Source of the DNA: a virus
Taxonomy: Duplodnaviria; Caudoviricetes
Reading direction: 5' to 3' (one strand)
DNA: 54,273 nucleotides
Virus record (IMG/VR): IMGVR_UViG_3300043431_000269
Coordinates: 1-54,273 of that record
Position numbers and translations under genes: made by a program. Positions within the stretch are counted from its first letter, which is position 1; every line of letters starts with the position of its first letter. The notes beneath the pieces are model-generated. The model searched no databases and had not been told where the DNA came from. It worked only from the letters and a program-made list of their open reading frames with translations. Below are positions 1-54,273 of the stretch, one piece after another.

Positions 1-131
1 GGGACACGGAGGCCCGCCAAAAAGCTGTCCCGAAAATTTCGAAACCTGATACATCTCGCACCTACCATTCAGGACACGCATAGATGTATTGTGTACTTTA
101 ATCAGTAGAGTAAAGTAAACAAAAAGCGGTC

Positions 132-160
132 TTGTATGGCAGACGCGAAACAGCGATAAT
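132..160 (+). promoter_or_regulatory. sigma70-like promoter for terS (probably leaderless mRNA)
   Basis: TTGTAT (132-137), 17 nt, GATAAT (155-160); predicted +1 falls on the ATG at 167; overlaps palindrome TATGGCAGACGCGAAA (135-150). Confidence 0.55.
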
Positions 161-166
161 CTGCTA

Positions 167-571
167 ATGCACGCAGACTTCGAACTCACGCCAGACGGCC
201 GCGTCAAGTCGTCGAATTACGGCGGGCGCCGCGAAGGCGCCGGGCGCAAGCCACCCGGCTACGTCAAACCGCAGGAAGTGGTCGATTACGACCGCGAGCG
301 CGCGCGCAACGAGAAAGCCAAGGCCGACCTGAACGAGCTGGACTTCAAGGTGAAGTCGGGCGAGTACGTGCCGCGCGAATCGGTACAGCAGGCTGCCGCG
401 ACGCTGCTGTCCACACTGGCTCAAACGCTGAGATCGCTGCCGGACAAGATCGAGCGAAAGCTCAACGCCTCGGCCGAGATCACCGAGCTGATCGAACAGG
501 AAATCGACGCCTGTCTGGAAGACCTGTCGAAAGACCTACAAATGCTGGCAGGGGAGCCTGACGATGTTTGA
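167..571 (+). CDS. terS: terminase small subunit (Nu1/DUF1441-like)
   Basis: GGRREGAGRKP N-terminal motif, then ERARNEKAKADLNEL..KSGEYV coiled coil typical of Nu1-like proteins; upstream of terL. Confidence 0.8.
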   Translation: MHADFELTPDGRVKSSNYGGRREGAGRKPPGYVKPQEVVDYDRERARNEKAKADLNELDFKVKSGEYVPRESVQQAAATLLSTLAQTLRSLPDKIERKLNASAEITELIEQEIDACLEDLSKDLQMLAGEPDDV

Positions 572-767
572 CATAGCCATCGAGCGAACGATGTTCGAGG
601 ACTCGATCTGGAGCTACTACCAGAACCTCAAACTGAACGGTTGGTCTGACCCAGCAGAAGGCGACAACAAACGGGGGTGCCTGTTTTGGCGTGACGAGAA
701 CGGGCAGTACGGCGTGAAATCGATCGAGGCCGCCTGGTCGGGTTGGCAAATGAGGGCGCGATTTTGA
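564..767 (+). CDS. hypothetical protein inserted between terS and terL
   Basis: 67-aa ORF with GGGGAG RBS overlapping both neighbours; R..FE...Y....AAW.GWQ.RA pattern common in small phage proteins. Confidence 0.6.
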   Translation: MFDIAIERTMFEDSIWSYYQNLKLNGWSDPAEGDNKRGCLFWRDENGQYGVKSIEAAWSGWQMRARF

Positions 768-2968
768 ACACCGATCAAGGCTACGCCGTCGCGCTCGGCG
801 ATATGTGCATGGGGTACAGCGCGCTGAAGCCGCCGAAGCGCGTGACGGTCGCGCAAGGCGCTGCCGAGTGCCTGGTCATCAAGCAGCCCGGCGCGGCGGG
901 CGGGCCGTGGAGCGCCGCCGAGACGCCCTACATGGTCGAGCCGATGAACATGCTCGCCAGCCGCAAGCATGAGGCGCTGGTGTTCTCCGGCCCGGCCCGC
1001 ACTGGAAAGACGCAGGGCCTGTTGCTCGGGTGGCTCGGCCATGCGGTAGTGAACGACCCCGGCGACATGCTGTTCGTGCAAATGACGAAGGAGAAGGCCC
1101 GCGAGTTCTCGAAGACGGACGTGGATCGAGCGATCCGCAATAGCCCGGCTATCTACGCGATGAAAGGGACGCGGGCTATCGACAGCAACACGTTCGACTC
1201 GATGTTCCGGCACGGCATGTTCCTGCGCATTGCCTGGCCCACGGTGTCGAACGTCTCAGGCTCGACCTATCGCTACGTGGCAATCACCGATCTCGACCGG
1301 ATGGAGAACGCCGAGAACGTCGATGGGGAAGGGCCGCTTTTCGACCTGGCGCGCAAACGGACGACCACGTTTCTCTCGCGCGGCATGTGCCTGGCCGAGT
1401 CCTCGCCTGGCATCGAGATCGAGATTCCAAACTGGCGCCCGGCCACGCCCCATGAAGCGCCCCCGGTGAAGGGTATCCTCGGGCTCTACAACAGAAGCGA
1501 CAGACGGCGCTGGTACTGGCAATGCCCGGACTGCCGCGACGGGTTCGAAGCGGCGCCTGGGCTTGGGCTGTTCAACCTGCCCAGCGAGCCTGAGCTGATC
1601 GAGGCCGTGCGCAACATGTCGATCCCGAAGATGGCCGCCGAGTGGGGTAGCCGGATCGTCTGCCCGCACTGCGGAAGCCTGATCGACGCGAAGTGGAAGA
1701 CGAACCTCAACCGGCGAGGCGAATGGCTGGCCGAGGGCCAGACCATCGACTCGGACTGGACCAAGCACGGAGAACCAGCGCCAGCGACGATCGCCGGCTA
1801 TTGGCTTGGCGGCGTTGCGGCGACCTACCAGAAGTGGTCGAGCCTGATCGAGCGGTATCTCCAGGGTCTGCGCGACTACTCGCTGACGGGCTCCGAAGAA
1901 ACGCTCAAAGTGACGACGAACACCGACCAGGGCATGCCGTACATCGCGCGCCACCTCGTCGAGTCGCAGTCGCGCGCTGGCGCGCCGGAGGACCGCGCGA
2001 ACGCGACGCTCCAGAGGTATGTCGTGCCGGCCGAGGCGCGCTGCGTGATCGTCGCGGTTGACGTGCAGGGCGGCGTCACCTCGCGCTTCATCGTTCAGGT
2101 CCACGCCGTTGGCGCGCACATGGAGCAGTGGCTGATAGATCGCTTCGAGATCAAGCGGTCAATGCGCGAGGGCATGGGCTCCGACTTCGCGCCGATCGAC
2201 CCGGCCTCCTACCCGGAGGATTGGGACGTGCTGACCGAAAAGCTGCTGCGCGCGACCTGGCGCACGCCGGACGAAGGCCGTGAGATCAAGCTCAAGATGC
2301 TGGTCGTTGACTCTGGCGGCGAAGATGGCGTCACCGCGAACGCTTACCAGTGGTTCCGGCGCGTGCGCGCGGAGAAGCTGGGCGATCGGATCATGCTCTA
2401 CAAGGGCGCGAGCACGCCGCGCGCCCCGATCCTGAAGCTCTCGATGGTCGGCAAGCGCGGCGCGAAGGACCGGCCGGACGTGCCGCTCTACGTCTGCAAC
2501 CCGAACCTGCTCACCGACGCCGTTGACGCCGGCCTGCGCCGGTCAACGCCTGGGCCGAACTACATCCACTTCCCGGCACCGAAGCACCCGACGCAGAACC
2601 CTGAAGGCTGGCTGCCGCAGTCCTTCTTCGATGAGCTGAAGGCCGAGGTGCGCCAGAAGAACGGGACTTGGGCACAGGTTCGCAAGCGCAACGAGTCGAT
2701 CGACCTGTGCCGCATGATCCGGGCGGCCATGCTGCGGCTGGGCCTGGACAAGATTAAGGACTGGTCAGTCGTGCCCGCCTGGCTGGCGCCGCTGCCGATC
2801 AACAGCGAGGTCATGGCTTCTGAAGACCGCCGCGAGATGAAGGCGAACGAGCGGGCCGAGCCCGCGCCGGCCTCGGCCGACGCTACCGTGGCCGAGCAGT
2901 CGGTGAGGATCGTGCCCGCGCGGGTGAAGCGCCAGCGTCGTTCGTCGGTGCCGGGCTTCTTGCGCTAA
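743..2968 (+). CDS. terL: terminase large subunit, lambda GpA family (true start may be TTG at 764)
   Basis: TPYMVEPM, Walker A GPARTGKT, CPDC/CPHC zinc pair, VAVDVQ and VDSGG nuclease motifs, RNESID near C-terminus. Confidence 0.95.
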   Translation: MANEGAILNTDQGYAVALGDMCMGYSALKPPKRVTVAQGAAECLVIKQPGAAGGPWSAAETPYMVEPMNMLASRKHEALVFSGPARTGKTQGLLLGWLGHAVVNDPGDMLFVQMTKEKAREFSKTDVDRAIRNSPAIYAMKGTRAIDSNTFDSMFRHGMFLRIAWPTVSNVSGSTYRYVAITDLDRMENAENVDGEGPLFDLARKRTTTFLSRGMCLAESSPGIEIEIPNWRPATPHEAPPVKGILGLYNRSDRRRWYWQCPDCRDGFEAAPGLGLFNLPSEPELIEAVRNMSIPKMAAEWGSRIVCPHCGSLIDAKWKTNLNRRGEWLAEGQTIDSDWTKHGEPAPATIAGYWLGGVAATYQKWSSLIERYLQGLRDYSLTGSEETLKVTTNTDQGMPYIARHLVESQSRAGAPEDRANATLQRYVVPAEARCVIVAVDVQGGVTSRFIVQVHAVGAHMEQWLIDRFEIKRSMREGMGSDFAPIDPASYPEDWDVLTEKLLRATWRTPDEGREIKLKMLVVDSGGEDGVTANAYQWFRRVRAEKLGDRIMLYKGASTPRAPILKLSMVGKRGAKDRPDVPLYVCNPNLLTDAVDAGLRRSTPGPNYIHFPAPKHPTQNPEGWLPQSFFDELKAEVRQKNGTWAQVRKRNESIDLCRMIRAAMLRLGLDKIKDWSVVPAWLAPLPINSEVMASEDRREMKANERAEPAPASADATVAEQSVRIVPARVKRQRRSSVPGFLR

Positions 2969-2988
2969 GTTAGCAAACGCGATATAAT
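2960..2988 (+). promoter_or_regulatory. sigma70 promoter driving the intergenic structured RNA
   Basis: TTGCGC (2960-2965), 17 nt, TATAAT (2983-2988); predicted +1 about 2995 is the first base of a 13-bp stem. Confidence 0.75.
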
Positions 2989-2994
2989 TTACTC

Positions 2995-3364
2995 GACACT
3001 GAAAACCGCCTCGGGTTAGCGCCGGGGCAGCGTTTCATGACTGGAATGGACCCCTCACTCAACAGCGAAAGACTGCTTCATGTCAGGGTTTTCAGTGTCA
3101 TCACGAGTGGCGATTGCCTAGACGAAACAGCCATATCTCCTTTAGGGCAGCCAAAGAGGTGTTTCGTTTTGGGAAAGGGCAGTCGTCACTCTTGATCGTG
3201 AATGCGAACCCGGGGCGCGCCGAATGCGCGCGTTGCTCCGCAGAGCATGTGTGGCGCCTGGCGGCCCGCTTGCACCGTACTGCATGACACCTCGGAAAGA
3301 CGAGGCCGTCTTCTAGGTGAATTTCACTCGAAATTCGACCTTCGTGCGCTGAATTTCGCACGAA
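2995..3364 (+). ncRNA. candidate structured non-coding RNA(s), multi-hairpin array
   Basis: GACACTGAAAACC/GGTTTTCAGTGTC (2995-3007/3087-3099); GAGTGGCGATTGCC/GGCAGTCGTCACTC with G-U pairs (3105-3118/3178-3191); further hairpins at 3234-3247, 3290-3305, 3319-3336 and 3341-3364; no convincing ORF. Confidence 0.6.
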
Positions 3365-3403
3365 ATTGTGCCGCAGTGTCCCAATCGCCAAACGCGCGAT
3401 GAT
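3361..3403 (+). promoter_or_regulatory. putative activator-dependent late promoter, copy 1
   Basis: CGAAATTGTGCCGCAG, 21 nt, GATGAT; same architecture at 9171, 10854 and 14786. Confidence 0.7.
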
Positions 3404-3412
3404 CGGGCCACT

Positions 3413-3634
3413 ATGGCAGTCACCCAAACCGACATCGACTCACTGAACGCCGCGATCGCAAGCGGCGCCCGTTCCGTGACCATTGGCGGCCAGACCGTCA
3501 TCTACAACACCACGGAATCGCTGATCAAGGCCCGGGACGACGCGCAGCGCCAGCTCAACGCGCAAACCGCAGCCGAATCGGGCGCCCGCCGCCGCAAGCA
3601 GTTCTATCTCATTCACGGCGGCCGGGGATACTAA
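3413..3634 (+). CDS. head-tail joining protein (gpW-like)
   Basis: MAVTQTDIDSLNAAIASGARSVTIGGQTVIY motif; position between terL and portal. Confidence 0.85.
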   Translation: MAVTQTDIDSLNAAIASGARSVTIGGQTVIYNTTESLIKARDDAQRQLNAQTAAESGARRRKQFYLIHGGRGY

Positions 3635-5629
3635 ATGGCGACACGCGGCAGACCGCCTAAGCAGGAAACGCTGGTCGCGCGCGCGGCCGTCGAGATGTTC
3701 CGGGAAGCCCAGGGCGTGCTCCCCGGGCAAAGCGGCAAGCAGGTGCTGCAGCCGCGCGCCAAGTACGACGCGGCCGGGCAGGGCCGGCGCCTTGCCGGAT
3801 GGAACCCTCCGTCGAGCGGCCCGAACCGGGCCATCGAGGGGCTGCAGACAATCCGCAACCGCTCGCGCGATTCTTCGCGCAACGACTGGTCGGGCTCGTC
3901 GGCGACGCAGAAGTGGGTCACGAACTTGATCGGTATCGGCATCACGCCGCGCTTCAAGCGCATCACCAGCCCGGAGCGCAAGAGCAAGCTGCAGGACCTG
4001 TGGGCCGATTTCGTGCAGGTCTGCGATGCGGACTGCGTGCTCAACTACTACGGGCTCCAGACCCTTGGCACGCGCTCGCTGCTGGATGCTGGCGAGGTGT
4101 TCGTGCGGCGCCGAGCGCGCTTTGAGAGCGACGGCCTGCCGGTCCCTCTGCAGTACCAAATCATTGAAGCCGAGATGGTCCCGATGTTGGACGCGGACAC
4201 CTACAAGGGTCTGCCGGCCGGCAACAAGATTCGCTCAGGTATCGAGCTGGACAAACGCGGGCGCCGGGTGGCGTATTGGGTCCACAAGGAGCACCCGAAC
4301 GAGAAGTCGATGGGCTACATCGACCCTGGCGCGCTGGTGCGCGTGCTGGCCGGCGACATGATTCACGTCTTCGAGCCGTTGCGCGCCGGGCAGTTGCGCG
4401 GCGTGTCGATGCTCGCGCCGATCCTCACGCGCTTGAGGAACATCGAGAACTACGACGACGCGACGCTGACGCGACAGCAGCTCGCCAACCTGATCGTGGC
4501 CTTCATCACGCGCAAGCTGCCGCCGCTGACTGGCGACGAGGACATCAACGGCATGACCGGCGAGCCGTATCAGGTCGATGAAACCGGCACGCCGCTGGCC
4601 GCGCTGCAGCCTGGTCTGGTGCAAGAACTCGATGACGGCCAAGAGGTGACGTGGAGCAACCCGCCCGAGGCCGGGACCAACTACAGCGACTACATGCGGA
4701 CTCAGCATATGGGCACCGCTGCTGGGACCGGACTGCCCTATGAGCTGTTCTCGGGCGACATCAAGGAGGTGAGCGACCGCACCCTGCGGATCATCATCAA
4801 CGACTTCCGGCGCCATGCCGAGCAGCGCCAGTGGCAGATCATCATTCCGCAGTTCTGCCAGCGGACCCTGGAGTGGTTCGTCGATGCCGCCGTGCTCGCG
4901 GGTAAGGTGTCCGTCGCAGAAGCCGACCTGGCGCGCCGTGTCGAGTGGGCTACCCACGGCTGGGCTCACATTCACCCGGTTCAAGACCCGCAGGGCAAGC
5001 AGCTTGAGGTGGATGCAGGCTTCCGCAGCCGGTCGAGCGTGATCGCGGATCGCGGTGACGACCCTGACGAAGTGGATGCCGAGCGCGCAGCGGACAAGAA
5101 GCGCGCCGAAGACCTCGGCCTCAGTGTCGATCCTGCGGCTGCCGCTGCCTCTGCGACGGCGGACCAACAGCAGCAGTCTGACCAGCAGCAGCAACAGCAG
5201 CAGCAGGATCAACAAGTCCGGGCCTTGGCGATCCTGGCCTCGCTACAGGAGCAAATGCGCGGCCAGCAGGAGGCGATGCAAGCCGCGATGGCCGCGCTGA
5301 ACCAGAAGCCTGCTGACCCGGTGCAGTTGACCATCAACAACCACATCCCGCAGACGGTCGTGGAGAACTCGGTCCAACCGAGCGCCGTGACCGTGCAGAA
5401 CAACATCGAGCCGACGCCACTCAACGTCTCGGTGCAGAACAACGTCGAGCCCACGCCGCTCAACGTCTCGGTGGCCGCGCCGACCGTGGAAGTTCACAAC
5501 GACGTGCAACCCGCCGAGGTCAACGTGAACATCCCGGCGCGCAAGACCGACACGACCATCGTGCGCGATTCGAGCGGGAACATCGTGCGCGCAACTCAGA
5601 TCGAAACCGACGCCGACCCGGCGCAATAA
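3635..5629 (+). CDS. portal protein, lambda family, with polyQ/beta-repeat C-terminal extension
   Basis: YDAAGQGRR, IRSGIELDKRGRRVAYWV, RAGQLRGVSMLAP, GLPYELFSGD, GFRSRSSVI motifs of lambda gpB-type portals. Confidence 0.93.
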   Translation: MATRGRPPKQETLVARAAVEMFREAQGVLPGQSGKQVLQPRAKYDAAGQGRRLAGWNPPSSGPNRAIEGLQTIRNRSRDSSRNDWSGSSATQKWVTNLIGIGITPRFKRITSPERKSKLQDLWADFVQVCDADCVLNYYGLQTLGTRSLLDAGEVFVRRRARFESDGLPVPLQYQIIEAEMVPMLDADTYKGLPAGNKIRSGIELDKRGRRVAYWVHKEHPNEKSMGYIDPGALVRVLAGDMIHVFEPLRAGQLRGVSMLAPILTRLRNIENYDDATLTRQQLANLIVAFITRKLPPLTGDEDINGMTGEPYQVDETGTPLAALQPGLVQELDDGQEVTWSNPPEAGTNYSDYMRTQHMGTAAGTGLPYELFSGDIKEVSDRTLRIIINDFRRHAEQRQWQIIIPQFCQRTLEWFVDAAVLAGKVSVAEADLARRVEWATHGWAHIHPVQDPQGKQLEVDAGFRSRSSVIADRGDDPDEVDAERAADKKRAEDLGLSVDPAAAAASATADQQQQSDQQQQQQQQDQQVRALAILASLQEQMRGQQEAMQAAMAALNQKPADPVQLTINNHIPQTVVENSVQPSAVTVQNNIEPTPLNVSVQNNVEPTPLNVSVAAPTVEVHNDVQPAEVNVNIPARKTDTTIVRDSSGNIVRATQIETDADPAQ

Positions 5630-5638
5630 GGAGAAACC

Positions 5639-6010
5639 ATGTCCGTCAACTACACGACCGCAGTCAAGAACGCGCGCCTGGGCGCCGTCGTCACTGCCAT
5701 CGGCACAGCCGGCGTGCTGGAAATCGGCACCACCGGCATGGGAACCGTGCTGGCGACGATTCCGCTTGCCAACCCGGCCGGGACCACTTCCGGCGGGGTG
5801 CTGACCTTCTCGGGCTTCCCGAGCAGCGACACGTCGGCCGACAACACCGGCACTGCAGCGGCCGCGCGCATTCGCACTGCCTCGGGCGGCACCGACATCC
5901 TGACCGGCCTGACCGTGGGCACGTCGGGCACCGATGTGATCCTCGACAGCGTGAGCATCACTGCCGGCCAGACCGTGACGCTCACCAGCGCCACCATCAC
6001 GCACGCCTGA
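5639..6010 (+). CDS. small virion structural/fibre-adaptor-like protein (paralog of 26176-26568)
   Basis: AGGAG RBS; Thr/Gly-rich beta protein; aligns by eye with the 26176-26568 product. Confidence 0.65.
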   Translation: MSVNYTTAVKNARLGAVVTAIGTAGVLEIGTTGMGTVLATIPLANPAGTTSGGVLTFSGFPSSDTSADNTGTAAAARIRTASGGTDILTGLTVGTSGTDVILDSVSITAGQTVTLTSATITHA

Positions 6011-6012
6011 TC

Positions 6013-6444
6013 ATGACCGGGCTGCGCATGGCGTTCCAGCATTCGGGCCGTGTCGGTCCGATGAAGTTGGTCGCGCCGGTTGCCGCGCTGCTCGACCACG
6101 GACCATACAGCCACACCGAGATTCAGCTCCCTGACGGAACGTGCTGCAGCTCCGTCCCTGGTAGCGGGGTAGTCATGCGCAAGTTGCACCTCGACCCAGC
6201 GCATTTCGACTTCCTGCCGTTGTCCAATGGGCTGCTTCAGCAGGTCGTCAACTGGTACGAGGCCCACCAGGGTCATGCGTATGACTGGCGCGGGAACCTG
6301 CGATTCCTGGCTCCGCTCGTGCGCGAGTCGAGCGCGCGCTGGTTCTGCTCGGAATCGAATCTCGCTGCGTTGGGCGTTCCGCAGCCGTGGCGCCACGGTC
6401 CGACCGGCGCCTATCACTTGATCAAATGGAGGTACGTCGCATGA
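6013..6444 (+). CDS. permuted papain-like (NlpC/P60, YiiX-like) amidase/peptidase
   Basis: YSHTEI (catalytic His) ... YDW ... WFCSE (catalytic Cys) in permuted order. Confidence 0.7.
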   Translation: MTGLRMAFQHSGRVGPMKLVAPVAALLDHGPYSHTEIQLPDGTCCSSVPGSGVVMRKLHLDPAHFDFLPLSNGLLQQVVNWYEAHQGHAYDWRGNLRFLAPLVRESSARWFCSESNLAALGVPQPWRHGPTGAYHLIKWRYVA

Positions 6445-6842
6445 CGCTACTCGCTGAAATCCAGGCGAAGTGCTCGCCGGAACTGATTGCCTCGAAGGAG
6501 CACGGTGCCATCGCTGCGCTGGTGTCCGAAGGGCGCACGAAAATCGTAGAGCGCATCGGCGGCATTGGCACGGTGCTGCGGCATCTTGGCCCGGTCGATG
6601 GTCCGGCGCTGCTCGATGCTCTTGACGCGCTGCGCACCACGGTGCCGGCGATCCGTTGGGGTTGGGTGCTGCTGGATCGCGGGCAACTCGATTTCGGTAG
6701 CCCGGTTGTGCGCCAGTTGATCGACCAGTTGGCAATCGACGGCGTGATGACCTCGGCCCATGCCGAGCTTCTGAAGGGCCTGGCCGTCGAGCCTGACCCG
6801 GTTAGCGTGCAGGAAGTCGCGTCGGCGATGGAGGGTCTGTGA
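6441..6842 (+). CDS. hypothetical protein
   Basis: GGAGG RBS; ATGA overlap with upstream stop. Confidence 0.7.
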   Translation: MTLLAEIQAKCSPELIASKEHGAIAALVSEGRTKIVERIGGIGTVLRHLGPVDGPALLDALDALRTTVPAIRWGWVLLDRGQLDFGSPVVRQLIDQLAIDGVMTSAHAELLKGLAVEPDPVSVQEVASAMEGL

Positions 6843-6843
6843 G

Positions 6844-7296
6844 ATGACGACGATTACCGCGGCGGCAGGTAGCCGCACCAACCTCACGAGCAGCGCGCTC
6901 AACTCGCTCGCCAGCGCGACCTACGTCAGCGCCGGCACCATCGACGTGAGCGCCACCGACCCGCTGGACGTGGTGATCGAAGTCGAGGCAACGCCCGGCA
7001 CGGTGTCGGGCAACAAGCAGCTCGTCGTGTTCTTGAAGGTGAGCTTCGACAACACGAACTTCAGCACGGGTCCGGAAAGCGGGACGACCACGACTGATGA
7101 GACAAATCTGCGCTTTCTCGGCACGTTGCCGTTGGGCACCAGCTCGGCGCAACAGCGCGGCGCGTACAGCGTTATGGGTGCCCTGGGCTATGTGCCACCG
7201 TATTTCAAGGTCGTGGTCAAGAATGACTCGGGCGCGGCGCTGGCTTCGTCGGGCCACGCAGTCAACTACACCGCTTACGTCGGCAACGCGGCCTGA
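6844..7296 (+). CDS. putative virion structural protein (beta-sandwich)
   Basis: 150-aa Ser/Thr-rich ORF with phage-like codon usage, in operon. Confidence 0.65.
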   Translation: MTTITAAAGSRTNLTSSALNSLASATYVSAGTIDVSATDPLDVVIEVEATPGTVSGNKQLVVFLKVSFDNTNFSTGPESGTTTTDETNLRFLGTLPLGTSSAQQRGAYSVMGALGYVPPYFKVVVKNDSGAALASSGHAVNYTAYVGNAA

Positions 7297-7308
7297 TCGG
7301 ACACCATA

Positions 7309-8967
7309 ATGGCCCACTTGATTCTCCCCTGGCGTCGGGTAGTCCAGCCGCAAGGTGCGGTCGAGATCGACTGGGGCAATCCGCTGGCCCCGGCCCGAAC
7401 TCTCAGTGGGGTTTGGACGCCAGATCGGAACTTTGTCACGGGAAAGGGTATCTCGTTTTCCGGTAGCGGCGGTGCGCCGACAAAGGCCATCGAGGCTTCA
7501 GGTGTAGCCATCGCCACAACGGGTCAGTATATTCAGACGGACGTACCGGCCACATCATTCAGTGCCGCCACGTTCGTGGCCGTAATCACGCCGGCAGCAG
7601 CGCCAACAAACGCCAACTACAGTTCGTTCTTGCAGACCGGGGGGATTACGCTCAACTGGAACCACCAAGACAACAATTTTGCTGGCGCGCTAACCATTTA
7701 CTCGGGCGGTAGTTTTCGAACGCTAAAATGGGCAGGCGGATTCACGGCAGGTAAAGAAGTCGTCATAGCGGGTAGCTGGCAGGCTGCTACTACGACAAGC
7801 AAGATTTTTCGCAACGGGGTGCTTGAGAACTCCAGAAGCGATCACGCGGCTACGCTTTCTGGTACGCAAGTGGCGTTGCAGTTCCTTGGCGGACAGGGTG
7901 GCACGGCGGCATGGTCTGGGTCGTCGTGCTTCCTATACTTTGACGGAACGCGCGCGCGCAGCGATGCCGAAATCAAGGCGCTATCCGAGAACCCTTGGCA
8001 GATTTTCAAGCCCCTGCAACGACGCATTTGGGTTCCGGTGTCAAGCACGGGCGGGGATGTCACTGGCTCGGTCACAGCCAGCGAAGCCGGGCTTGACACG
8101 GCTGCGCTGACCGGGCAGGTGCTGACGAGCGGGTCCGTGGCGGCGGTCGAGAGCGGGTACGACAGCGCCAGCGCGTCGGGCGCCGTGCGCGTGGCCGGCA
8201 CCCTGGCGGTGTCCGAGGCTGGCGGTGACTCAGCGGACTGCGCGGGTTGGGTGTTCGTCCAGGGCACCCTGGTGGCCTCGGAATCTGGCGCGGACGAGGC
8301 TGCCGTTGCCGGGCTAGTGCTGTCTGGCGGACGACTGGCCGCCCAAGAGTCCGGCGCTGACACCGCCAGCGCCCAGGGCGCTGTGCGCGTGGCCGGAGCA
8401 ATCGCTGCGCAAGAGGCGGGCGATGACACCGCCAGCGCCCAGGGTGCCGTGCTCGTCTCTGGCGCCGTGGCAGTGCAAGAGACGGGTCAGGATGGCATGG
8501 CGGCGTCTGGCGGCCGTGTCTCGGCAGGTGTGCTGTCTTCGCAAGAGGCCGGTGAGGACAGCGCCAGCGCGTCGGGTGCTGTGCGTGTGGCTGGCGCAAT
8601 TGCTGCGCAAGAGGCCGGCGCTGACACCGCGAGCGCGGCGGGCGCCGTGCGCGTGGCCGGCGTGGTAGCGGCCAGTGAAGCGTCGGACAGCGCCAGCGCA
8701 TCGGGATTCGTGCTCGTTCTCGGCGGCCTGTCTGCGGACGAGGGGGCCGACACGGCCGCCGCTGAAGGCGTCGTCGAGGCCGCCGCCTTGCCGCTCTCAG
8801 ACCGCGAGATGCGGGACCTCTACAAGTGGGTCTCCGAGCTGGCAAAGCTGCACGGCCTGATCAAGACAGCACCCCTCCAAGTGTCCGCCACGGAGCGCCG
8901 GGCCGGCGACATCGTGCAAACGGTAGTCACTGCCCCGGGCGGTATCACGACAGTCACACGCTCGTAA
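7309..8967 (+). CDS. fibre-like protein: N-terminal LamG/ConA-like domain plus ~11 x 22-aa repeats
   Basis: IFRNGVL...RARSDAEIKALSENPWQ LamG-type ending; repeats such as GAIAAQEAGDDTASAQGAVLVS. Confidence 0.7.
   Translation: MAHLILPWRRVVQPQGAVEIDWGNPLAPARTLSGVWTPDRNFVTGKGISFSGSGGAPTKAIEASGVAIATTGQYIQTDVPATSFSAATFVAVITPAAAPTNANYSSFLQTGGITLNWNHQDNNFAGALTIYSGGSFRTLKWAGGFTAGKEVVIAGSWQAATTTSKIFRNGVLENSRSDHAATLSGTQVALQFLGGQGGTAAWSGSSCFLYFDGTRARSDAEIKALSENPWQIFKPLQRRIWVPVSSTGGDVTGSVTASEAGLDTAALTGQVLTSGSVAAVESGYDSASASGAVRVAGTLAVSEAGGDSADCAGWVFVQGTLVASESGADEAAVAGLVLSGGRLAAQESGADTASAQGAVRVAGAIAAQEAGDDTASAQGAVLVSGAVAVQETGQDGMAASGGRVSAGVLSSQEAGEDSASASGAVRVAGAIAAQEAGADTASAAGAVRVAGVVAASEASDSASASGFVLVLGGLSADEGADTAAAEGVVEAAALPLSDREMRDLYKWVSELAKLHGLIKTAPLQVSATERRAGDIVQTVVTAPGGITTVTRS
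8065..8770 (+). repeat. degenerate 66-bp (22-aa) coding tandem repeats
   Basis: TGACACCGCCAGCGCCCAGGG recurs at 8358 and 8424 (66 bp apart); about 11 units in the protein. Confidence 0.85.
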
Positions 8968-9167
8968 TGCTAGACCCGCTCGCCATCGCACTGCAGGGGG
9001 TCGGCTTCGGCCCGGCAGTATTCGCGCTCCAGGGCTTCGTCGAGGACGACGAGGCGCAAGGCGAGCCTGGTCTGACTGCTGCGTGGGTGCCAGCGCCCGA
9101 GCGGAAGAAGAAGCGCAAGCGCCGCGACACCGACGACGACGCGATCTTCCTCTTTTTGCTTTCCTAA
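8967..9167 (+). CDS. small hypothetical protein with basic-acidic-hydrophobic C-terminus
   Basis: TAATG overlap with upstream stop; ends RKKKRKRRDTDDDAIFLFLLS. Confidence 0.65.
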   Translation: MLDPLAIALQGVGFGPAVFALQGFVEDDEAQGEPGLTAAWVPAPERKKKRKRRDTDDDAIFLFLLS

Positions 9168-9170
9168 CTG

Positions 9171-9213
9171 CGAAATATGGCCGCAGGCGTGATTCGCTCG
9201 CGTGCGCGAGACT
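9171..9213 (+). promoter_or_regulatory. putative late promoter, copy 2 (lysis genes)
   Basis: CGAAATATGGCCGCAG, 21 nt, GAGACT. Confidence 0.7.
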
Positions 9214-9246
9214 TCAGGCATTCGTCAACAAGAATATCGCCGCGCC

Positions 9247-9633
9247 ATGAACGACAAATTCGTGCCGCAGCCGAAGTCCCGCGAAGTTGAGGGTGCGTGC
9301 GATACGTGCGTAAAGCGTCTGCTGACCGAGGATCAGGCTGCAAGAATGATCGAAACCTCTATCGAGGAAGCAGTCGAGTGTTACGACTCGACGATCAAGC
9401 ATTTCATCGACGAGAAAGTTTCCGAACTCAATAAGCAGTTGAAGGACAGCTTTCCAAATGGTGATGCGGCAGGGCATCGCGTTGCTCATGAAGCGTTCAT
9501 CAAAGCTGCTATTGCAAGAAGCCAACTGCAGCAGAGCGTTCTGGAGAAGACGATCGGTGGAATTGTCTGGAGCTTGGCGATCTTAGTTGCCGTGTGCGTT
9601 TGGGAATACGCCAAGGGAGCAATCCGCAAATGA
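9247..9633 (+). CDS. membrane protein with one C-terminal TM helix (holin/antiholin candidate)
   Basis: FPNGDAAGHRVAHE motif then IGGIVWSLAILVAVCVW; first gene of lysis cluster. Confidence 0.6.
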   Translation: MNDKFVPQPKSREVEGACDTCVKRLLTEDQAARMIETSIEEAVECYDSTIKHFIDEKVSELNKQLKDSFPNGDAAGHRVAHEAFIKAAIARSQLQQSVLEKTIGGIVWSLAILVAVCVWEYAKGAIRK

Positions 9634-10064
9634 GCCGTTCCGTAGTGCTGGCCCTGCGGTTCTGGCCGTTTGTCCTGGGGATTCTGATCGTCTTCTTGCT
9701 CAACTTCGCGGAGCGGGCAGTTTACCCGGTGATTCGAGACTTCGTGATCTCGGAAATCCAGTACGAAGGCGACTCGATGTTCGTCCGAGGCTACATGCGC
9801 AAAACACGCGCGTGCAAGTTTGTCGGTGTATCGACTGAAGCCTGGGATGGATCGACATGGGTCGAACTGCCATTGCAGTTCATGGACACCGCTAACCACA
9901 AGGCGACCCGACCCACTGGAACTCAAGCATGGGGTCCGTGGCGTATCGAGCTACCGATTAGATCGCAAGCGGCAGCGATTCGCATGTCTGCCCTTCACAG
10001 TTGCCACCCGGCATGGTCAACCGAGACCCGGCTGACTCAATTTCCCTTGGAGCACCGCAAATGA
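9630..10064 (+). CDS. N-terminally anchored periplasmic protein in lysis cluster
   Basis: FWPFVLGILIVFLL TM segment, two Cys; ATGA overlap. Confidence 0.65.
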   Translation: MSRSVVLALRFWPFVLGILIVFLLNFAERAVYPVIRDFVISEIQYEGDSMFVRGYMRKTRACKFVGVSTEAWDGSTWVELPLQFMDTANHKATRPTGTQAWGPWRIELPIRSQAAAIRMSALHSCHPAWSTETRLTQFPLEHRK

Positions 10065-10120
10065 TCCTGTTCTGGATGATCTTTCCGCGCCTCTTTCAAC
10101 TCTTTTGGATGAAACCATGA
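10061..10120 (+). CDS. 19-aa hydrophobic micropeptide MILFWMIFPRLFQLFWMKP
   Basis: GGAG RBS; ATGA overlaps at both ends exactly fill the gap between flanking genes. Confidence 0.5.
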   Translation: MILFWMIFPRLFQLFWMKP

Positions 10121-10320
10121 AGCTCTACGACAACTGGCAGTCGATCATCACGAAAGCGTGGTCGGTGCGACTCATGAGCTTGACCGTCGTGCTGCAGGTC
10201 ATCGACGCCGCGCTGCCGGTGCTCGCAACTGTCCTCCCGCATGGCGCAGTGAGCGCGCTCACAGCGATCTCAGCTATCGGCGCCATCGTGGCGCGCGTTG
10301 TGCCGCAGAGCGACCTGTGA
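10117..10320 (+). CDS. holin (2 TM)
   Basis: MKLYDNWQSIITKAWSVRL...IVARVVPQ pattern; immediately before the endolysin. Confidence 0.75.
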   Translation: MKLYDNWQSIITKAWSVRLMSLTVVLQVIDAALPVLATVLPHGAVSALTAISAIGAIVARVVPQSDL

Positions 10321-10826
10321 GCCGCAGCAGCCGCATCGTCGTCGCATCGCTGGCCTTGTCGGCTGCTGCATTCGTCGGGATCGTTTCGGAGGAAGGCTAC
10401 ACGACCTCTGCTGTGATCCCGACGAAGAACGACCGCCCGACCGTCGGGTTCGGCAGCACCTTCCGAGAGGACGGCACGCGCGTCGAGATGGGTGACACCA
10501 TCGACCCCGTGCGCGCCGTTCAACGCAGCGCCGCGCACATCGCCAAGGGCGAGACCGGCTTGAAGTCCTGTCTCACCGCGCCGCTGCACCAAGCCGAATA
10601 CGACACGCTCGTCGATTTTGCTTACCAGTACGGCGCATCTGCGACCTGCAAGTCGTCGATGGTGCGCCACGCGAATGCTGGCGATTACGCGCAGTCGTGC
10701 GAGGCGTACACGCTCTATCGATTCAGCGGCGGCTACGACTGCTCGACACCGGGAAACAAGGTTTGCTCCGGGGTCTGGTTGCGAAACCTCGCCCGGCGCG
10801 ATCGCTGCCGAGCAGCGTCGAAGTAG
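10317..10826 (+). CDS. SAR endolysin, GH24 lysozyme
   Basis: N-terminal Ala-rich SAR helix, EGY...DRPTVGFGST, EYDTLVDFAYQYG, C-terminal CSGVWLR. Confidence 0.88.
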   Translation: MSRSSRIVVASLALSAAAFVGIVSEEGYTTSAVIPTKNDRPTVGFGSTFREDGTRVEMGDTIDPVRAVQRSAAHIAKGETGLKSCLTAPLHQAEYDTLVDFAYQYGASATCKSSMVRHANAGDYAQSCEAYTLYRFSGGYDCSTPGNKVCSGVWLRNLARRDRCRAASK

Positions 10827-10853
10827 CTGCATTGGGAGCGCTGTGCATGCGCG

Positions 10854-10896
10854 CGAAATCGTGCCGCAGGCCCCCAACTTGAGGTGCGAATACAGT
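10854..10896 (+). promoter_or_regulatory. putative late promoter, copy 3 (capsid operon)
   Basis: CGAAATCGTGCCGCAG, 21 nt, TACAGT. Confidence 0.72.
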
Positions 10897-10923
10897 TCGC
10901 CTCAATTAGTAAAGGATTCGCAC

Positions 10924-11949
10924 ATGCGCCCGTGCTTCGCATTCAAAAACCTCGCGTCGGCCGACGACACGCCTGCGGTTTTGTCGATCTACGACGAGAT
11001 CGGTTTTTGGGGCGTGCAAGCTAAGGACTTCATCAAGGACCTGGGTGCAGTCAAGAGCGCTGTACTGAACGTCGAGATCAACTCTCCGGGCGGCGACGTG
11101 TTTGCCGGCCTGGCGATCTACAACGCGCTCAAAGGCTCCGGCAAAGAGATCGTCGTGAAAGTCATGGGCGTTGCCGCAAGCGCCGCGTCGCTGATTGCGA
11201 TGGCCGGCGACAAGATCGTGATGCCCAAAAACACGTTCATGATGGTGCATAACCCGTGGTCGTTTGCGATGGGCAACGCCGAGGAACTGCGTCAGCAGGC
11301 CGACGTGCTCGACAAGATCGGTAGCTCGCTGCTGGCGACCTATGTCGCTCGCACCGGCAAGCCCGAAGACGAGATCGCACCGTTGCTGGCGAAGGATACG
11401 TGGCTCACCGCCGACGAGGCCTTGGCCCTGGGCTTCGCAACCGAGGTCGTCTCCGACATCACCGCCAACGCGCGCTTTGACATGGCGCGCGCGGAGCTGC
11501 CGGAGGCCGTCAAGGCGGTCTTCGCGCTGACGGCGCCGGCCGATCCGGCTGCGGCCGCTCCGGTCCCGGCAGTGAACGTGGCGCTGGCCGACCAGATCGA
11601 GGCACGTGCGAAGGCGGCCGACATGGGCGGTTATGCGGCCATGTGGGCAGTTACCTGCGACTCGCTCGCCCAGGTCGATTCGCGCATCGCCGATGCGCGC
11701 GAGATCGTGGCGCTGTGCGCGGTGGCGAAGAATCCCGCGATGGCGGACGCATCGATTCGCGCGGGCATGCCCGTCTCGGCGGTTCGCGCAGCACTCGTTC
11801 AGGCCCTCGCCGAACACGACGCCGATACGCACACCAGCACGGCGCGATCCACTACCAACGAGCAACCGACCGGCGATGCGAAGCCTGCTACGACCGCCGC
11901 TCTTTGGGCTTCCCACACCAACGGTCGTAAAGAAAGGACCAAGAAATGA
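10924..11949 (+). CDS. ClpP-type head maturation protease with C-terminal scaffold region
   Basis: IYDEIGFWG, INSPGGDVFAG, GVAASAASLIAMAGD, MMVHNPW, TWLTADEALALGF; AAGGA RBS before ATG 10924. Confidence 0.93.
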   Translation: MRPCFAFKNLASADDTPAVLSIYDEIGFWGVQAKDFIKDLGAVKSAVLNVEINSPGGDVFAGLAIYNALKGSGKEIVVKVMGVAASAASLIAMAGDKIVMPKNTFMMVHNPWSFAMGNAEELRQQADVLDKIGSSLLATYVARTGKPEDEIAPLLAKDTWLTADEALALGFATEVVSDITANARFDMARAELPEAVKAVFALTAPADPAAAAPVPAVNVALADQIEARAKAADMGGYAAMWAVTCDSLAQVDSRIADAREIVALCAVAKNPAMADASIRAGMPVSAVRAALVQALAEHDADTHTSTARSTTNEQPTGDAKPATTAALWASHTNGRKERTKK

Positions 11950-12314
11950 CCACTACCCTGACCTCCGTCCCTCGCGTGGAGGAATTCGTCCTCTCCGAAG
12001 GCAATGGCTTTATCAGCCGTGAAGAAGTGACCGTCACCCTCGGCGCCAGCGCGCTGAAGTCGGGCACGGTGATGTCCAAGCTGACCGCCACCGGCAAGTG
12101 GGTGGCCTATGACGACTCCGGCACCGATGGCACCGAGACCGCCTCGGGCATCCTCTACACCGCCCTGCCGATCGGCACTGGCGATGTGTCCGCCGTGATG
12201 TTCGTGCGCGACTGCGAAGTGGTGCGCGCGGCCCTGACGGGCCTGAACGCCAACGCGGAAGCGGACCTCGCGGCCAAGGGCGTCATCGTCCGTGGCACCT
12301 ACACGACCAAGTAA
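11946..12314 (+). CDS. head decoration protein (gpD-like)
   Basis: EFVLSEGNGFISRE, GTVMSK, DGTETASGIL motifs; between protease and capsid. Confidence 0.88.
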   Translation: MTTTLTSVPRVEEFVLSEGNGFISREEVTVTLGASALKSGTVMSKLTATGKWVAYDDSGTDGTETASGILYTALPIGTGDVSAVMFVRDCEVVRAALTGLNANAEADLAAKGVIVRGTYTTK

Positions 12315-12337
12315 TCGGCCAGCAGGAGAAAATCAAA

Positions 12338-13333
12338 ATGGCATCTCTCGACATCTTCAACAACGACGCATTCAGCGTCACCAACCTGACCCGGACGCTG
12401 GTCGATCTGCCGCGCGTCCCGACTCGCATCGGCGAGCTGGGGCTGTTCGAAGAAAACGGCATCCCCACCACGACCATGATGATCGAGCGCACGGGCGACA
12501 CGCTGCGCCTGGTGCCGAGCGCCGAGCGCGGTTCGTCCGGTGAGCCCGTGACCACCAAGGGTCGCGTCCTGATCCCGGTGAAGGCGATCCACTTGCCGCA
12601 GCGCGGCTCGGTGCTGGCCGACGAGGTGCAGAACGTGCGCGCTTTCGGCTCGGAGACCGAGGTCGAGGCGGTCACGAACCTCGTGACCAAGAAGCTGAAC
12701 AAGATGAAGCGGCAACTGGACCTGACGCTGGAATACCACCGCGTCGGTGCCATCCGTGGTTTGGTCAAGGACGCGGACGGTTCGACTCTGCTGAACGTGT
12801 ACGATGTGTTCGGCATGACCCAAACCGTGCAGAACTTCGCCCTGAGCACCACGTCCACCAAGGTCAAGCAGAAGATTCTGGACCTCAAGCGCGCCGTGCA
12901 GAACAAGCTGGGTGGCCTGGCCTATCAGCGCGTGCATGTCCTGTGCTCCAGCTCGTTCTTCGACGATCTGATCGGGCACAGCGCGGTCGAAAAGGCGTTC
13001 GAGCTGCAGGCCGCCAACAGCTTCGCGCGCACCGATCCGAACGGCGTGTTCGAGATGGCGGGCGTCACCTTCGAGGAATACTCGGGCGGTGTGGGCGGCA
13101 CCGACTTCCTGGCCGCTGGTGAAGCCTACGCCTTCCCGGTTGGCGTTCCGGGTCTGTTCACGAGCGACTTCGCTCCGGCCGACTACATGGAGACCGTCAA
13201 TACGATGGGCCTCCCGTACTATGCCAAGCAGGAAGCCATGCGCATGAACAAGGGCATCGAGCTGGAATCTCAGTCGAACCCGATCACGCTCTGCACCCGG
13301 CCGGAAGCGGTCATCAAGCTGACCAATGCTTAA
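12338..13333 (+). CDS. major capsid protein, lambda gpE family
   Basis: FSVTNLT, LADEVQNVRAFGS, TLEYHRVGAIRG, FAPADYMETVNTMGLPYYAK, QSNPITLCTRP. Confidence 0.95.
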   Translation: MASLDIFNNDAFSVTNLTRTLVDLPRVPTRIGELGLFEENGIPTTTMMIERTGDTLRLVPSAERGSSGEPVTTKGRVLIPVKAIHLPQRGSVLADEVQNVRAFGSETEVEAVTNLVTKKLNKMKRQLDLTLEYHRVGAIRGLVKDADGSTLLNVYDVFGMTQTVQNFALSTTSTKVKQKILDLKRAVQNKLGGLAYQRVHVLCSSSFFDDLIGHSAVEKAFELQAANSFARTDPNGVFEMAGVTFEEYSGGVGGTDFLAAGEAYAFPVGVPGLFTSDFAPADYMETVNTMGLPYYAKQEAMRMNKGIELESQSNPITLCTRPEAVIKLTNA

Positions 13334-13625
13334 CCTGTTCGCCAGGGCGACCAAGAGTGCGCTCTCCCTGTTGGGGGAGAGCGCCCTTTTGCGCGGTAGC
13401 GAAGCCTGCCAAGTGAACATCGAGCGCGGTGTTCAGTTGGAAGGTCTGGAGTCCGACACGGCCCGCGAGCAGTATGCGGTCGTCCACCGGGACGTTGCGA
13501 CGATCGACTCGGGCTACAACCCCAAGGTCGGCGACACGCTCGCGCACCCGGACGGCAACTTTGTGCTCGACGTGCTGCTGGAGGATCGCGGCGCTTTCCG
13601 CAGATTCGTGCTCAGAAAGGCATGA
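13326..13625 (+). CDS. head-tail joining protein (gpFII-like)
   Basis: 99 aa after the capsid gene; PKVGDTL motif. Confidence 0.6.
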   Translation: MLNLFARATKSALSLLGESALLRGSEACQVNIERGVQLEGLESDTAREQYAVVHRDVATIDSGYNPKVGDTLAHPDGNFVLDVLLEDRGAFRRFVLRKA

Positions 13626-13626
13626 G

Positions 13627-14322
13627 ATGGCTCGGCTTGGAATCTTCAACGTCAAGCTGGATGCCAGCCAGATCGAGGAACTTGCTGACAGCCTCGGCCA
13701 GTTCGACGCCGACGCGCTCGGGCAGCGGCTCGTCGAGACGGTCAACGATGTCGCAGATCGCACCTATGACCTCGCGCGCAGGTCCATCCTCTCCGGCATC
13801 AACCTCGACCGCGACTACCTCGAATCGAGGTTCGAGGTAGTTCACGCGACAGGAAAGAAGCCGGTGGCCGAGATCGTCACGCCGGTTCGCGGAAAGTCCG
13901 CATTCTCGAATCTGAGCCGCTACGGCGCCGTGCGCTTCATGCAGCCGGTAAAGCACCCTGAGCGCGCGCAGGGCGATCCAGGGCGCAAGTTCCCGGTCGG
14001 CCAGAAGGCTGGCGTGATGGCTGCGGAGGTGACGCGCGGCGACGTGAAATCAGTGGGCAAGAAGTTCGTCATCCCGTCTATCAAGGACAGGAGCGGCAAC
14101 CCGATCGTCTTCCGTGGGCTCGGCGTGCCGGGCACCCCGAAGAACCCGCGCGACAAGGGCCGGCGCAAGACGCCTCGCCAGGCAATCGAGCCTGTGCTCG
14201 GGCCGTCCGTTTACCAGTTGTTCCGCTTCACGGCCGGGCAGATTCAGGAGCGGGTCATGGATGACCTCGAATCGGCGGTCGTGGAGATGGCCCGCAAGGA
14301 ATTCGAAAAGGCACTCTCATGA
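13627..14322 (+). CDS. tail completion/minor tail protein (gpZ-like)
   Basis: basic protein ending LGPSVYQLF; position. Confidence 0.6.
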   Translation: MARLGIFNVKLDASQIEELADSLGQFDADALGQRLVETVNDVADRTYDLARRSILSGINLDRDYLESRFEVVHATGKKPVAEIVTPVRGKSAFSNLSRYGAVRFMQPVKHPERAQGDPGRKFPVGQKAGVMAAEVTRGDVKSVGKKFVIPSIKDRSGNPIVFRGLGVPGTPKNPRDKGRRKTPRQAIEPVLGPSVYQLFRFTAGQIQERVMDDLESAVVEMARKEFEKALS

Positions 14323-14783
14323 CAGTCTTCGTCAAGGCCGCCGACGTGGCGATCGAGATCACCTCGCGCCTGGCCGGCATATTGGTTGCCAACGGGCACG
14401 AGTCCGACATCGGCAGCACCGTGCATCGCGGCAAGCGCAAGCTGCCGATGGAAGACGAGGTGCCGTGCTGCATCCTGATCGAAGGCGCAGACGAGATCGA
14501 GGATACGGCGGGCCGCTCGCAGACCGCGCTGGTGAAGGTGCGCCAGACGTACTACATCGACGCCTTCAGCGCCTGCGACCCGGACAACCCCAACGACGCC
14601 GCGCACGCGATGATCCGCGACATCAAGCGCGTGCTGTTCAAGGGCGGCCGCACTTTCGACGGCAAGGTGGCCGAGGTCTCGTATTTGGGCCGCGACATCG
14701 GGCCGCGCCCCGATGGCGTTGCGCTCGTGCAGGCCCGGGTGATGATCGATGTCTCGTTCGCCGAGGACTTGGCGAACCCATAG
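14319..14783 (+). CDS. tail terminator protein (gpU-like)
   Basis: RLAGILVANGHESDIGSTVHRG motif, acidic; precedes tail tube gene. Confidence 0.65.
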   Translation: MTVFVKAADVAIEITSRLAGILVANGHESDIGSTVHRGKRKLPMEDEVPCCILIEGADEIEDTAGRSQTALVKVRQTYYIDAFSACDPDNPNDAAHAMIRDIKRVLFKGGRTFDGKVAEVSYLGRDIGPRPDGVALVQARVMIDVSFAEDLANP

Positions 14784-14785
14784 CG

Positions 14786-14828
14786 CGAAATGGTGCCGCA
14801 GGCTTGCAATGAGCAACCTCGGCAAACT
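14786..14828 (+). promoter_or_regulatory. putative late promoter, copy 4 (tail operon)
   Basis: CGAAATGGTGCCGCAG, 21 nt, CAAACT. Confidence 0.7.
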
Positions 14829-14888
14829 TCGCATCGTAACGGCTAATGAAGCCAAATTGCCCGAACTGGCACAGAAGGAGTAGATCAA

Positions 14889-15638
14889 ATGGCAGCACGC
14901 GGATTCTTGGGTGCCGGCGACCTGTATATCGCACGGTATGTCGGCGGTACTTTGCAGGCTTGGCAAGGCCCCTACGAATGCACCAAGTTCGAGATCAAGC
15001 CGAACGTGGACATCAAGCAGATGACCTCGAAGGGTCGCTCGACCTACGGCCAGGTCATCGAGACCGTGGCGATCCCGAAGCCGGCGGACCTGACCGTCGA
15101 GCTGCCGGAAATCAACAAGGAATCGCTGTCGATCGCGCTGCTGGGCACCGTCGCCGCCGTCTCGCAGACTGGCGGCACGCTCACCAACGAAGTCGTGACC
15201 ATCACTACCCTGGATACTTGGTATCCGCTGTCGAAAGCGTCGTTCACCGCGATCACCGCGAAGACCTCGGCCGACATTGATCTGACCGAGGGCATCGACT
15301 TCATCGTGGACAAGCAGCTCGGCTGGGTCAAGGTGCTCTCGACCAACGACAACAGCGTCGTGGCCGGCAACACGATCAAGGTCTCCGGTGCCTACGCCTC
15401 GACCACGGGCGACGAGATCAAGGGTGCCACCAACGCACAGTTGCGCGCCAAGTTCAAGCTGGTCGGCAAGAACTTCGCCGATGACCTGCCGTATGTCGTA
15501 ACGGTCCACGAAGCCGTGATCGCCGCCGACTCTGCCTTCGACTTCCTGCAGGACGATTTCTCGTCCGTGACCCTGCCGGGCAGCATGAAGACGCCGGCTG
15601 GCTTCACCGAGCCCTTCACTGTGGTGCTGCAGCGTTAA
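14889..15638 (+). CDS. major tail (tube) protein
   Basis: strong AAGGAG RBS, GFLGAGDLYI start, DFLQDDF..TLPG end; followed by a terminator and the tape measure gene. Confidence 0.85.
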   Translation: MAARGFLGAGDLYIARYVGGTLQAWQGPYECTKFEIKPNVDIKQMTSKGRSTYGQVIETVAIPKPADLTVELPEINKESLSIALLGTVAAVSQTGGTLTNEVVTITTLDTWYPLSKASFTAITAKTSADIDLTEGIDFIVDKQLGWVKVLSTNDNSVVAGNTIKVSGAYASTTGDEIKGATNAQLRAKFKLVGKNFADDLPYVVTVHEAVIAADSAFDFLQDDFSSVTLPGSMKTPAGFTEPFTVVLQR

Positions 15639-15675
15639 GCCACCGCGACGGCGCGGCGGGCTCCGGCCCGCACCC

Positions 15676-15715
15676 AAACCCGCCAGGACCGTGAGGCTCT
15701 GGCGGGTTTTTGTTT
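15676..15715 (+). terminator. rho-independent terminator after the tail tube gene
   Basis: AAACCCGCCAG/CTGGCGGGTTT stem followed by TTGTTT. Confidence 0.8.
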
Positions 15716-15732
15716 GAGAAGGACCGATCAAC

Positions 15733-18700
15733 ATGGCGACCAGCAACACCCGCGACGTGAAGATGACCCTGAGCGTCGAAACGCTCGGGGCTGACGAGAT
15801 CAAGAAGCTGCAAGACAGCGTGGCGCGACTAGCGCGAGAGGGTGGCGACGCCGCGCCAGAGTTCCAGCGGCTCGCCGACGAGATCGGGCGGCTCGGCGAA
15901 CAGGCCAACGCTCTGCGCACGTTCGAAGAACTGTCGGCGACGATGGGCGAGCTGGCCGGCAAGCAGCAGCAGGCCACGCAGCGTGTCGATGAACTCCGGG
16001 TGGCGCTTGACCTGGCGCGCGAGGCCACCACGCGCGATGCGGAGGCCCAGCGCGCGGCCGCCGCCGAAGTGGACAACGCGAAGAAGGTCAAACAAGACCT
16101 GGCCGCCGCACTGCGCAAGCTCAACACCGAGTACGACCTGGCGGGCAAGAAGACGAGAGAATACAAGGCGGCGCTGAACGACCTGATCGACAAGCAGGCG
16201 ACGAATGCGAAGTCGCTGGTTGATCTGGTCTCGGCCCGGCGCAACGCGAATGCCGCCCTGGCCGAATCGGCGGGTGCGGAGCAACGTCTGGAGGCGCAGT
16301 ACAACAAGTCGGCCAAGTCGCTCGCCCAGGTATCCACGGCGCTGGCCGACCAGCAGCGCGCGCTCGATCTCCAAAGCGCCGCAGCGGCGCAACTCGGTGT
16401 TTCGACCGAGAACATGGCTACGGCCCAGGCCGAGCTGATCAAGGCGCTCAACGAGACCGGCGCGAGCGCCACGCGAGCGGCCGGCGCGCTCGACGGGGTT
16501 GGCTTCCAGCGCCAGATTGACGAGGCCAAGCGCTTGCGTGAGTCCGCTGAGTACGTCCAGTTTTGGGAGCAGGCGCTGCGCGACGCCGACCTGGCCGCGA
16601 AAGAGATGGCGGACCAGCAGGCGTTCCAGCGGCAGATCGATGAAGCGCAGCGACTGCGCGAGGCAGCCGACTACGTGCAGTTTTGGGAGCAGGCGCTGCG
16701 CGAGGCGGACCTTGCTGCCAAAGAGCTGGCCGACCAAAAGGCATTCACGCAGCAACTGGCCGAGGCCGAGCGTCTGCGCACGGCAGCCGAGTACGTGCAG
16801 TTTTGGGAGCAGGCGCTGCGCGAGGCGAACCTGGCCTCAGAAGCTGCAGCGGAATCGGCCAAGCGCCTGGGAAATGCGTTCGATACGGTTGGCGCTCGCA
16901 GCGCCAGCGGCCTGCGGGCAGAGATCGATCAGGTCAGGGCCGCGATGCAGACCCTCGGCACGCAGGCCGGGCTCACCGGGGGCGAGCTGGCAAGCGCGAT
17001 GGCTGCCGGCAACGCGCGCATCGCCGAGTTGGAGCGGCAGCTCCGCGAGGCCACCGGGCAGCTCACGCTTGCGGACAAGGCCGCCAAGCTGTTCTCGAAC
17101 TCGATGGGCCAGATTGCGGCAGGCAACCTCATTGCTGACGGCATCGGCTACTTGGTCGAGAAGGTCAAGGAGATGGGCCGCGAGTTTGTTGCGGTCAACG
17201 TGCAAGCTGACTCAATGCGCAGGGCGCTCAACGCCGTCTATAAGGACACCGAGATCACGGCCCAGCAGATCGACTTTCTGCGCAAGACGGCGACCACGGC
17301 CGGCGTGTCGATCTCGGGCATCACCGACGACTTCGTGAAGTTCGCAGCGGCCACGCGCTCGTCGAATATTGACCTCAAGACCACCGACGAGGTGTTCCGG
17401 TCCGTGACGCTGGCCGCCTCGTCGCTCGGGCTCGGCGCCGAGAAGACCAGCCTTGCGCTCAATGCCCTCGGCCAGATCGCTTCAAAGGGCGTCGTGTCGA
17501 TGGAAGAACTGCGGCAGCAGCTCGGCGATGCCGTGCCTGGCGCGCTGTCGCTCACGGCAAAGGGTCTCGGGATCACCGACGCCGAGCTGGTCAAGTTGGT
17601 CGAGAGCGGCAAGCTCGCCGCGCGCGACTTCTTCCCGGCGTTCGCCAAGGGCCTGTCCACGCTGCAGGGGGAGACAGACGGCCTGCGGCAGACGTGGGAG
17701 CGGTTCAAGAACGTCCTGACCATCACGGCGACCAACGCGGGCGACGCCGGCTGGGTTCAGATTCTGACGCTTGGCCTGAAGGGGCTCGGCGTCGTCGTGA
17801 GTGTCGTCACCCTGGGCTTCAGCCAAATGTACGAGGGGGTGATGACGATCACGCGCGGAGTGATCGTCTTCTACGAGACGCTGGCAGGGCGCGGCGCGCA
17901 GGCGCTTGAATTCTTCAACGAGGAAGTCGCCAAGACGAACTCCCGCCTGGAGGAACAGCGGCTGGCAATCGCCTACATGCTGAACCCGACGGAGGAACTG
18001 CGAGCCAAGCTCACTACTGCCGGATTGGCGAACAGGGATTTCAGCTCGTCGGCGCTGGCTACGTCCGACGCGCTGAAGCTCAACACCACGGCGCTGCAGG
18101 AGAGCGCCCAGGCCGCGCTCGGCGTGCAGGCCGGGCAGTCGGCGGCGGCAAAGGCGCTGCAGATCACTGGCGACGCGAGCCGCGAGGCCGGCTCGAAGTG
18201 GGTGCAGTTGAACGTCGAGATGCTGAAGCTCCGCGACACCCAGGAGCAGGCCGTCGCGGTCTCCGAGAAGGCAAGGACAGCGGCCGAGCACGAGGCCGAG
18301 GCCGTGTCTCGGTTGGGTGCTCTGCGCGGCGACTCGGTGGCAAAGCTCGAATCCGAGGCCAGGGCAGCGACCATCAATGAGTCGGCGCTGGCCGCCGTGG
18401 CGAAGGCACGCGAGGCCGAGGCCGCCGTCATCACCGTGCAGCTCAACGAGATGGTGAAGCTGGCGCTGGCCCAGGACGGATCGCTTGAGAAGCGCCGACA
18501 GGAGATCGAGTCCATCAAGAAGAAGGCCGACACGTCGCAGGAAGAAGCCGCCGCTGCACGCAGCGCCGCCGAGGGTGCGCGCATCGAGCGCCAGCAGCGC
18601 GAGCTGCTGGTGCAGACCTACCGCGACAACTCGGGTGCGGTCGAGCAACTGCGCCGGGCGATGGAGCTGGCAAACGAGGCCGCGAATCTCACGGTGGCGA

Positions 18701-19821
18701 ACCAGCGCCTCGGCATCGCCACGACGCAAGAGGTGGCGGCCGCGAACGAGGAAGCCGCCCGCACGACGGTGCTGTACCGCGATGCGCTCTCGGACACGAC
18801 CGCGAAGCTGCAGGCCAACAACGACTCGAAGCAGGCCGACTACCAGATCACCCTGGCCGGCTTGAACGTGCGGGCCGCGCAGATTCGATCGCTGGAGGCC
18901 ACGGCCAAAGCGGTGGGCGACGAGAACCTGCTCACCTACGCCAAGATCGAGGCCAAGAACATCGAGATCGCCATCCTCAAGGCAACGACTGCGATGCAGA
19001 CGGCCGAGGCCGAGGGCACGATCGCGGTGAGCAAGGCGAAGCTGGAAGAACTCAAGGCGACCGAGCCGCTGAACGCGGTCAAGCGGATCGAGTTGGAAAC
19101 GTCGATCAAGGTGGCCGAGGCCAAGGTCATGGAGGCCAAGGCGCGCGGGCAGGGCGTTGACATCCTGCTGCGCGAGATTCAGGCGCTGCGCGAGGGCACG
19201 GCTGCGAAAGAGTCGAACGCCGCATCGTCGAACAACGCGAGCGGGATGATCGCCCGCGAGTCGCAGAGCCGGTCCACAAATGCCGACGCTATCCAGCGCG
19301 AGAACGACGCCCTGGAGCGCCAGGAGAAGCTGGCTGACGGCGTGCGGCGCTCCGGTGGCGGGTTCGTCAACAAGGAGGGTTGGTCGAGCGACGCGAAGGG
19401 TAACGCTGTGTCTGCCGCCATGCCGACTTGGATGTCGCTCTACAACTTCACGAAGCAAATGGGCGTCTCCGATGCACAGGCACGAGAGATCTCAGACAAG
19501 GGCTTCGACGAGTTCGGCAACTACAAGCAGCAGCTCCAGGCCAACAACATGCGCAGCAACATCGACGGCATCGACATGTACGAAGCCGCGCGGCGTGAAG
19601 TTGAAAAGATCATGCGCAATGCGCCGCCTGAGTCGGCGAAGACAACGACCAACACGCCGCAGAACACCACGACGCAGCAGCCGCAGACGAATGCACCGCG
19701 CCCCGTAACGATCAATCTCAACGGCACCAGCCGAACGGTAAACGTAAGCAGTCAGAGTGACGTAAATGCTCTCGAAGGTCTGCTGCGCGAACTCACCAAC
19801 TCACAAACGAGGGCGACCTAA
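15733..19821 (+). CDS. tape measure protein
   Basis: 1362-aa Ala-rich helical protein with tape-measure domain ALGQIASKGVVSMEELRQQLGDAVPGA. Confidence 0.92.
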   Translation: MATSNTRDVKMTLSVETLGADEIKKLQDSVARLAREGGDAAPEFQRLADEIGRLGEQANALRTFEELSATMGELAGKQQQATQRVDELRVALDLAREATTRDAEAQRAAAAEVDNAKKVKQDLAAALRKLNTEYDLAGKKTREYKAALNDLIDKQATNAKSLVDLVSARRNANAALAESAGAEQRLEAQYNKSAKSLAQVSTALADQQRALDLQSAAAAQLGVSTENMATAQAELIKALNETGASATRAAGALDGVGFQRQIDEAKRLRESAEYVQFWEQALRDADLAAKEMADQQAFQRQIDEAQRLREAADYVQFWEQALREADLAAKELADQKAFTQQLAEAERLRTAAEYVQFWEQALREANLASEAAAESAKRLGNAFDTVGARSASGLRAEIDQVRAAMQTLGTQAGLTGGELASAMAAGNARIAELERQLREATGQLTLADKAAKLFSNSMGQIAAGNLIADGIGYLVEKVKEMGREFVAVNVQADSMRRALNAVYKDTEITAQQIDFLRKTATTAGVSISGITDDFVKFAAATRSSNIDLKTTDEVFRSVTLAASSLGLGAEKTSLALNALGQIASKGVVSMEELRQQLGDAVPGALSLTAKGLGITDAELVKLVESGKLAARDFFPAFAKGLSTLQGETDGLRQTWERFKNVLTITATNAGDAGWVQILTLGLKGLGVVVSVVTLGFSQMYEGVMTITRGVIVFYETLAGRGAQALEFFNEEVAKTNSRLEEQRLAIAYMLNPTEELRAKLTTAGLANRDFSSSALATSDALKLNTTALQESAQAALGVQAGQSAAAKALQITGDASREAGSKWVQLNVEMLKLRDTQEQAVAVSEKARTAAEHEAEAVSRLGALRGDSVAKLESEARAATINESALAAVAKAREAEAAVITVQLNEMVKLALAQDGSLEKRRQEIESIKKKADTSQEEAAAARSAAEGARIERQQRELLVQTYRDNSGAVEQLRRAMELANEAANLTVANQRLGIATTQEVAAANEEAARTTVLYRDALSDTTAKLQANNDSKQADYQITLAGLNVRAAQIRSLEATAKAVGDENLLTYAKIEAKNIEIAILKATTAMQTAEAEGTIAVSKAKLEELKATEPLNAVKRIELETSIKVAEAKVMEAKARGQGVDILLREIQALREGTAAKESNAASSNNASGMIARESQSRSTNADAIQRENDALERQEKLADGVRRSGGGFVNKEGWSSDAKGNAVSAAMPTWMSLYNFTKQMGVSDAQAREISDKGFDEFGNYKQQLQANNMRSNIDGIDMYEAARREVEKIMRNAPPESAKTTTNTPQNTTTQQPQTNAPRPVTINLNGTSRTVNVSSQSDVNALEGLLRELTNSQTRAT
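16504..16840 (+). repeat. three 120-bp (40-aa) tandem repeats within the tape measure gene
   Basis: TTTTGGGAGCAGGCGCTGCGCGA at 16561, 16681 and 16801. Confidence 0.9.
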
Positions 19822-20219
19822 TGACCATCTCACTCAACGACGGGACCACAACCATAACGCTACCGTCTGACCTCTATTGGGAGGACGAGGCATCGTGGGC
19901 GCCGGTCGAGCAGAGCATCGAGCGGACCATCACCGGGGCGCTGATCGTCAACGTCGCGTCGCGCAGCGGCGGCCGGCTGATCACGCTGAAGCCCGAAGAC
20001 GAGGGTAGTGCGTGGGTGACGCGCTCAGTGCTGGAGCAGTTGCGAAATTGGGCCGCAGTTCCTGGCAAAACAGCGACCCTTACACTTCGAGGGACTACTC
20101 GCAGTGTGATGTTTCGGCATCACGACGGCTCGGCGCTCGAAGCATCGCCGGTAGTGCATTTCAACGATGTGGACAGCGGCGACTACTACCGCTGCACCAT
20201 TCGACTCATGGAACTATGA
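19821..20219 (+). CDS. distal tail-like protein
   Basis: LYWEDE..WAPVEQ...TGALIV...GRLITL pattern; directly after the tape measure gene. Confidence 0.7.
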   Translation: MTISLNDGTTTITLPSDLYWEDEASWAPVEQSIERTITGALIVNVASRSGGRLITLKPEDEGSAWVTRSVLEQLRNWAAVPGKTATLTLRGTTRSVMFRHHDGSALEASPVVHFNDVDSGDYYRCTIRLMEL

Positions 20220-20220
20220 T

Positions 20221-23200
20221 ATGCCGATCCAATCTGGTGATGTGAAATTGTTGAAGTCGGCGATCATGACCGACTCCGATCAGGGCGGCGGCGCAATCAG
20301 CGGCAACCAGATCGAAGATGGGGTGAGCAATTCGATCTTCCCCGACATCTCGGAACTCGACCGCGCGGGTGGCCGCGTCTCGCTGCGCAAGACCTTCGCT
20401 GCCGTACAGACCGACGACACAGACACCTACTTCGGCGCGAATGTCATCGTCGCCGAGCCGCCCGAAGACCCGCTGGTGAGCGTGACGCTGTTCTCCAATG
20501 GGCTGGCGTTCGACACGCGCCAGGAGGCGCAGTCGCGCGTCGAGGCGTATCTCAACAAGGGGCCAGAGGCCGCAGGGTTCCTCTACGAGAATCACATCGC
20601 GGGCCAACGCATCATCCAACTGTTCCAGCGGCCCAGCGATGTGGTGCCCGTGGTTGGGCAGACCGTGGTGCTGGTCCACGACGAGGGCCTTGGGACCGAA
20701 ACCGAACAGTACGTCCGGGCCACCAAGGTCACGGTCGTCGAGCGGACCTTCACCTACGACACGGACAAGGACTACAAGGCCGCCATCGTGTCGCTGGAAA
20801 TCAGCGACGCACTGCGCTCGGACTTCGCGGGCTCGCCGGCCACTCGCACTTTCACGCGCCTGGCTACCGCCACCAAGATCCGGGAGACCGTGGTGGCGGA
20901 CGCCGGCACCTACGTCGGGGTGAGCCCGCTGGTGGCGACTGCGGCGCTTGGCGACTTCACGGTGCAGGCCGAGTCGATCTTCAGCCAGTTGGTGCCGTCC
21001 GCCCAAACTGAAACGCCGATCAGCGACGTTCGGGCCAATGGCCTGTCGGCCGCTCTTGCGGCCACCGGCTCGCCGGTTACGCAGTCGATGACGCTGGGCT
21101 TCACTACTGCGCAGAACTTGTACGTCGGCGCGCCGATCTACCCTGGCAGCCTGTCAATCGCGCGCGGCGGCGCGACCCTGGTGGACAACGGCGGGCGGCT
21201 GTTGAACGGCAGTGTCGAAGTCGGGCTGGTGGATTACGACAACGGCATCGTGTCACTGTCCACCAACGTCTTCGGCTCGTCGCCCGGGACGCATGCCGTG
21301 ACCTTTGTGCCGGCCGCCGTGCCCGACCTGATTTCTGACCAGCGCGCGATCCTCGTGACGCCCGAGTCCCGCTCGCTTTCCTACTCCTTCGTGATCGAGG
21401 ACAAAATCGCGCCGCGCACCCTCACGTTGAGCTACCTGGCACAAGGCACTTGGTACGTGCTGCGCGACAACGGCTCCGGTGCTCTGCGCGGCAGCGACAG
21501 CTCCTACGGTGCCGGCACGCTGAACTACTCGACGGGCGCTGTCGTCGTGACGCTTGGCGCACTGCCGGACGTGGGTAGCGCCATCGTGGTCTCGTCGTTC
21601 TCCGAAGTGTCGGTGATCGTGCAATCGAACACCGAGCTGGCAAACGGAGGCAAGGCGTACTTCGCTTTCAACACTGATTCCGTGGTCGGTGAGGACAAGG
21701 GTTCGAAGCAGATCACCCCTGGCGGTCTGACCGTGACGTGGACCAATGGCGGCGCCAAGACTGCCGCCGATGACGGTAACGGGAACCTTACGGGTGACGC
21801 TACGGGAACGGTCGATTACGCGGCTGGCGTGATTCGCATCTCACCCAACACGTTGCCACCTTCAGGTACTCTGTTCAGCGCGAACCTGAATGGGAAAACA
21901 AACGCCACGTCGGTGGGCGTCACGCTTGCATCGGGAACCCTCGGGGTCACGAGTATCGAGCCGGGGTCCATCTCGTTTATCGTCCCTGGATGCCGGTTTC
22001 GCTACTACACAAACTCTTACGGCGTCAATTTGTCTCAGTACGAGAGATTGGGCGTCTCGGTTGAAATCCGAGACGACGGCTCGGGGAACTTGAAGATTGT
22101 CGATCTAGACGGCTCGCTCACCAACTCGTTCGGGACTGTCAACTACTCGACAGGGGCCATTACTTCGTCTTTGTCGGGCGTGGTGTCGCCATTTAATGGC
22201 TACGTGGCTGCAGTTTCAGCAACCGACCCGCAGGGACCTGTTGTCTCCGTTTATGGTGGGCAAACTACTGTCTACGGAAAGATGTCGTGGGACAGCTATA
22301 CCGGATCGCGCATCCGTCACCTATACATACCGAGCGGAGTCGCATTCAACGTCACGTACTCGAATGCTGGCGCCAGTTCTGCATCGGTTACATCGGCCAC
22401 ACTGAACGAGCTGCGCCTTCGGGTTCCGTCCATCGCCAACTACACGCTGAAAGGCGTGCGTTTCGGTATCGGGTCCGACACGTTCGTGCAGTTGCCCGAT
22501 AACGTCCTGGCCCGCAACCAGTCACCCACCACGGGCGGGGGCACGCCGTCCGGCACGGTGTCGCCTGCGCTGGGGCTGGTGTCGTTGGCCTATTGGCCCA
22601 CTGGCGCAGCGCCAGCCGTCCTGAACTGGCGCGGCCTCATGCAGCCGCCGACAAGCGGCGTCAACACGCCATTCGGCGTGTCGCTCTCCATCTTCAGGAC
22701 CGTGGCGGCGCCGATCCGCCCTGCGAGCTTTTCGGTGCTCGGGACGCTGGCGGACGGCACGACGTTCAACGTCACGGCTGGAACCAACGGCAAGATCAAC
22801 GGCACGCGCGTCAAGGGTCGCATCGACTACGAGTTCGGGCTGGCCGAAATCTATTTCGTCAACCCGGACGGCGATCCGGCCTCCAACATCGATCTGTCGC
22901 ACCTCGGGATCAGCGGCCTGACGACGATTCCTGCCGACGTGGTGATGCTGCCGACGCTGCGCTACAACGCGGTCTCGTTTAGCTACCTGCCGCTGGACGC
23001 TGATATCCTGGGCCTGGACCCGGTTCGCTTGCCCAGCGACGGCCGCGTGCCGATCTTCCGGCCTGGCGGCTTCGCGGTCCTGGGCCACACGGGCGAGATC
23101 ACGGCAACGGTGTCGAACGGCCAGACGATCAACTGCGCGCGCGTGCGCTTGAGCCGTGTGCGCGTGGTCGGGAACGATGGCGTCGTGATCAACACCGGGT

Positions 23201-23844
23201 ACAGCGCCAATCTGGAGGCCGGCACGGTCATGTTCTCGAACGTCACCGGCTACTCGCAGCCAGTGACGGTGCAGCACCGGATCGAGGACATGGGCGTGGT
23301 GCGCGCGACGAACATCAACGGCGAGGTGTCGCTGACCCGGCCGATCACGCACGACTACCCGCTCGGCAGCTTCTTGTCGAGCGCGCTGATCGTCGGTGAC
23401 ATGTTCGCCGAGGTCAACACTGTCTTCGACCAGGCTTCGTGGGCCGGCGCTTTCAGCGATGTGCTGGTTGGCGACGCGGCCACGGGCACCTTCAACCTGG
23501 CCGTCAACCCGATCGTGGTCACGAATCGCGGCGCGATCACCGAGCGTTGGGTCGTCCGATTCACGAGCACCAGCGCGTTCGAGATCATCGGTGAGCACGT
23601 CGGCGTCATCGCCACGGGGAACACTGGCACGAACTGCGCACCGAACAACCCGACGACCGGGGTGCCGTACTTCACGATCCCTGCGGTCGGCTGGGGCTCC
23701 GGCTGGTCGATTGGCAACATGCTGCGATTCAACACCGAGGGCGCGAACTTCCCGGTATGGGTCGTTCGCACGGTTCAACAAGGGCCGGAATCAGTGCCCG
23801 ACGACAATTTCACGCTGCTGATCCGTGGCGATGTGGACGCATAA
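20221..23844 (+). CDS. large tail-tip/virion structural protein
   Basis: MPIQSGDVKLLKS..GGG, FPDISELDRAGGRVSLRK, repeated G.VDY..G beta modules, GLDPVRLPSDGRVPIFR. Confidence 0.8.
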   Translation: MPIQSGDVKLLKSAIMTDSDQGGGAISGNQIEDGVSNSIFPDISELDRAGGRVSLRKTFAAVQTDDTDTYFGANVIVAEPPEDPLVSVTLFSNGLAFDTRQEAQSRVEAYLNKGPEAAGFLYENHIAGQRIIQLFQRPSDVVPVVGQTVVLVHDEGLGTETEQYVRATKVTVVERTFTYDTDKDYKAAIVSLEISDALRSDFAGSPATRTFTRLATATKIRETVVADAGTYVGVSPLVATAALGDFTVQAESIFSQLVPSAQTETPISDVRANGLSAALAATGSPVTQSMTLGFTTAQNLYVGAPIYPGSLSIARGGATLVDNGGRLLNGSVEVGLVDYDNGIVSLSTNVFGSSPGTHAVTFVPAAVPDLISDQRAILVTPESRSLSYSFVIEDKIAPRTLTLSYLAQGTWYVLRDNGSGALRGSDSSYGAGTLNYSTGAVVVTLGALPDVGSAIVVSSFSEVSVIVQSNTELANGGKAYFAFNTDSVVGEDKGSKQITPGGLTVTWTNGGAKTAADDGNGNLTGDATGTVDYAAGVIRISPNTLPPSGTLFSANLNGKTNATSVGVTLASGTLGVTSIEPGSISFIVPGCRFRYYTNSYGVNLSQYERLGVSVEIRDDGSGNLKIVDLDGSLTNSFGTVNYSTGAITSSLSGVVSPFNGYVAAVSATDPQGPVVSVYGGQTTVYGKMSWDSYTGSRIRHLYIPSGVAFNVTYSNAGASSASVTSATLNELRLRVPSIANYTLKGVRFGIGSDTFVQLPDNVLARNQSPTTGGGTPSGTVSPALGLVSLAYWPTGAAPAVLNWRGLMQPPTSGVNTPFGVSLSIFRTVAAPIRPASFSVLGTLADGTTFNVTAGTNGKINGTRVKGRIDYEFGLAEIYFVNPDGDPASNIDLSHLGISGLTTIPADVVMLPTLRYNAVSFSYLPLDADILGLDPVRLPSDGRVPIFRPGGFAVLGHTGEITATVSNGQTINCARVRLSRVRVVGNDGVVINTGYSANLEAGTVMFSNVTGYSQPVTVQHRIEDMGVVRATNINGEVSLTRPITHDYPLGSFLSSALIVGDMFAEVNTVFDQASWAGAFSDVLVGDAATGTFNLAVNPIVVTNRGAITERWVVRFTSTSAFEIIGEHVGVIATGNTGTNCAPNNPTTGVPYFTIPAVGWGSGWSIGNMLRFNTEGANFPVWVVRTVQQGPESVPDDNFTLLIRGDVDA

Positions 23845-23853
23845 GGAATTACC

Positions 23854-25053
23854 ATGCCGATGAACGCAAGTGTCAAGTATTTCTCGTCTGCGATGGCAAA
23901 TGCGCCGCAGCTTTCCGCCACCCCTGGATCGCTGATCGCAGTCCTCGATGCGTGCCTGGTCAACGGGTTCAACGTCACCTCAGTGGACAGCCTCGTCGTC
24001 GCGGACGGTGTGGTGACGGCCAACATCTCGGCGGGCCACCCGTTCGTCAAGCACCAAGTTATCGCTGTGGCCGGCGCGTCGCCTAGCGGGCTGAATGCCG
24101 AACATCGCGTGACGAACGTGACCACGACCACGGTGCAGTTCGAGGTCAGCGGAATCGCCAACGGCACGGCGACTGGCACGATCAGCATGAAGACGCCGCC
24201 GCTCAAGTGGGTCAAGCCGTTCGCTGGGACAAACAAGGGCGCGTACCGTATCGACCCGGCGCTGCATCCCGACTCGCCAACCCATCACATCAAGTTCGAC
24301 GAGAGCACGAGCACCTACAACGCCCGCGTCACGGGCTTCGAGTCGATGACTGGCATTGACTCAGGTGCCGGCGCCTTTCCGAGCGGCGGGCAGGCGCCTA
24401 GTGGGTTGTGGGTCTTCAAGACCTTCACTTCGACGACCACCAATTACAGACCCTGGTTCATCATTGGTGATAGCCGCTTCTTCTATATCGGCGTAGCTCA
24501 TTATCTAGACTCGAACTACGATTTAGGAATAACGTGGTCTGCGTTTGGTGAGTTCGAGAGTGTGCGCGAAAGCAACGCCCACGACTTTGTTCTTTGCGCC
24601 AATTGGACAACCGATAGTGTCAGTTCGTCCGAGGCCGCATACAGCGTCGCATCAACTCGGGAAAACTCCCAATACTTTCCACGTAGCTACGATGACTTCA
24701 ACGGAAGCGTAGCGGCGGTTAGTCGCTCTTGGCCGAGCAACTATGGTGCGTCAGGCGGAAGCGGACCGATCGCGTTCCCCAACGGACCGAATAACGGACT
24801 TTATCTCTGCAAACTCAATTTGATGGAAACCTCGCCCACAACTGGAGCCCTCCAGTATCGCGGGGATTGTCCCGGCATGTATATGCTCCCTCACAATGCG
24901 CAAAGGCGCATTGTCCCTGATCGAGTGACACCACTGTTTGACATGTCGATCTCAGGGTTCGAAGGGAAAGTGGTTGGGTTCTTCGCCTGCAATTACAGCA
25001 GTTCCGCCTACGGCGTCGTTGCATTCGACCTGACCGGGCCGTGGGGTCACTGA
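23854..25053 (+). CDS. tail fibre/assembly protein
   Basis: APQLSATPGSLIAVLDACLVNGF N-terminus and FDLTGPW C-terminus typical of this tail type. Confidence 0.75.
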   Translation: MPMNASVKYFSSAMANAPQLSATPGSLIAVLDACLVNGFNVTSVDSLVVADGVVTANISAGHPFVKHQVIAVAGASPSGLNAEHRVTNVTTTTVQFEVSGIANGTATGTISMKTPPLKWVKPFAGTNKGAYRIDPALHPDSPTHHIKFDESTSTYNARVTGFESMTGIDSGAGAFPSGGQAPSGLWVFKTFTSTTTNYRPWFIIGDSRFFYIGVAHYLDSNYDLGITWSAFGEFESVRESNAHDFVLCANWTTDSVSSSEAAYSVASTRENSQYFPRSYDDFNGSVAAVSRSWPSNYGASGGSGPIAFPNGPNNGLYLCKLNLMETSPTTGALQYRGDCPGMYMLPHNAQRRIVPDRVTPLFDMSISGFEGKVVGFFACNYSSSAYGVVAFDLTGPWGH

Positions 25054-25054
25054 A

Positions 25055-26179
25055 ATGGCAGTCCTTGCCGGGGGAACATCCCTACTGCTGCACATGAACG
25101 GGGCTGACAACGGAGCGACGTTCCCTGACAGCTCACCCACTGCGACCTCGGTCTATCGTTCGGGGAGCGTGGTAACGAAGACCGGTACGTTCAAGTACGG
25201 TGGCGCGTCTGCGTACTTTGATGGGAGCAGCTACTTGTACGGCACCCCATCGGATGCAAGCGCATTCGATTTCGGTCGCTCCGATTTCTCGATTGAGTCC
25301 TGGGTCAACTTCGACTCTCTTTCCGATTCACCCACTTTGCTCAGCATCGGAACATCATCGTCGAACAGGCTTGATGTTTACTGGAGCGGCGGATATTGCA
25401 AAGTCAAAAGCGTCATTGGCGGTACGGCAACTGACGTACTGACTTCAAGCGTTGCATCGAACACGGGCGCTTTCGAGTTCTGGTCGCTCGATATCGTAGG
25501 CGGTGTTGCTACCTTGCGAAAGGACGGGGTGACGGTAGCGTCCATCACCAACGCCGATTATTTCGCACTTGGCAATGGGTGCTGGCCGACTATCGGCTAC
25601 CAGGGTTTAGGCGGGGGTTCGTCTGCAAACTATCTCCGTGGTTTTGTTGACGATCTTCGAATCCTTCGTCTCGTGGCCGCGCATTCAGCAGACTTCACGC
25701 CACCCACGGCGGAACTGCCCATCGCGCCTGGCCGCCCGGTCACGGCCAGCCGGTTTGGCAGCGCCCAGGTTCTCGGCTCCGGGAATCCGAACCGGGTCAG
25801 CACGCCCGCGATCCAAAAGCTCGAACAGGGGTTGATCGATCGCGTGCCGTTTGGCTTGCCGATCACCACGTCAGAACTCGGTTCTCCCGGCTCTGCAGTG
25901 CCGGCCCAGCGCCCGTGGCAGACCAAGGGGCGCGGCCGCGTCGCAGGCACGGTCAAGGAGAAGGCCACGCCATCCAACGTGCCGGTGCATCGCCGCGTGC
26001 GCCTGTATCGGGAATTGGACGGGCAACTGGTTTGCACGGTATGGAGCGACCCGATCACCGGGGCTTACGAGTTCTATGGCGTTCCCCTGGGTGTGAAGTT
26101 CACGGTGATTTCGCACGACTACGCTGGCATTTTCCGAGCCGTCCTGGCCGACAACATCGAAGCGGAGGTCATCCCGTGA
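25055..26179 (+). CDS. LamG/ConA-like receptor-binding tail protein with C-terminal prealbumin-like domain
   Basis: LLLHMNG, SAYFDG, DFSIESWV, GFVDDLRI, FTPPT; C-terminal GRVAGTVK..RRVRLY..WSDPITGAYEF. Confidence 0.78.
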   Translation: MAVLAGGTSLLLHMNGADNGATFPDSSPTATSVYRSGSVVTKTGTFKYGGASAYFDGSSYLYGTPSDASAFDFGRSDFSIESWVNFDSLSDSPTLLSIGTSSSNRLDVYWSGGYCKVKSVIGGTATDVLTSSVASNTGAFEFWSLDIVGGVATLRKDGVTVASITNADYFALGNGCWPTIGYQGLGGGSSANYLRGFVDDLRILRLVAAHSADFTPPTAELPIAPGRPVTASRFGSAQVLGSGNPNRVSTPAIQKLEQGLIDRVPFGLPITTSELGSPGSAVPAQRPWQTKGRGRVAGTVKEKATPSNVPVHRRVRLYRELDGQLVCTVWSDPITGAYEFYGVPLGVKFTVISHDYAGIFRAVLADNIEAEVIP

Positions 26180-26568
26180 TAAGCGAATCCACCAGCTCCC
26201 GCGAGGCCGCTCTGGCCGGGCGCCTGACCTTCCTCAATGCGGGCACAGGCACGGCAGCGATCAACATCTACGACGGCACGCGCCCGGCTGACGGCGATGC
26301 GGCAGCGACTGGCACCCTACTGGCGTCGGTGGAGCTGCAGGCGCCGGCCGGCGTTGTTGCTGGCGGCGCTCTGACCCTGGCGTGCGAGCCGGCGAACCTG
26401 ATCCTCGCTTCCGGGGTTGCAACCTGGGCGCGCGTCGTCACTCGCTCCGGCGCCAGCGCGTTCGACATGGATGTTGGCCTGTCCGGCTCTGGCGCGGAAT
26501 GCACGTTGCCGAGCACCACGCTCTACGCGGGCGGCGATGTGACGGTCCTGTCGGCCGTGCTGGGGTAA
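26176..26568 (+). CDS. small virion structural protein (paralog of 5639-6010)
   Basis: GGAGG RBS, GTGA overlap; IYDGTRP..TLLASVEL..SGVATWARV. Confidence 0.72.
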   Translation: MISESTSSREAALAGRLTFLNAGTGTAAINIYDGTRPADGDAAATGTLLASVELQAPAGVVAGGALTLACEPANLILASGVATWARVVTRSGASAFDMDVGLSGSGAECTLPSTTLYAGGDVTVLSAVLG

Positions 26569-26571
26569 CGG

Positions 26572-28443
26572 GTGGCCGTCGATCTCCAGTTCAACAGCCC
26601 GGCCAGCGGAGACCTAAATCTCGTCTTCGGGCTGTCCGAGGGGCCGGACCCAACGCATGCCGATGCGACGATTGCGGGGGCGTTTCCGGGGCTGGCCGCT
26701 GCGATCTCCGTCGTGCCGAACACCCGGGCCACGATCAGCGGCAGCTTCGCCGGCTTGTCGTGCAGCGCCAGCGCGGTCTATGCGTCGAACGCGGCGCGGC
26801 CAACTGTTGGGCAATCCTCGGCAACCTGGCAGTCCGCTGCCGGCGTGCAGACCGGGCCGCAGCACGACCAGCAATCGCCCAGGCCGGTACCCGCTGGATG
26901 GGACACGTTCTGGCAGCGGACGCTCAGCCTGCCGGCCGGCGTTGACCACTTGCTCCCTGACGTGCTGGCGCCCGCGCGAACCGCAGTCGCATGCGCGCAC
27001 CACGGCGCGGCGGAGATCAGCGCCGGCACAAGCAGCGCCAGCCAGGACGCAGCCCGGGTGCCGCGCTATGCCACCTCCGCGTTCGAGAATGCGCTGAACG
27101 CCGTCAAGTCGGCCGCACGGTTTCGGCACCAAGACGGAGACCGCACGATCCGCGCGCTCTACGTGTCGGATTGGGGTGAAGGTCTGCGGGCAATCGGCTG
27201 GCGCTGGTCGGCTTTCCAGCCGGCGCGGCACCAGCGCGAAGGCTGGGACGGTCGCTATCAGGAGGCCGTGCCGCCACCGGCCGGAATCACCATCCGGCCG
27301 CCCGCGCCATCGGGGCGGGAGCCATGCTACACGCCCGACCCAAACCTGCTGTTCGGCGAGCAGTTCGGCGCCACCACCGATCTCGTGTTCATTTGCGACA
27401 ACTATGTCGCACCCCCGGAGGCGACGGTCGTCGTTCCGGTCAGGAGGGTCTATATCGTGCTCAACTCCGCGTCCCTGGTCCGCATCTCGGACAGCCAGCC
27501 GATCCCCACGCTCTCGCTCTCGCTCTCGCTGGACGCCGACTCGTGGACCTGGGGCTTCAACGCCTCGCTGCCGGCCAGCGCCCAGGCCCTCGTCGAGCCC
27601 GGTGACGGCCCGGTGGAGCTGCTTGCCTCGGTGAACGGCGTGAGCTTCCGGCTGCTGGCCGAGAGCCTGAGCCGCGAGCGCACCTTCGGCCAGGCGTCGA
27701 TTCGCGTCTCCGGCCGTGGCCGCAACGCCATTCTCGACGCGCCCTACGCGCCGACGATGACGTTCCAGAACTCGTCGATGCGGACCGCTGCGCAGTTGGC
27801 CGGCGACGCGCTGACCTTCAACGGCGTGCCGCTGGGCTGGGCGGTCGAGTGGGGTCTGACCGACTGGTCGGTGCCGGCCGGCGCCTTCACCCACTTGGGC
27901 ACCCATATCAGCGCGCTCAACGCCATCGCGCAGGCGGCGGGCGGATACGTGCAGCCGCACCCGACCAGCCAGTCGCTGATCATCCTGCCGCGCTACCCTT
28001 CGGCACCCTGGAGCTGGTCGGGCGTCACGCCGGACTTCGAGCTGCCGTCCGCTGTCACCACGCGCGAGTCGATCCAGTGGGTTGACAAGCCGGTTTACAA
28101 CCGCGTCTTCGTGAGCGGTGAAAGCGTCGGCGTGCTGGGCCAGATCACGCGCGCGGGCACGGCCGGCGACGTGGCGGCGCAAATGGTGACGGACCCGCTG
28201 ATCACCCACGTCGATGCGGCGCGCCAGCGCGGGCTGGCCGTACTCGCAGATACCGGCCGCATCGCCACTGTGGGCCTTAGCCTGCCGGTGCTCGAATCGA
28301 CCGGCGTCATCACCCCGGGCAACTTCGTGCGGTATGTCGATGGCGGCGTGTCGCGGATCGGCATCGTCCGATCGACAGCCGTGTCGGTTGGTGAAAGCGC
28401 CAGGGAAGTCAGCCAGCAGATCGTCTTGGAGACCCACGAATGA
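26572..28443 (+). CDS. tail protein (baseplate hub-like C-terminal half)
   Basis: LDADSWTWGF, YNRVFVSG..GV...RAGTAG, DPLITH..AARQRG motifs. Confidence 0.75.
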   Translation: MAVDLQFNSPASGDLNLVFGLSEGPDPTHADATIAGAFPGLAAAISVVPNTRATISGSFAGLSCSASAVYASNAARPTVGQSSATWQSAAGVQTGPQHDQQSPRPVPAGWDTFWQRTLSLPAGVDHLLPDVLAPARTAVACAHHGAAEISAGTSSASQDAARVPRYATSAFENALNAVKSAARFRHQDGDRTIRALYVSDWGEGLRAIGWRWSAFQPARHQREGWDGRYQEAVPPPAGITIRPPAPSGREPCYTPDPNLLFGEQFGATTDLVFICDNYVAPPEATVVVPVRRVYIVLNSASLVRISDSQPIPTLSLSLSLDADSWTWGFNASLPASAQALVEPGDGPVELLASVNGVSFRLLAESLSRERTFGQASIRVSGRGRNAILDAPYAPTMTFQNSSMRTAAQLAGDALTFNGVPLGWAVEWGLTDWSVPAGAFTHLGTHISALNAIAQAAGGYVQPHPTSQSLIILPRYPSAPWSWSGVTPDFELPSAVTTRESIQWVDKPVYNRVFVSGESVGVLGQITRAGTAGDVAAQMVTDPLITHVDAARQRGLAVLADTGRIATVGLSLPVLESTGVITPGNFVRYVDGGVSRIGIVRSTAVSVGESAREVSQQIVLETHE

Positions 28444-28664
28444 GCACCAATCCCTACAAGCGCCTGCTGGCGCTGCTCCCCCAGCGCCCGCTGCAGATCG
28501 GAACGGTGCTGTCGATCAGCGGCGGCGTCGTGGTGCTGGAGATGCCTGGCGGCGGCCGGGCGACCGCGCGCGGGGCCGCCTCGGTCGGCCAGCGGGTGTT
28601 CTTTCGGGACGGCAACGTCGAGGGCATCGCGCCGAGCCTGACTCCGGTCAGCGCCGAGGTCTGA
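28440..28664 (+). CDS. small tail protein (OB-fold-like)
   Basis: NPYKRLLALLP..LQIGTV..VGQRVF; last gene of the tail operon. Confidence 0.7.
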   Translation: MSTNPYKRLLALLPQRPLQIGTVLSISGGVVVLEMPGGGRATARGAASVGQRVFFRDGNVEGIAPSLTPVSAEV

Positions 28665-28670
28665 GCAATT

Positions 28671-28898
28671 TCAACCGAAATCCGGTCGATTTACTCCGAA
28701 ATCCACTCCGATATGCGGGGAGTGACGGGGAACCGAGGGGCGCCAAGTCCTTGATCTACAAGCCGATTGCTACCCCTCGGTCCCCCTCGATTTCCCGTAA
28801 ATTGGGGTTCGAATCCCCTACAAGACGCCCGCTATGTATTTGATTACAAAGCGGTTTTAGCTGAAACCGGAGCATCTACTCTGGTTCTACTCCGAAAT
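28671..28898. other. attP-like site (tRNA 3'-end core, arm repeats, IHF-like sites)
   Basis: core GGGGTTCGAATCCCCTACAAGACGCC (28804-28829); TACTCCGAAAT at 28692 and 28888, variants at 28704 and 28877; IHF-like CAAGTCCTTGATC (28744) and TATGTATTTGATT (28833). Confidence 0.75.
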
Positions 28899-29035
28899 TA
28901 ACCAGCTAAGTGCCCGGTTGCGGCCGTGGGCCGCAGGTCCAGCGTCGGGCGAAGTTCGTGGCCCTTCCATTAGAGCCGCACTTCGATTCGGTCTCCGGCC
29001 GGCCTCACGCCGCCGTTGACGACCTTTCTACCCAT
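28898..29035 (-). pseudogene. int: tyrosine integrase remnant (arm-binding N-terminus only)
   Basis: MGRKVVNGGVRPAGDRIEVRL*WKGHELRPTLDLRPTAA: in-frame stop, then truncation; overlaps xis end and abuts attP. Confidence 0.72.
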
Positions 29036-29199
29036 TTGGAGTATTCCTGCATGTCGATATGGATGCGCCCGTCCGGGGCGCGTCGGTACTGCTTGCCTTC
29101 GAGCCAAATCCCGTCTTCGATTTTGCGCCGCACCGCCTTCTCGGTATAGCCGGTGGCGGCGCAAAATCTCGGGATCAAGACGTACCTACAGTCGCTCAC
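29005..29199 (-). CDS. xis: excisionase
   Basis: RYVLIPRFCAATGYTEKAVRRKIEDGIWLEGKQYRRAPDGRIHID..YSKWV, classic Xis family; GTGA overlap. Confidence 0.85.
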   Translation of the reverse strand: MSDCRYVLIPRFCAATGYTEKAVRRKIEDGIWLEGKQYRRAPDGRIHIDMQEYSKWVERSSTAA

Positions 29200-29399
29200 G
29201 ATTGGTTCAGTCGGCGGCGCTGCTCGCGCTCCCAGCCATCGCGGCACTCGTGGTTGCAGAAGCGCGCCGTGGGATCGACCTGCTCGTCGCAGTAGTGACA
29301 CTTGCCGGACGGCGCGGGGCCTGCCGGCCGCCTGCTGTTGGACAGGTTGGCGAGCATGTCGGACTCGGCGCGGGCTTCGGTGATGTCAGCGTCGTCCAT
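29196..29399 (-). CDS. DksA/TraR-like C4 zinc-finger protein
   Basis: MDDADI N-terminus, CHYC...FCNHEC. Confidence 0.65.
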   Translation of the reverse strand: MDDADITEARAESDMLANLSNSRRPAGPAPSGKCHYCDEQVDPTARFCNHECRDGWEREQRRRLNQS

Positions 29400-29400
29400 G

Positions 29401-29742
29401 TCATGCCACCTTCTGTTCCAGTTGCTCGATGTCGGCCTTGAGTTCAGCGGCTGCTTCGGCTTGCTTGGCTGCGCGCGCGCGGTCGATCACGTCGCGCACG
29501 TCAGCCCCCGGGGTGCCAATGACGCGCGGGGTCGGGTTCTTCTCGACGACCGCCCAGGCGCTACCGATGCAGGTCAGCGAGAACTCGCCGTTGCCGAGGA
29601 AGTCGAGCCGGGCGGTTTCGAGGTTTTCGTGCAGCTCGTCGTCCGACGATCGCCCAATGTTCATCATCGCCATGAGCATCACACCGCAGATGGCCCCGAC
29701 AAAGAGGCCGATCACGGCGCTCCAGAGAGAAAAGTTGCCCAT
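29401..29742 (-). CDS. hypothetical protein with N-terminal TM helix
   Basis: IGLFVGAICGVMLMAMM; RLDFL motif. Confidence 0.65.
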   Translation of the reverse strand: MGNFSLWSAVIGLFVGAICGVMLMAMMNIGRSSDDELHENLETARLDFLGNGEFSLTCIGSAWAVVEKNPTPRVIGTPGADVRDVIDRARAAKQAEAAAELKADIEQLEQKVA

Positions 29743-29747
29743 GATGT

Positions 29748-30359
29748 TCAGACCTCACCGCGTTCTTTGAGCACCGCCATGCCGGCGTACACGATCGCGC
29801 CGAGCACTTCGGTGATGAAGGCGTCACCTTGGCGCAGGCTCGCCGCTTCTTCGAGCTTCTTGGCCGACTGGCCGGTCAGGAAGCCGCGCCCGTGCAGGCG
29901 CGCGTAGTGCGCCCAGGGCTGCTCGGTGAACGGCGCCACGGCGCCGCCGTGGCGCTTGCCCTTGCCATACATGGCCTGCTCGATCGCATCCATGAAGACA
30001 GCGTGCAGGGGATGGCCGGAAGGGCTGTCGGCGACAGCATCCTGGACCCAGCACTGGCCGTCGAAACGGAATCCCAGGCCGTTCAGCGTTTCCACGGCCA
30101 GCGCCTCGGCGTCAACCTTCGCGGGGGACAGGCTGACCAGCTCGATCAGATCGTGCAGCTCGTTCCGGCAGACGCGACCGGGGTCGGCTTTGCCGTCGCC
30201 GTCAACTTCGTAAACCCAGCTTTCGCGGATTCCGTCATCGACCTTGACCGAGAACTGTTTGGTGAAACCAGCCCACATCCAGGCTTGCACCGTCCCGTAC
30301 ACGCCACTGCGCATCTTCCACGTCTGACCCACTTGTATCTCTTGGTTGCCTACTGCCAT
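29748..30359 (-). CDS. hypothetical protein; helical C-terminal domain possibly of all-alpha NTP-PPase type
   Basis: GGAGAGG RBS; QAMYGKGKRH..F.EQP..GFLTGQSAKKLEEA..EVLGAIVY; function is inference. Confidence 0.6.
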   Translation of the reverse strand: MAVGNQEIQVGQTWKMRSGVYGTVQAWMWAGFTKQFSVKVDDGIRESWVYEVDGDGKADPGRVCRNELHDLIELVSLSPAKVDAEALAVETLNGLGFRFDGQCWVQDAVADSPSGHPLHAVFMDAIEQAMYGKGKRHGGAVAPFTEQPWAHYARLHGRGFLTGQSAKKLEEAASLRQGDAFITEVLGAIVYAGMAVLKERGEV

Positions 30360-30455
30360 CTACCTCTCCTGTTGCTGGTTGGGATGGCTTATTGTTTCGC
30401 AACTGCTAAATTTTAGCAAGTGGTTTTTGTCGAGGAACGCAACATTTTTGCGAGC

Positions 30456-31883
30456 TTACCGCTGGGACTTCATAGCCGCCTTGAGCGAGTCCTGCACGCT
30501 CATTTTGTGCTTCAGGCGCGGCAGGACCGAGTGTTCCTCGATCGTGTCCCTGGCGACGATCCGGTAGCGAAAAACCGAGCGGTTGTAGCCCGATTGAAGC
30601 TGTCGGGTCGGACCCAGGCGCTCGATGACCTGCTCGTCGTATTCGAGGTTGAAGCCGCTGGCGAAGTCCACGAGGATGCGCCCACCGTGCTGCAGGGAGA
30701 GGCCGTGACCGGCGCTCTGCGGGTGGCAGACCAGCATCTTGATCTGCCCGGTGTTCCACTGGTCCTCGGTGCGCGGATTCGTGTCGAGGAAGCGCGCTTT
30801 CGGGAATGCCTTGAGGATGCGCTGCAGATCGGATTGGAACTGGTAGGTGACGAGCAGGTTCTCGCCGTTGGTTTCCTCTACGATCGACTTCAGTGCCTCG
30901 ATCTTCTCGTCGTGTACGGCCTCCCAGGCTTTGCTGTCGGTGTCGTGGATCACGGCGCCATGCGCGATCTGCAGGCACTTGTTCAACTTGGCGCCAGCAT
31001 TGAACACCTCCACCGGGATACCCTGGCCCACGAGCGTGAACAGCTCCTTCTCCATCTCGCGGTACTTCTTGCGAGCTGGCGCTGGAAGATCGACCATGAT
31101 GTGCCGCTCGATCACGTCCTCGATTGGGAACCAGTCGCGTGCATCGACGGTGATGCTGGTCTGCGCGAGTAGGGCCTCAACCTCGCGCTGGGCGAACGGC
31201 AGCGGCTCAATCTGCGAGTAGCCGTCGCCGCCAGGGACTGCGCGGAACCAGCGGTTCGTGAACGCAGTGAACGACGATCCCAGGCGCAGCCCGGCGTCCA
31301 CGAACCACTGCTGGCCCCAGCAGTCAACGATTCCGTTGGGCGCCGGGGAGCCGGTCAAGTTGATCCAGTTCTTGACCTTAGTGTGCGCCACGCGCGCCAG
31401 CAGCTTGGCGCGGCCGGCGCCCTGGCCGGTGATGTATTGCTTGCCCTTGCTGCTCGTCTGGATTGAGATTCGCAGACCCTTGAGGCGCGTTGACTCGTCT
31501 GCAAAAACAGTGTCGAACGGCCATTCTTCCCCGTACTGATCCATCAACCACTCGATGTTGTCGTAGTTGATCGACAGAATATCGGGCGTGGATCGAAGTG
31601 CGGCCAGGCGCTGATCTGGCGTGCCGATAGCGGCCGCCACGCGCAGGTGGCCGAAGCTCTCGGCCCACTTCTCGCGCTCGCGCGGCCAGGCCGACAGCGC
31701 CACGCGCTTGGGTGCCAAGACCAGCGCGCGCTTGGCCTCGCCCATCATGCGCTTGGCGTCGAAGATCGAGTAGGCCGCTGCGGTCTTGCCCATCCCGGGC
31801 GAAGCGAAGACGTTGCAGCGGTCGTGATTGAGCGCGAAGTGTTCGATCAGGCGTTGGTATTCGCGCGCGGTGAAACAGCTCAC
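30456..31883 (-). CDS. SNF2-like superfamily 2 helicase
   Basis: PGMGKT, LVLAP, ADEST, LTGSP, HPQSAGHGLSLQ, QVIERL..RQ. Confidence 0.92.
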   Translation of the reverse strand: MSCFTAREYQRLIEHFALNHDRCNVFASPGMGKTAAAYSIFDAKRMMGEAKRALVLAPKRVALSAWPREREKWAESFGHLRVAAAIGTPDQRLAALRSTPDILSINYDNIEWLMDQYGEEWPFDTVFADESTRLKGLRISIQTSSKGKQYITGQGAGRAKLLARVAHTKVKNWINLTGSPAPNGIVDCWGQQWFVDAGLRLGSSFTAFTNRWFRAVPGGDGYSQIEPLPFAQREVEALLAQTSITVDARDWFPIEDVIERHIMVDLPAPARKKYREMEKELFTLVGQGIPVEVFNAGAKLNKCLQIAHGAVIHDTDSKAWEAVHDEKIEALKSIVEETNGENLLVTYQFQSDLQRILKAFPKARFLDTNPRTEDQWNTGQIKMLVCHPQSAGHGLSLQHGGRILVDFASGFNLEYDEQVIERLGPTRQLQSGYNRSVFRYRIVARDTIEEHSVLPRLKHKMSVQDSLKAAMKSQR

Positions 31884-32320
31884 ACGAAGTCCGTGAGATT
31901 CGGCTTGAAGTAGAGCGGCCCCTTGGCAATCTTGCCGTTGGCATCGAAGACCGGCTTGCCGTCAGCGTCGAACTTCGACCAGTTGCTCGCGTTGACCTCG
32001 CACAGCGCGCCGTCCGCGTCCATGCCGTGCATGTGCGCGCAGCCGGCCGCCGTCACGATCTGGTCGCACACCGAGTCGATGAACTCGACCCGGTTGGTCA
32101 CTTCGACCGCGAGGTTCATCGACTTCAGGCCGTTGGCGAGCGACGACACGGCGCGCAGCGCCTCGTCCAGAGCCAGGCGGCTCTCGCGGTCAGTGCCGCG
32201 CAGCGCCTCCAACATCTCGGCGACTTCTTCGAGATGCACACCAAGCTGGACGTTGCGGTTCCTGTTGGACGGCTCGGGCACGGCACGCTTGAACCAGAGT
32301 TGAATCAGGGAGATGGTCAC
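31880..32320 (-). CDS. MazG-like/PRA-PH nucleoside triphosphate pyrophosphohydrolase
   Basis: HLEEVAEM, DSVCDQIVT, EVNASNWSKF..G.P..DANGKIAKG..YFKPNL. Confidence 0.85.
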   Translation of the reverse strand: MTISLIQLWFKRAVPEPSNRNRNVQLGVHLEEVAEMLEALRGTDRESRLALDEALRAVSSLANGLKSMNLAVEVTNRVEFIDSVCDQIVTAAGCAHMHGMDADGALCEVNASNWSKFDADGKPVFDANGKIAKGPLYFKPNLTDFV

Positions 32321-32607
32321 GGTTTACCTTTCGGTTTTGGGGGAAGAATTCGGTCGATGTCGGCGAACGTGGCGACGACATGCACCTCGAAGCCGGCCGC
32401 GCGCAGCCGCTCGTGCTCGCGCGCCTGGTGGGGCTCTGGCACCTCGCCGGGCCGCTTGCACTCGACCAGCATGTGCCGGCCTGGCAGCAGGATCAGGTCA
32501 TCGTTGGCGGCGCGCCGGCCGATCCACTTCAGGCGCCGATAGTCGCCGCCGAGTTCCTTGGCTCGGCGGTGCAGGTACGCCTCGATCTGGCTCTCTCGGA
32601 TCGTCAT
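32317..32607 (-). CDS. VRR-NUC nuclease
   Basis: RESQIE...DDLILL...VECKRPG...Q.REHERLR..GFEVHVV. Confidence 0.88.
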   Translation of the reverse strand: MTIRESQIEAYLHRRAKELGGDYRRLKWIGRRAANDDLILLPGRHMLVECKRPGEVPEPHQAREHERLRAAGFEVHVVATFADIDRILPPKPKGKP

Positions 32608-34637
32608 GCCATCGCCCCGATGTCGGCCAGGATGCCGTTGGCGGTTGCGATATAGCGCGTATAGTCGATGTCCGATGGGAATTCATCGGTCAAATCCATG
32701 AGCACGGCAGCACCCTCGCTGTTTGGGACCTTGTTGCGGTTCCCCTTCGAGTTCTTGGTCTTGTAGTGCAGAGCGCGCTGCTCGCCAGCGGAGAAATACC
32801 AGCGCACGACCTTGCCGTAGAAGTAGGTCTCGTCTTCGCCGCAGTGCATGCGGTATGCCGTCTCGGCGTCGTAGCCGCACCCGTCAGGGATGTAGTCGAA
32901 TTTGGCCGTTGCGAGCGGTCCCGGGGCTGTCTGAATCCAGCCTGCCGCGAGCAGCGCGTCGCGCTTGCGGCCGAGGGTCAGGGTGTCGTCGTAGGAGGTG
33001 CGGGTGACACGCACGCAGCCGCCCTGGACCGTGCGGACGGTGAGGAACTGGCGGATGTCCCGGCAGCGCAAGATCGTCTCGGCCACCGGCACGCCGCGCT
33101 CCAAGTAGAGCTTTACCGCCTCAGAGCAAATCGAGTCCTGCGGGTTCTTTGAAATCGACACTTTGCCAAAGGCGCCTTTTCCCTTGATCCAGCCCTCGCG
33201 CTCCATTTCAGCAAACGCTTTGGAGTCGGCGCCGAGCTTGTTCATGTAGTAGTCCCGGTCCTTGATGGCGATGTAGTTGTTCACGTCACGAGACGCGAGC
33301 AGCTTGTATCGGGTGTCCTCCATCTCGAAGCCAGTGTTGCGCTCCCACTCAGCAACGATGTTCCGCACATCGCCCTCACGAGAGGCGTCGAACTTCAGCA
33401 CAATGCCGTCAGTGTTGGCAGACACCACGGAGATTCCAGCGCGCTCCAACCGCTCAATGAGCATGAGCAGCGCCAATTGTCCGGTGACAGTCACTTGGAT
33501 CATTAGGTCGGGCGCGTACAGCGCCGACCACATAGAGCCCAATTTCCCAAAAGACCCATTGATCACGATCTTGAGGAAGTTAGCCGCAACGCTGTCGCCA
33601 GATCGCTTGGCCGCCAGGCGCCGAGAGACGATCGAGCTATAGACCTTGAGGAAGGCGTCAGTGAGGTGCTTCGGGAACAGGCCGCAATTGAGCACGATCC
33701 TCGGATAGTAGCTCGCCACGTCGAAGTCCGACAGCACCGTCGAGCCCTCGGCGACATGCGCCTGGCGCTGCTCGCTGCTGTGCAGGCCGCCGATGCCCAT
33801 GCGGTAGTCGCTGGTGCCGATCTTGATGACAGCGCCAGCGAGGCACGCCGGCTCAATCGGCGCGCCGTTCTTGTCGATGACGAACTCAGCCCGCTCGATC
33901 TCGGCCAGCTTCTCGCGCAGCACCGGGCTCTCGAATCCCAGGAACGCTGGCGCCTTGTAGCGGAACACTGTCCCCGGCGGGATGGTCGGCCGGGTGACGC
34001 GGTGGCCGAGGATCGCGCTGACCTCCTTGCGGATCACGGCCTCTGCGACCTGGGCGTCGGACTTCGAGCGCAGGTCCACGCCGTACTCCGCGCTCATTAC
34101 CGCGCGCAGGTCGATCTGCTTGCGTAGGTGCTTGAACAGGTCGATCGTGGTGTCTAGGTCGTTCTCGCAGTAGCGGTCGATGCCTTCGCGCTGCTCGGGT
34201 GCGATGCGCGCGCCTGGGTCGAGCGGCAGGTCTTGGAGGCGCCGGCTGTGCAACCGGCCGCCGTACAGCTTCAGCGACGCCTGGCCCGGGGCCACTTCGA
34301 TCAGGTCGATGTGGTCGATCCAATCCGGTCGCTCCAGGTCGTAGTGCTCGTAGAACTCCCAACTGGTGTGGTTCCCTACGATCACCCAATCGGTCGCGGC
34401 CTTCAGTTCGTCGATGCTGGCGCCACGCAGGGCTAGCATGAGCATCGGGATGTCGTAGCCGTTGCCGTTGAAGGTGATGATGGTGTGGGTAGCCAGGATT
34501 CGACGGATCGTTGCCGTGTCGAGGGCTTTCCCAGGGTAGGCGTCGTAGGACCGAGTGACCCCGGATTCGATGGCCTTGAACTTAGCGAGGTAGAAGTCGT
34601 AGAAACATTCTGTGTCGAGTACGAGCAGCTTTTTCAT
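32604..34637 (-). CDS. DNA polymerase, family B-like, with 3'-5' exonuclease domain
   Basis: Exo LDTEC, FNGNGYD, YCEND; pol DVASYYP, KIVINGSFGK, SANTDG. Confidence 0.9.
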   Translation of the reverse strand: MKKLLVLDTECFYDFYLAKFKAIESGVTRSYDAYPGKALDTATIRRILATHTIITFNGNGYDIPMLMLALRGASIDELKAATDWVIVGNHTSWEFYEHYDLERPDWIDHIDLIEVAPGQASLKLYGGRLHSRRLQDLPLDPGARIAPEQREGIDRYCENDLDTTIDLFKHLRKQIDLRAVMSAEYGVDLRSKSDAQVAEAVIRKEVSAILGHRVTRPTIPPGTVFRYKAPAFLGFESPVLREKLAEIERAEFVIDKNGAPIEPACLAGAVIKIGTSDYRMGIGGLHSSEQRQAHVAEGSTVLSDFDVASYYPRIVLNCGLFPKHLTDAFLKVYSSIVSRRLAAKRSGDSVAANFLKIVINGSFGKLGSMWSALYAPDLMIQVTVTGQLALLMLIERLERAGISVVSANTDGIVLKFDASREGDVRNIVAEWERNTGFEMEDTRYKLLASRDVNNYIAIKDRDYYMNKLGADSKAFAEMEREGWIKGKGAFGKVSISKNPQDSICSEAVKLYLERGVPVAETILRCRDIRQFLTVRTVQGGCVRVTRTSYDDTLTLGRKRDALLAAGWIQTAPGPLATAKFDYIPDGCGYDAETAYRMHCGEDETYFYGKVVRWYFSAGEQRALHYKTKNSKGNRNKVPNSEGAAVLMDLTDEFPSDIDYTRYIATANGILADIGAMA

Positions 34638-34727
34638 CGGTCAATCAGTTCAGGTTTTTAGCGAAGGCGCACAACACCCTCGCTAAAAACCCCCGGCAGT
34701 TGGCCGGGAGCTGGCTGGCGCTGGAGA

Positions 34728-35009
34728 TCAGGCCACGCGCCAGACGCCGACGACGGACTCGCCGGTTTCCGGGTGGGTGGCGGCGCGCGCGCGGAACTTG
34801 CGGCCCGGGAACTTCTTGCTCACGCGGACGCAGGCGCTCGCCATGCGCTTGACGGCGTGCTCGGTGGTTTCGGCTTCGTTCTTCTCGTCGGCCGGGTTGG
34901 TCTCGATGAAGAAGCTCTGGCCCACTTCGAGGTCTTCCGTGGGGTAGCGGGCCGATGGGCCTTTGCGGACGACGTTGGGGATAGAGACGCCGTTGAAAAC
35001 GCGGATCAT
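34728..35009 (-). CDS. small putative DNA-binding protein
   Basis: AAGGA RBS; RYP..LEVGQSFF...VGVWRV pattern. Confidence 0.65.
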   Translation of the reverse strand: MIRVFNGVSIPNVVRKGPSARYPTEDLEVGQSFFIETNPADEKNEAETTEHAVKRMASACVRVSKKFPGRKFRARAATHPETGESVVGVWRVA

Positions 35010-35071
35010 GGTGATTTCCTTTCGGTGAAGACTGCCGGCAGCGGCCGGCGCGTGAGGTTTTGGATTGAGGG

Positions 35072-35353
35072 TCAGCGGTTCCTGAGCAGCCCGACCGCGA
35101 CGACGGGCCACCAGAAGATGAAATAGAGGTAGGTGACGAACAGGGCGACGGCCGCGACGGCGGCGAGCTTGGCGGCAGTCACCATGCCGAGCTGCAGTGC
35201 GTCGTGCTTCAAGGTGCCATTGCGCATGGCCGCCTCGTTGTCGCGCTCCTGCAGGTGGATGAAGAATCCACGGACGGCCGAGCACGTTGCGATCGCAGCG
35301 CACACTGCGCCGAGCAGCAGGTAAGTGGAGAGGGCGAAGATCATGTTGATCAT
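35072..35353 (-). CDS. hypothetical membrane protein
   Basis: two long hydrophobic segments. Confidence 0.6.
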   Translation of the reverse strand: MINMIFALSTYLLLGAVCAAIATCSAVRGFFIHLQERDNEAAMRNGTLKHDALQLGMVTAAKLAAVAAVALFVTYLYFIFWWPVVAVGLLRNR

Positions 35354-35374
35354 GGGGCCGGAGCCCCACGTCCC

Positions 35375-35977
35375 TTAGAACAGATCGGCCTCGGAGATCG
35401 CGCCAACTGGCTCGGCGCCTTCCACGTCGTCGAAGCCGTCAGCCGTGCCAGGTGCGGCGCCGAACGATTCGCCGTCCGCGACGAACTGGACCGTCAGCAG
35501 CGTGGCGTAAATCTGGTTCGGAATCTTCTCCTTGGCCTTCATAGCCTTGATGTCCACCTTCACGTTCACGTAGCAGCCGCCGTAGGGCTTGCCGCCTTCT
35601 TCAGTGAGCACCGGGAACTGGCCGTCTGCGCCCTTGCGCGGGCCGATCAGCAGCGGCTTGGCGCGGTTGCGGGCCACGAGGTACAGCTTGCCGTGGTAGC
35701 CGTCACGCACGGCGCCGTCCTTGGTCAAGTTGTCGTCGCCCTTGCGCAAGCACTTCTTGGACTTCTCCATCGCGCCAACGATGGCTTGCCAGTTGGCGCC
35801 GAAGGTTTCCTGGGCAGCCTGCGTCAAGGCGTCCTTGGCTTGTTTGGCGGCATCGCTTTCCATGTCGATGATGAACTGCGCGCCGTACTTCGGTGCGTCG
35901 CCTTCGTTCATGGGCTTGCCCGGCTTGAACAGATCGGGGTAGGAGAGACGCACGTTCTTGAGGATGACGATGGACAT
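35375..35977 (-). CDS. DUF2815-family ssDNA-binding/annealing protein
   Basis: VRLSYPDLFKP, LRKGD, PYGGCYVN, VQFVADGESFG, acidic tail ending LF. Confidence 0.88.
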   Translation of the reverse strand: MSIVILKNVRLSYPDLFKPGKPMNEGDAPKYGAQFIIDMESDAAKQAKDALTQAAQETFGANWQAIVGAMEKSKKCLRKGDDNLTKDGAVRDGYHGKLYLVARNRAKPLLIGPRKGADGQFPVLTEEGGKPYGGCYVNVKVDIKAMKAKEKIPNQIYATLLTVQFVADGESFGAAPGTADGFDDVEGAEPVGAISEADLF

Positions 35978-36006
35978 TTTGTTTCTCAGTATTGCAAGTT
36001 GAAGAT

Positions 36007-37365
36007 TCAGAACAGGTCACTGTTGTCGGTTGGCGGTACGTCTCCGAAGCCTTCGCTCGAAATATCGAGCTTGGGGCGCGGGTCAGTGTGTGGCGCGATG
36101 ACGGGTTTAGCGTCAGGCGTATAGATGTGTTCTGCTAAACGCTTCCACTTTATTTTACCAATGGGTTTAGCGGATTGTCCATCTTTTCTTTTACCTTTTT
36201 GCGTCTCGGCGAGTTTTTCTGCTGCCGAGGGAGTGATCAGCTTGCGGGTGTACATGACATCGGGCTTGATCCGCATCTCAAGCATGAGGGCTTCGATAGC
36301 GGATTCGTCCACCCATTGCCGATGCGGCGCGCGGCCCGCGACGAGCTTGTAGCGCATACCCTCGGAGTCAAGCAGCGTTTTCCCAGCGGCCAGCTCGTTT
36401 AACGCCTTTTTCTCCACGTCGTTGCACCACTGGCGAATCAACCCGACCTTGCTGTAGAGCAAACCCAGGTTGGGCAATGCGATTGGCTTAGGCCGCGCGC
36501 TCGACACGTCCTCGAAGCCCTCCAAACACGACGACAGGGCCATCGCTTGTCGCGCGTGGCAGTCCATGCGCGCCCGGCAGAAGTGGCAGTTGTCTTGCGA
36601 CGGTACGAACTCGGGTTTGTTGTCTGCCAGCCAGGCGCGGCTCTTGATCCATTCACCGAGTTCGAGCAGTTCTTCCAGGCTGCATGTGTACTCGCTCACC
36701 GCGCGCAGGTAGGGCTGGACGATGATGGTTTTCACCGTCTTGAAGTCACCCATCAACCCGTACTTCTCGTAGGCGCCGAGCAGGTACATTGCACATTGCA
36801 GGTTCATGCGCAGCTTCGGCGGTATGGGCGTGCCATCCATCACGTCGAACGACGCTTCCTCAATTTCGTCGTAGGCGGGCACCCGGCCACGGCCGAACTT
36901 TGCGTCGATGCAAATCAGGGTGTCGCCTGCAATCAGAATCACGTCTGAGGTGCCAGTGGCCCCTGTCTCGCCCGTGATGTGGCTGATCGGGACCCGCTGC
37001 TCGACGATCATCTCGGCGCCCTGGGTGGCGACGAGATCGCGGACGAAGGTGATGTAGATGCGGCAAGCATCCACCATGTCCTGATCGATCTCGACAATCG
37101 CGCGCCCCGGCGTGCCGGGCGGGAACGCGCTGATCCAGTCTTCCCGGCCGCCGTCCGCAGGAAACAGCATCCCCCGGCCGAGATACGTCTGCGGGTCAGC
37201 GCCGCTGATCAGGCACTCGGCGGAAACTTGGTGGCAGGCGGTCCCGTTGCGCGCCGCCTCGCTGCCGGAATCAGGCTTGCCATCTTGAGCGGCAACCGAT
37301 GCTGTGCATGAAGTCCAACGAAACGCCGATGACGGCGACTTGCTGGCGTGGAGCTTCACGGTCAT
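36007..37365 (-). CDS. DUF2800-family PD-(D/E)XK exonuclease
   Basis: SPSSAFRWTSC, GTACH, EQRV, GTSD, IDAKFGRG, NLQCAMY, IVQP, CHFCRA..C. Confidence 0.88.
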   Translation of the reverse strand: MTVKLHASKSPSSAFRWTSCTASVAAQDGKPDSGSEAARNGTACHQVSAECLISGADPQTYLGRGMLFPADGGREDWISAFPPGTPGRAIVEIDQDMVDACRIYITFVRDLVATQGAEMIVEQRVPISHITGETGATGTSDVILIAGDTLICIDAKFGRGRVPAYDEIEEASFDVMDGTPIPPKLRMNLQCAMYLLGAYEKYGLMGDFKTVKTIIVQPYLRAVSEYTCSLEELLELGEWIKSRAWLADNKPEFVPSQDNCHFCRARMDCHARQAMALSSCLEGFEDVSSARPKPIALPNLGLLYSKVGLIRQWCNDVEKKALNELAAGKTLLDSEGMRYKLVAGRAPHRQWVDESAIEALMLEMRIKPDVMYTRKLITPSAAEKLAETQKGKRKDGQSAKPIGKIKWKRLAEHIYTPDAKPVIAPHTDPRPKLDISSEGFGDVPPTDNSDLF

Positions 37366-37408
37366 TGGGCACTCCCTTCTGCTGCTTTGGCAGCGGCTTC
37401 TTGCGTGC

Positions 37409-37546
37409 TCATTTGACCCCCGAGACGAAGTAGAGATAGATCGTCCAGAGGACAATGCAGAAATTAAGCAGTCGAGCCACTTTGTCGTGCGTCGTCATCA
37501 TGCCGAAGGCATGAATGACCGCCATCGCAATGAGAAAGGCGGTCAT
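37409..37546 (-). CDS. 45-aa membrane protein
   Basis: MTAFLIAMAVIHAFG...LLNFCIVLWTIYLYFVSGVK; fills the gap in the operon. Confidence 0.5.
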   Translation of the reverse strand: MTAFLIAMAVIHAFGMMTTHDKVARLLNFCIVLWTIYLYFVSGVK

Positions 37547-37551
37547 GACGA

Positions 37552-38523
37552 TCAACCGAGTGGGTCAAACTCGTCGGCGGCGGCCGTGGCGACCGGCTGC
37601 GTGAGCAGCACTTCGACATCGGCCAGGATCGCGCTGTTCTTGCCCAGCGGCTGCAGCTTCGTGACGGTGGGGCGTTCTTCGCCCGGCAGCCACTTGTTCA
37701 GGATCGACAGCACGCCTTCGCGGCCGTGCCCTGGCTTGTCCGACTTGTTCAGCGCCGTGATGCGCTCGACCAGCTTGGCGAACGGGGTGTCTTCGGCTGG
37801 CGCTGCTGCAGCTTCGACCGGGGCTGCCGGCGCGGCAGCAGCGGGAGTCTGGTCAGGCGCTGCAGCGGAGGGCGTCGAGGATGCAGTGGACGCAGCGGGG
37901 GTGGACGGTGCAGGGGCCGGCGCAGCATCGGTAGCGGGTGCTGCCCCCAAGCCACGCAGCGCCTCCTGGGTCTTTTTTTCGAAGGCCGCCTTGCATTCCA
38001 GATACTTCTGAGCGGTGACGATCAGCTTGCCCTCGATTGTGCAGTCCATGTCGCCGGGCCGCTGCGCGTACACGGTGTTGAACTTCTCGATCACGAAGTA
38101 GCGCGTGCCGACAGGATCGCCATCGACGAGGCCGAGCGGGCTCGCGTCGGTGCGATACCAGCCGTCGCCGACATTCAGGCCCGGGGGCGTGGCTTCCGGC
38201 TGGGCCTGGGAGGGTTCGGCTGTCACTGCGGGCTGCTCGACCTGGCCGGCAGCCTGCAGCTCTTGCACAGCCTCGGTCAGCTCATGCGCGCCGACGATGG
38301 CGGCTGCTTGCGCTGCTTGCGCTGCTTGCGCGAGACCGTCGCCGAGGGCTTCCGTCACGAGTTCGGCCACTGCGGTCTTGGTCGGGCGGCCGCGACGCTT
38401 CGGCGCGTCGCCATCGGCGGGGCTGGCGCTGGGCTGCGCTTCGCGCTGCAGGCCGGCTTGCATGAGCGCAATGATCTGCGTCAAGAGGACGTTGGTTTGT
38501 TCGATGGTCTGTTCGAGAGACAT
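37552..38523 (-). CDS. Ala/Pro-rich hypothetical protein heading the replication operon
   Basis: GGAG RBS; MSLEQTIEQTN start; flexible linkers; ends DEFDPLG. Confidence 0.75.
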   Translation of the reverse strand: MSLEQTIEQTNVLLTQIIALMQAGLQREAQPSASPADGDAPKRRGRPTKTAVAELVTEALGDGLAQAAQAAQAAAIVGAHELTEAVQELQAAGQVEQPAVTAEPSQAQPEATPPGLNVGDGWYRTDASPLGLVDGDPVGTRYFVIEKFNTVYAQRPGDMDCTIEGKLIVTAQKYLECKAAFEKKTQEALRGLGAAPATDAAPAPAPSTPAASTASSTPSAAAPDQTPAAAAPAAPVEAAAAPAEDTPFAKLVERITALNKSDKPGHGREGVLSILNKWLPGEERPTVTKLQPLGKNSAILADVEVLLTQPVATAAADEFDPLG

Positions 38524-38595
38524 GTGGTACTCCAAGGAAAAGTTGCGCGAAATCGTTTGTGCGAAACGCGAAACTGAGTATATGTGCCTTTCGCA

Positions 38596-38660
38596 AACTT
38601 AGCAACGGCGAAATCACGAGTAAACAAAAATTTCCGTTATTAAGCGGCTTGCGCTAAACT
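38596..38660. promoter_or_regulatory. divergent sigma70-like promoters with operator
   Basis: leftward TTTACT-17-TAAGTT (38624-38596); rightward TTCCGT-17-TAAACT (38632-38660); palindrome CTTAGCAACGGCGAAA at 38598. Confidence 0.55.
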
Positions 38661-38780
38661 AAGGTCACGGCACGCAGCGGTCTTGCGTGTCGAAAGTCGA
38701 AACCTTGGAGTACCAGCCAATGAAGAATCCCAGCGCAACCAACCGGCAGATCGCCGGCCATAAGACGGGGGGCGTCTGAC

Positions 38781-39041
38781 ATGCGCCTCCAGCCATCTCA
38801 CGCAGTCATCCTCACGCGGCTGCTGCACAGCGGCCCGACCAGCCTGGCGAAGCTGCAGGCCAACACCGGGCTCTCGGGGCCGACCATCACGCGCTGGCTG
38901 AAGAACCTGCGCGACGAGAACTACGTCTATGTGGCCGGCTACGGGCCTGACGCGCGCGGCCGCATGTTCACGCCGCTCTACGCCTGGGGCAACCAGCCTG
39001 ACGCTGCGCGCCCGGGGCGCTCTGGCGGTCCGGCCGCCTGA
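38781..39041 (+). CDS. winged-helix DNA-binding protein
   Basis: GPTSLAKLQANTGLSGPTITRWLKNL HTH; similar to 41634-42002. Confidence 0.7.
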   Translation: MRLQPSHAVILTRLLHSGPTSLAKLQANTGLSGPTITRWLKNLRDENYVYVAGYGPDARGRMFTPLYAWGNQPDAARPGRSGGPAA

Positions 39042-39052
39042 AGGAGCACGGA

Positions 39053-39610
39053 ATGGACGTGATGATCGTGGACAGGCGGACCATCAAGGTGCCCTTGCTG
39101 GAGCGCGTGCGCGCCAAGGTGATCGAGGACGGCGACTGCTGGGAGTGGCAGGGCTGCATGGGCAACAATCGCATCCCGCAGATCAGCTACCGCAACCAGA
39201 CGATGACCGTGCGCCGGGCGCTGCTAATTGACTCCGGCCATGCCATCAAGGGAACGAGCCAGGTCAGATCGAGCTGCGGCAACCAGCAGTGCGTCAACCC
39301 GGCGCACGCAGTCGTCGTGGATACCCGGGCGTTCATGCGGCAGCACGGGCGGGCGATGACCGACACCGCCAAGAACGTGCTGCGGTGCGCGCGCATCGCG
39401 GCCGCCCAGCGCGACAACTCGAACCTGTCATTCAACGACGTGACCGCCATTCGCGCGAGCACTGAAAGCTACCGGACGCTCGGCGAGCGTTACGGCGTAT
39501 GCAAGGACTACATCGGGAAGATCAAGCGGGGCGAGGTCTGGAAAGACTTCAGTGCCGCCAGCAACCCGTTCGCCGCCATGATCGGAGCACTGACATGCCA
39601 ACCACACTGA
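39053..39610 (+). CDS. HNH-like (His-Me finger) protein with C-terminal HTH, nuclease site degenerate
   Basis: DCWEWQG, CGNQQCVNPAH, then IRAS.ESYRTLGERYGVCKDYIGKIKRGEVWK. Confidence 0.7.
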   Translation: MDVMIVDRRTIKVPLLERVRAKVIEDGDCWEWQGCMGNNRIPQISYRNQTMTVRRALLIDSGHAIKGTSQVRSSCGNQQCVNPAHAVVVDTRAFMRQHGRAMTDTAKNVLRCARIAAAQRDNSNLSFNDVTAIRASTESYRTLGERYGVCKDYIGKIKRGEVWKDFSAASNPFAAMIGALTCQPH

Positions 39611-39927
39611 AGCTCGACCTCACCAACCCGGAGTGCAACCCGCTGCCGGAGCAACTGCAGCAGCTCGTTCAGCTCATGCTCGACGGCCGCGTGTCCACGC
39701 TCGCCATACTGGCCGAGGTCAAGCAGGACGACCAGCACACCCTGGGCTGGATCAACATGTTCGAGACGGACATCGACGACAGTGAATCTGACGTGCCGGC
39801 GCTGATCGGCCACCTCCAGATTCTGCAGCGCGAGGTGATGCGCGCGTGCGTGCCGAGCGACATCGAGTACCTGTCGCTCAACAACGTGACGTTCCGCGAC
39901 GGCGACGAAGACGAAGACGAGGGCTGA
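39595..39927 (+). CDS. acidic hypothetical protein
   Basis: GGAG RBS; in operon. Confidence 0.65.
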   Translation: MPTTLKLDLTNPECNPLPEQLQQLVQLMLDGRVSTLAILAEVKQDDQHTLGWINMFETDIDDSESDVPALIGHLQILQREVMRACVPSDIEYLSLNNVTFRDGDEDEDEG

Positions 39928-39930
39928 CCA

Positions 39931-40140
39931 ATGGCTGACGGCATCAAGATCAACTCGGCGCGCACGGCCGCCGTGGACCAGACCTTCTTCTGGAAGGACG
40001 CCAGCACCAGCCCCCCACCGAGAGGCGTGCGGCTGCTCGTGATCTCCGAAAAGACGGGCGTCGCCACGATCTCGCAGTGGAGCGACCACTTCGGCTGGTC
40101 GCATTGGGCCGGCCTGCCCAAGTTCAGGGAGGCTGCGTGA
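39931..40140 (+). CDS. DUF551-like small protein
   Basis: W....PPRG..LL...SHWAGLPK. Confidence 0.65.
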   Translation: MADGIKINSARTAAVDQTFFWKDASTSPPPRGVRLLVISEKTGVATISQWSDHFGWSHWAGLPKFREAA

Positions 40141-40364
40141 AGAAACCCGTAGCCAGGCGCGGGCCGCCCGCCAATCTGGTGGAATCCCACCAGATTAAAA
40201 AGCCGGCCAGTCGCACCCTGGGCGACCTGCGGCCGAACGCCACCATCAAGTGCCTCGTGTGCGCCGAGGACAAGCCGCAGGTCGGCTCCACCAAGTTCCA
40301 CGCGCACCACGTCTGCGCGCCATGTACGCAAAAGCTCCAATCGAAAGGTGATCACCATGCCTAA
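40137..40364 (+). CDS. small zinc-finger protein
   Basis: GGAGG RBS, GTGA overlap; CLVC...CAPC. Confidence 0.6.
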   Translation: MKKPVARRGPPANLVESHQIKKPASRTLGDLRPNATIKCLVCAEDKPQVGSTKFHAHHVCAPCTQKLQSKGDHHA

Positions 40365-40860
40365 GTCCGCCGCCCCGCGCAAGAAGTACCGCCCGAAGGG
40401 TGTGATCCGCGACACGATGGGCTGGGTCCGCGAGACCCACATGCCGATCAGGGAGCACGACAACTACGTGTTCAACCTCAAGATCAAGAACCACGGAGCG
40501 ATGCGCGCGTTGTTCACTGGCAAGGCCACCTTCGAGGACATTCGGACGCTGATCGCCATGCACAATCTCTGCGAGGGGTTGTGGCAAATGGAGATCGGCA
40601 AGGACTACGGTGGCTACATCATTCGCGGCAAGGTGGCGCTGCTCGACGTGCATGAGCGCGGGGAGTCCAGCGGCAAATACATTCTTCACGCGGCCGAGAT
40701 GCAAGCACTCAACGACTTGCTGGAGCTGTTCGACGAGCAAATGGAAGTCTGCACGTTGGGCGACATCGAGAAGGCACGCGAGCTGGCGCTGAAAAGCGTG
40801 CGCGACAAGAAAGCATTTGTCTTGCGAACAAAACAGCAACTGCTTGAGGCTGCTCGATAG
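40357..40860 (+). CDS. hypothetical protein
   Basis: PRKKYRPK N-terminus, helical body. Confidence 0.7.
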   Translation: MPKSAAPRKKYRPKGVIRDTMGWVRETHMPIREHDNYVFNLKIKNHGAMRALFTGKATFEDIRTLIAMHNLCEGLWQMEIGKDYGGYIIRGKVALLDVHERGESSGKYILHAAEMQALNDLLELFDEQMEVCTLGDIEKARELALKSVRDKKAFVLRTKQQLLEAAR

Positions 40861-40986
40861 AAATTTACAATGACAAAAGAGGGGTGACTCTCTTTTACTT
40901 TTAGGTAAATTCGTACACAATAGTCTCACAGCAGCGAGAAAAGGAGGTCAGTAAGGCAAAACGGAGCATCAACTCAAGAGGACAAC

Positions 40987-41157
40987 GTGAACAGCAAAAA
41001 GTATCGACCTGAATCCACAACAATCGGTCGGCCTCCGCTCAAGGAGGGTGAGCGAACACTCCCTGTGACGATTCGCTTGACCGAGAAGCAACGAGAGAAA
41101 TTCATTCAACTCGGCGGTGTCAACTGGCTAAGAAATCTACTCGATCAAACCAAGTGA
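40987..41157 (+). CDS. 56-aa ribbon-helix-helix-like protein (missed by the ORF track)
   Basis: GAGGA RBS, GTG start; GRPPLKEGERTLPVTIRLTEKQREKFIQLGGVNWLR; AT-rich upstream region. Confidence 0.65.
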   Translation: MNSKKYRPESTTIGRPPLKEGERTLPVTIRLTEKQREKFIQLGGVNWLRNLLDQTK

Positions 41158-41166
41158 GAAGCAACA

Positions 41167-41637
41167 ATGACTAACAAGAACCAATGCCTGCACGACATGA
41201 TCTCCCGCCTGGAGCGCGGGGCGTCCGGCATGGAGGACCAGGCGGCGATTGCCGGGGAGATGCGAACCCTGATCGCCAAGATCGCGCTCATGGAGGAACG
41301 CGACGCCAGCATGTTCGAGAACTGCGTGAAGCTGCACGCGACGATCGACCTGTTGGAGACGAAGGTGAGCAACCTGACGCTGCAGGCCACGATGTCGAGC
41401 AACCTGCACGCGCTGGCGCTGAAGCAACGCGATGACGCCTGGGCGCAGGTCAGCGAGATGCGCGAGGCGCTGACGCGCAGCGAGGTGCGCGCAGCGACGC
41501 CGCAAGGTGAAGGTACCGCGCCCGGCTGCGAAAAGCTCTGCGAGGACGAGGGCTGCCCGCATCACGGCCAGGATCACGTCTGCATCGACTCCACGCGCCA
41601 GCGGCGCGCCGCCAAGCGCCTGGGGATGAAATCATGA
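41167..41637 (+). CDS. coiled-coil hypothetical protein with Cys/His cluster
   Basis: heptad-rich; CEDEGCPHHGQDHVC. Confidence 0.65.
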   Translation: MTNKNQCLHDMISRLERGASGMEDQAAIAGEMRTLIAKIALMEERDASMFENCVKLHATIDLLETKVSNLTLQATMSSNLHALALKQRDDAWAQVSEMREALTRSEVRAATPQGEGTAPGCEKLCEDEGCPHHGQDHVCIDSTRQRRAAKRLGMKS

Positions 41638-42002
41638 GCCGCCCCGAGGTGACGATGACCGAGCCCCGGGCAATCATCCTTGAGCGCCTGAAGACCATCG
41701 GGCCGATGCTGGCGAAGGAGATCGAGGCCGAGTGCGGCCTGGGCCACGAGGGCACGCGCAAGGCAATCAACGCCATGCACGCGGCCGGCCTGATCTACGT
41801 GAAGGACTGGCCGCACCTGACGGTGCAGCGCGCGCGGCTGTGGGCGCTGAAGACGAGCCGCAACCAGATCGACGCGCCGAAGCCCGCCAAGGGCACCAAC
41901 GCCGAGTACCAGGCGACCTACCGCGCGCGCCACAAGCGCGTGCTGAAGGCCCGCCGCTCGGCGGTTGCACGCACCAACCCGTTCGCCGACCTGATCGGCT
42001 GA
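41634..42002 (+). CDS. winged-helix DNA-binding protein
   Basis: GPMLAKEIEAECGLGHEGTRKAINAMHAAGLIYV. Confidence 0.7.
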   Translation: MSRPEVTMTEPRAIILERLKTIGPMLAKEIEAECGLGHEGTRKAINAMHAAGLIYVKDWPHLTVQRARLWALKTSRNQIDAPKPAKGTNAEYQATYRARHKRVLKARRSAVARTNPFADLIG

Positions 42003-42012
42003 AAGCAAGACC

Positions 42013-42357
42013 ATGAGCACGAAAAGCGTTAGCCAGGAGGTGCGTGACGCCATCACGCACGAGTTGAACATCGCACGGTGCCACTCGAACCGAGTCGTCG
42101 GCAACGGGGAACTGTGCATTTCCGACGCCGCTAAGACCATGCAGATCCAGCCGCGCAAGCTGTTTGCCTGGATGGAGCAGCACCAGTGGATCTTCCGCCG
42201 TGGCAACAAGTGGGTGGCCTACCAGGACCGCATCCAGTCCGGCTACCTGACGCACCGCGTCACCCTGGTGGAGCGCAAGGACGGAACCGACAAGGAAGTG
42301 GCCCAAGTGCTGGTGACGGCCAAGGGTCAGGCCAAGCTGGCCGAGGTGGCGGCATGA
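42013..42357 (+). CDS. antirepressor KilAC (ANT) domain protein, stand-alone
   Basis: LCISDAAK..I.PRKLFAWM....WIFR....AYQDRIQSGYL...QVLVTAKG. Confidence 0.8.
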   Translation: MSTKSVSQEVRDAITHELNIARCHSNRVVGNGELCISDAAKTMQIQPRKLFAWMEQHQWIFRRGNKWVAYQDRIQSGYLTHRVTLVERKDGTDKEVAQVLVTAKGQAKLAEVAA

Positions 42358-43781
42358 ACGTCATCAGATTCGGTTCTGTGTGCAGCGGGATCGAGGCCGC
42401 ATCGGTAGCTTGGCATCCGCTTGGCTGGCGCGCCGCATGGCTCGCCGAGATTGAGCCGTTCCCCTGCGCAGTGCTGGCACACCATTACCCGGACGTTCCC
42501 AACCTGGGCGACATGACAGCCCTGCCCGACCGCATCGCCAGCGGCGAGATTGAAGCGCCTGAAATCTTCTGTGGCGGCACCCCGTGCCAAGCTTTTTCCG
42601 TAGCCGGCCTGCGCAAGTCTCTTGATGACGCGCGCGGGAACCTCTCCCTGACCTTCTGTGAAATCTCAAATGCAATTGATTCAGCTCGACATGTTCGCGG
42701 AGAGCAGCCCGCCATCATTTTCTGGGAAAACGTCCCCGGAGTCCTCAACACCAAAGACAACGCATTCGGCTGCTTTCTTGGAGCGCTTGCCGGCGAAGAT
42801 GATCCGCTCGTCGCACCAGGGGGCAAATGGACGAACGCAGGTTGTGTGTATGGACCTCAAAGAGCAGTGGCGTGGCGCATCCTCGACGCCCAATATTTCG
42901 GAGTGGCCCAACGACGCCGACGTGTGTTCGTTGTCGCAAGTGCTCGAACAGGGTTCGATCCCGCAGCGGTTCTTTTTGAGTTCGACGGCGTGCGCCGGGA
43001 TACTGCGCCGAGCCGAGAAGCGGGGAAAGAGCCTACCGTCGGCACTATCCGCAGCACTGACGGCGGTTGCGACGTTGACCACATCCGAGCCGGACACGCC
43101 GTAGCCTTCGGCGGAAACAACCAGTCCGGCCCCATCGACGTGGCCACTGCCCGCAACGCATGCGCCAGCGCCAGCGGGAGGATGGACTTTGAAACCGAGA
43201 CGTTCCTGGTGCAACCGGCCTTTGCCATCCAAGCAGGCGCTCTGCGCACAAACCCAGCTAGTGGCCCCGATGGTATCAGTGTTCAAGCAGACCACGCCTA
43301 CACCCTGGAAGCCAGATCCGAAGTGCAGGCGGTCGCCTTCCACCCCACGCAAGACCCGATCAGCAACACAGACGGCACCACACACGCGCTGGGATGCGGA
43401 TCGTCAGGCGGGCAGGCCAGCATTGCGGTGGCAATGATCAATATGCAGGGAAGCAAAGGCAACGCCGTGGCGCAGGCTGACAGCCCGAGCTTCACACTCA
43501 ACGCCATGCACGGGCATGACGTTCATGCCGTGGTCGCACCGCCCATCATGCAAGTCCGCCGCCTGACCCCACGGGAATGTGAGGCACTTCAGGGATTTCC
43601 GCAGAATTACACCGCCATCCCCTGGCGCAAGAAGCCGGCCAGCGAGTGCCCGGACGGCCCGCGCTACAAGGCCCTGGGCAACAGTTGGGCGGTGCCGAAC
43701 GTGCGCTGGATCGGTCGGCGCATCGACGCGCATTTGCGTGCTCTGAGCGGTTCGGAAATCGAACCAGGAGAGGACGCATGA
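42354..43781 (+). CDS. DNA (cytosine-5) methyltransferase
   Basis: motif I FGSVCSGIEA, IV GGTPCQ, VI WENVPG, VIII QRRRRVF, IX RRLTPRECEALQGFP, X ALGNS. Confidence 0.93.
   Translation: MNVIRFGSVCSGIEAASVAWHPLGWRAAWLAEIEPFPCAVLAHHYPDVPNLGDMTALPDRIASGEIEAPEIFCGGTPCQAFSVAGLRKSLDDARGNLSLTFCEISNAIDSARHVRGEQPAIIFWENVPGVLNTKDNAFGCFLGALAGEDDPLVAPGGKWTNAGCVYGPQRAVAWRILDAQYFGVAQRRRRVFVVASARTGFDPAAVLFEFDGVRRDTAPSREAGKEPTVGTIRSTDGGCDVDHIRAGHAVAFGGNNQSGPIDVATARNACASASGRMDFETETFLVQPAFAIQAGALRTNPASGPDGISVQADHAYTLEARSEVQAVAFHPTQDPISNTDGTTHALGCGSSGGQASIAVAMINMQGSKGNAVAQADSPSFTLNAMHGHDVHAVVAPPIMQVRRLTPRECEALQGFPQNYTAIPWRKKPASECPDGPRYKALGNSWAVPNVRWIGRRIDAHLRALSGSEIEPGEDA
42670..43104 (+). CDS. nested alternative-frame ORF resembling the M.EcoHK31I beta polypeptide
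   Basis: SGKTSPE...EWPNDADVCSLSQVLE..IPQRFFLSSTACAGILRRAEKRGKSLP..L..AL in the +1 frame inside the MTase. Confidence 0.65.
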   Translation: MQLIQLDMFAESSPPSFSGKTSPESSTPKTTHSAAFLERLPAKMIRSSHQGANGRTQVVCMDLKEQWRGASSTPNISEWPNDADVCSLSQVLEQGSIPQRFFLSSTACAGILRRAEKRGKSLPSALSAALTAVATLTTSEPDTP

Positions 43782-44040
43782 GCTTCCAGGCCATGACGTG
43801 GGCTATCGAGCAGACGTGCAGCAGCTCGGGCCAGAAGCTGGCGCTGCTGATGCTGGCCAACCACAGCAACCGTTCGCCGGCCCGAACGGTGAGTTCCCGG
43901 TGCTCCAGCACTCCAACGGCAGCTTTGTCGAATGCGGCGGGGAACTCGCCACGTTCGCGCGCTTGCTCGATGCGGACCGGGCCGCTGAGATCGCAGCGGC
44001 CGTGGCCGCCGAGCGCAAGGCTATCCAGGCCAGGGGGTAG
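43778..44040 (+). pseudogene. truncated HTH replication-initiator N-terminus fused out of frame to another gene fragment
   Basis: MSFQAMTWAIEQTCSSSGQKLALLMLANHSN (to about 43870) with strong RBS, then similarity is lost; another frame carries a plausible C-terminus to 44040. Confidence 0.6.
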
Positions 44041-44042
44041 TC

Positions 44043-44252
44043 GTGATCACAAGCAGCGCGATCTTCGCGGGCATGGCATACCTGCTCGGTGCTGTCGGCG
44101 GGTTCGTCGTGGGCTGGTGCGCCTGCAAGACCCAGCGAGAGCCCTGGCCCGAGTACCGCGTGCGTCGAGCGCCGTCCTCGCAGATTCCGCCCAGGCGCGC
44201 CCCTGGCTACGCAAACGCTGAATCGAAAAAAGATTTGGCAGACGCTAAATAA
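44043..44252 (+). CDS. small membrane protein
   Basis: AGGGGG RBS, GTG start, N-terminal TM helix. Confidence 0.6.
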   Translation: MITSSAIFAGMAYLLGAVGGFVVGWCACKTQREPWPEYRVRRAPSSQIPPRRAPGYANAESKKDLADAK

Positions 44253-44270
44253 ACGCGCTACAATCCAGTC

Positions 44271-44358
44271 ACCGAGTTAACCCCTCTCGGCACACCGCAC
44301 AGAGCGGTGTCACTTCCAACCCCGCACGACGCTACGATCTGTGCGGGGTTATTTTTTT
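44271..44358 (+). ncRNA. candidate ~88-nt small RNA with its own promoter and terminator
   Basis: TTGGCA-18-TACAAT (44235-44264); hairpins 44272-44290 and 44292-44310; terminator AACCCCGCAC/GTGCGGGGTT plus T7 (44318-44358). Confidence 0.6.
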
Positions 44359-44360
44359 GC

Positions 44361-44832
44361 CTACTTCAGCAGCCGGGCCAACTGCTTGACGTGGTGCTCG
44401 CGCGGCCGCCCGCCGTGGTCCACGGTGTCGAGGTAGGCCAGGGCCACCACGTCGGCGAACTTGTCCGCGCTCGGGTGGACGCCCTCGTTCTCGCACGCAG
44501 CGCCGACCATGCGGATCACGGCCGTGATCATCGCCGTGATGTCGTCGGGCGCGGCCTCGGCCGCCTGGGCTGCTGGCGCTGGGGCGGCCGGCGCCGCGCG
44601 GGCCGGCTGCCCGGGGCGGTGAGCCATCCAGCGCACCGTCCGGCAGGCCGAGCAGTTGCTCGAACTTGCGCGCCGTCTTCTCGGTGATGTCGCGGCTGGG
44701 CTTCGGGCCGATCATTTGCGAAATGAACGACGGATTCGCGTAGCCCAGGGTCTTGGCGACCTTCGTGACGCCGCCGCGCTGATCGACGACGACCCGCAGG
44801 TTTTCGCGTCGGCGCTGTGCAACTTCGCTCAT
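44361..44832 (-). pseudogene. CI-like repressor, frameshifted between HTH and C-terminal domain
   Basis: RRENLR..GGVTKVAKTLG..PSFISQM..ITEKTARKFE..LGLPDGALD HTH in one frame; well-formed C-terminal domain ending at 44361 in another frame; divergent from cro. Confidence 0.7.
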
Positions 44833-44923
44833 GTGTAGGCCCTAGCCAAAGTGATTCGAATGGTGATGTTCCTAAAACTATCAAATACAAACACATTTGT
44901 AAAGAGCACTTTTGCGAGAAACA

Positions 44924-44952
44924 TTGACAGAAAGTTTCGCAAACGCGATACT
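44924..44952 (+). promoter_or_regulatory. strong PR-like promoter with operator; leaderless cro mRNA
   Basis: TTGACA-17-GATACT; +1 about 44959 = ATG; palindrome TTTCGCAAACGCGATA at 44935-44950. Confidence 0.8.
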
Positions 44953-44958
44953 TGCGAA

Positions 44959-45210
44959 ATGGAACACAAAAGCATCACCCCTTTGCTGGAGTTGCTGCGA
45001 ACCTGCACCGTGGAAGAACAGGTCGAACTGGCCTCCCTGGCGAAGACTACCCGCAACTACCTCTACCAGATCGCCACGCAGCACCGCTGCGCGATCAGCG
45101 CGCTCATGGCCCTGCGCATCGAGCGAGCGGCGACCAAGATGCACGTCAAGTCGCTGGGGCGCATCCCGAAGATTTGCATGGAAGAACTGGCTTTGATGGC
45201 CGAAAAATAA
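44959..45210 (+). CDS. Cro-like HTH protein
   Basis: EEQVELASLAKTTRNYLYQIA..HR..S..MALRIERA; divergent from repressor. Confidence 0.75.
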   Translation: MEHKSITPLLELLRTCTVEEQVELASLAKTTRNYLYQIATQHRCAISALMALRIERAATKMHVKSLGRIPKICMEELALMAEK

Positions 45211-45246
45211 CGTCGCAGTTTCGCAATTGCGATATAAAATGGGTCT

Positions 45247-45373
45247 CGCCAGCTAAATTCCCAAGCACCTGCAGAGTTCAGCGGCGAGGGGAGGGCACCT
45301 CGTTTTGCGGCGAGGTTTGGCTGGCGTCTAGGCCCTCCCCTCACCCATGGGCACAAGAAAGGCACGCCAGCCA
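45247..45373 (+). ncRNA. structured leader with mutually exclusive pairings (P4 CI-RNA-like architecture)
   Basis: 11-bp stalk 45286-45296/45332-45342, inner hairpin 45297-45316, segment 45316-45327 complementary to both 45247-45257 and 45364-45373. Confidence 0.55.
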
Positions 45374-45645
45374 TGAACCCAACCATTTTTTGCGTCGAGT
45401 CCCTCGCCGGGATACTCGCCGCGCTGTCAGCGGCCGCATGCGACAGCGAGGCCGCATGCGACAGCGAGGCCGACGCGCGCGCCAACCCGTTCGAAATCCA
45501 CCTGCAAGACACCCACTTCAAGATGCGCTTCCCGAAGGGCTTGCGCGAAGCCCGGCGCGCCAACATCTCGCGCCTGATCCGTCGCACACCGAAGTCGGCT
45601 TTCATTTCCAGCAGGCCCGCCGTGGGAGAAAGCGCGGGGTCCTGA
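45373..45645 (+). CDS. hypothetical protein (contains an 18-bp tandem duplication, AACDSE x2)
   Basis: GAAAGG RBS; ends 1 nt before the primase start. Confidence 0.55.
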   Translation: MNPTIFCVESLAGILAALSAAACDSEAACDSEADARANPFEIHLQDTHFKMRFPKGLREARRANISRLIRRTPKSAFISSRPAVGESAGS

Positions 45646-45646
45646 T

Positions 45647-48361
45647 ATGGCGGACGCATCCAACACCCCTCTCGCGCGCGCGCTGACCCCGCTGGTGCGC
45701 CGGGTCCGCACCGATGTCACGGCGGTCAAGCGGGCCGACGGCAGCCGCTGGACCAACGAGCCGCTGACCGACGAGGCGCTGCTGCGCCATGTGAACGGCG
45801 GGCCGGCGCGCGGCGTCTGCCCGATCAAGGCCGGCGAGAGCGTGACGATGGTCGCGCTGCTGGACTTCGACAGCCACAAGGGCGAGACGACCTGGCCCGA
45901 GATGATCGCGTGCGCGCGCGCCGTGATCGAGCTGCTGGAGTGCGACGGCAACAAGCCGGTGGCGTTCCGCTCGTCGGGCGGCAAGGGCATTCACATTTAC
46001 CTGCTGTGGGAGCAGCCGCAGGACGCATACAGCGTGCGAGCCTACCTGGCCGACGTGCTCGCGTGCCTGGGCTACGCGAACGGCACCAAGGGCGTGAAAT
46101 TCAGGCAAGTCGAGATTTTCCCCAAGCAAGACGTGGTGGAAATCGGGGGCTACGGAAACCAGTTCATCCTGCCGCTGGCCGGCAAGTCCGAGCCGCTTGA
46201 TCCGCTGTTCGACTACGAGCCGATGGGCAAGGCGTTCATCACGCAGATCGCCTGGGAGGACTCGCCCCCGGTCGAGCGCCGGGCGCGCGAGGAGCGCCAG
46301 ACCGTCAGCGCCAGCAACGACGGGGGGTTCGAGCCGCTGGCGCGCGTGCGCAGCGCGCTGTTCGCCGTGCCCAACCAGCCGGGCGAGTTCGCCGACGCGC
46401 CGGACTACGACCGCTGGCGCGACCTCGTGTTCGCGGTGCATGAAGCCACTGGCGGCTCGCAGGCTGGTCTGGACCTTGTGCTGGAGTGGTCCGAGCAGAA
46501 CCCGGACAAGCACGACCCCAAGTTCCTGACCGAGCGGGTCTGGCCCTACATCAACAGCGCGCAGCAGCGTCGCGGCAGCGCCATCACGCGCGGCACGCTG
46601 TTCGCCGAGGCGGCGCGCCACGATTGGGCCGACACGACCGGGATCGACTCCGATGGCTTCGAGGACGTGCCCCAGCAGCAGATCGCCGAGGCCCGGGCGC
46701 TGATCACGCGCGACAAGGCCGCCGCCGCCGAGACGCGCGCCGAGTCCCTGGGCGAGCGGCGTGACGCCCTGGTGCGCCTGCGCGAGCAGTTCACGGCCGC
46801 CGAGGACTCGATCGCGCTGAAGGCCGTGGCCGTGCCGGCCGCGCGGCTGGTGCTGCAGCAGTTCCCCGACCTGCGCACCGAGGTCTCGGCCATGATCAAG
46901 GCCAGGGCCAAGGACTTCGAGCTGGCGCTGACGCAGAGCGACCTGACGAAGATGCTGGCCGGCCCGAGCCAGCCGACCGTCAAGACGGCGCGCCCGCTCA
47001 CCGAGTTCGGCAATGCCCAGCGCATGCTCGACAAGTTCGGCGACGGGCTGATGTACGTGCCCGAGATCGAGCAGTGGTACGTATGGACCGGCGTCTATTG
47101 GCGCAAGGCCAACGGCGTCGAGATCGAGCACTGCGCCAAGGAGGCCGTGCTGGCGCTGGTTGACGAGATCGACGACATCGACCCCGACAAGTTGGCCGAC
47201 TTCTTCGAGCACTGCCGGCAGTCGCAGCGCGCGGCGATGGTGCGCAATATGGTCACACTCGCTGCCAGCGACCCGAAGGTCATGGTGCCCGTGGCCGAGC
47301 TGGACAAGCACGCGCACTATCTGGGCGTGAAAAACGGCGTGGTGGACCTGCGCACCGGCCAGCTCCTGCCGCCCTCGCAAGAGTGCCGCGTGACGCTCAC
47401 GGCAGGCTGCAACTACGACCCGAACGCCAAGTGCCCGCTGTTCGACCAGACGCTGCTCGACGTGTTCTGCGGCGATCAGGACATGGCCGACTACATGATG
47501 ACGTGCTTCGGGTATGCACTGTGCGGCGAGCCTACGGAAGACAAGATGTTCATCGCCTTCGGCAATGGCTCCAATGGCAAAAGCACAATATTCAACGCCG
47601 TCCGAAAAGCATTCGGTCAATACGCGCGGTCCGCTGACGCCAGTACGTTTTTGTCCGATGGTAAAGGAGGCGGGGCGGGCGGGCCTCGGGAAGACCTCGT
47701 GCGTTTGATGGGAGCCCGATTTGTCTATGTCAACGAGCCGGACGAGAACGGCGAACTGAAGGAGGGCACGGTCAAGTCGATGACAGGCGGCGACGCCATC
47801 CCTGCGCGCGCCATGTTCGCCAAGACCTCGGTCGAGATCGAGCCGACGTGGACCGTGTTCATGCCGACCAACCACAAGCCGATCATCAAGGGCACCGATA
47901 ACGGTATCTGGCGGCGCCTGGTGCTGCTGCCGTTCGAGCGGAATTTCGACGAGGACAAGTCCATCCAGAAAGACCCCCTCCGACAATCCAAGCTGGCGGC
48001 CGAACTGGAAGGAATCCTGGCAGCTCTGGTGCGAGCCGCGATCCGCTTCAAGAAGACGGGTTTCTTCGCTCCTGCGAAGGTTCAGGCTGCCCGGGACGCC
48101 TATCGGACCAACATGGACCTGCTTGCCGAGTGGCTTGAAGAATGCTGCGAGGTCGGAGCCAGCTTTGAGGTGCCGACCCAGCATTTGTGGGCATCGTGGG
48201 AAAGTTACGCGAAAAGTCGCGGACTTTTGAACTACATCAATTCGAGCGTGCGCCTAAGTCGCAGGTTGGACGGCCGGTTTGAGACAAGGAAGGGCACTGG
48301 AGGCATTCGCATGCGAATGGGACTTCGACTAAAGGATGACTTTAGCGAGGTCTTGCCCTAA
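45647..48361 (+). CDS. primase-helicase: AEP-type primase, PriCT-2, D5_N and P4/D5-family SF3 helicase
   Basis: LLDFDSH, SSGGKGIHIY, DYDRWRDLVFAVH, TEFGNAQR, KNGVVDLRTG, GNGSNGKST, KSMTGGD, TNHKP, GIWRR. Confidence 0.93.
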   Translation: MADASNTPLARALTPLVRRVRTDVTAVKRADGSRWTNEPLTDEALLRHVNGGPARGVCPIKAGESVTMVALLDFDSHKGETTWPEMIACARAVIELLECDGNKPVAFRSSGGKGIHIYLLWEQPQDAYSVRAYLADVLACLGYANGTKGVKFRQVEIFPKQDVVEIGGYGNQFILPLAGKSEPLDPLFDYEPMGKAFITQIAWEDSPPVERRAREERQTVSASNDGGFEPLARVRSALFAVPNQPGEFADAPDYDRWRDLVFAVHEATGGSQAGLDLVLEWSEQNPDKHDPKFLTERVWPYINSAQQRRGSAITRGTLFAEAARHDWADTTGIDSDGFEDVPQQQIAEARALITRDKAAAAETRAESLGERRDALVRLREQFTAAEDSIALKAVAVPAARLVLQQFPDLRTEVSAMIKARAKDFELALTQSDLTKMLAGPSQPTVKTARPLTEFGNAQRMLDKFGDGLMYVPEIEQWYVWTGVYWRKANGVEIEHCAKEAVLALVDEIDDIDPDKLADFFEHCRQSQRAAMVRNMVTLAASDPKVMVPVAELDKHAHYLGVKNGVVDLRTGQLLPPSQECRVTLTAGCNYDPNAKCPLFDQTLLDVFCGDQDMADYMMTCFGYALCGEPTEDKMFIAFGNGSNGKSTIFNAVRKAFGQYARSADASTFLSDGKGGGAGGPREDLVRLMGARFVYVNEPDENGELKEGTVKSMTGGDAIPARAMFAKTSVEIEPTWTVFMPTNHKPIIKGTDNGIWRRLVLLPFERNFDEDKSIQKDPLRQSKLAAELEGILAALVRAAIRFKKTGFFAPAKVQAARDAYRTNMDLLAEWLEECCEVGASFEVPTQHLWASWESYAKSRGLLNYINSSVRLSRRLDGRFETRKGTGGIRMRMGLRLKDDFSEVLP

Positions 48362-48363
48362 AT

Positions 48364-48461
48364 AGTGGCGGCAGTGGCAGTTTGACCCCATTTTTAAAGT
48401 CTTTCTCACCTCATGTAAGAGAGAGACTTAAAAATGACCTTAATCCGCCACTGCCGCCACT
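48364..48461. repeat. nested inverted repeat (origin candidate)
   Basis: AGTGGCGGCAGTGGC (48364-48378)/GCCACTGCCGCCACT (48447-48461) around an imperfect AT-rich IR (48389-48407/48419-48436). Confidence 0.75.
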
Positions 48462-48595
48462 CTGACGAAGTTGTGCAGTTTTTGCGTGGAAATAGAGAGC
48501 TGTTGAGCAATACGCTGGCCGGGCACCAAGCCCTGCCGTCCGAAGAAAGTCCTGCAAAAGATCGCAGGGAAAATTGGTGCAGAGAAAGGTCTGTC

Positions 48596-49051
48596 ATGGA
48601 ACTCAAGAACTCAACCCTCGACGACGTGGCCGCAGTGATCGGCTTCAGCGCGACGCTGCGCCTGGCCGCCTGGTTCGGCGACGGCAGCAACATCTACGTG
48701 CCGGAGAAGATCAGCGAGGGGCAGGTCCTGGCGAACCTGATCGGCCTCACGGCGGCGCGCCGGCTGTGCGACGAGTGGGGCGGCCAGCACCTCGCGCTGC
48801 CGCGCCTGCGGGCCTACGAGGACGACGTGAAGCGCCGCATCATCGCCAGGATGCTGGAGCACAACTTCAGCACCCGCGAGGTGGCGACGCACATGAGGAT
48901 GACCGAGCGCCGGATTCAGCAGATCGCGCGCGAGCTGGAGGCCGCAGGGCTGATCGACGTGATCGCGCCGAAGCGCAAGAAGCCGGTCGAGGCGATGCCG
49001 GCAAAGACGGGCGGGATTTGGGGCGGGATTTGGGACGGGCTCGGGAGCTGA
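48596..49051 (+). CDS. Mor/C-family late transcription activator
   Basis: DVAAVIGFSATLRLAAWFG..IYVP, LIGLTAARRLCDEWGGQHLALP, C-terminal HTH STREVATHMRMTERRIQQI. Confidence 0.8.
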   Translation: MELKNSTLDDVAAVIGFSATLRLAAWFGDGSNIYVPEKISEGQVLANLIGLTAARRLCDEWGGQHLALPRLRAYEDDVKRRIIARMLEHNFSTREVATHMRMTERRIQQIARELEAAGLIDVIAPKRKKPVEAMPAKTGGIWGGIWDGLGS

Positions 49052-49059
49052 AACTGCAG

Positions 49060-49148
49060 CAAAAATACCCCTGCAAAAACCTCCCTGAAAAAACCTCCCT
49101 GAAAAAACCTCCCTGAAAAAACCTTCCTGAAAAAGACCCCTGCAAAAA
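49060..49148 (+). repeat. six ~14-bp direct repeats (AAAAAACCTCCCTG consensus)
   Basis: units end in CCTG at 49073, 49087, 49101, 49115, 49129 and 49142. Confidence 0.9.
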
Positions 49149-49223
49149 GCGCCAGTGGAAACACCACTTTCGAGAGCTTTGCACTTAGCTGCAGAACCCA
49201 GCCGCACCAACTGAAAGACCGCG

Positions 49224-49439
49224 ATGGACGACAAGATTCGCATAGCACTGCAAGACATCATCGACAAGCAGATCAGGCCGTTGTTCGGCGACTCGACGGT
49301 GCTGCTCACGCTGGTCGCCCGGCACTCGGCAGGGCAGCGCAGCGGCTTCGCCGTGTTGAGCAACGACCCCGAGATTGCGGCGATCTTTCAGGTCGATGGC
49401 GCGAGCTTGGCGGCCCAGCACGGGCAGCGGCTGCAGTGA
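49224..49439 (+). CDS. hypothetical protein
   Basis: 71-aa ORF with plausible composition. Confidence 0.55.
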   Translation: MDDKIRIALQDIIDKQIRPLFGDSTVLLTLVARHSAGQRSGFAVLSNDPEIAAIFQVDGASLAAQHGQRLQ

Positions 49440-49490
49440 GGTGGCCCGCAGGCGGCGATGCGGAGGATCATGGCCGCCTGCGGGCCGAGA

Positions 49491-49778
49491 TCAGTCCGGT
49501 AGGCTGTGCATGTACCGGACCGTGCTCGCGGCGCGCTCCAGCGCCCGTACAGCGGCCCACACGGGGCCTGGGCTGAGACTGTTGCCCTTCAGATAGGCCG
49601 AGACACAAGCGTCACCTAAGTCCATCAGGCTTTTCAAGTCTACCTTCTTGCGTCTCGCCACCTCCGCAAGTGCCGACCTACTCAAGTAGATCATGCACGC
49701 TAGGCGTAGCTCTTGTTCAGTGTGCTCAGTTGCGAGGGCCGATACGATGGCGAGTTCTTCCTCTCTTTCTAATGCCAT
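49491..49778 (-). CDS. hypothetical protein
   Basis: 95-aa helical ORF, lower GC. Confidence 0.5.
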   Translation of the reverse strand: MALEREEELAIVSALATEHTEQELRLACMIYLSRSALAEVARRKKVDLKSLMDLGDACVSAYLKGNSLSPGPVWAAVRALERAASTVRYMHSLPD

Positions 49779-50107
49779 GTTCGTGCCACTGATTTGTCAA
49801 GACTTCTACTGCACTACACTTAATCCTCCTGCTTCTGAGGTTGCAACGTGTCCCGCCGTGTAGCCGACAACCCTCAGTTGCTGGCGCTGCTAGGCGTATA
49901 GGAATAAAAATTGAACGGGAGGGTACTCCCACCCCCGGGGTGTTCAATTCTATACATTGTGTTGCACCGCAGTAAAGCCGTTTATGACAATCAGCAACTG
50001 CTACGGGTCTTTACCGATCAAGAAGTTGCCGGAGATTGTTGCGAAAAAGCGCGAGCCCCTTTCCGGTTGATCCCCGTCAATCCATCCCCGTCCCGTTCGC
50101 GCTGGCG

Positions 50108-50552
50108 CTGCAGCGCCTGGCGGTCCCAGAGCTCGACCTGCAGCGCCAGCGGTCCCAGAGCTCGACCTGCAGCGCCAGCGGTCCCAGAGCTCGACCTGCA
50201 GCGCCAGCGGTCCCAGAGCTCGACCTGCAGCGCCAGCGGTCACTAGGCTCGACCTGCAGCGCCAGCGGTCCCTAGGCTCGACCTGCAGTGCCAGCGGTCC
50301 CTAGGCTCGACCTGCAGCGCCAGCGGTCCCAGAGCTCGACCTGCAGCGCCAGCGGTCCCTAGGCTCGACCTGCAGCGCCAGCGGTCCCTAGGCTCGACCT
50401 GCAGCGCCAGCGGTCCCTAGGCTCGACCTGCAGCGCCAGCGGTCCCTAGGCTCGACCTGCAGCGCCTGGCGGTCCCTAGGCTCGACCTGCAGCGCCAGCG
50501 GTCTCTAGGCTCGACCTGCAGCGCCAGCGGCCCCAGAGCTCGACCTGCAGCG
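50108..50552 (+). repeat. ~15 tandem copies of a 29-bp unit GCTCGACCTGCAGCGCCAGCGGTCCC(AGA/TAG)
   Basis: directly visible; two main variants plus 30-bp CCTGG variants; no spacers. Confidence 0.95.
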
Positions 50553-50606
50553 GCTATCGGCCTGCGCCTGGCAGGCTTTAGTGCGCGGGTTCGAAACCGA
50601 AACGCG

Positions 50607-50651
50607 AAAAAGCCTAGGGGTCGCCATGCTTTCGCATGACGACCCCTAGGC
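50607..50651 (-). terminator. terminator of the leftward early operon
   Basis: minus strand GCCTAGGGGTCGTCATGC-GAAA-GCATGGCGACCCCTAGGC-TTTTT. Confidence 0.8.
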
Positions 50652-50727
50652 GCTTTCATTTTTTGGCCGTGGCGGCCGGGTTACATGGTAAACCCCTCAA
50701 CACCCGGAACTTCCCGGGTCAGCAATC

Positions 50728-50958
50728 CTACTTCATTGCGGTCTTCATGTGCCGCGTCCAGCCGAAAAGAAGCTCTATCGCCGCGTCCACATGCGCGGGG
50801 GATGTCGCAGGCTCGCACTTGCGCATGTAGGCCCTGCACGCCGTCCCGCTCGCATCGTCTGCCGTATGACAGGTGATTTCGTGCGGCCGGTCCTTCGGGT
50901 TGTCCAGCCAGAAAATAGCAGGCTTTCCACTGGCGTTTATTTTGATTTCGAGTTTCAT
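50728..50958 (-). CDS. hypothetical early protein
   Basis: GAAGGG RBS, ATG. Confidence 0.65.
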   Translation of the reverse strand: MKLEIKINASGKPAIFWLDNPKDRPHEITCHTADDASGTACRAYMRKCEPATSPAHVDAAIELLFGWTRHMKTAMK

Positions 50959-51011
50959 GGTTTCCCTTCAGTCAGATTCAATCGACATTGAATTTCCCAG
51001 TCAACATTTTG

Positions 51012-51092
51012 ATTTCCCCTTTTGCGGCACCGTGCCGGACATGCCCACTGCAGGAATGGGCAAGTGCGACTATCGCGACTAGCGCGAGATCA
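51012..51092 (-). repeat. dispersed intergenic repeat copy R1 (diverged)
   Basis: matches R2-R4 with substitutions and a short duplication. Confidence 0.9.
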
Positions 51093-51686
51093 CGCCGTGA
51101 CGATATCGCGTGTTTCCCAGTAACGACGCTGTCGAGCTTCGCGCAACGCCGCGCGCCAGGCTTGCCGCTTTTGATCGAACACTGATTCGGCGATTCTGGC
51201 GGCCATTTCCTTTGCCTCGTTCTCGACATAGTCCATGTCTTCGCGCGAGCATCCGTAATCGAAACCCCAGCACGAGTCGGACTCGATTTCTTCGCCGTCA
51301 GCATTCAGCGCAGTAACAGTGATCCCGATGTAATACCGTTCACCAGTCAACCATTCGCGGCAATGCTCCATATCCCGCATCACGGCAGCGCGGACAATCT
51401 GGCGCTTAGTCATCACAGAAGTGTTGCCAGAGATTCCCCAGCCTTCAGACTTCGCCTTTTCGGTCGTTCCTTTGAAGTCATACAACCAGTAATGCCCACG
51501 GTCGGAATGGATGATCACCTCCCCGGGCGATTTCTCGGGGCGGCCGTAATGGGCGATAGCTTTGCGAATAATCCCGTGGCCGTCGCATTCATCCCATGGC
51601 ATGCCGTGGTCATTGTCATATGCGAGTTCAATTCGCACGGGTATCCCGTGAAGAACGATGGTTTCTGTATTAAAGGCTTCAGACAC
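51090..51686 (-). CDS. hypothetical early protein (cassette)
   Basis: RBS supplied by R2, stop inside R1; PWDECDGHG and DSCWGF motifs. Confidence 0.75.
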   Translation of the reverse strand: MSEAFNTETIVLHGIPVRIELAYDNDHGMPWDECDGHGIIRKAIAHYGRPEKSPGEVIIHSDRGHYWLYDFKGTTEKAKSEGWGISGNTSVMTKRQIVRAAVMRDMEHCREWLTGERYYIGITVTALNADGEEIESDSCWGFDYGCSREDMDYVENEAKEMAARIAESVFDQKRQAWRAALREARQRRYWETRDIVTA

Positions 51687-51690
51687 TTCG

Positions 51691-51762
51691 ATTTCCCCTT
51701 TTGCGGCACTGTGCCGATATTACCCACTGCGAGAATGGGCAATAGCGACTAGCGCGAGATCA
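51691..51762 (-). repeat. dispersed intergenic repeat copy R2 (72 bp)
   Basis: near-identical to R3. Confidence 0.95.
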
Positions 51763-52659
51763 AGCGGCCTGTCCCAGTTCGGAGCTGATCAGTCCGAGGG
51801 ATTCGGCCATTTTGTAAATCTCGGAATAGGGGATGTCGTGGCAACCAACGACAATCGACCCATTGGCGCGAATCATCTCCAGCATGTAATGACCAACGCG
51901 CGTACCGTTGATGGCGACATCCCTGCCGGTACGCCTAGCGGCTTCGATCATCGGCCAGATACTTGATGCCGCCGAAACGGGGATGTCAGCGCCGCGCGAC
52001 GTTTGGATGACCTGCAGTTCGATATTGACCCGAAGCGCAACCGGGAAGTCAGAAAACCCCGAAACGCTCACCTGCTTGCCTTGAATCCAGGCATTCAACC
52101 TACCTTCTGCTTCGCGCATGCGGGCGATACGCGCGATTTCCTCGCGTTCGCGCCGGCCAGCCTCATATTTGAGCATCACCTCGCGGAGGTATTCGAGGTT
52201 GCTCGTATCGAACGGGGTACATCCGCCACGCTCACCTTCAGGAAGCGCCGCCAGGTAGGCGTTAGCGTTCGCTGCCGTCAGGAGTGCGGCCGCCTTTCGA
52301 GCATCTCGCGTCCGTTGCAGAATCCGTGGCGCTTCGGCGGATCCGAGGGCCGCGACGATTTCTTCTTGCGCCTGGCGCATGTTGGCGGCCGCAGTGTTGG
52401 CCGGGTCATGGCAAAAGACGACCTTGTAATGGCGCGCAGCGGAACGGGCGCAACGGATGTGCGCCGCCGTGGTATTGCTATAGATTCGAGTCGTGAAGGC
52501 GACTGCGCCGGACGGCAGAATGCGGGCTATGCAGAAATGACGCCCGTAACTGAAGCAACTATCCCCGTTGAAAAACACGTTTCCCGAACGGCCCTCGGAT
52601 TGGACTTGATTCGCCCAGTAATGAAAAACCTCATTCGATGACTTAAGAGCTTTGCGCAT
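51760..52659 (-). CDS. hypothetical early protein (cassette)
   Basis: RBS from R3, stop in R2; HYWAN..FSYGRHF.IA..YSNTT..H N-terminal motif. Confidence 0.8.
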   Translation of the reverse strand: MRKALKSSNEVFHYWANQVQSEGRSGNVFFNGDSCFSYGRHFCIARILPSGAVAFTTRIYSNTTAAHIRCARSAARHYKVVFCHDPANTAAANMRQAQEEIVAALGSAEAPRILQRTRDARKAAALLTAANANAYLAALPEGERGGCTPFDTSNLEYLREVMLKYEAGRREREEIARIARMREAEGRLNAWIQGKQVSVSGFSDFPVALRVNIELQVIQTSRGADIPVSAASSIWPMIEAARRTGRDVAINGTRVGHYMLEMIRANGSIVVGCHDIPYSEIYKMAESLGLISSELGQAA

Positions 52660-52663
52660 TTCG

Positions 52664-52735
52664 ATTTCCCCTTTTTCGGCACCGTGCCGATATTACCCAC
52701 TGCGAGAATGGGCAATAGCGACTAGCGCGAGATCA
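52664..52735 (-). repeat. dispersed intergenic repeat copy R3 (72 bp)
   Basis: minus strand TGATCTCGCGCTAGTCGCTATTGCCCATTCTCGCAGTGGGTAATATCGGCACGGTGCCGAAAAAGGGGAAAT. Confidence 0.95.
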
Positions 52736-53185
52736 GATCGGGGCGTATTTAAGCGCGTAGCCGCCCGCATTGTCTGGCACGCCGTTACGTGTACCGTGAG
52801 GTTCCGGCGTACCGTGAGGCCACATTGCGGAGCCGAGGTAATAAAAACCCATGTCCATGCTGCAACCGGAAACTTTCAATCCACCGTCGCGCCCTATTTT
52901 CCATCCCAACAAGACAGACGCCCTGCAAGTGATATCCACCATTTTGCCATGGTAGACGACAAAAAGGCTGATTGTGCGAGACATGCCCGAGGACGAAACG
53001 GACCGAACCCGCGCGTAAATGGTGGACCCTGGCTCAATCATTTCGAGCAGGCTGGCGCGAGCTTGATTGTATAGCTCGCGATCGCCTTCGGCGGCCGACA
53101 CGCGGACCGAATCATTGTAGTATTCAGGATGTTCAGTGGTGAACACTCGCCCGTTGGGTGCTTTTAAGTATTGAAGTTTCGCCAT
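52733..53185 (-). CDS. hypothetical early protein (cassette)
   Basis: RBS from R4, stop in R3; VSSSGMSRTI and GCSMDMGF motifs. Confidence 0.78.
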   Translation of the reverse strand: MAKLQYLKAPNGRVFTTEHPEYYNDSVRVSAAEGDRELYNQARASLLEMIEPGSTIYARVRSVSSSGMSRTISLFVVYHGKMVDITCRASVLLGWKIGRDGGLKVSGCSMDMGFYYLGSAMWPHGTPEPHGTRNGVPDNAGGYALKYAPI

Positions 53186-53188
53186 TTT

Positions 53189-53254
53189 ATTTCCCCTTTT
53201 TCGGCACCGTGCCGATATTACCCACTGCGAGAATGGGCAATAGCGACTAGCGCG
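53189..53254 (-). repeat. dispersed intergenic repeat copy R4 (66 bp)
   Basis: identical to R3 over 66 bp. Confidence 0.95.
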
Positions 53255-53262
53255 GGCGAATG

Positions 53263-53499
53263 TTATTCGCTATCTTCATCCTGCAATTCTTGAGGGCTCA
53301 ACAGTCCGATAAGGGCCTCCCTGTTGCGGATTATGTTTTCCACGATGGTGATGCGCTCGCGCGGAGACAATCCCATGGAGTTCAGAACGTTAGCCTGGAC
53401 AAACTCACCAATCACGTCGAGCTCGTGACTTACCGCCTTTTCGAGCGTGGGGAACTGCCTATTCCCAACAATGAAAACTTTGACACTCGTGATTTTCAT
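53263..53499 (-). CDS. hypothetical early protein
   Basis: GGAGGT RBS, ATG. Confidence 0.7.
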   Translation of the reverse strand: MKITSVKVFIVGNRQFPTLEKAVSHELDVIGEFVQANVLNSMGLSPRERITIVENIIRNREALIGLLSPQELQDEDSE

Positions 53500-53548
53500 T
53501 ATTTACCTCCATCGATTCATGTTTGAAGATTGATTTGCCCCGAATGAT

Positions 53549-53716
53549 TCAGTCCCGATAGGCGACCATAGCCAGGGCAAAAAAGATCGTCGAGGCCGTC
53601 ACGGCGCCGATGGTTTCGCCGTAGGTCATGGCGCCTTCAATGAATGCACCAGCAAGAGCCGACTGCATGAAGACAACCCCGAGAATTCCGAAAAAGATCG
53701 AAGCCAAATTGTTCAT
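53549..53716 (-). CDS. 55-aa two-TM membrane protein (missed by the ORF track)
   Basis: AAGGGG RBS; MNNLASIFFGILGVVFMQSALAGAF...TIFFALAMVAYRD. Confidence 0.6.
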   Translation of the reverse strand: MNNLASIFFGILGVVFMQSALAGAFIEGAMTYGETIGAVTASTIFFALAMVAYRD

Positions 53717-53776
53717 GACGTTCCCCTTTTGTGTACGAAAGTGGTTATGAAAATCAGCGATTTCTGCATTTGTCGG

Positions 53777-54037
53777 TCATTCATCCGAATCAACTGACCT
53801 GACCTCGATGCAGTTCCCCCCAAGCGCGTCGGCTTGCTCGACCATTGCGGCCCAACTCGCGTATCCTGCATCGTTGGCAAATGCCCCCATAGCGGCGGCT
53901 TTCGTCGCGCCAGAGTAGTCGCCGAAGTCCACGCATCCTGCGCTGAAATTGAAGGTCATGACCGTGGCCAGCATTGGCATTTCTGAGTTGACTTCAATCA
54001 CCTCCTGCGCCAGCCGTTCGCGCTCAACCGAGTTCAT
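53777..54037 (-). CDS. hypothetical early protein
   Basis: GAGG RBS; FGDYSG.T...A..AFANDAGY motif. Confidence 0.65.
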   Translation of the reverse strand: MNSVERERLAQEVIEVNSEMPMLATVMTFNFSAGCVDFGDYSGATKAAAMGAFANDAGYASWAAMVEQADALGGNCIEVRSVDSDE

Positions 54038-54137
54038 GGCCTCAAACTCCTCTCTCGTGTACGCGCCGTGCGGGTCGATAAACTCGCACCACAGTTGCCA
54101 GTTTCCGGCGTATTCGGAAGCGCGCGACTTGCTGGAA

Positions 54138-54273
54138 GCATCGGCGGCATCGGCGGCATCGGCGGCATCGGCGGCATCGGCGGCATCGGCGGCATCGGCG
54201 GCATCGGCGGCATCGGCGGCATCGGCGGCATCGGCGGCATCGGCGGCATCGGCGGCATCGGCGGCATCGGCGG
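54138..54273 (+). repeat. perfect 9-bp tandem repeat (GCATCGGCG) x ~15, running off the window end
   Basis: directly visible. Confidence 0.95.

Follow-up and report, generated by a model that had tools for sequence, protein, structure and literature searches.

The gap between the large terminase gene (terL) and the gene at the position of lambda W in this tailed phage is best read, with a probability of roughly 55%, as a promoter-driven slot for small-RNA islands, occupied here by a polycistronic cassette of three RNA modules that replace tRNA genes. The first and third modules are conserved, covary among homologs and belong to two phage RNA families absent from Rfam 15. The original prediction for this locus had been a promoter-driven polycistronic array of tRNA-sized non-coding RNAs; a non-coding cassette of several units is supported by covariation in two of the three units, by G-U pairs that favour the + strand and by tRNAs in the slot or beside the units in relatives, while its proposed end at 3318-3364 falls away. 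Positions below refer to the window, the whole stretch of 54,273 nt that was analysed, and the features of the locus are as follows.

743-2968, + strand: large terminase gene (Pfam GpA_ATPase, 5.7e-69; GpA_nuclease, 8.4e-63); left flank, outside the cassette
2969-3413, 445 nt: gap between the terminase and the W-position ORF, with three + strand RNA modules
2960-2988, + strand: promoter-like site, with -35 TTGCGC (2960-2965), a 17-nt spacer and -10 TATAAT (2983-2988)
2995-3099, + strand: module 1, a cloverleaf-like domain of four helices, about 105 nt, from the R2 model and covariation
2995-3007 with 3087-3099, + strand: module 1 helix P1, a perfect 13-bp inverted repeat
3008-3014 with 3022-3028, + strand: module 1 helix P2, conserved loop GUUAGCG at 3015-3021
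about 3031-3048, + strand: module 1 hairpin P3, variable
3071-3073 with 3082-3084, + strand: module 1 helix P4, 3 bp, conserved 8-nt loop UGCUUCAU at 3074-3081
3100-3196, + strand: module 2, an imperfect hairpin or "rod" of 97 nt, immediately after module 1 and separated from the core by 3-5 nt
3197-3310, + strand: module 3, the conserved core, about 115 nt, four hairpins, from conservation and covariation
3202-3205 (AUGC) with 3245-3248 (GCAU), + strand: core helix enclosing the variable hairpin P3 (3209-3243)
3251-3258 with 3263-3269, + strand: core helix P5, near-invariant, loop UGGC
3271-3274 with 3281-3284, + strand: core helix P6
3290-3294 with 3301-3305, + strand: core terminal hairpin, loop GAAAGA
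3318-3335 and 3350-3367, no strand: two copies of the palindrome TGAATTTC-n-CGAAATT (direct-repeat family D1, inverted repeats I2 and I10)
3362-3376, no strand: box GAAATTGTGCCGCAG, upstream of the next gene
3413-3634, + strand: 73-codon ORF at the lambda gene W position; right flank
3635-5629, + strand: portal gene (Pfam Phage_portal_2, lambda family, 5.1e-104); right flank

The two genes that bound the gap had been expected to abut, an expectation that fails for this phage group: in the 29 of 80 terL relatives for which both genes were found, 48 to 1875 nt separate them. Five of the 19 relatives scanned carry + strand tRNA genes inside the gap, and of the 20 relatives whose gap measures 190 nt or more, 8 have a homologous promoter-like site (at least 9/12, with a similar spacer) directly 3' of the terL stop. 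Given its variable length, the homologous promoter that often opens it and the tRNA genes found there in five relatives, we regard the gap as a small-RNA island. The 73-codon ORF that follows is 45-73% identical to its counterpart in 29 relatives and has no Pfam match at E 0.01, so that "gpW" is a name by position only.

In the window, the promoter-like site places the predicted start at about 2995. The description of this site as near-consensus holds for its -10 element, which is perfect, but not for the -35, which agrees with the consensus at only three of six positions; the site reaches 9/12 under a looser score and is not called by a stricter promoter tool. The corresponding promoter of one relative (L019) is called by the tool at 10/12. 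None of the sequencing runs listed as containing positions 2600-3800 is an RNA run, and two metatranscriptome runs from the study of one of the DNA runs yielded no contigs matching the stretch, results that carry no weight either way.

The folding energy of 2995-3364 is better than that of shuffles on the + strand (z -4.21, with 0 of 100 shuffles as good), as had been anticipated, and the - strand likewise beats its shuffles (z -3.60). The hairpins of the gap are real and mostly not due to chance.

Module 1 belongs to a large phage family, which we defined here together with a covariance model (R2). The perfect 13-bp stem and the inner GCCUCGG/CCGGGGC hairpin that had been noticed in this domain are both present, while the GAAA-loop hairpin described alongside them is not a conserved element; the family model has in its stead the 3-bp helix P4 with its 8-nt loop. 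Members were picked by an exact 14-base word in P2, a pattern found at 121 loci, 60 of which also contain the second box. In the resulting alignment (A5) of 59 distinct rows, 95.5% of pair cells are paired and compensatory changes occur at 12 of 16 pairs, a value reached by 0 of 500 shuffles, although A5 was fitted to R2 and so favours the structure of that model. An alignment-free test agrees: a P1 stem of at least 6 bp can form in 49 of 55 members, compared with 22% when partners are mismatched. Covariation among homologs, one of the checks proposed for this locus, is found for module 1.

Individual helices follow the same pattern. All seven modelled pairs of P1 covary, and the sequence of this closing helix varies across the family, the 13-bp helix of the window being one version of it. 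P4 is paired in 100% of cells, with a middle pair that is AU in 43 sequences, GC in 14 and CG in two; the window has GAC/GUC where most members have CAC/GUG, itself a compensatory change. The other family features are likewise found in the window, namely the P2 hairpin with the loop core UUAGC (3008-3028) and, at 3071-3086, the 3-bp P4 helix with its UGCUUYAU loop, two further nucleotides and the 3' strand of P1. The window module scores 48.4 bits against R2, of whose training set it is a part. R2 also matches the terL-to-W gaps of three relatives, that of L026 (46.6 bits, not used in training), that of L024 (used in training) and, weakly, that of L014; L026 keeps the P2 hairpin with its UUAGC loop even though the search word did not select it. 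Module 1 shares with tRNA the order of its four helices and differs from it in the sizes of arms and loops, and in 3 of 60 loci a tRNA lies 9-13 nt 3' of the module.

The core belongs to a second family, also defined here (model R1), that comprises 14 distinct sequences in two subgroups: the window and 13 other phage sequences. Aligned to its counterparts in other phage contigs, the core of the window shows about 81-83% identity. As judged from the aligned sequences, it is conservation and covariation rather than fold energy that define this element. It is thermodynamically ordinary (3197-3310, z 0.00), but 90.9% of its cells are paired, compared with 28-50% when partners are slid. Compensatory changes at 9 of 26 pairs, in P3, P6 and the terminal hairpin, extend the finding of covariation to module 3 with its 14 sequences, and the CCUCG-GAAAGA-CGAGG hairpin singled out in the original prediction lies at 3290-3305 as the last of these elements. 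P5 and the AUGC/GCAU helix show zero variation among the 14 sequences, which makes their pairing uninformative by covariation.

The signature of the core family, a first box AUGCRRA, then the variable hairpin, a block of some 28 nt that hardly varies, P6 and the terminal hairpin, is found at 3197-3310 of the window, which scores 88.8 bits against R1 as part of the training set of that model. All members were found through exact words within the block, so that its invariance is partly a product of selection. Looser word scans gave mostly chance matches in coding DNA and added as new members only L104 and L133; L126, from such a scan, is a doubtful member. Two further R1 matches in the window, at 16648-16732 (E 0.031) and 32379-32473 (E 0.6), are weak and were taken as chance.

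Core family members lie in unrelated neighbourhoods, close to an Erf-like gene or to a CI-like repressor, or after terL and a tRNA-Met. What precedes the core is exchangeable in kind, since in 13 of the 14 family members this place is taken by a tRNA-Met, a tRNA-like element or a rod whose sequence is unrelated. In six distinct sequences the tRNA-Met stands in place of the rod and ends directly at the first box of the core; in L133, a tRNA-like T-arm with CCA ends there. The rod of the window has a fold of -42.7 kcal/mol on the + strand (z -5.35) and -30.8 kcal/mol on the - strand (z -3.28), which fits the proposal that its mismatches are G-U wobbles on this strand only. A search for sequence homologues of 3100-3196 found none. 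Several core family members have at the base of their rods a recurring CCAUCA paired to UGAUGG, of which the window has only a weaker version.

Neither module corresponds to a catalogued RNA in the searches made. The gap matches nothing in Rfam 15 up to E 10, a catalogue that includes C4 antisense RNA, GOLLD, ROOL, tmRNA, Y RNA, riboswitches and small ribozymes; the sole match lay outside the gap, to proV at 2518-2601 (E 4.4), and the whole window gave nothing relevant. Eight loci with a module 1 relative have no match at that element, the module 1 element of L215 alone has only a match on the wrong strand (E 4.6), and eight core-bearing loci have no match at the core. Neither family was found in the literature searched, with the proviso that the supplement of a 224-motif paper (PMC5737381) may hold motifs that never entered Rfam. 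With blastn, the gap matched among cultured phages only Janthinobacterium phage Donnerlittchen, which is of the tRNA-Met type (two records); two module 1 relatives had no match to cultured phages, and a search of plasmids yielded none.

The core was also sought in possible host genomes. A 19-base core word, searched in one genome for each of 185,579 species, gave eight matches, all by chance within unrelated sequence, and R1 had no match in 151 genomes sampled from one order; neither scan demonstrates absence. ARAGORN predicts 0 tRNA or tmRNA genes in the window, and a tmRNA-like reading of the start of the core was dropped, ARAGORN and Rfam both being blank.

From these observations we infer a course of events in which transcription by host RNA polymerase would begin at the promoter-like site, at about 2995, so that the 5' end of the transcript would be locked in P1 of module 1. 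Module 1, about 105 nt long, would then fold into a cloverleaf shape that presents two conserved loops, and the 97-nt rod would serve as a processing spacer where other phages have a tRNA or tRNA-like unit. Cutting of the cassette into separate units would fall to tRNA-maturing enzymes in the phages that bear tRNAs and, in the rod of the window, to a double-strand-specific RNase. The core of about 115 nt would thereby be freed as a separate small RNA ending in the GAAAGA hairpin, and the freed RNAs may work in trans; the likeliest way would be for their invariant loops to bind a putative target, a factor of the host or of the phage.

The main rival to this course of events is that the RNA is a cis-acting leader, with module 1 modifying the polymerase (processive antitermination) or shielding the 5' end from decay and transcription reading through to W, portal and the head genes. 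We consider this possible but clearly less probable than the cassette. The RNA could be a mere leader of the head-gene transcript because the terminator scan of the window finds nothing terminator-like from the cassette to the next gene, and in the window transcription is predicted to start on the very base that opens P1, as is also the case in the 11 of 52 module 1 members that have a strong promoter (at least 9/12) within 25 nt upstream. The other 41 of the 52 have no such promoter directly upstream, however, and several members sit within longer non-coding arrays. In 28 of 57 members a ribosome-binding site and an ORF follow within 160 nt of module 1, the closest cases leaving no room for a terminator, and this arrangement is more easily reconciled with a leader acting in cis than with a free RNA; the genes downstream of module 1 are nonetheless drawn from unrelated families (phrog_13900, phrog_1123, phrog_2776) or belong to none. 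Behind the core of the tRNA-Met type, and before the next gene, a GC hairpin with a short run of U suggests a transcript end, although the terminator tool does not call it, and in relatives a called terminator closes the cargo ahead of the next gene, as in L019, whose cargo is bracketed by the called promoter and terminator.

Quite improbable, in our assessment, is that the gap holds the decaying and now functionless remnant of a former tRNA island. Such decay would account for a window that lacks ARAGORN-predicted tRNAs when relatives carry them in the slot, and for a rod that has no sequence homologue, but all the boxes and helices that define the two families are intact in modules 1 and 3, and a module 1 family that spans many contigs with G+C from 0.42 to 0.68 does not have the pattern of decay.

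A further reading, that these are DNA-level sites (operators, recombination or packaging sites) whose hairpins are by-products of palindromes, describes well the right end of the gap. The "two more hairpins" that had been counted as RNA units there are the palindrome copies of 3318-3367, which fold equally on both strands (z -4.53 and -5.12) and are kept upstream of the next gene in relatives; the box GAAATTGTGCCGCAG is found in 15 of 25 relatives at 50-73 nt upstream of the start of the next gene, even in some whose gaps measure only 72-85 nt. The array, originally drawn from 2960 to 3364, thus keeps its three RNA modules up to 3310, and 3318-3376 probably consists of DNA-level sites of the downstream gene, outside the cassette. 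Extended to the modules themselves, this reading is very improbable. It could draw on the near-equal folds of module 1 on the two strands of the window (z -3.27 and -3.95) and on the near-invariance of a block of some 28 nt within the core, but helices are kept by compensatory changes while their sequences change, G-U exceeds A-C in both families (18 against 6 in the core, 42 against 10 in module 1), the rod is 12 kcal/mol weaker on the - strand, and modules and tRNA genes have strand and slot in common. Moreover, the exact-word scan found no true copy of the core in the genomes of 185,579 species, so that none of those genomes has a host attachment site of which the core would be a copy.

That the gap codes for small proteins, one or several, for example from a 66-codon ORF at 3202-3402 or as a peptide from the conserved ATG of the core, is scarcely credible: in 12 of the 14 sequences one frame crosses the aligned core without a stop, there is an ATG in the conserved block and the one change seen in L133 is synonymous when read in this frame, but the variable columns are spread 5/4/4 over codon positions 1/2/3, so that there is no third-position excess, variable sites produce radical residue changes, members differ by 1- and 2-nt indels upstream of the block, neither sequence nor length is conserved after about 15 codons, and a Pfam search of the four gap ORFs gave zero matches.

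The cassette reading, to which we return, invites comparison with GOLLD and ROOL, structured phage and prophage RNAs whose function is not established and which often lie near tRNA islands. GOLLD has a less conserved 5' portion, a conserved 3' portion and sometimes tRNAs in the linker between them, and in one copy that has been studied a Met-tRNA lies upstream; the cassette, with its variable 5' part, its middle of rod, tRNA-like unit or tRNA-Met and its conserved 3' core, resembles this layout. It also shares a phage location beside tRNAs, as seen for the slot in 5 of 19 relatives and in the six sequences where tRNA-Met abuts the core. The cassette differs in having no Rfam match up to E 10 and lacking the conserved multistem 3' domain. 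It is also shorter (about 320 nt, against roughly 580 and over 800 nt), and its core is a chain of four simple hairpins rather than a set of multistem junctions with pseudoknots.

Other known systems each resemble a part of the cassette. Phage tRNA clusters and tRNA 3' trailers yield several small RNAs from one transcript, parted by tRNA-processing enzymes, and in six distinct sequences the core directly follows the CCA of tRNA-Met as a trailer would; the window, however, has no tRNA, and the core is far more conserved than a trailer and also follows rods that are not tRNA-like. RNase III hairpins lie between genes in phage early transcripts, much as the rod, a predicted cleavage site, is a long imperfect hairpin between functional units of one putative transcript, but the CCAUCA/UGAUGG base that recurs in several core family members has only a weaker version in the window. 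Lambdoid phages have promoter-proximal antitermination RNAs, including nut-type sites with small protein-binding hairpins. Module 1 likewise begins at the predicted start, and the GC stem with its purine-rich GAAAGA loop recalls such hairpins, but neither sequence nor family gives a match, the loop is 6 nt long and module 1 is a domain of four helices.

YrlA Y RNAs are non-coding RNAs with a tRNA-mimicking module that also occur in phages, and the tRNA-like layout of a module within a non-coding RNA is a point of likeness. The motif published for these RNAs close to the 5' end, GNCGAA and then G with at most one base between them, does not fit the first box of the core, which has U where G is required. 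A search for a Ro60 (TROVE) gene gave 0 matches in the whole 54-kb record and did match control genomes. With neither this gene nor the motif nor an Rfam match, a Y RNA reading of the YrlA type was dropped.

A broader conjecture, rather unlikely as it stands, is that the cassette is one small instance of modular RNA arrays, so far unrecognised and widespread in phages, built from cloverleaf-like domains, rods with a shared base, GAAAGA hairpins as "punctuation", tRNA-like units and the core, from which host enzymes of tRNA and rRNA maturation would cut out tRNA-shaped RNAs. These might act on translation or tRNA surveillance, for example as decoys against tRNA-targeting defences, or might form RNA-only particles like those of GOLLD and ROOL.

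What the locus adds to phage biology is, in the first place, two comparatively supported RNA families that had been uncatalogued, one of them with at least 59 distinct members over a G+C range of 0.42-0.68. Such gaps are currently left blank in phage annotation. The modules are short and have invariant loops, so that partner, cleavage and reporter assays would be simple given the host or a surrogate, and a terL-to-W slot that swaps tRNAs, tRNA-like units and these RNAs offers a natural experiment on the purpose of phage tRNA islands.

The cassette lies in a gap between the large terminase gene (terL) and a short ORF that we refer to as W by position only, in a complete virus record of 54,273 bp from a collection of uncultured viruses. 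The genes and gap concerned are as follows.

743-2968, large terminase gene of the lambda type, with Pfam GpA ATPase and nuclease domains
2969-3413, gap holding the cassette
3413-3634, 73-codon ORF in the position of lambda gene W, without a Pfam match
3635-5629, portal gene of the lambda family, recognized by Pfam

The G+C content of the gap (0.53-0.60) is lower than that of its flanks (~0.65-0.70). We assembled 80 loci carrying terminase relatives (30-76% identity), and both flanking genes were found in 29 of them. Since the gap in these 29 ranges from 48 to 1875 nt, the assumption that terL and gpW normally abut does not apply to this group. Removal of four near-duplicate loci left 25 relatives for comparison of the gaps. 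A promoter-like site (score of at least 9/12) immediately follows the terL stop codon in 8 of the 20 relatives whose gap is 190 nt or longer, with spacers similar to that in the window, and tRNA genes are found on the + strand within the gap in 5 of the 19 relatives scanned (Met in two relatives, Glu, Leu, and one set of three). In the relative L019 the promoter was called by the scan tool (10/12), and the cargo is closed by a called terminator shortly upstream of the next gene. The promoter-like sites after terL, together with the tRNA genes inside the gaps, mark the slot at the sequence level as an island of tRNAs and other small RNAs under the control of a promoter. By eye, positions 3230-3760 of L019 contain, in addition to tRNA-Met, at least two T-arm-like hairpin stretches, neither of which is called by ARAGORN and which may be degenerate or tRNA-like units.

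Within the window, the sequence contains the perfect 13-bp inverted repeat (2995-3007 with 3087-3099), the inner GCCUCGG/CCGGGGC hairpin, the rod at 3100-3196 and the CCUCG-GAAAGA-CGAGG hairpin, all as described in the original prediction. The whole stretch also folds beyond shuffled controls, as anticipated (z -4.21 on the + strand), with the - strand nearly as good (z -3.60). When the stretch was split into parts, only the rod had a clearly strand-specific fold (-42.7 kcal/mol, z -5.35, on + versus -30.8 kcal/mol, z -3.28, on -). The first domain (module 1, 2995-3099) shows little difference between strands (z -3.27 on + and -3.95 on -), the part at 3197-3310 (the core) is thermodynamically ordinary (z 0.00), and the last two hairpins are symmetric between strands (z -4.53 and -5.12). 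These two hairpins are present, but probably as DNA-level sites rather than as members of the RNA array to which they had been assigned. The proposed promoter has a perfect -10 element and a 17-nt spacer; its -35 element, however, matches at only 3/6 positions and the site, which reaches 9/12 on looser scoring, was not called by the scan tool. The suggested Rfam comparison was carried out and gave no match for the gap up to an E-value of 10 in Rfam 15.

Downstream of the core, positions 3318-3376 contain the palindrome TGAATTTC-n-CGAAATT twice, 32 nt apart, plus a box, GAAATTGTGCCGCAG, ~51 nt before the W-position ORF begins. In 15 of the 25 relatives, among them ones whose whole gap is only 72-85 nt, a matching box occurs 50-73 nt upstream of the point where the next gene starts. 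These elements look like DNA-level sites; they may bind a regulator or act as a late promoter element of the head genes. Because this region is DNA-site-like and its box is kept even in near-gapless relatives, we set the end of the cassette at ~3310.

Comparison of the gap with cultured phages by blastn returned a single match, in Janthinobacterium phage Donnerlittchen (window 3201-3278, 80.8% identity), where the matching segment directly adjoins a tRNA-Met that itself lies 3' of the terminase gene. Exact-word scans recovered 10 viral loci with the core, looser scans added two (L104, L133) and a metagenome word scan three (L143, L146, L148), giving a family of 14 distinct sequences with the window counted. 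Eight sequences have the window form of the core, with a rod 5' of it in six; L148 has the core without a rod, and L133 carries both a rod and a tRNA-like unit (T-arm, CCA) upstream. In the remaining six sequences tRNA-Met ends exactly at the first box of the core. Across unrelated contigs homology is limited to ~115-130 nt, and the neighbors vary between an Erf-like gene, a CI-like repressor and terminase with tRNA. The consensus fold consists of an AUGC/GCAU pairing enclosing a variable hairpin, a near-invariant hairpin with the loop UGGC, a 4-bp helix whose sequence differs between the two subgroups (UGCA/UGCA versus GACA/UGUC), and a 3' terminal hairpin. Standard pairs fill 90.9% of 363 pair cells, compared to 28-50% with slid partners, and compensatory changes affect 9 of 26 pairs, with double changes in 30 cells (matched by 0 of 500 shuffles), in a small family of two subgroups that was recruited by words within the invariant block and has two helices without variation. 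Both of the only two variants in the near-invariant hairpin are compatible with the fold (U-G to C-G in L133, loop bases in L104). A model of the core family, trained with the window included, detects exactly one copy per member locus and none in the 80 terminase relatives, 59 loci of the module 1 family or 151 sampled bacterial genomes.

A second type of unit opens with the core's GAAUGCG junction and then diverges (YAGGCUGAURCGC); it is located 3' of module 1 in L178, L188, L221 and L258 and 3' of the second rod in L143 and L146, and could represent a sister family to the core. Two core contigs also match the Rfam Burkholderiales-2 RNA (gathering score 67.9) on the strand opposite to the core and ~0.4-0.6 kb upstream (L004 7535-7611, -, 69.2 bits; L133 986-1060, +, 53.9 bits), and L143 has an sRNA-Xcc1 match above the gathering score (3843-3929, -, 66.8 bits) on the core's strand, ~2.4 kb downstream of the core.

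Module 1 belongs to a larger family. In the terminase relative L024 a domain sharing its hairpin loop, on a different stem, directly follows that locus's promoter, and a 14-base word from the shared hairpin retrieved at least 119 viral stretches. With the window and L024, the 119 matches listed make up 121 loci, and a second conserved box lies within 140 nt in 60 of these (57 unique). The shared layout comprises a closing helix of any sequence (P1), an arm with the loop GUUAGCG (P2), a variable arm, a 3-bp helix (P4) closing the loop UGCUUYAU, two nucleotides, and the 3' strand of P1. In an alignment-free test, 49 of 55 unique members had an uninterrupted P1 stem of at least 6 bp, compared to 22% for mismatched partners, and 28 different 6-mers adjoin the junction. 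A model trained on these 49 members, the window included and the six without a clear P1 left out, gave an alignment of 59 distinct sequences with 95.5% of 928 cells paired (27-48% when slid), compensatory changes in 12 of 16 pairs, double changes in 188 cells and no match to any of five measures among 500 shuffles, although the alignment was fitted to the model and members were picked by the exact P2 word, both biases favoring the model. Independent sequence-based support comes from the relative L026, outside the training set, which has a match in its terL-to-W gap (46.6 bits) with both loops intact; a weaker match in L014 (22.4 bits) retains only UUAGC of the loop. The window copy has all family features, including a compensatory GAC/GUC in P4, and is the only one found together with a core among the records compared here. 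Like the tRNA cloverleaf, module 1 runs from a closing stem through a conserved-loop arm, a variable arm and a second conserved-loop arm back to the closing stem, but arm sizes differ and ARAGORN does not call it as a tRNA; a tRNA lies 9-13 nt downstream of it in 3 of 60 loci.

Other units are shared as well. One 5-bp hairpin, GC-rich and with GAAAG in its loop, recurs like punctuation: it closes the core in five of the eight window-type loci, lies upstream of the rod in L104 and beside module 1 in five loci (L178, L188, L221, L258, L212), and occurs in the terL-to-W gaps of relatives L019, L028 and L031, compared to just one match in 298 kb of unrelated loci. Rods of several members begin with CCAUCA and end with UGAUGG; such a rod lies within the gap of the relative L013 and bears module 1 at its tip in L212. 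The core also occurs among several such units in stretches of 0.7-1 kb in L143 and L011 that lack long ORFs. These stretches look like long multi-unit RNA arrays, and the one in L143 ends at a called terminator. The arrays (L143 ~5790-6560, - strand; L011 ~2990-3960) contain several rods with CCAUCA/UGAUGG bases, GAAAGA hairpins and the core, plus a tRNA-like unit in L011. An Rfam tRNA match in L196 (3327-3442, -, 33.7 bits) has a 51-nt insertion in the D region and an acceptor stem of the sequence type seen in rod bases and tRNA-like units of the arrays.

We propose that the gap is a polycistronic cassette of small RNAs, transcribed independently and occupying the slot of the phage's tRNA island. 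Helix P1 of module 1 would enclose the transcript's 5' end, the rod would serve as a processing spacer whose place a tRNA or tRNA-like unit can take, and the core would be set free as a separate RNA. Such a cassette had been predicted, and its comparative anatomy (families, covariation, tRNA slot) is borne out by the sequence comparisons, whereas we infer transcription, cleavage and action in trans. The sequencing runs listed as containing this DNA include no RNA run. The main rival is a cis-acting leader, operating by antitermination or 5'-end protection: the terminator scan of the window shows no candidate between the cassette and the following gene, 11 of 52 members have a strong promoter directly 5' of module 1, and a ribosome-binding site plus ORF follows within 160 nt in 28 of 57, yet the genes downstream of module 1 are unrelated to one another and many members are distant from any strong promoter. 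In seven loci (L168, L170, L173, L190, L205, L234, L266) module 1 sits between a near-consensus promoter, overlapping a palindrome of the TTGACA-ATGTCAA type, and a ~140-codon gene whose tested copies (L190, L164, L216) match phrog_13900, which is a compact leader-type arrangement.

A pure DNA-site reading of the modules is very unlikely because compensatory changes keep the helices, G-U pairs outnumber A-C pairs in both the core (18 versus 6) and module 1 (42 versus 10), and the rod is strand-asymmetric. Coding is likewise very unlikely, as variable columns after the conserved ATG spread evenly over codon positions (5/4/4), indels of 1-2 nt separate members, conservation of a putative core peptide would span just ~15 residues, and the four gap ORFs have no Pfam match. 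Y RNAs are excluded, since the record carries no Ro60 gene and the 5' motif of that class is missing.

Rfam 15 contains neither family: eight core loci and eight module 1 loci gave no match at the respective element, nor did a single module 1 element searched alone. A literature search found no description of either family, a weak negative, the supplement of a 224-motif survey lying outside its coverage. GOLLD and ROOL are the closest in kind; both are phage RNAs near tRNA islands whose function is not known. In GOLLD the 5' part varies, the 3' part is conserved and the linker sometimes contains a tRNA. The cassette RNAs match neither and are much smaller and simpler.

Resemblances to tRNA-trailer RNAs, to the RNase III sites found in early transcripts of phages and to promoter-proximal antitermination RNAs serve only as leads. 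Judged by its sequence, the multi-part structured-RNA cassette is real, and two of the three modules are members of phage RNA families listed in no catalogue searched. Its kind, phage non-coding RNAs in tRNA islands, is already known; the families and their modular grammar appear to be new.
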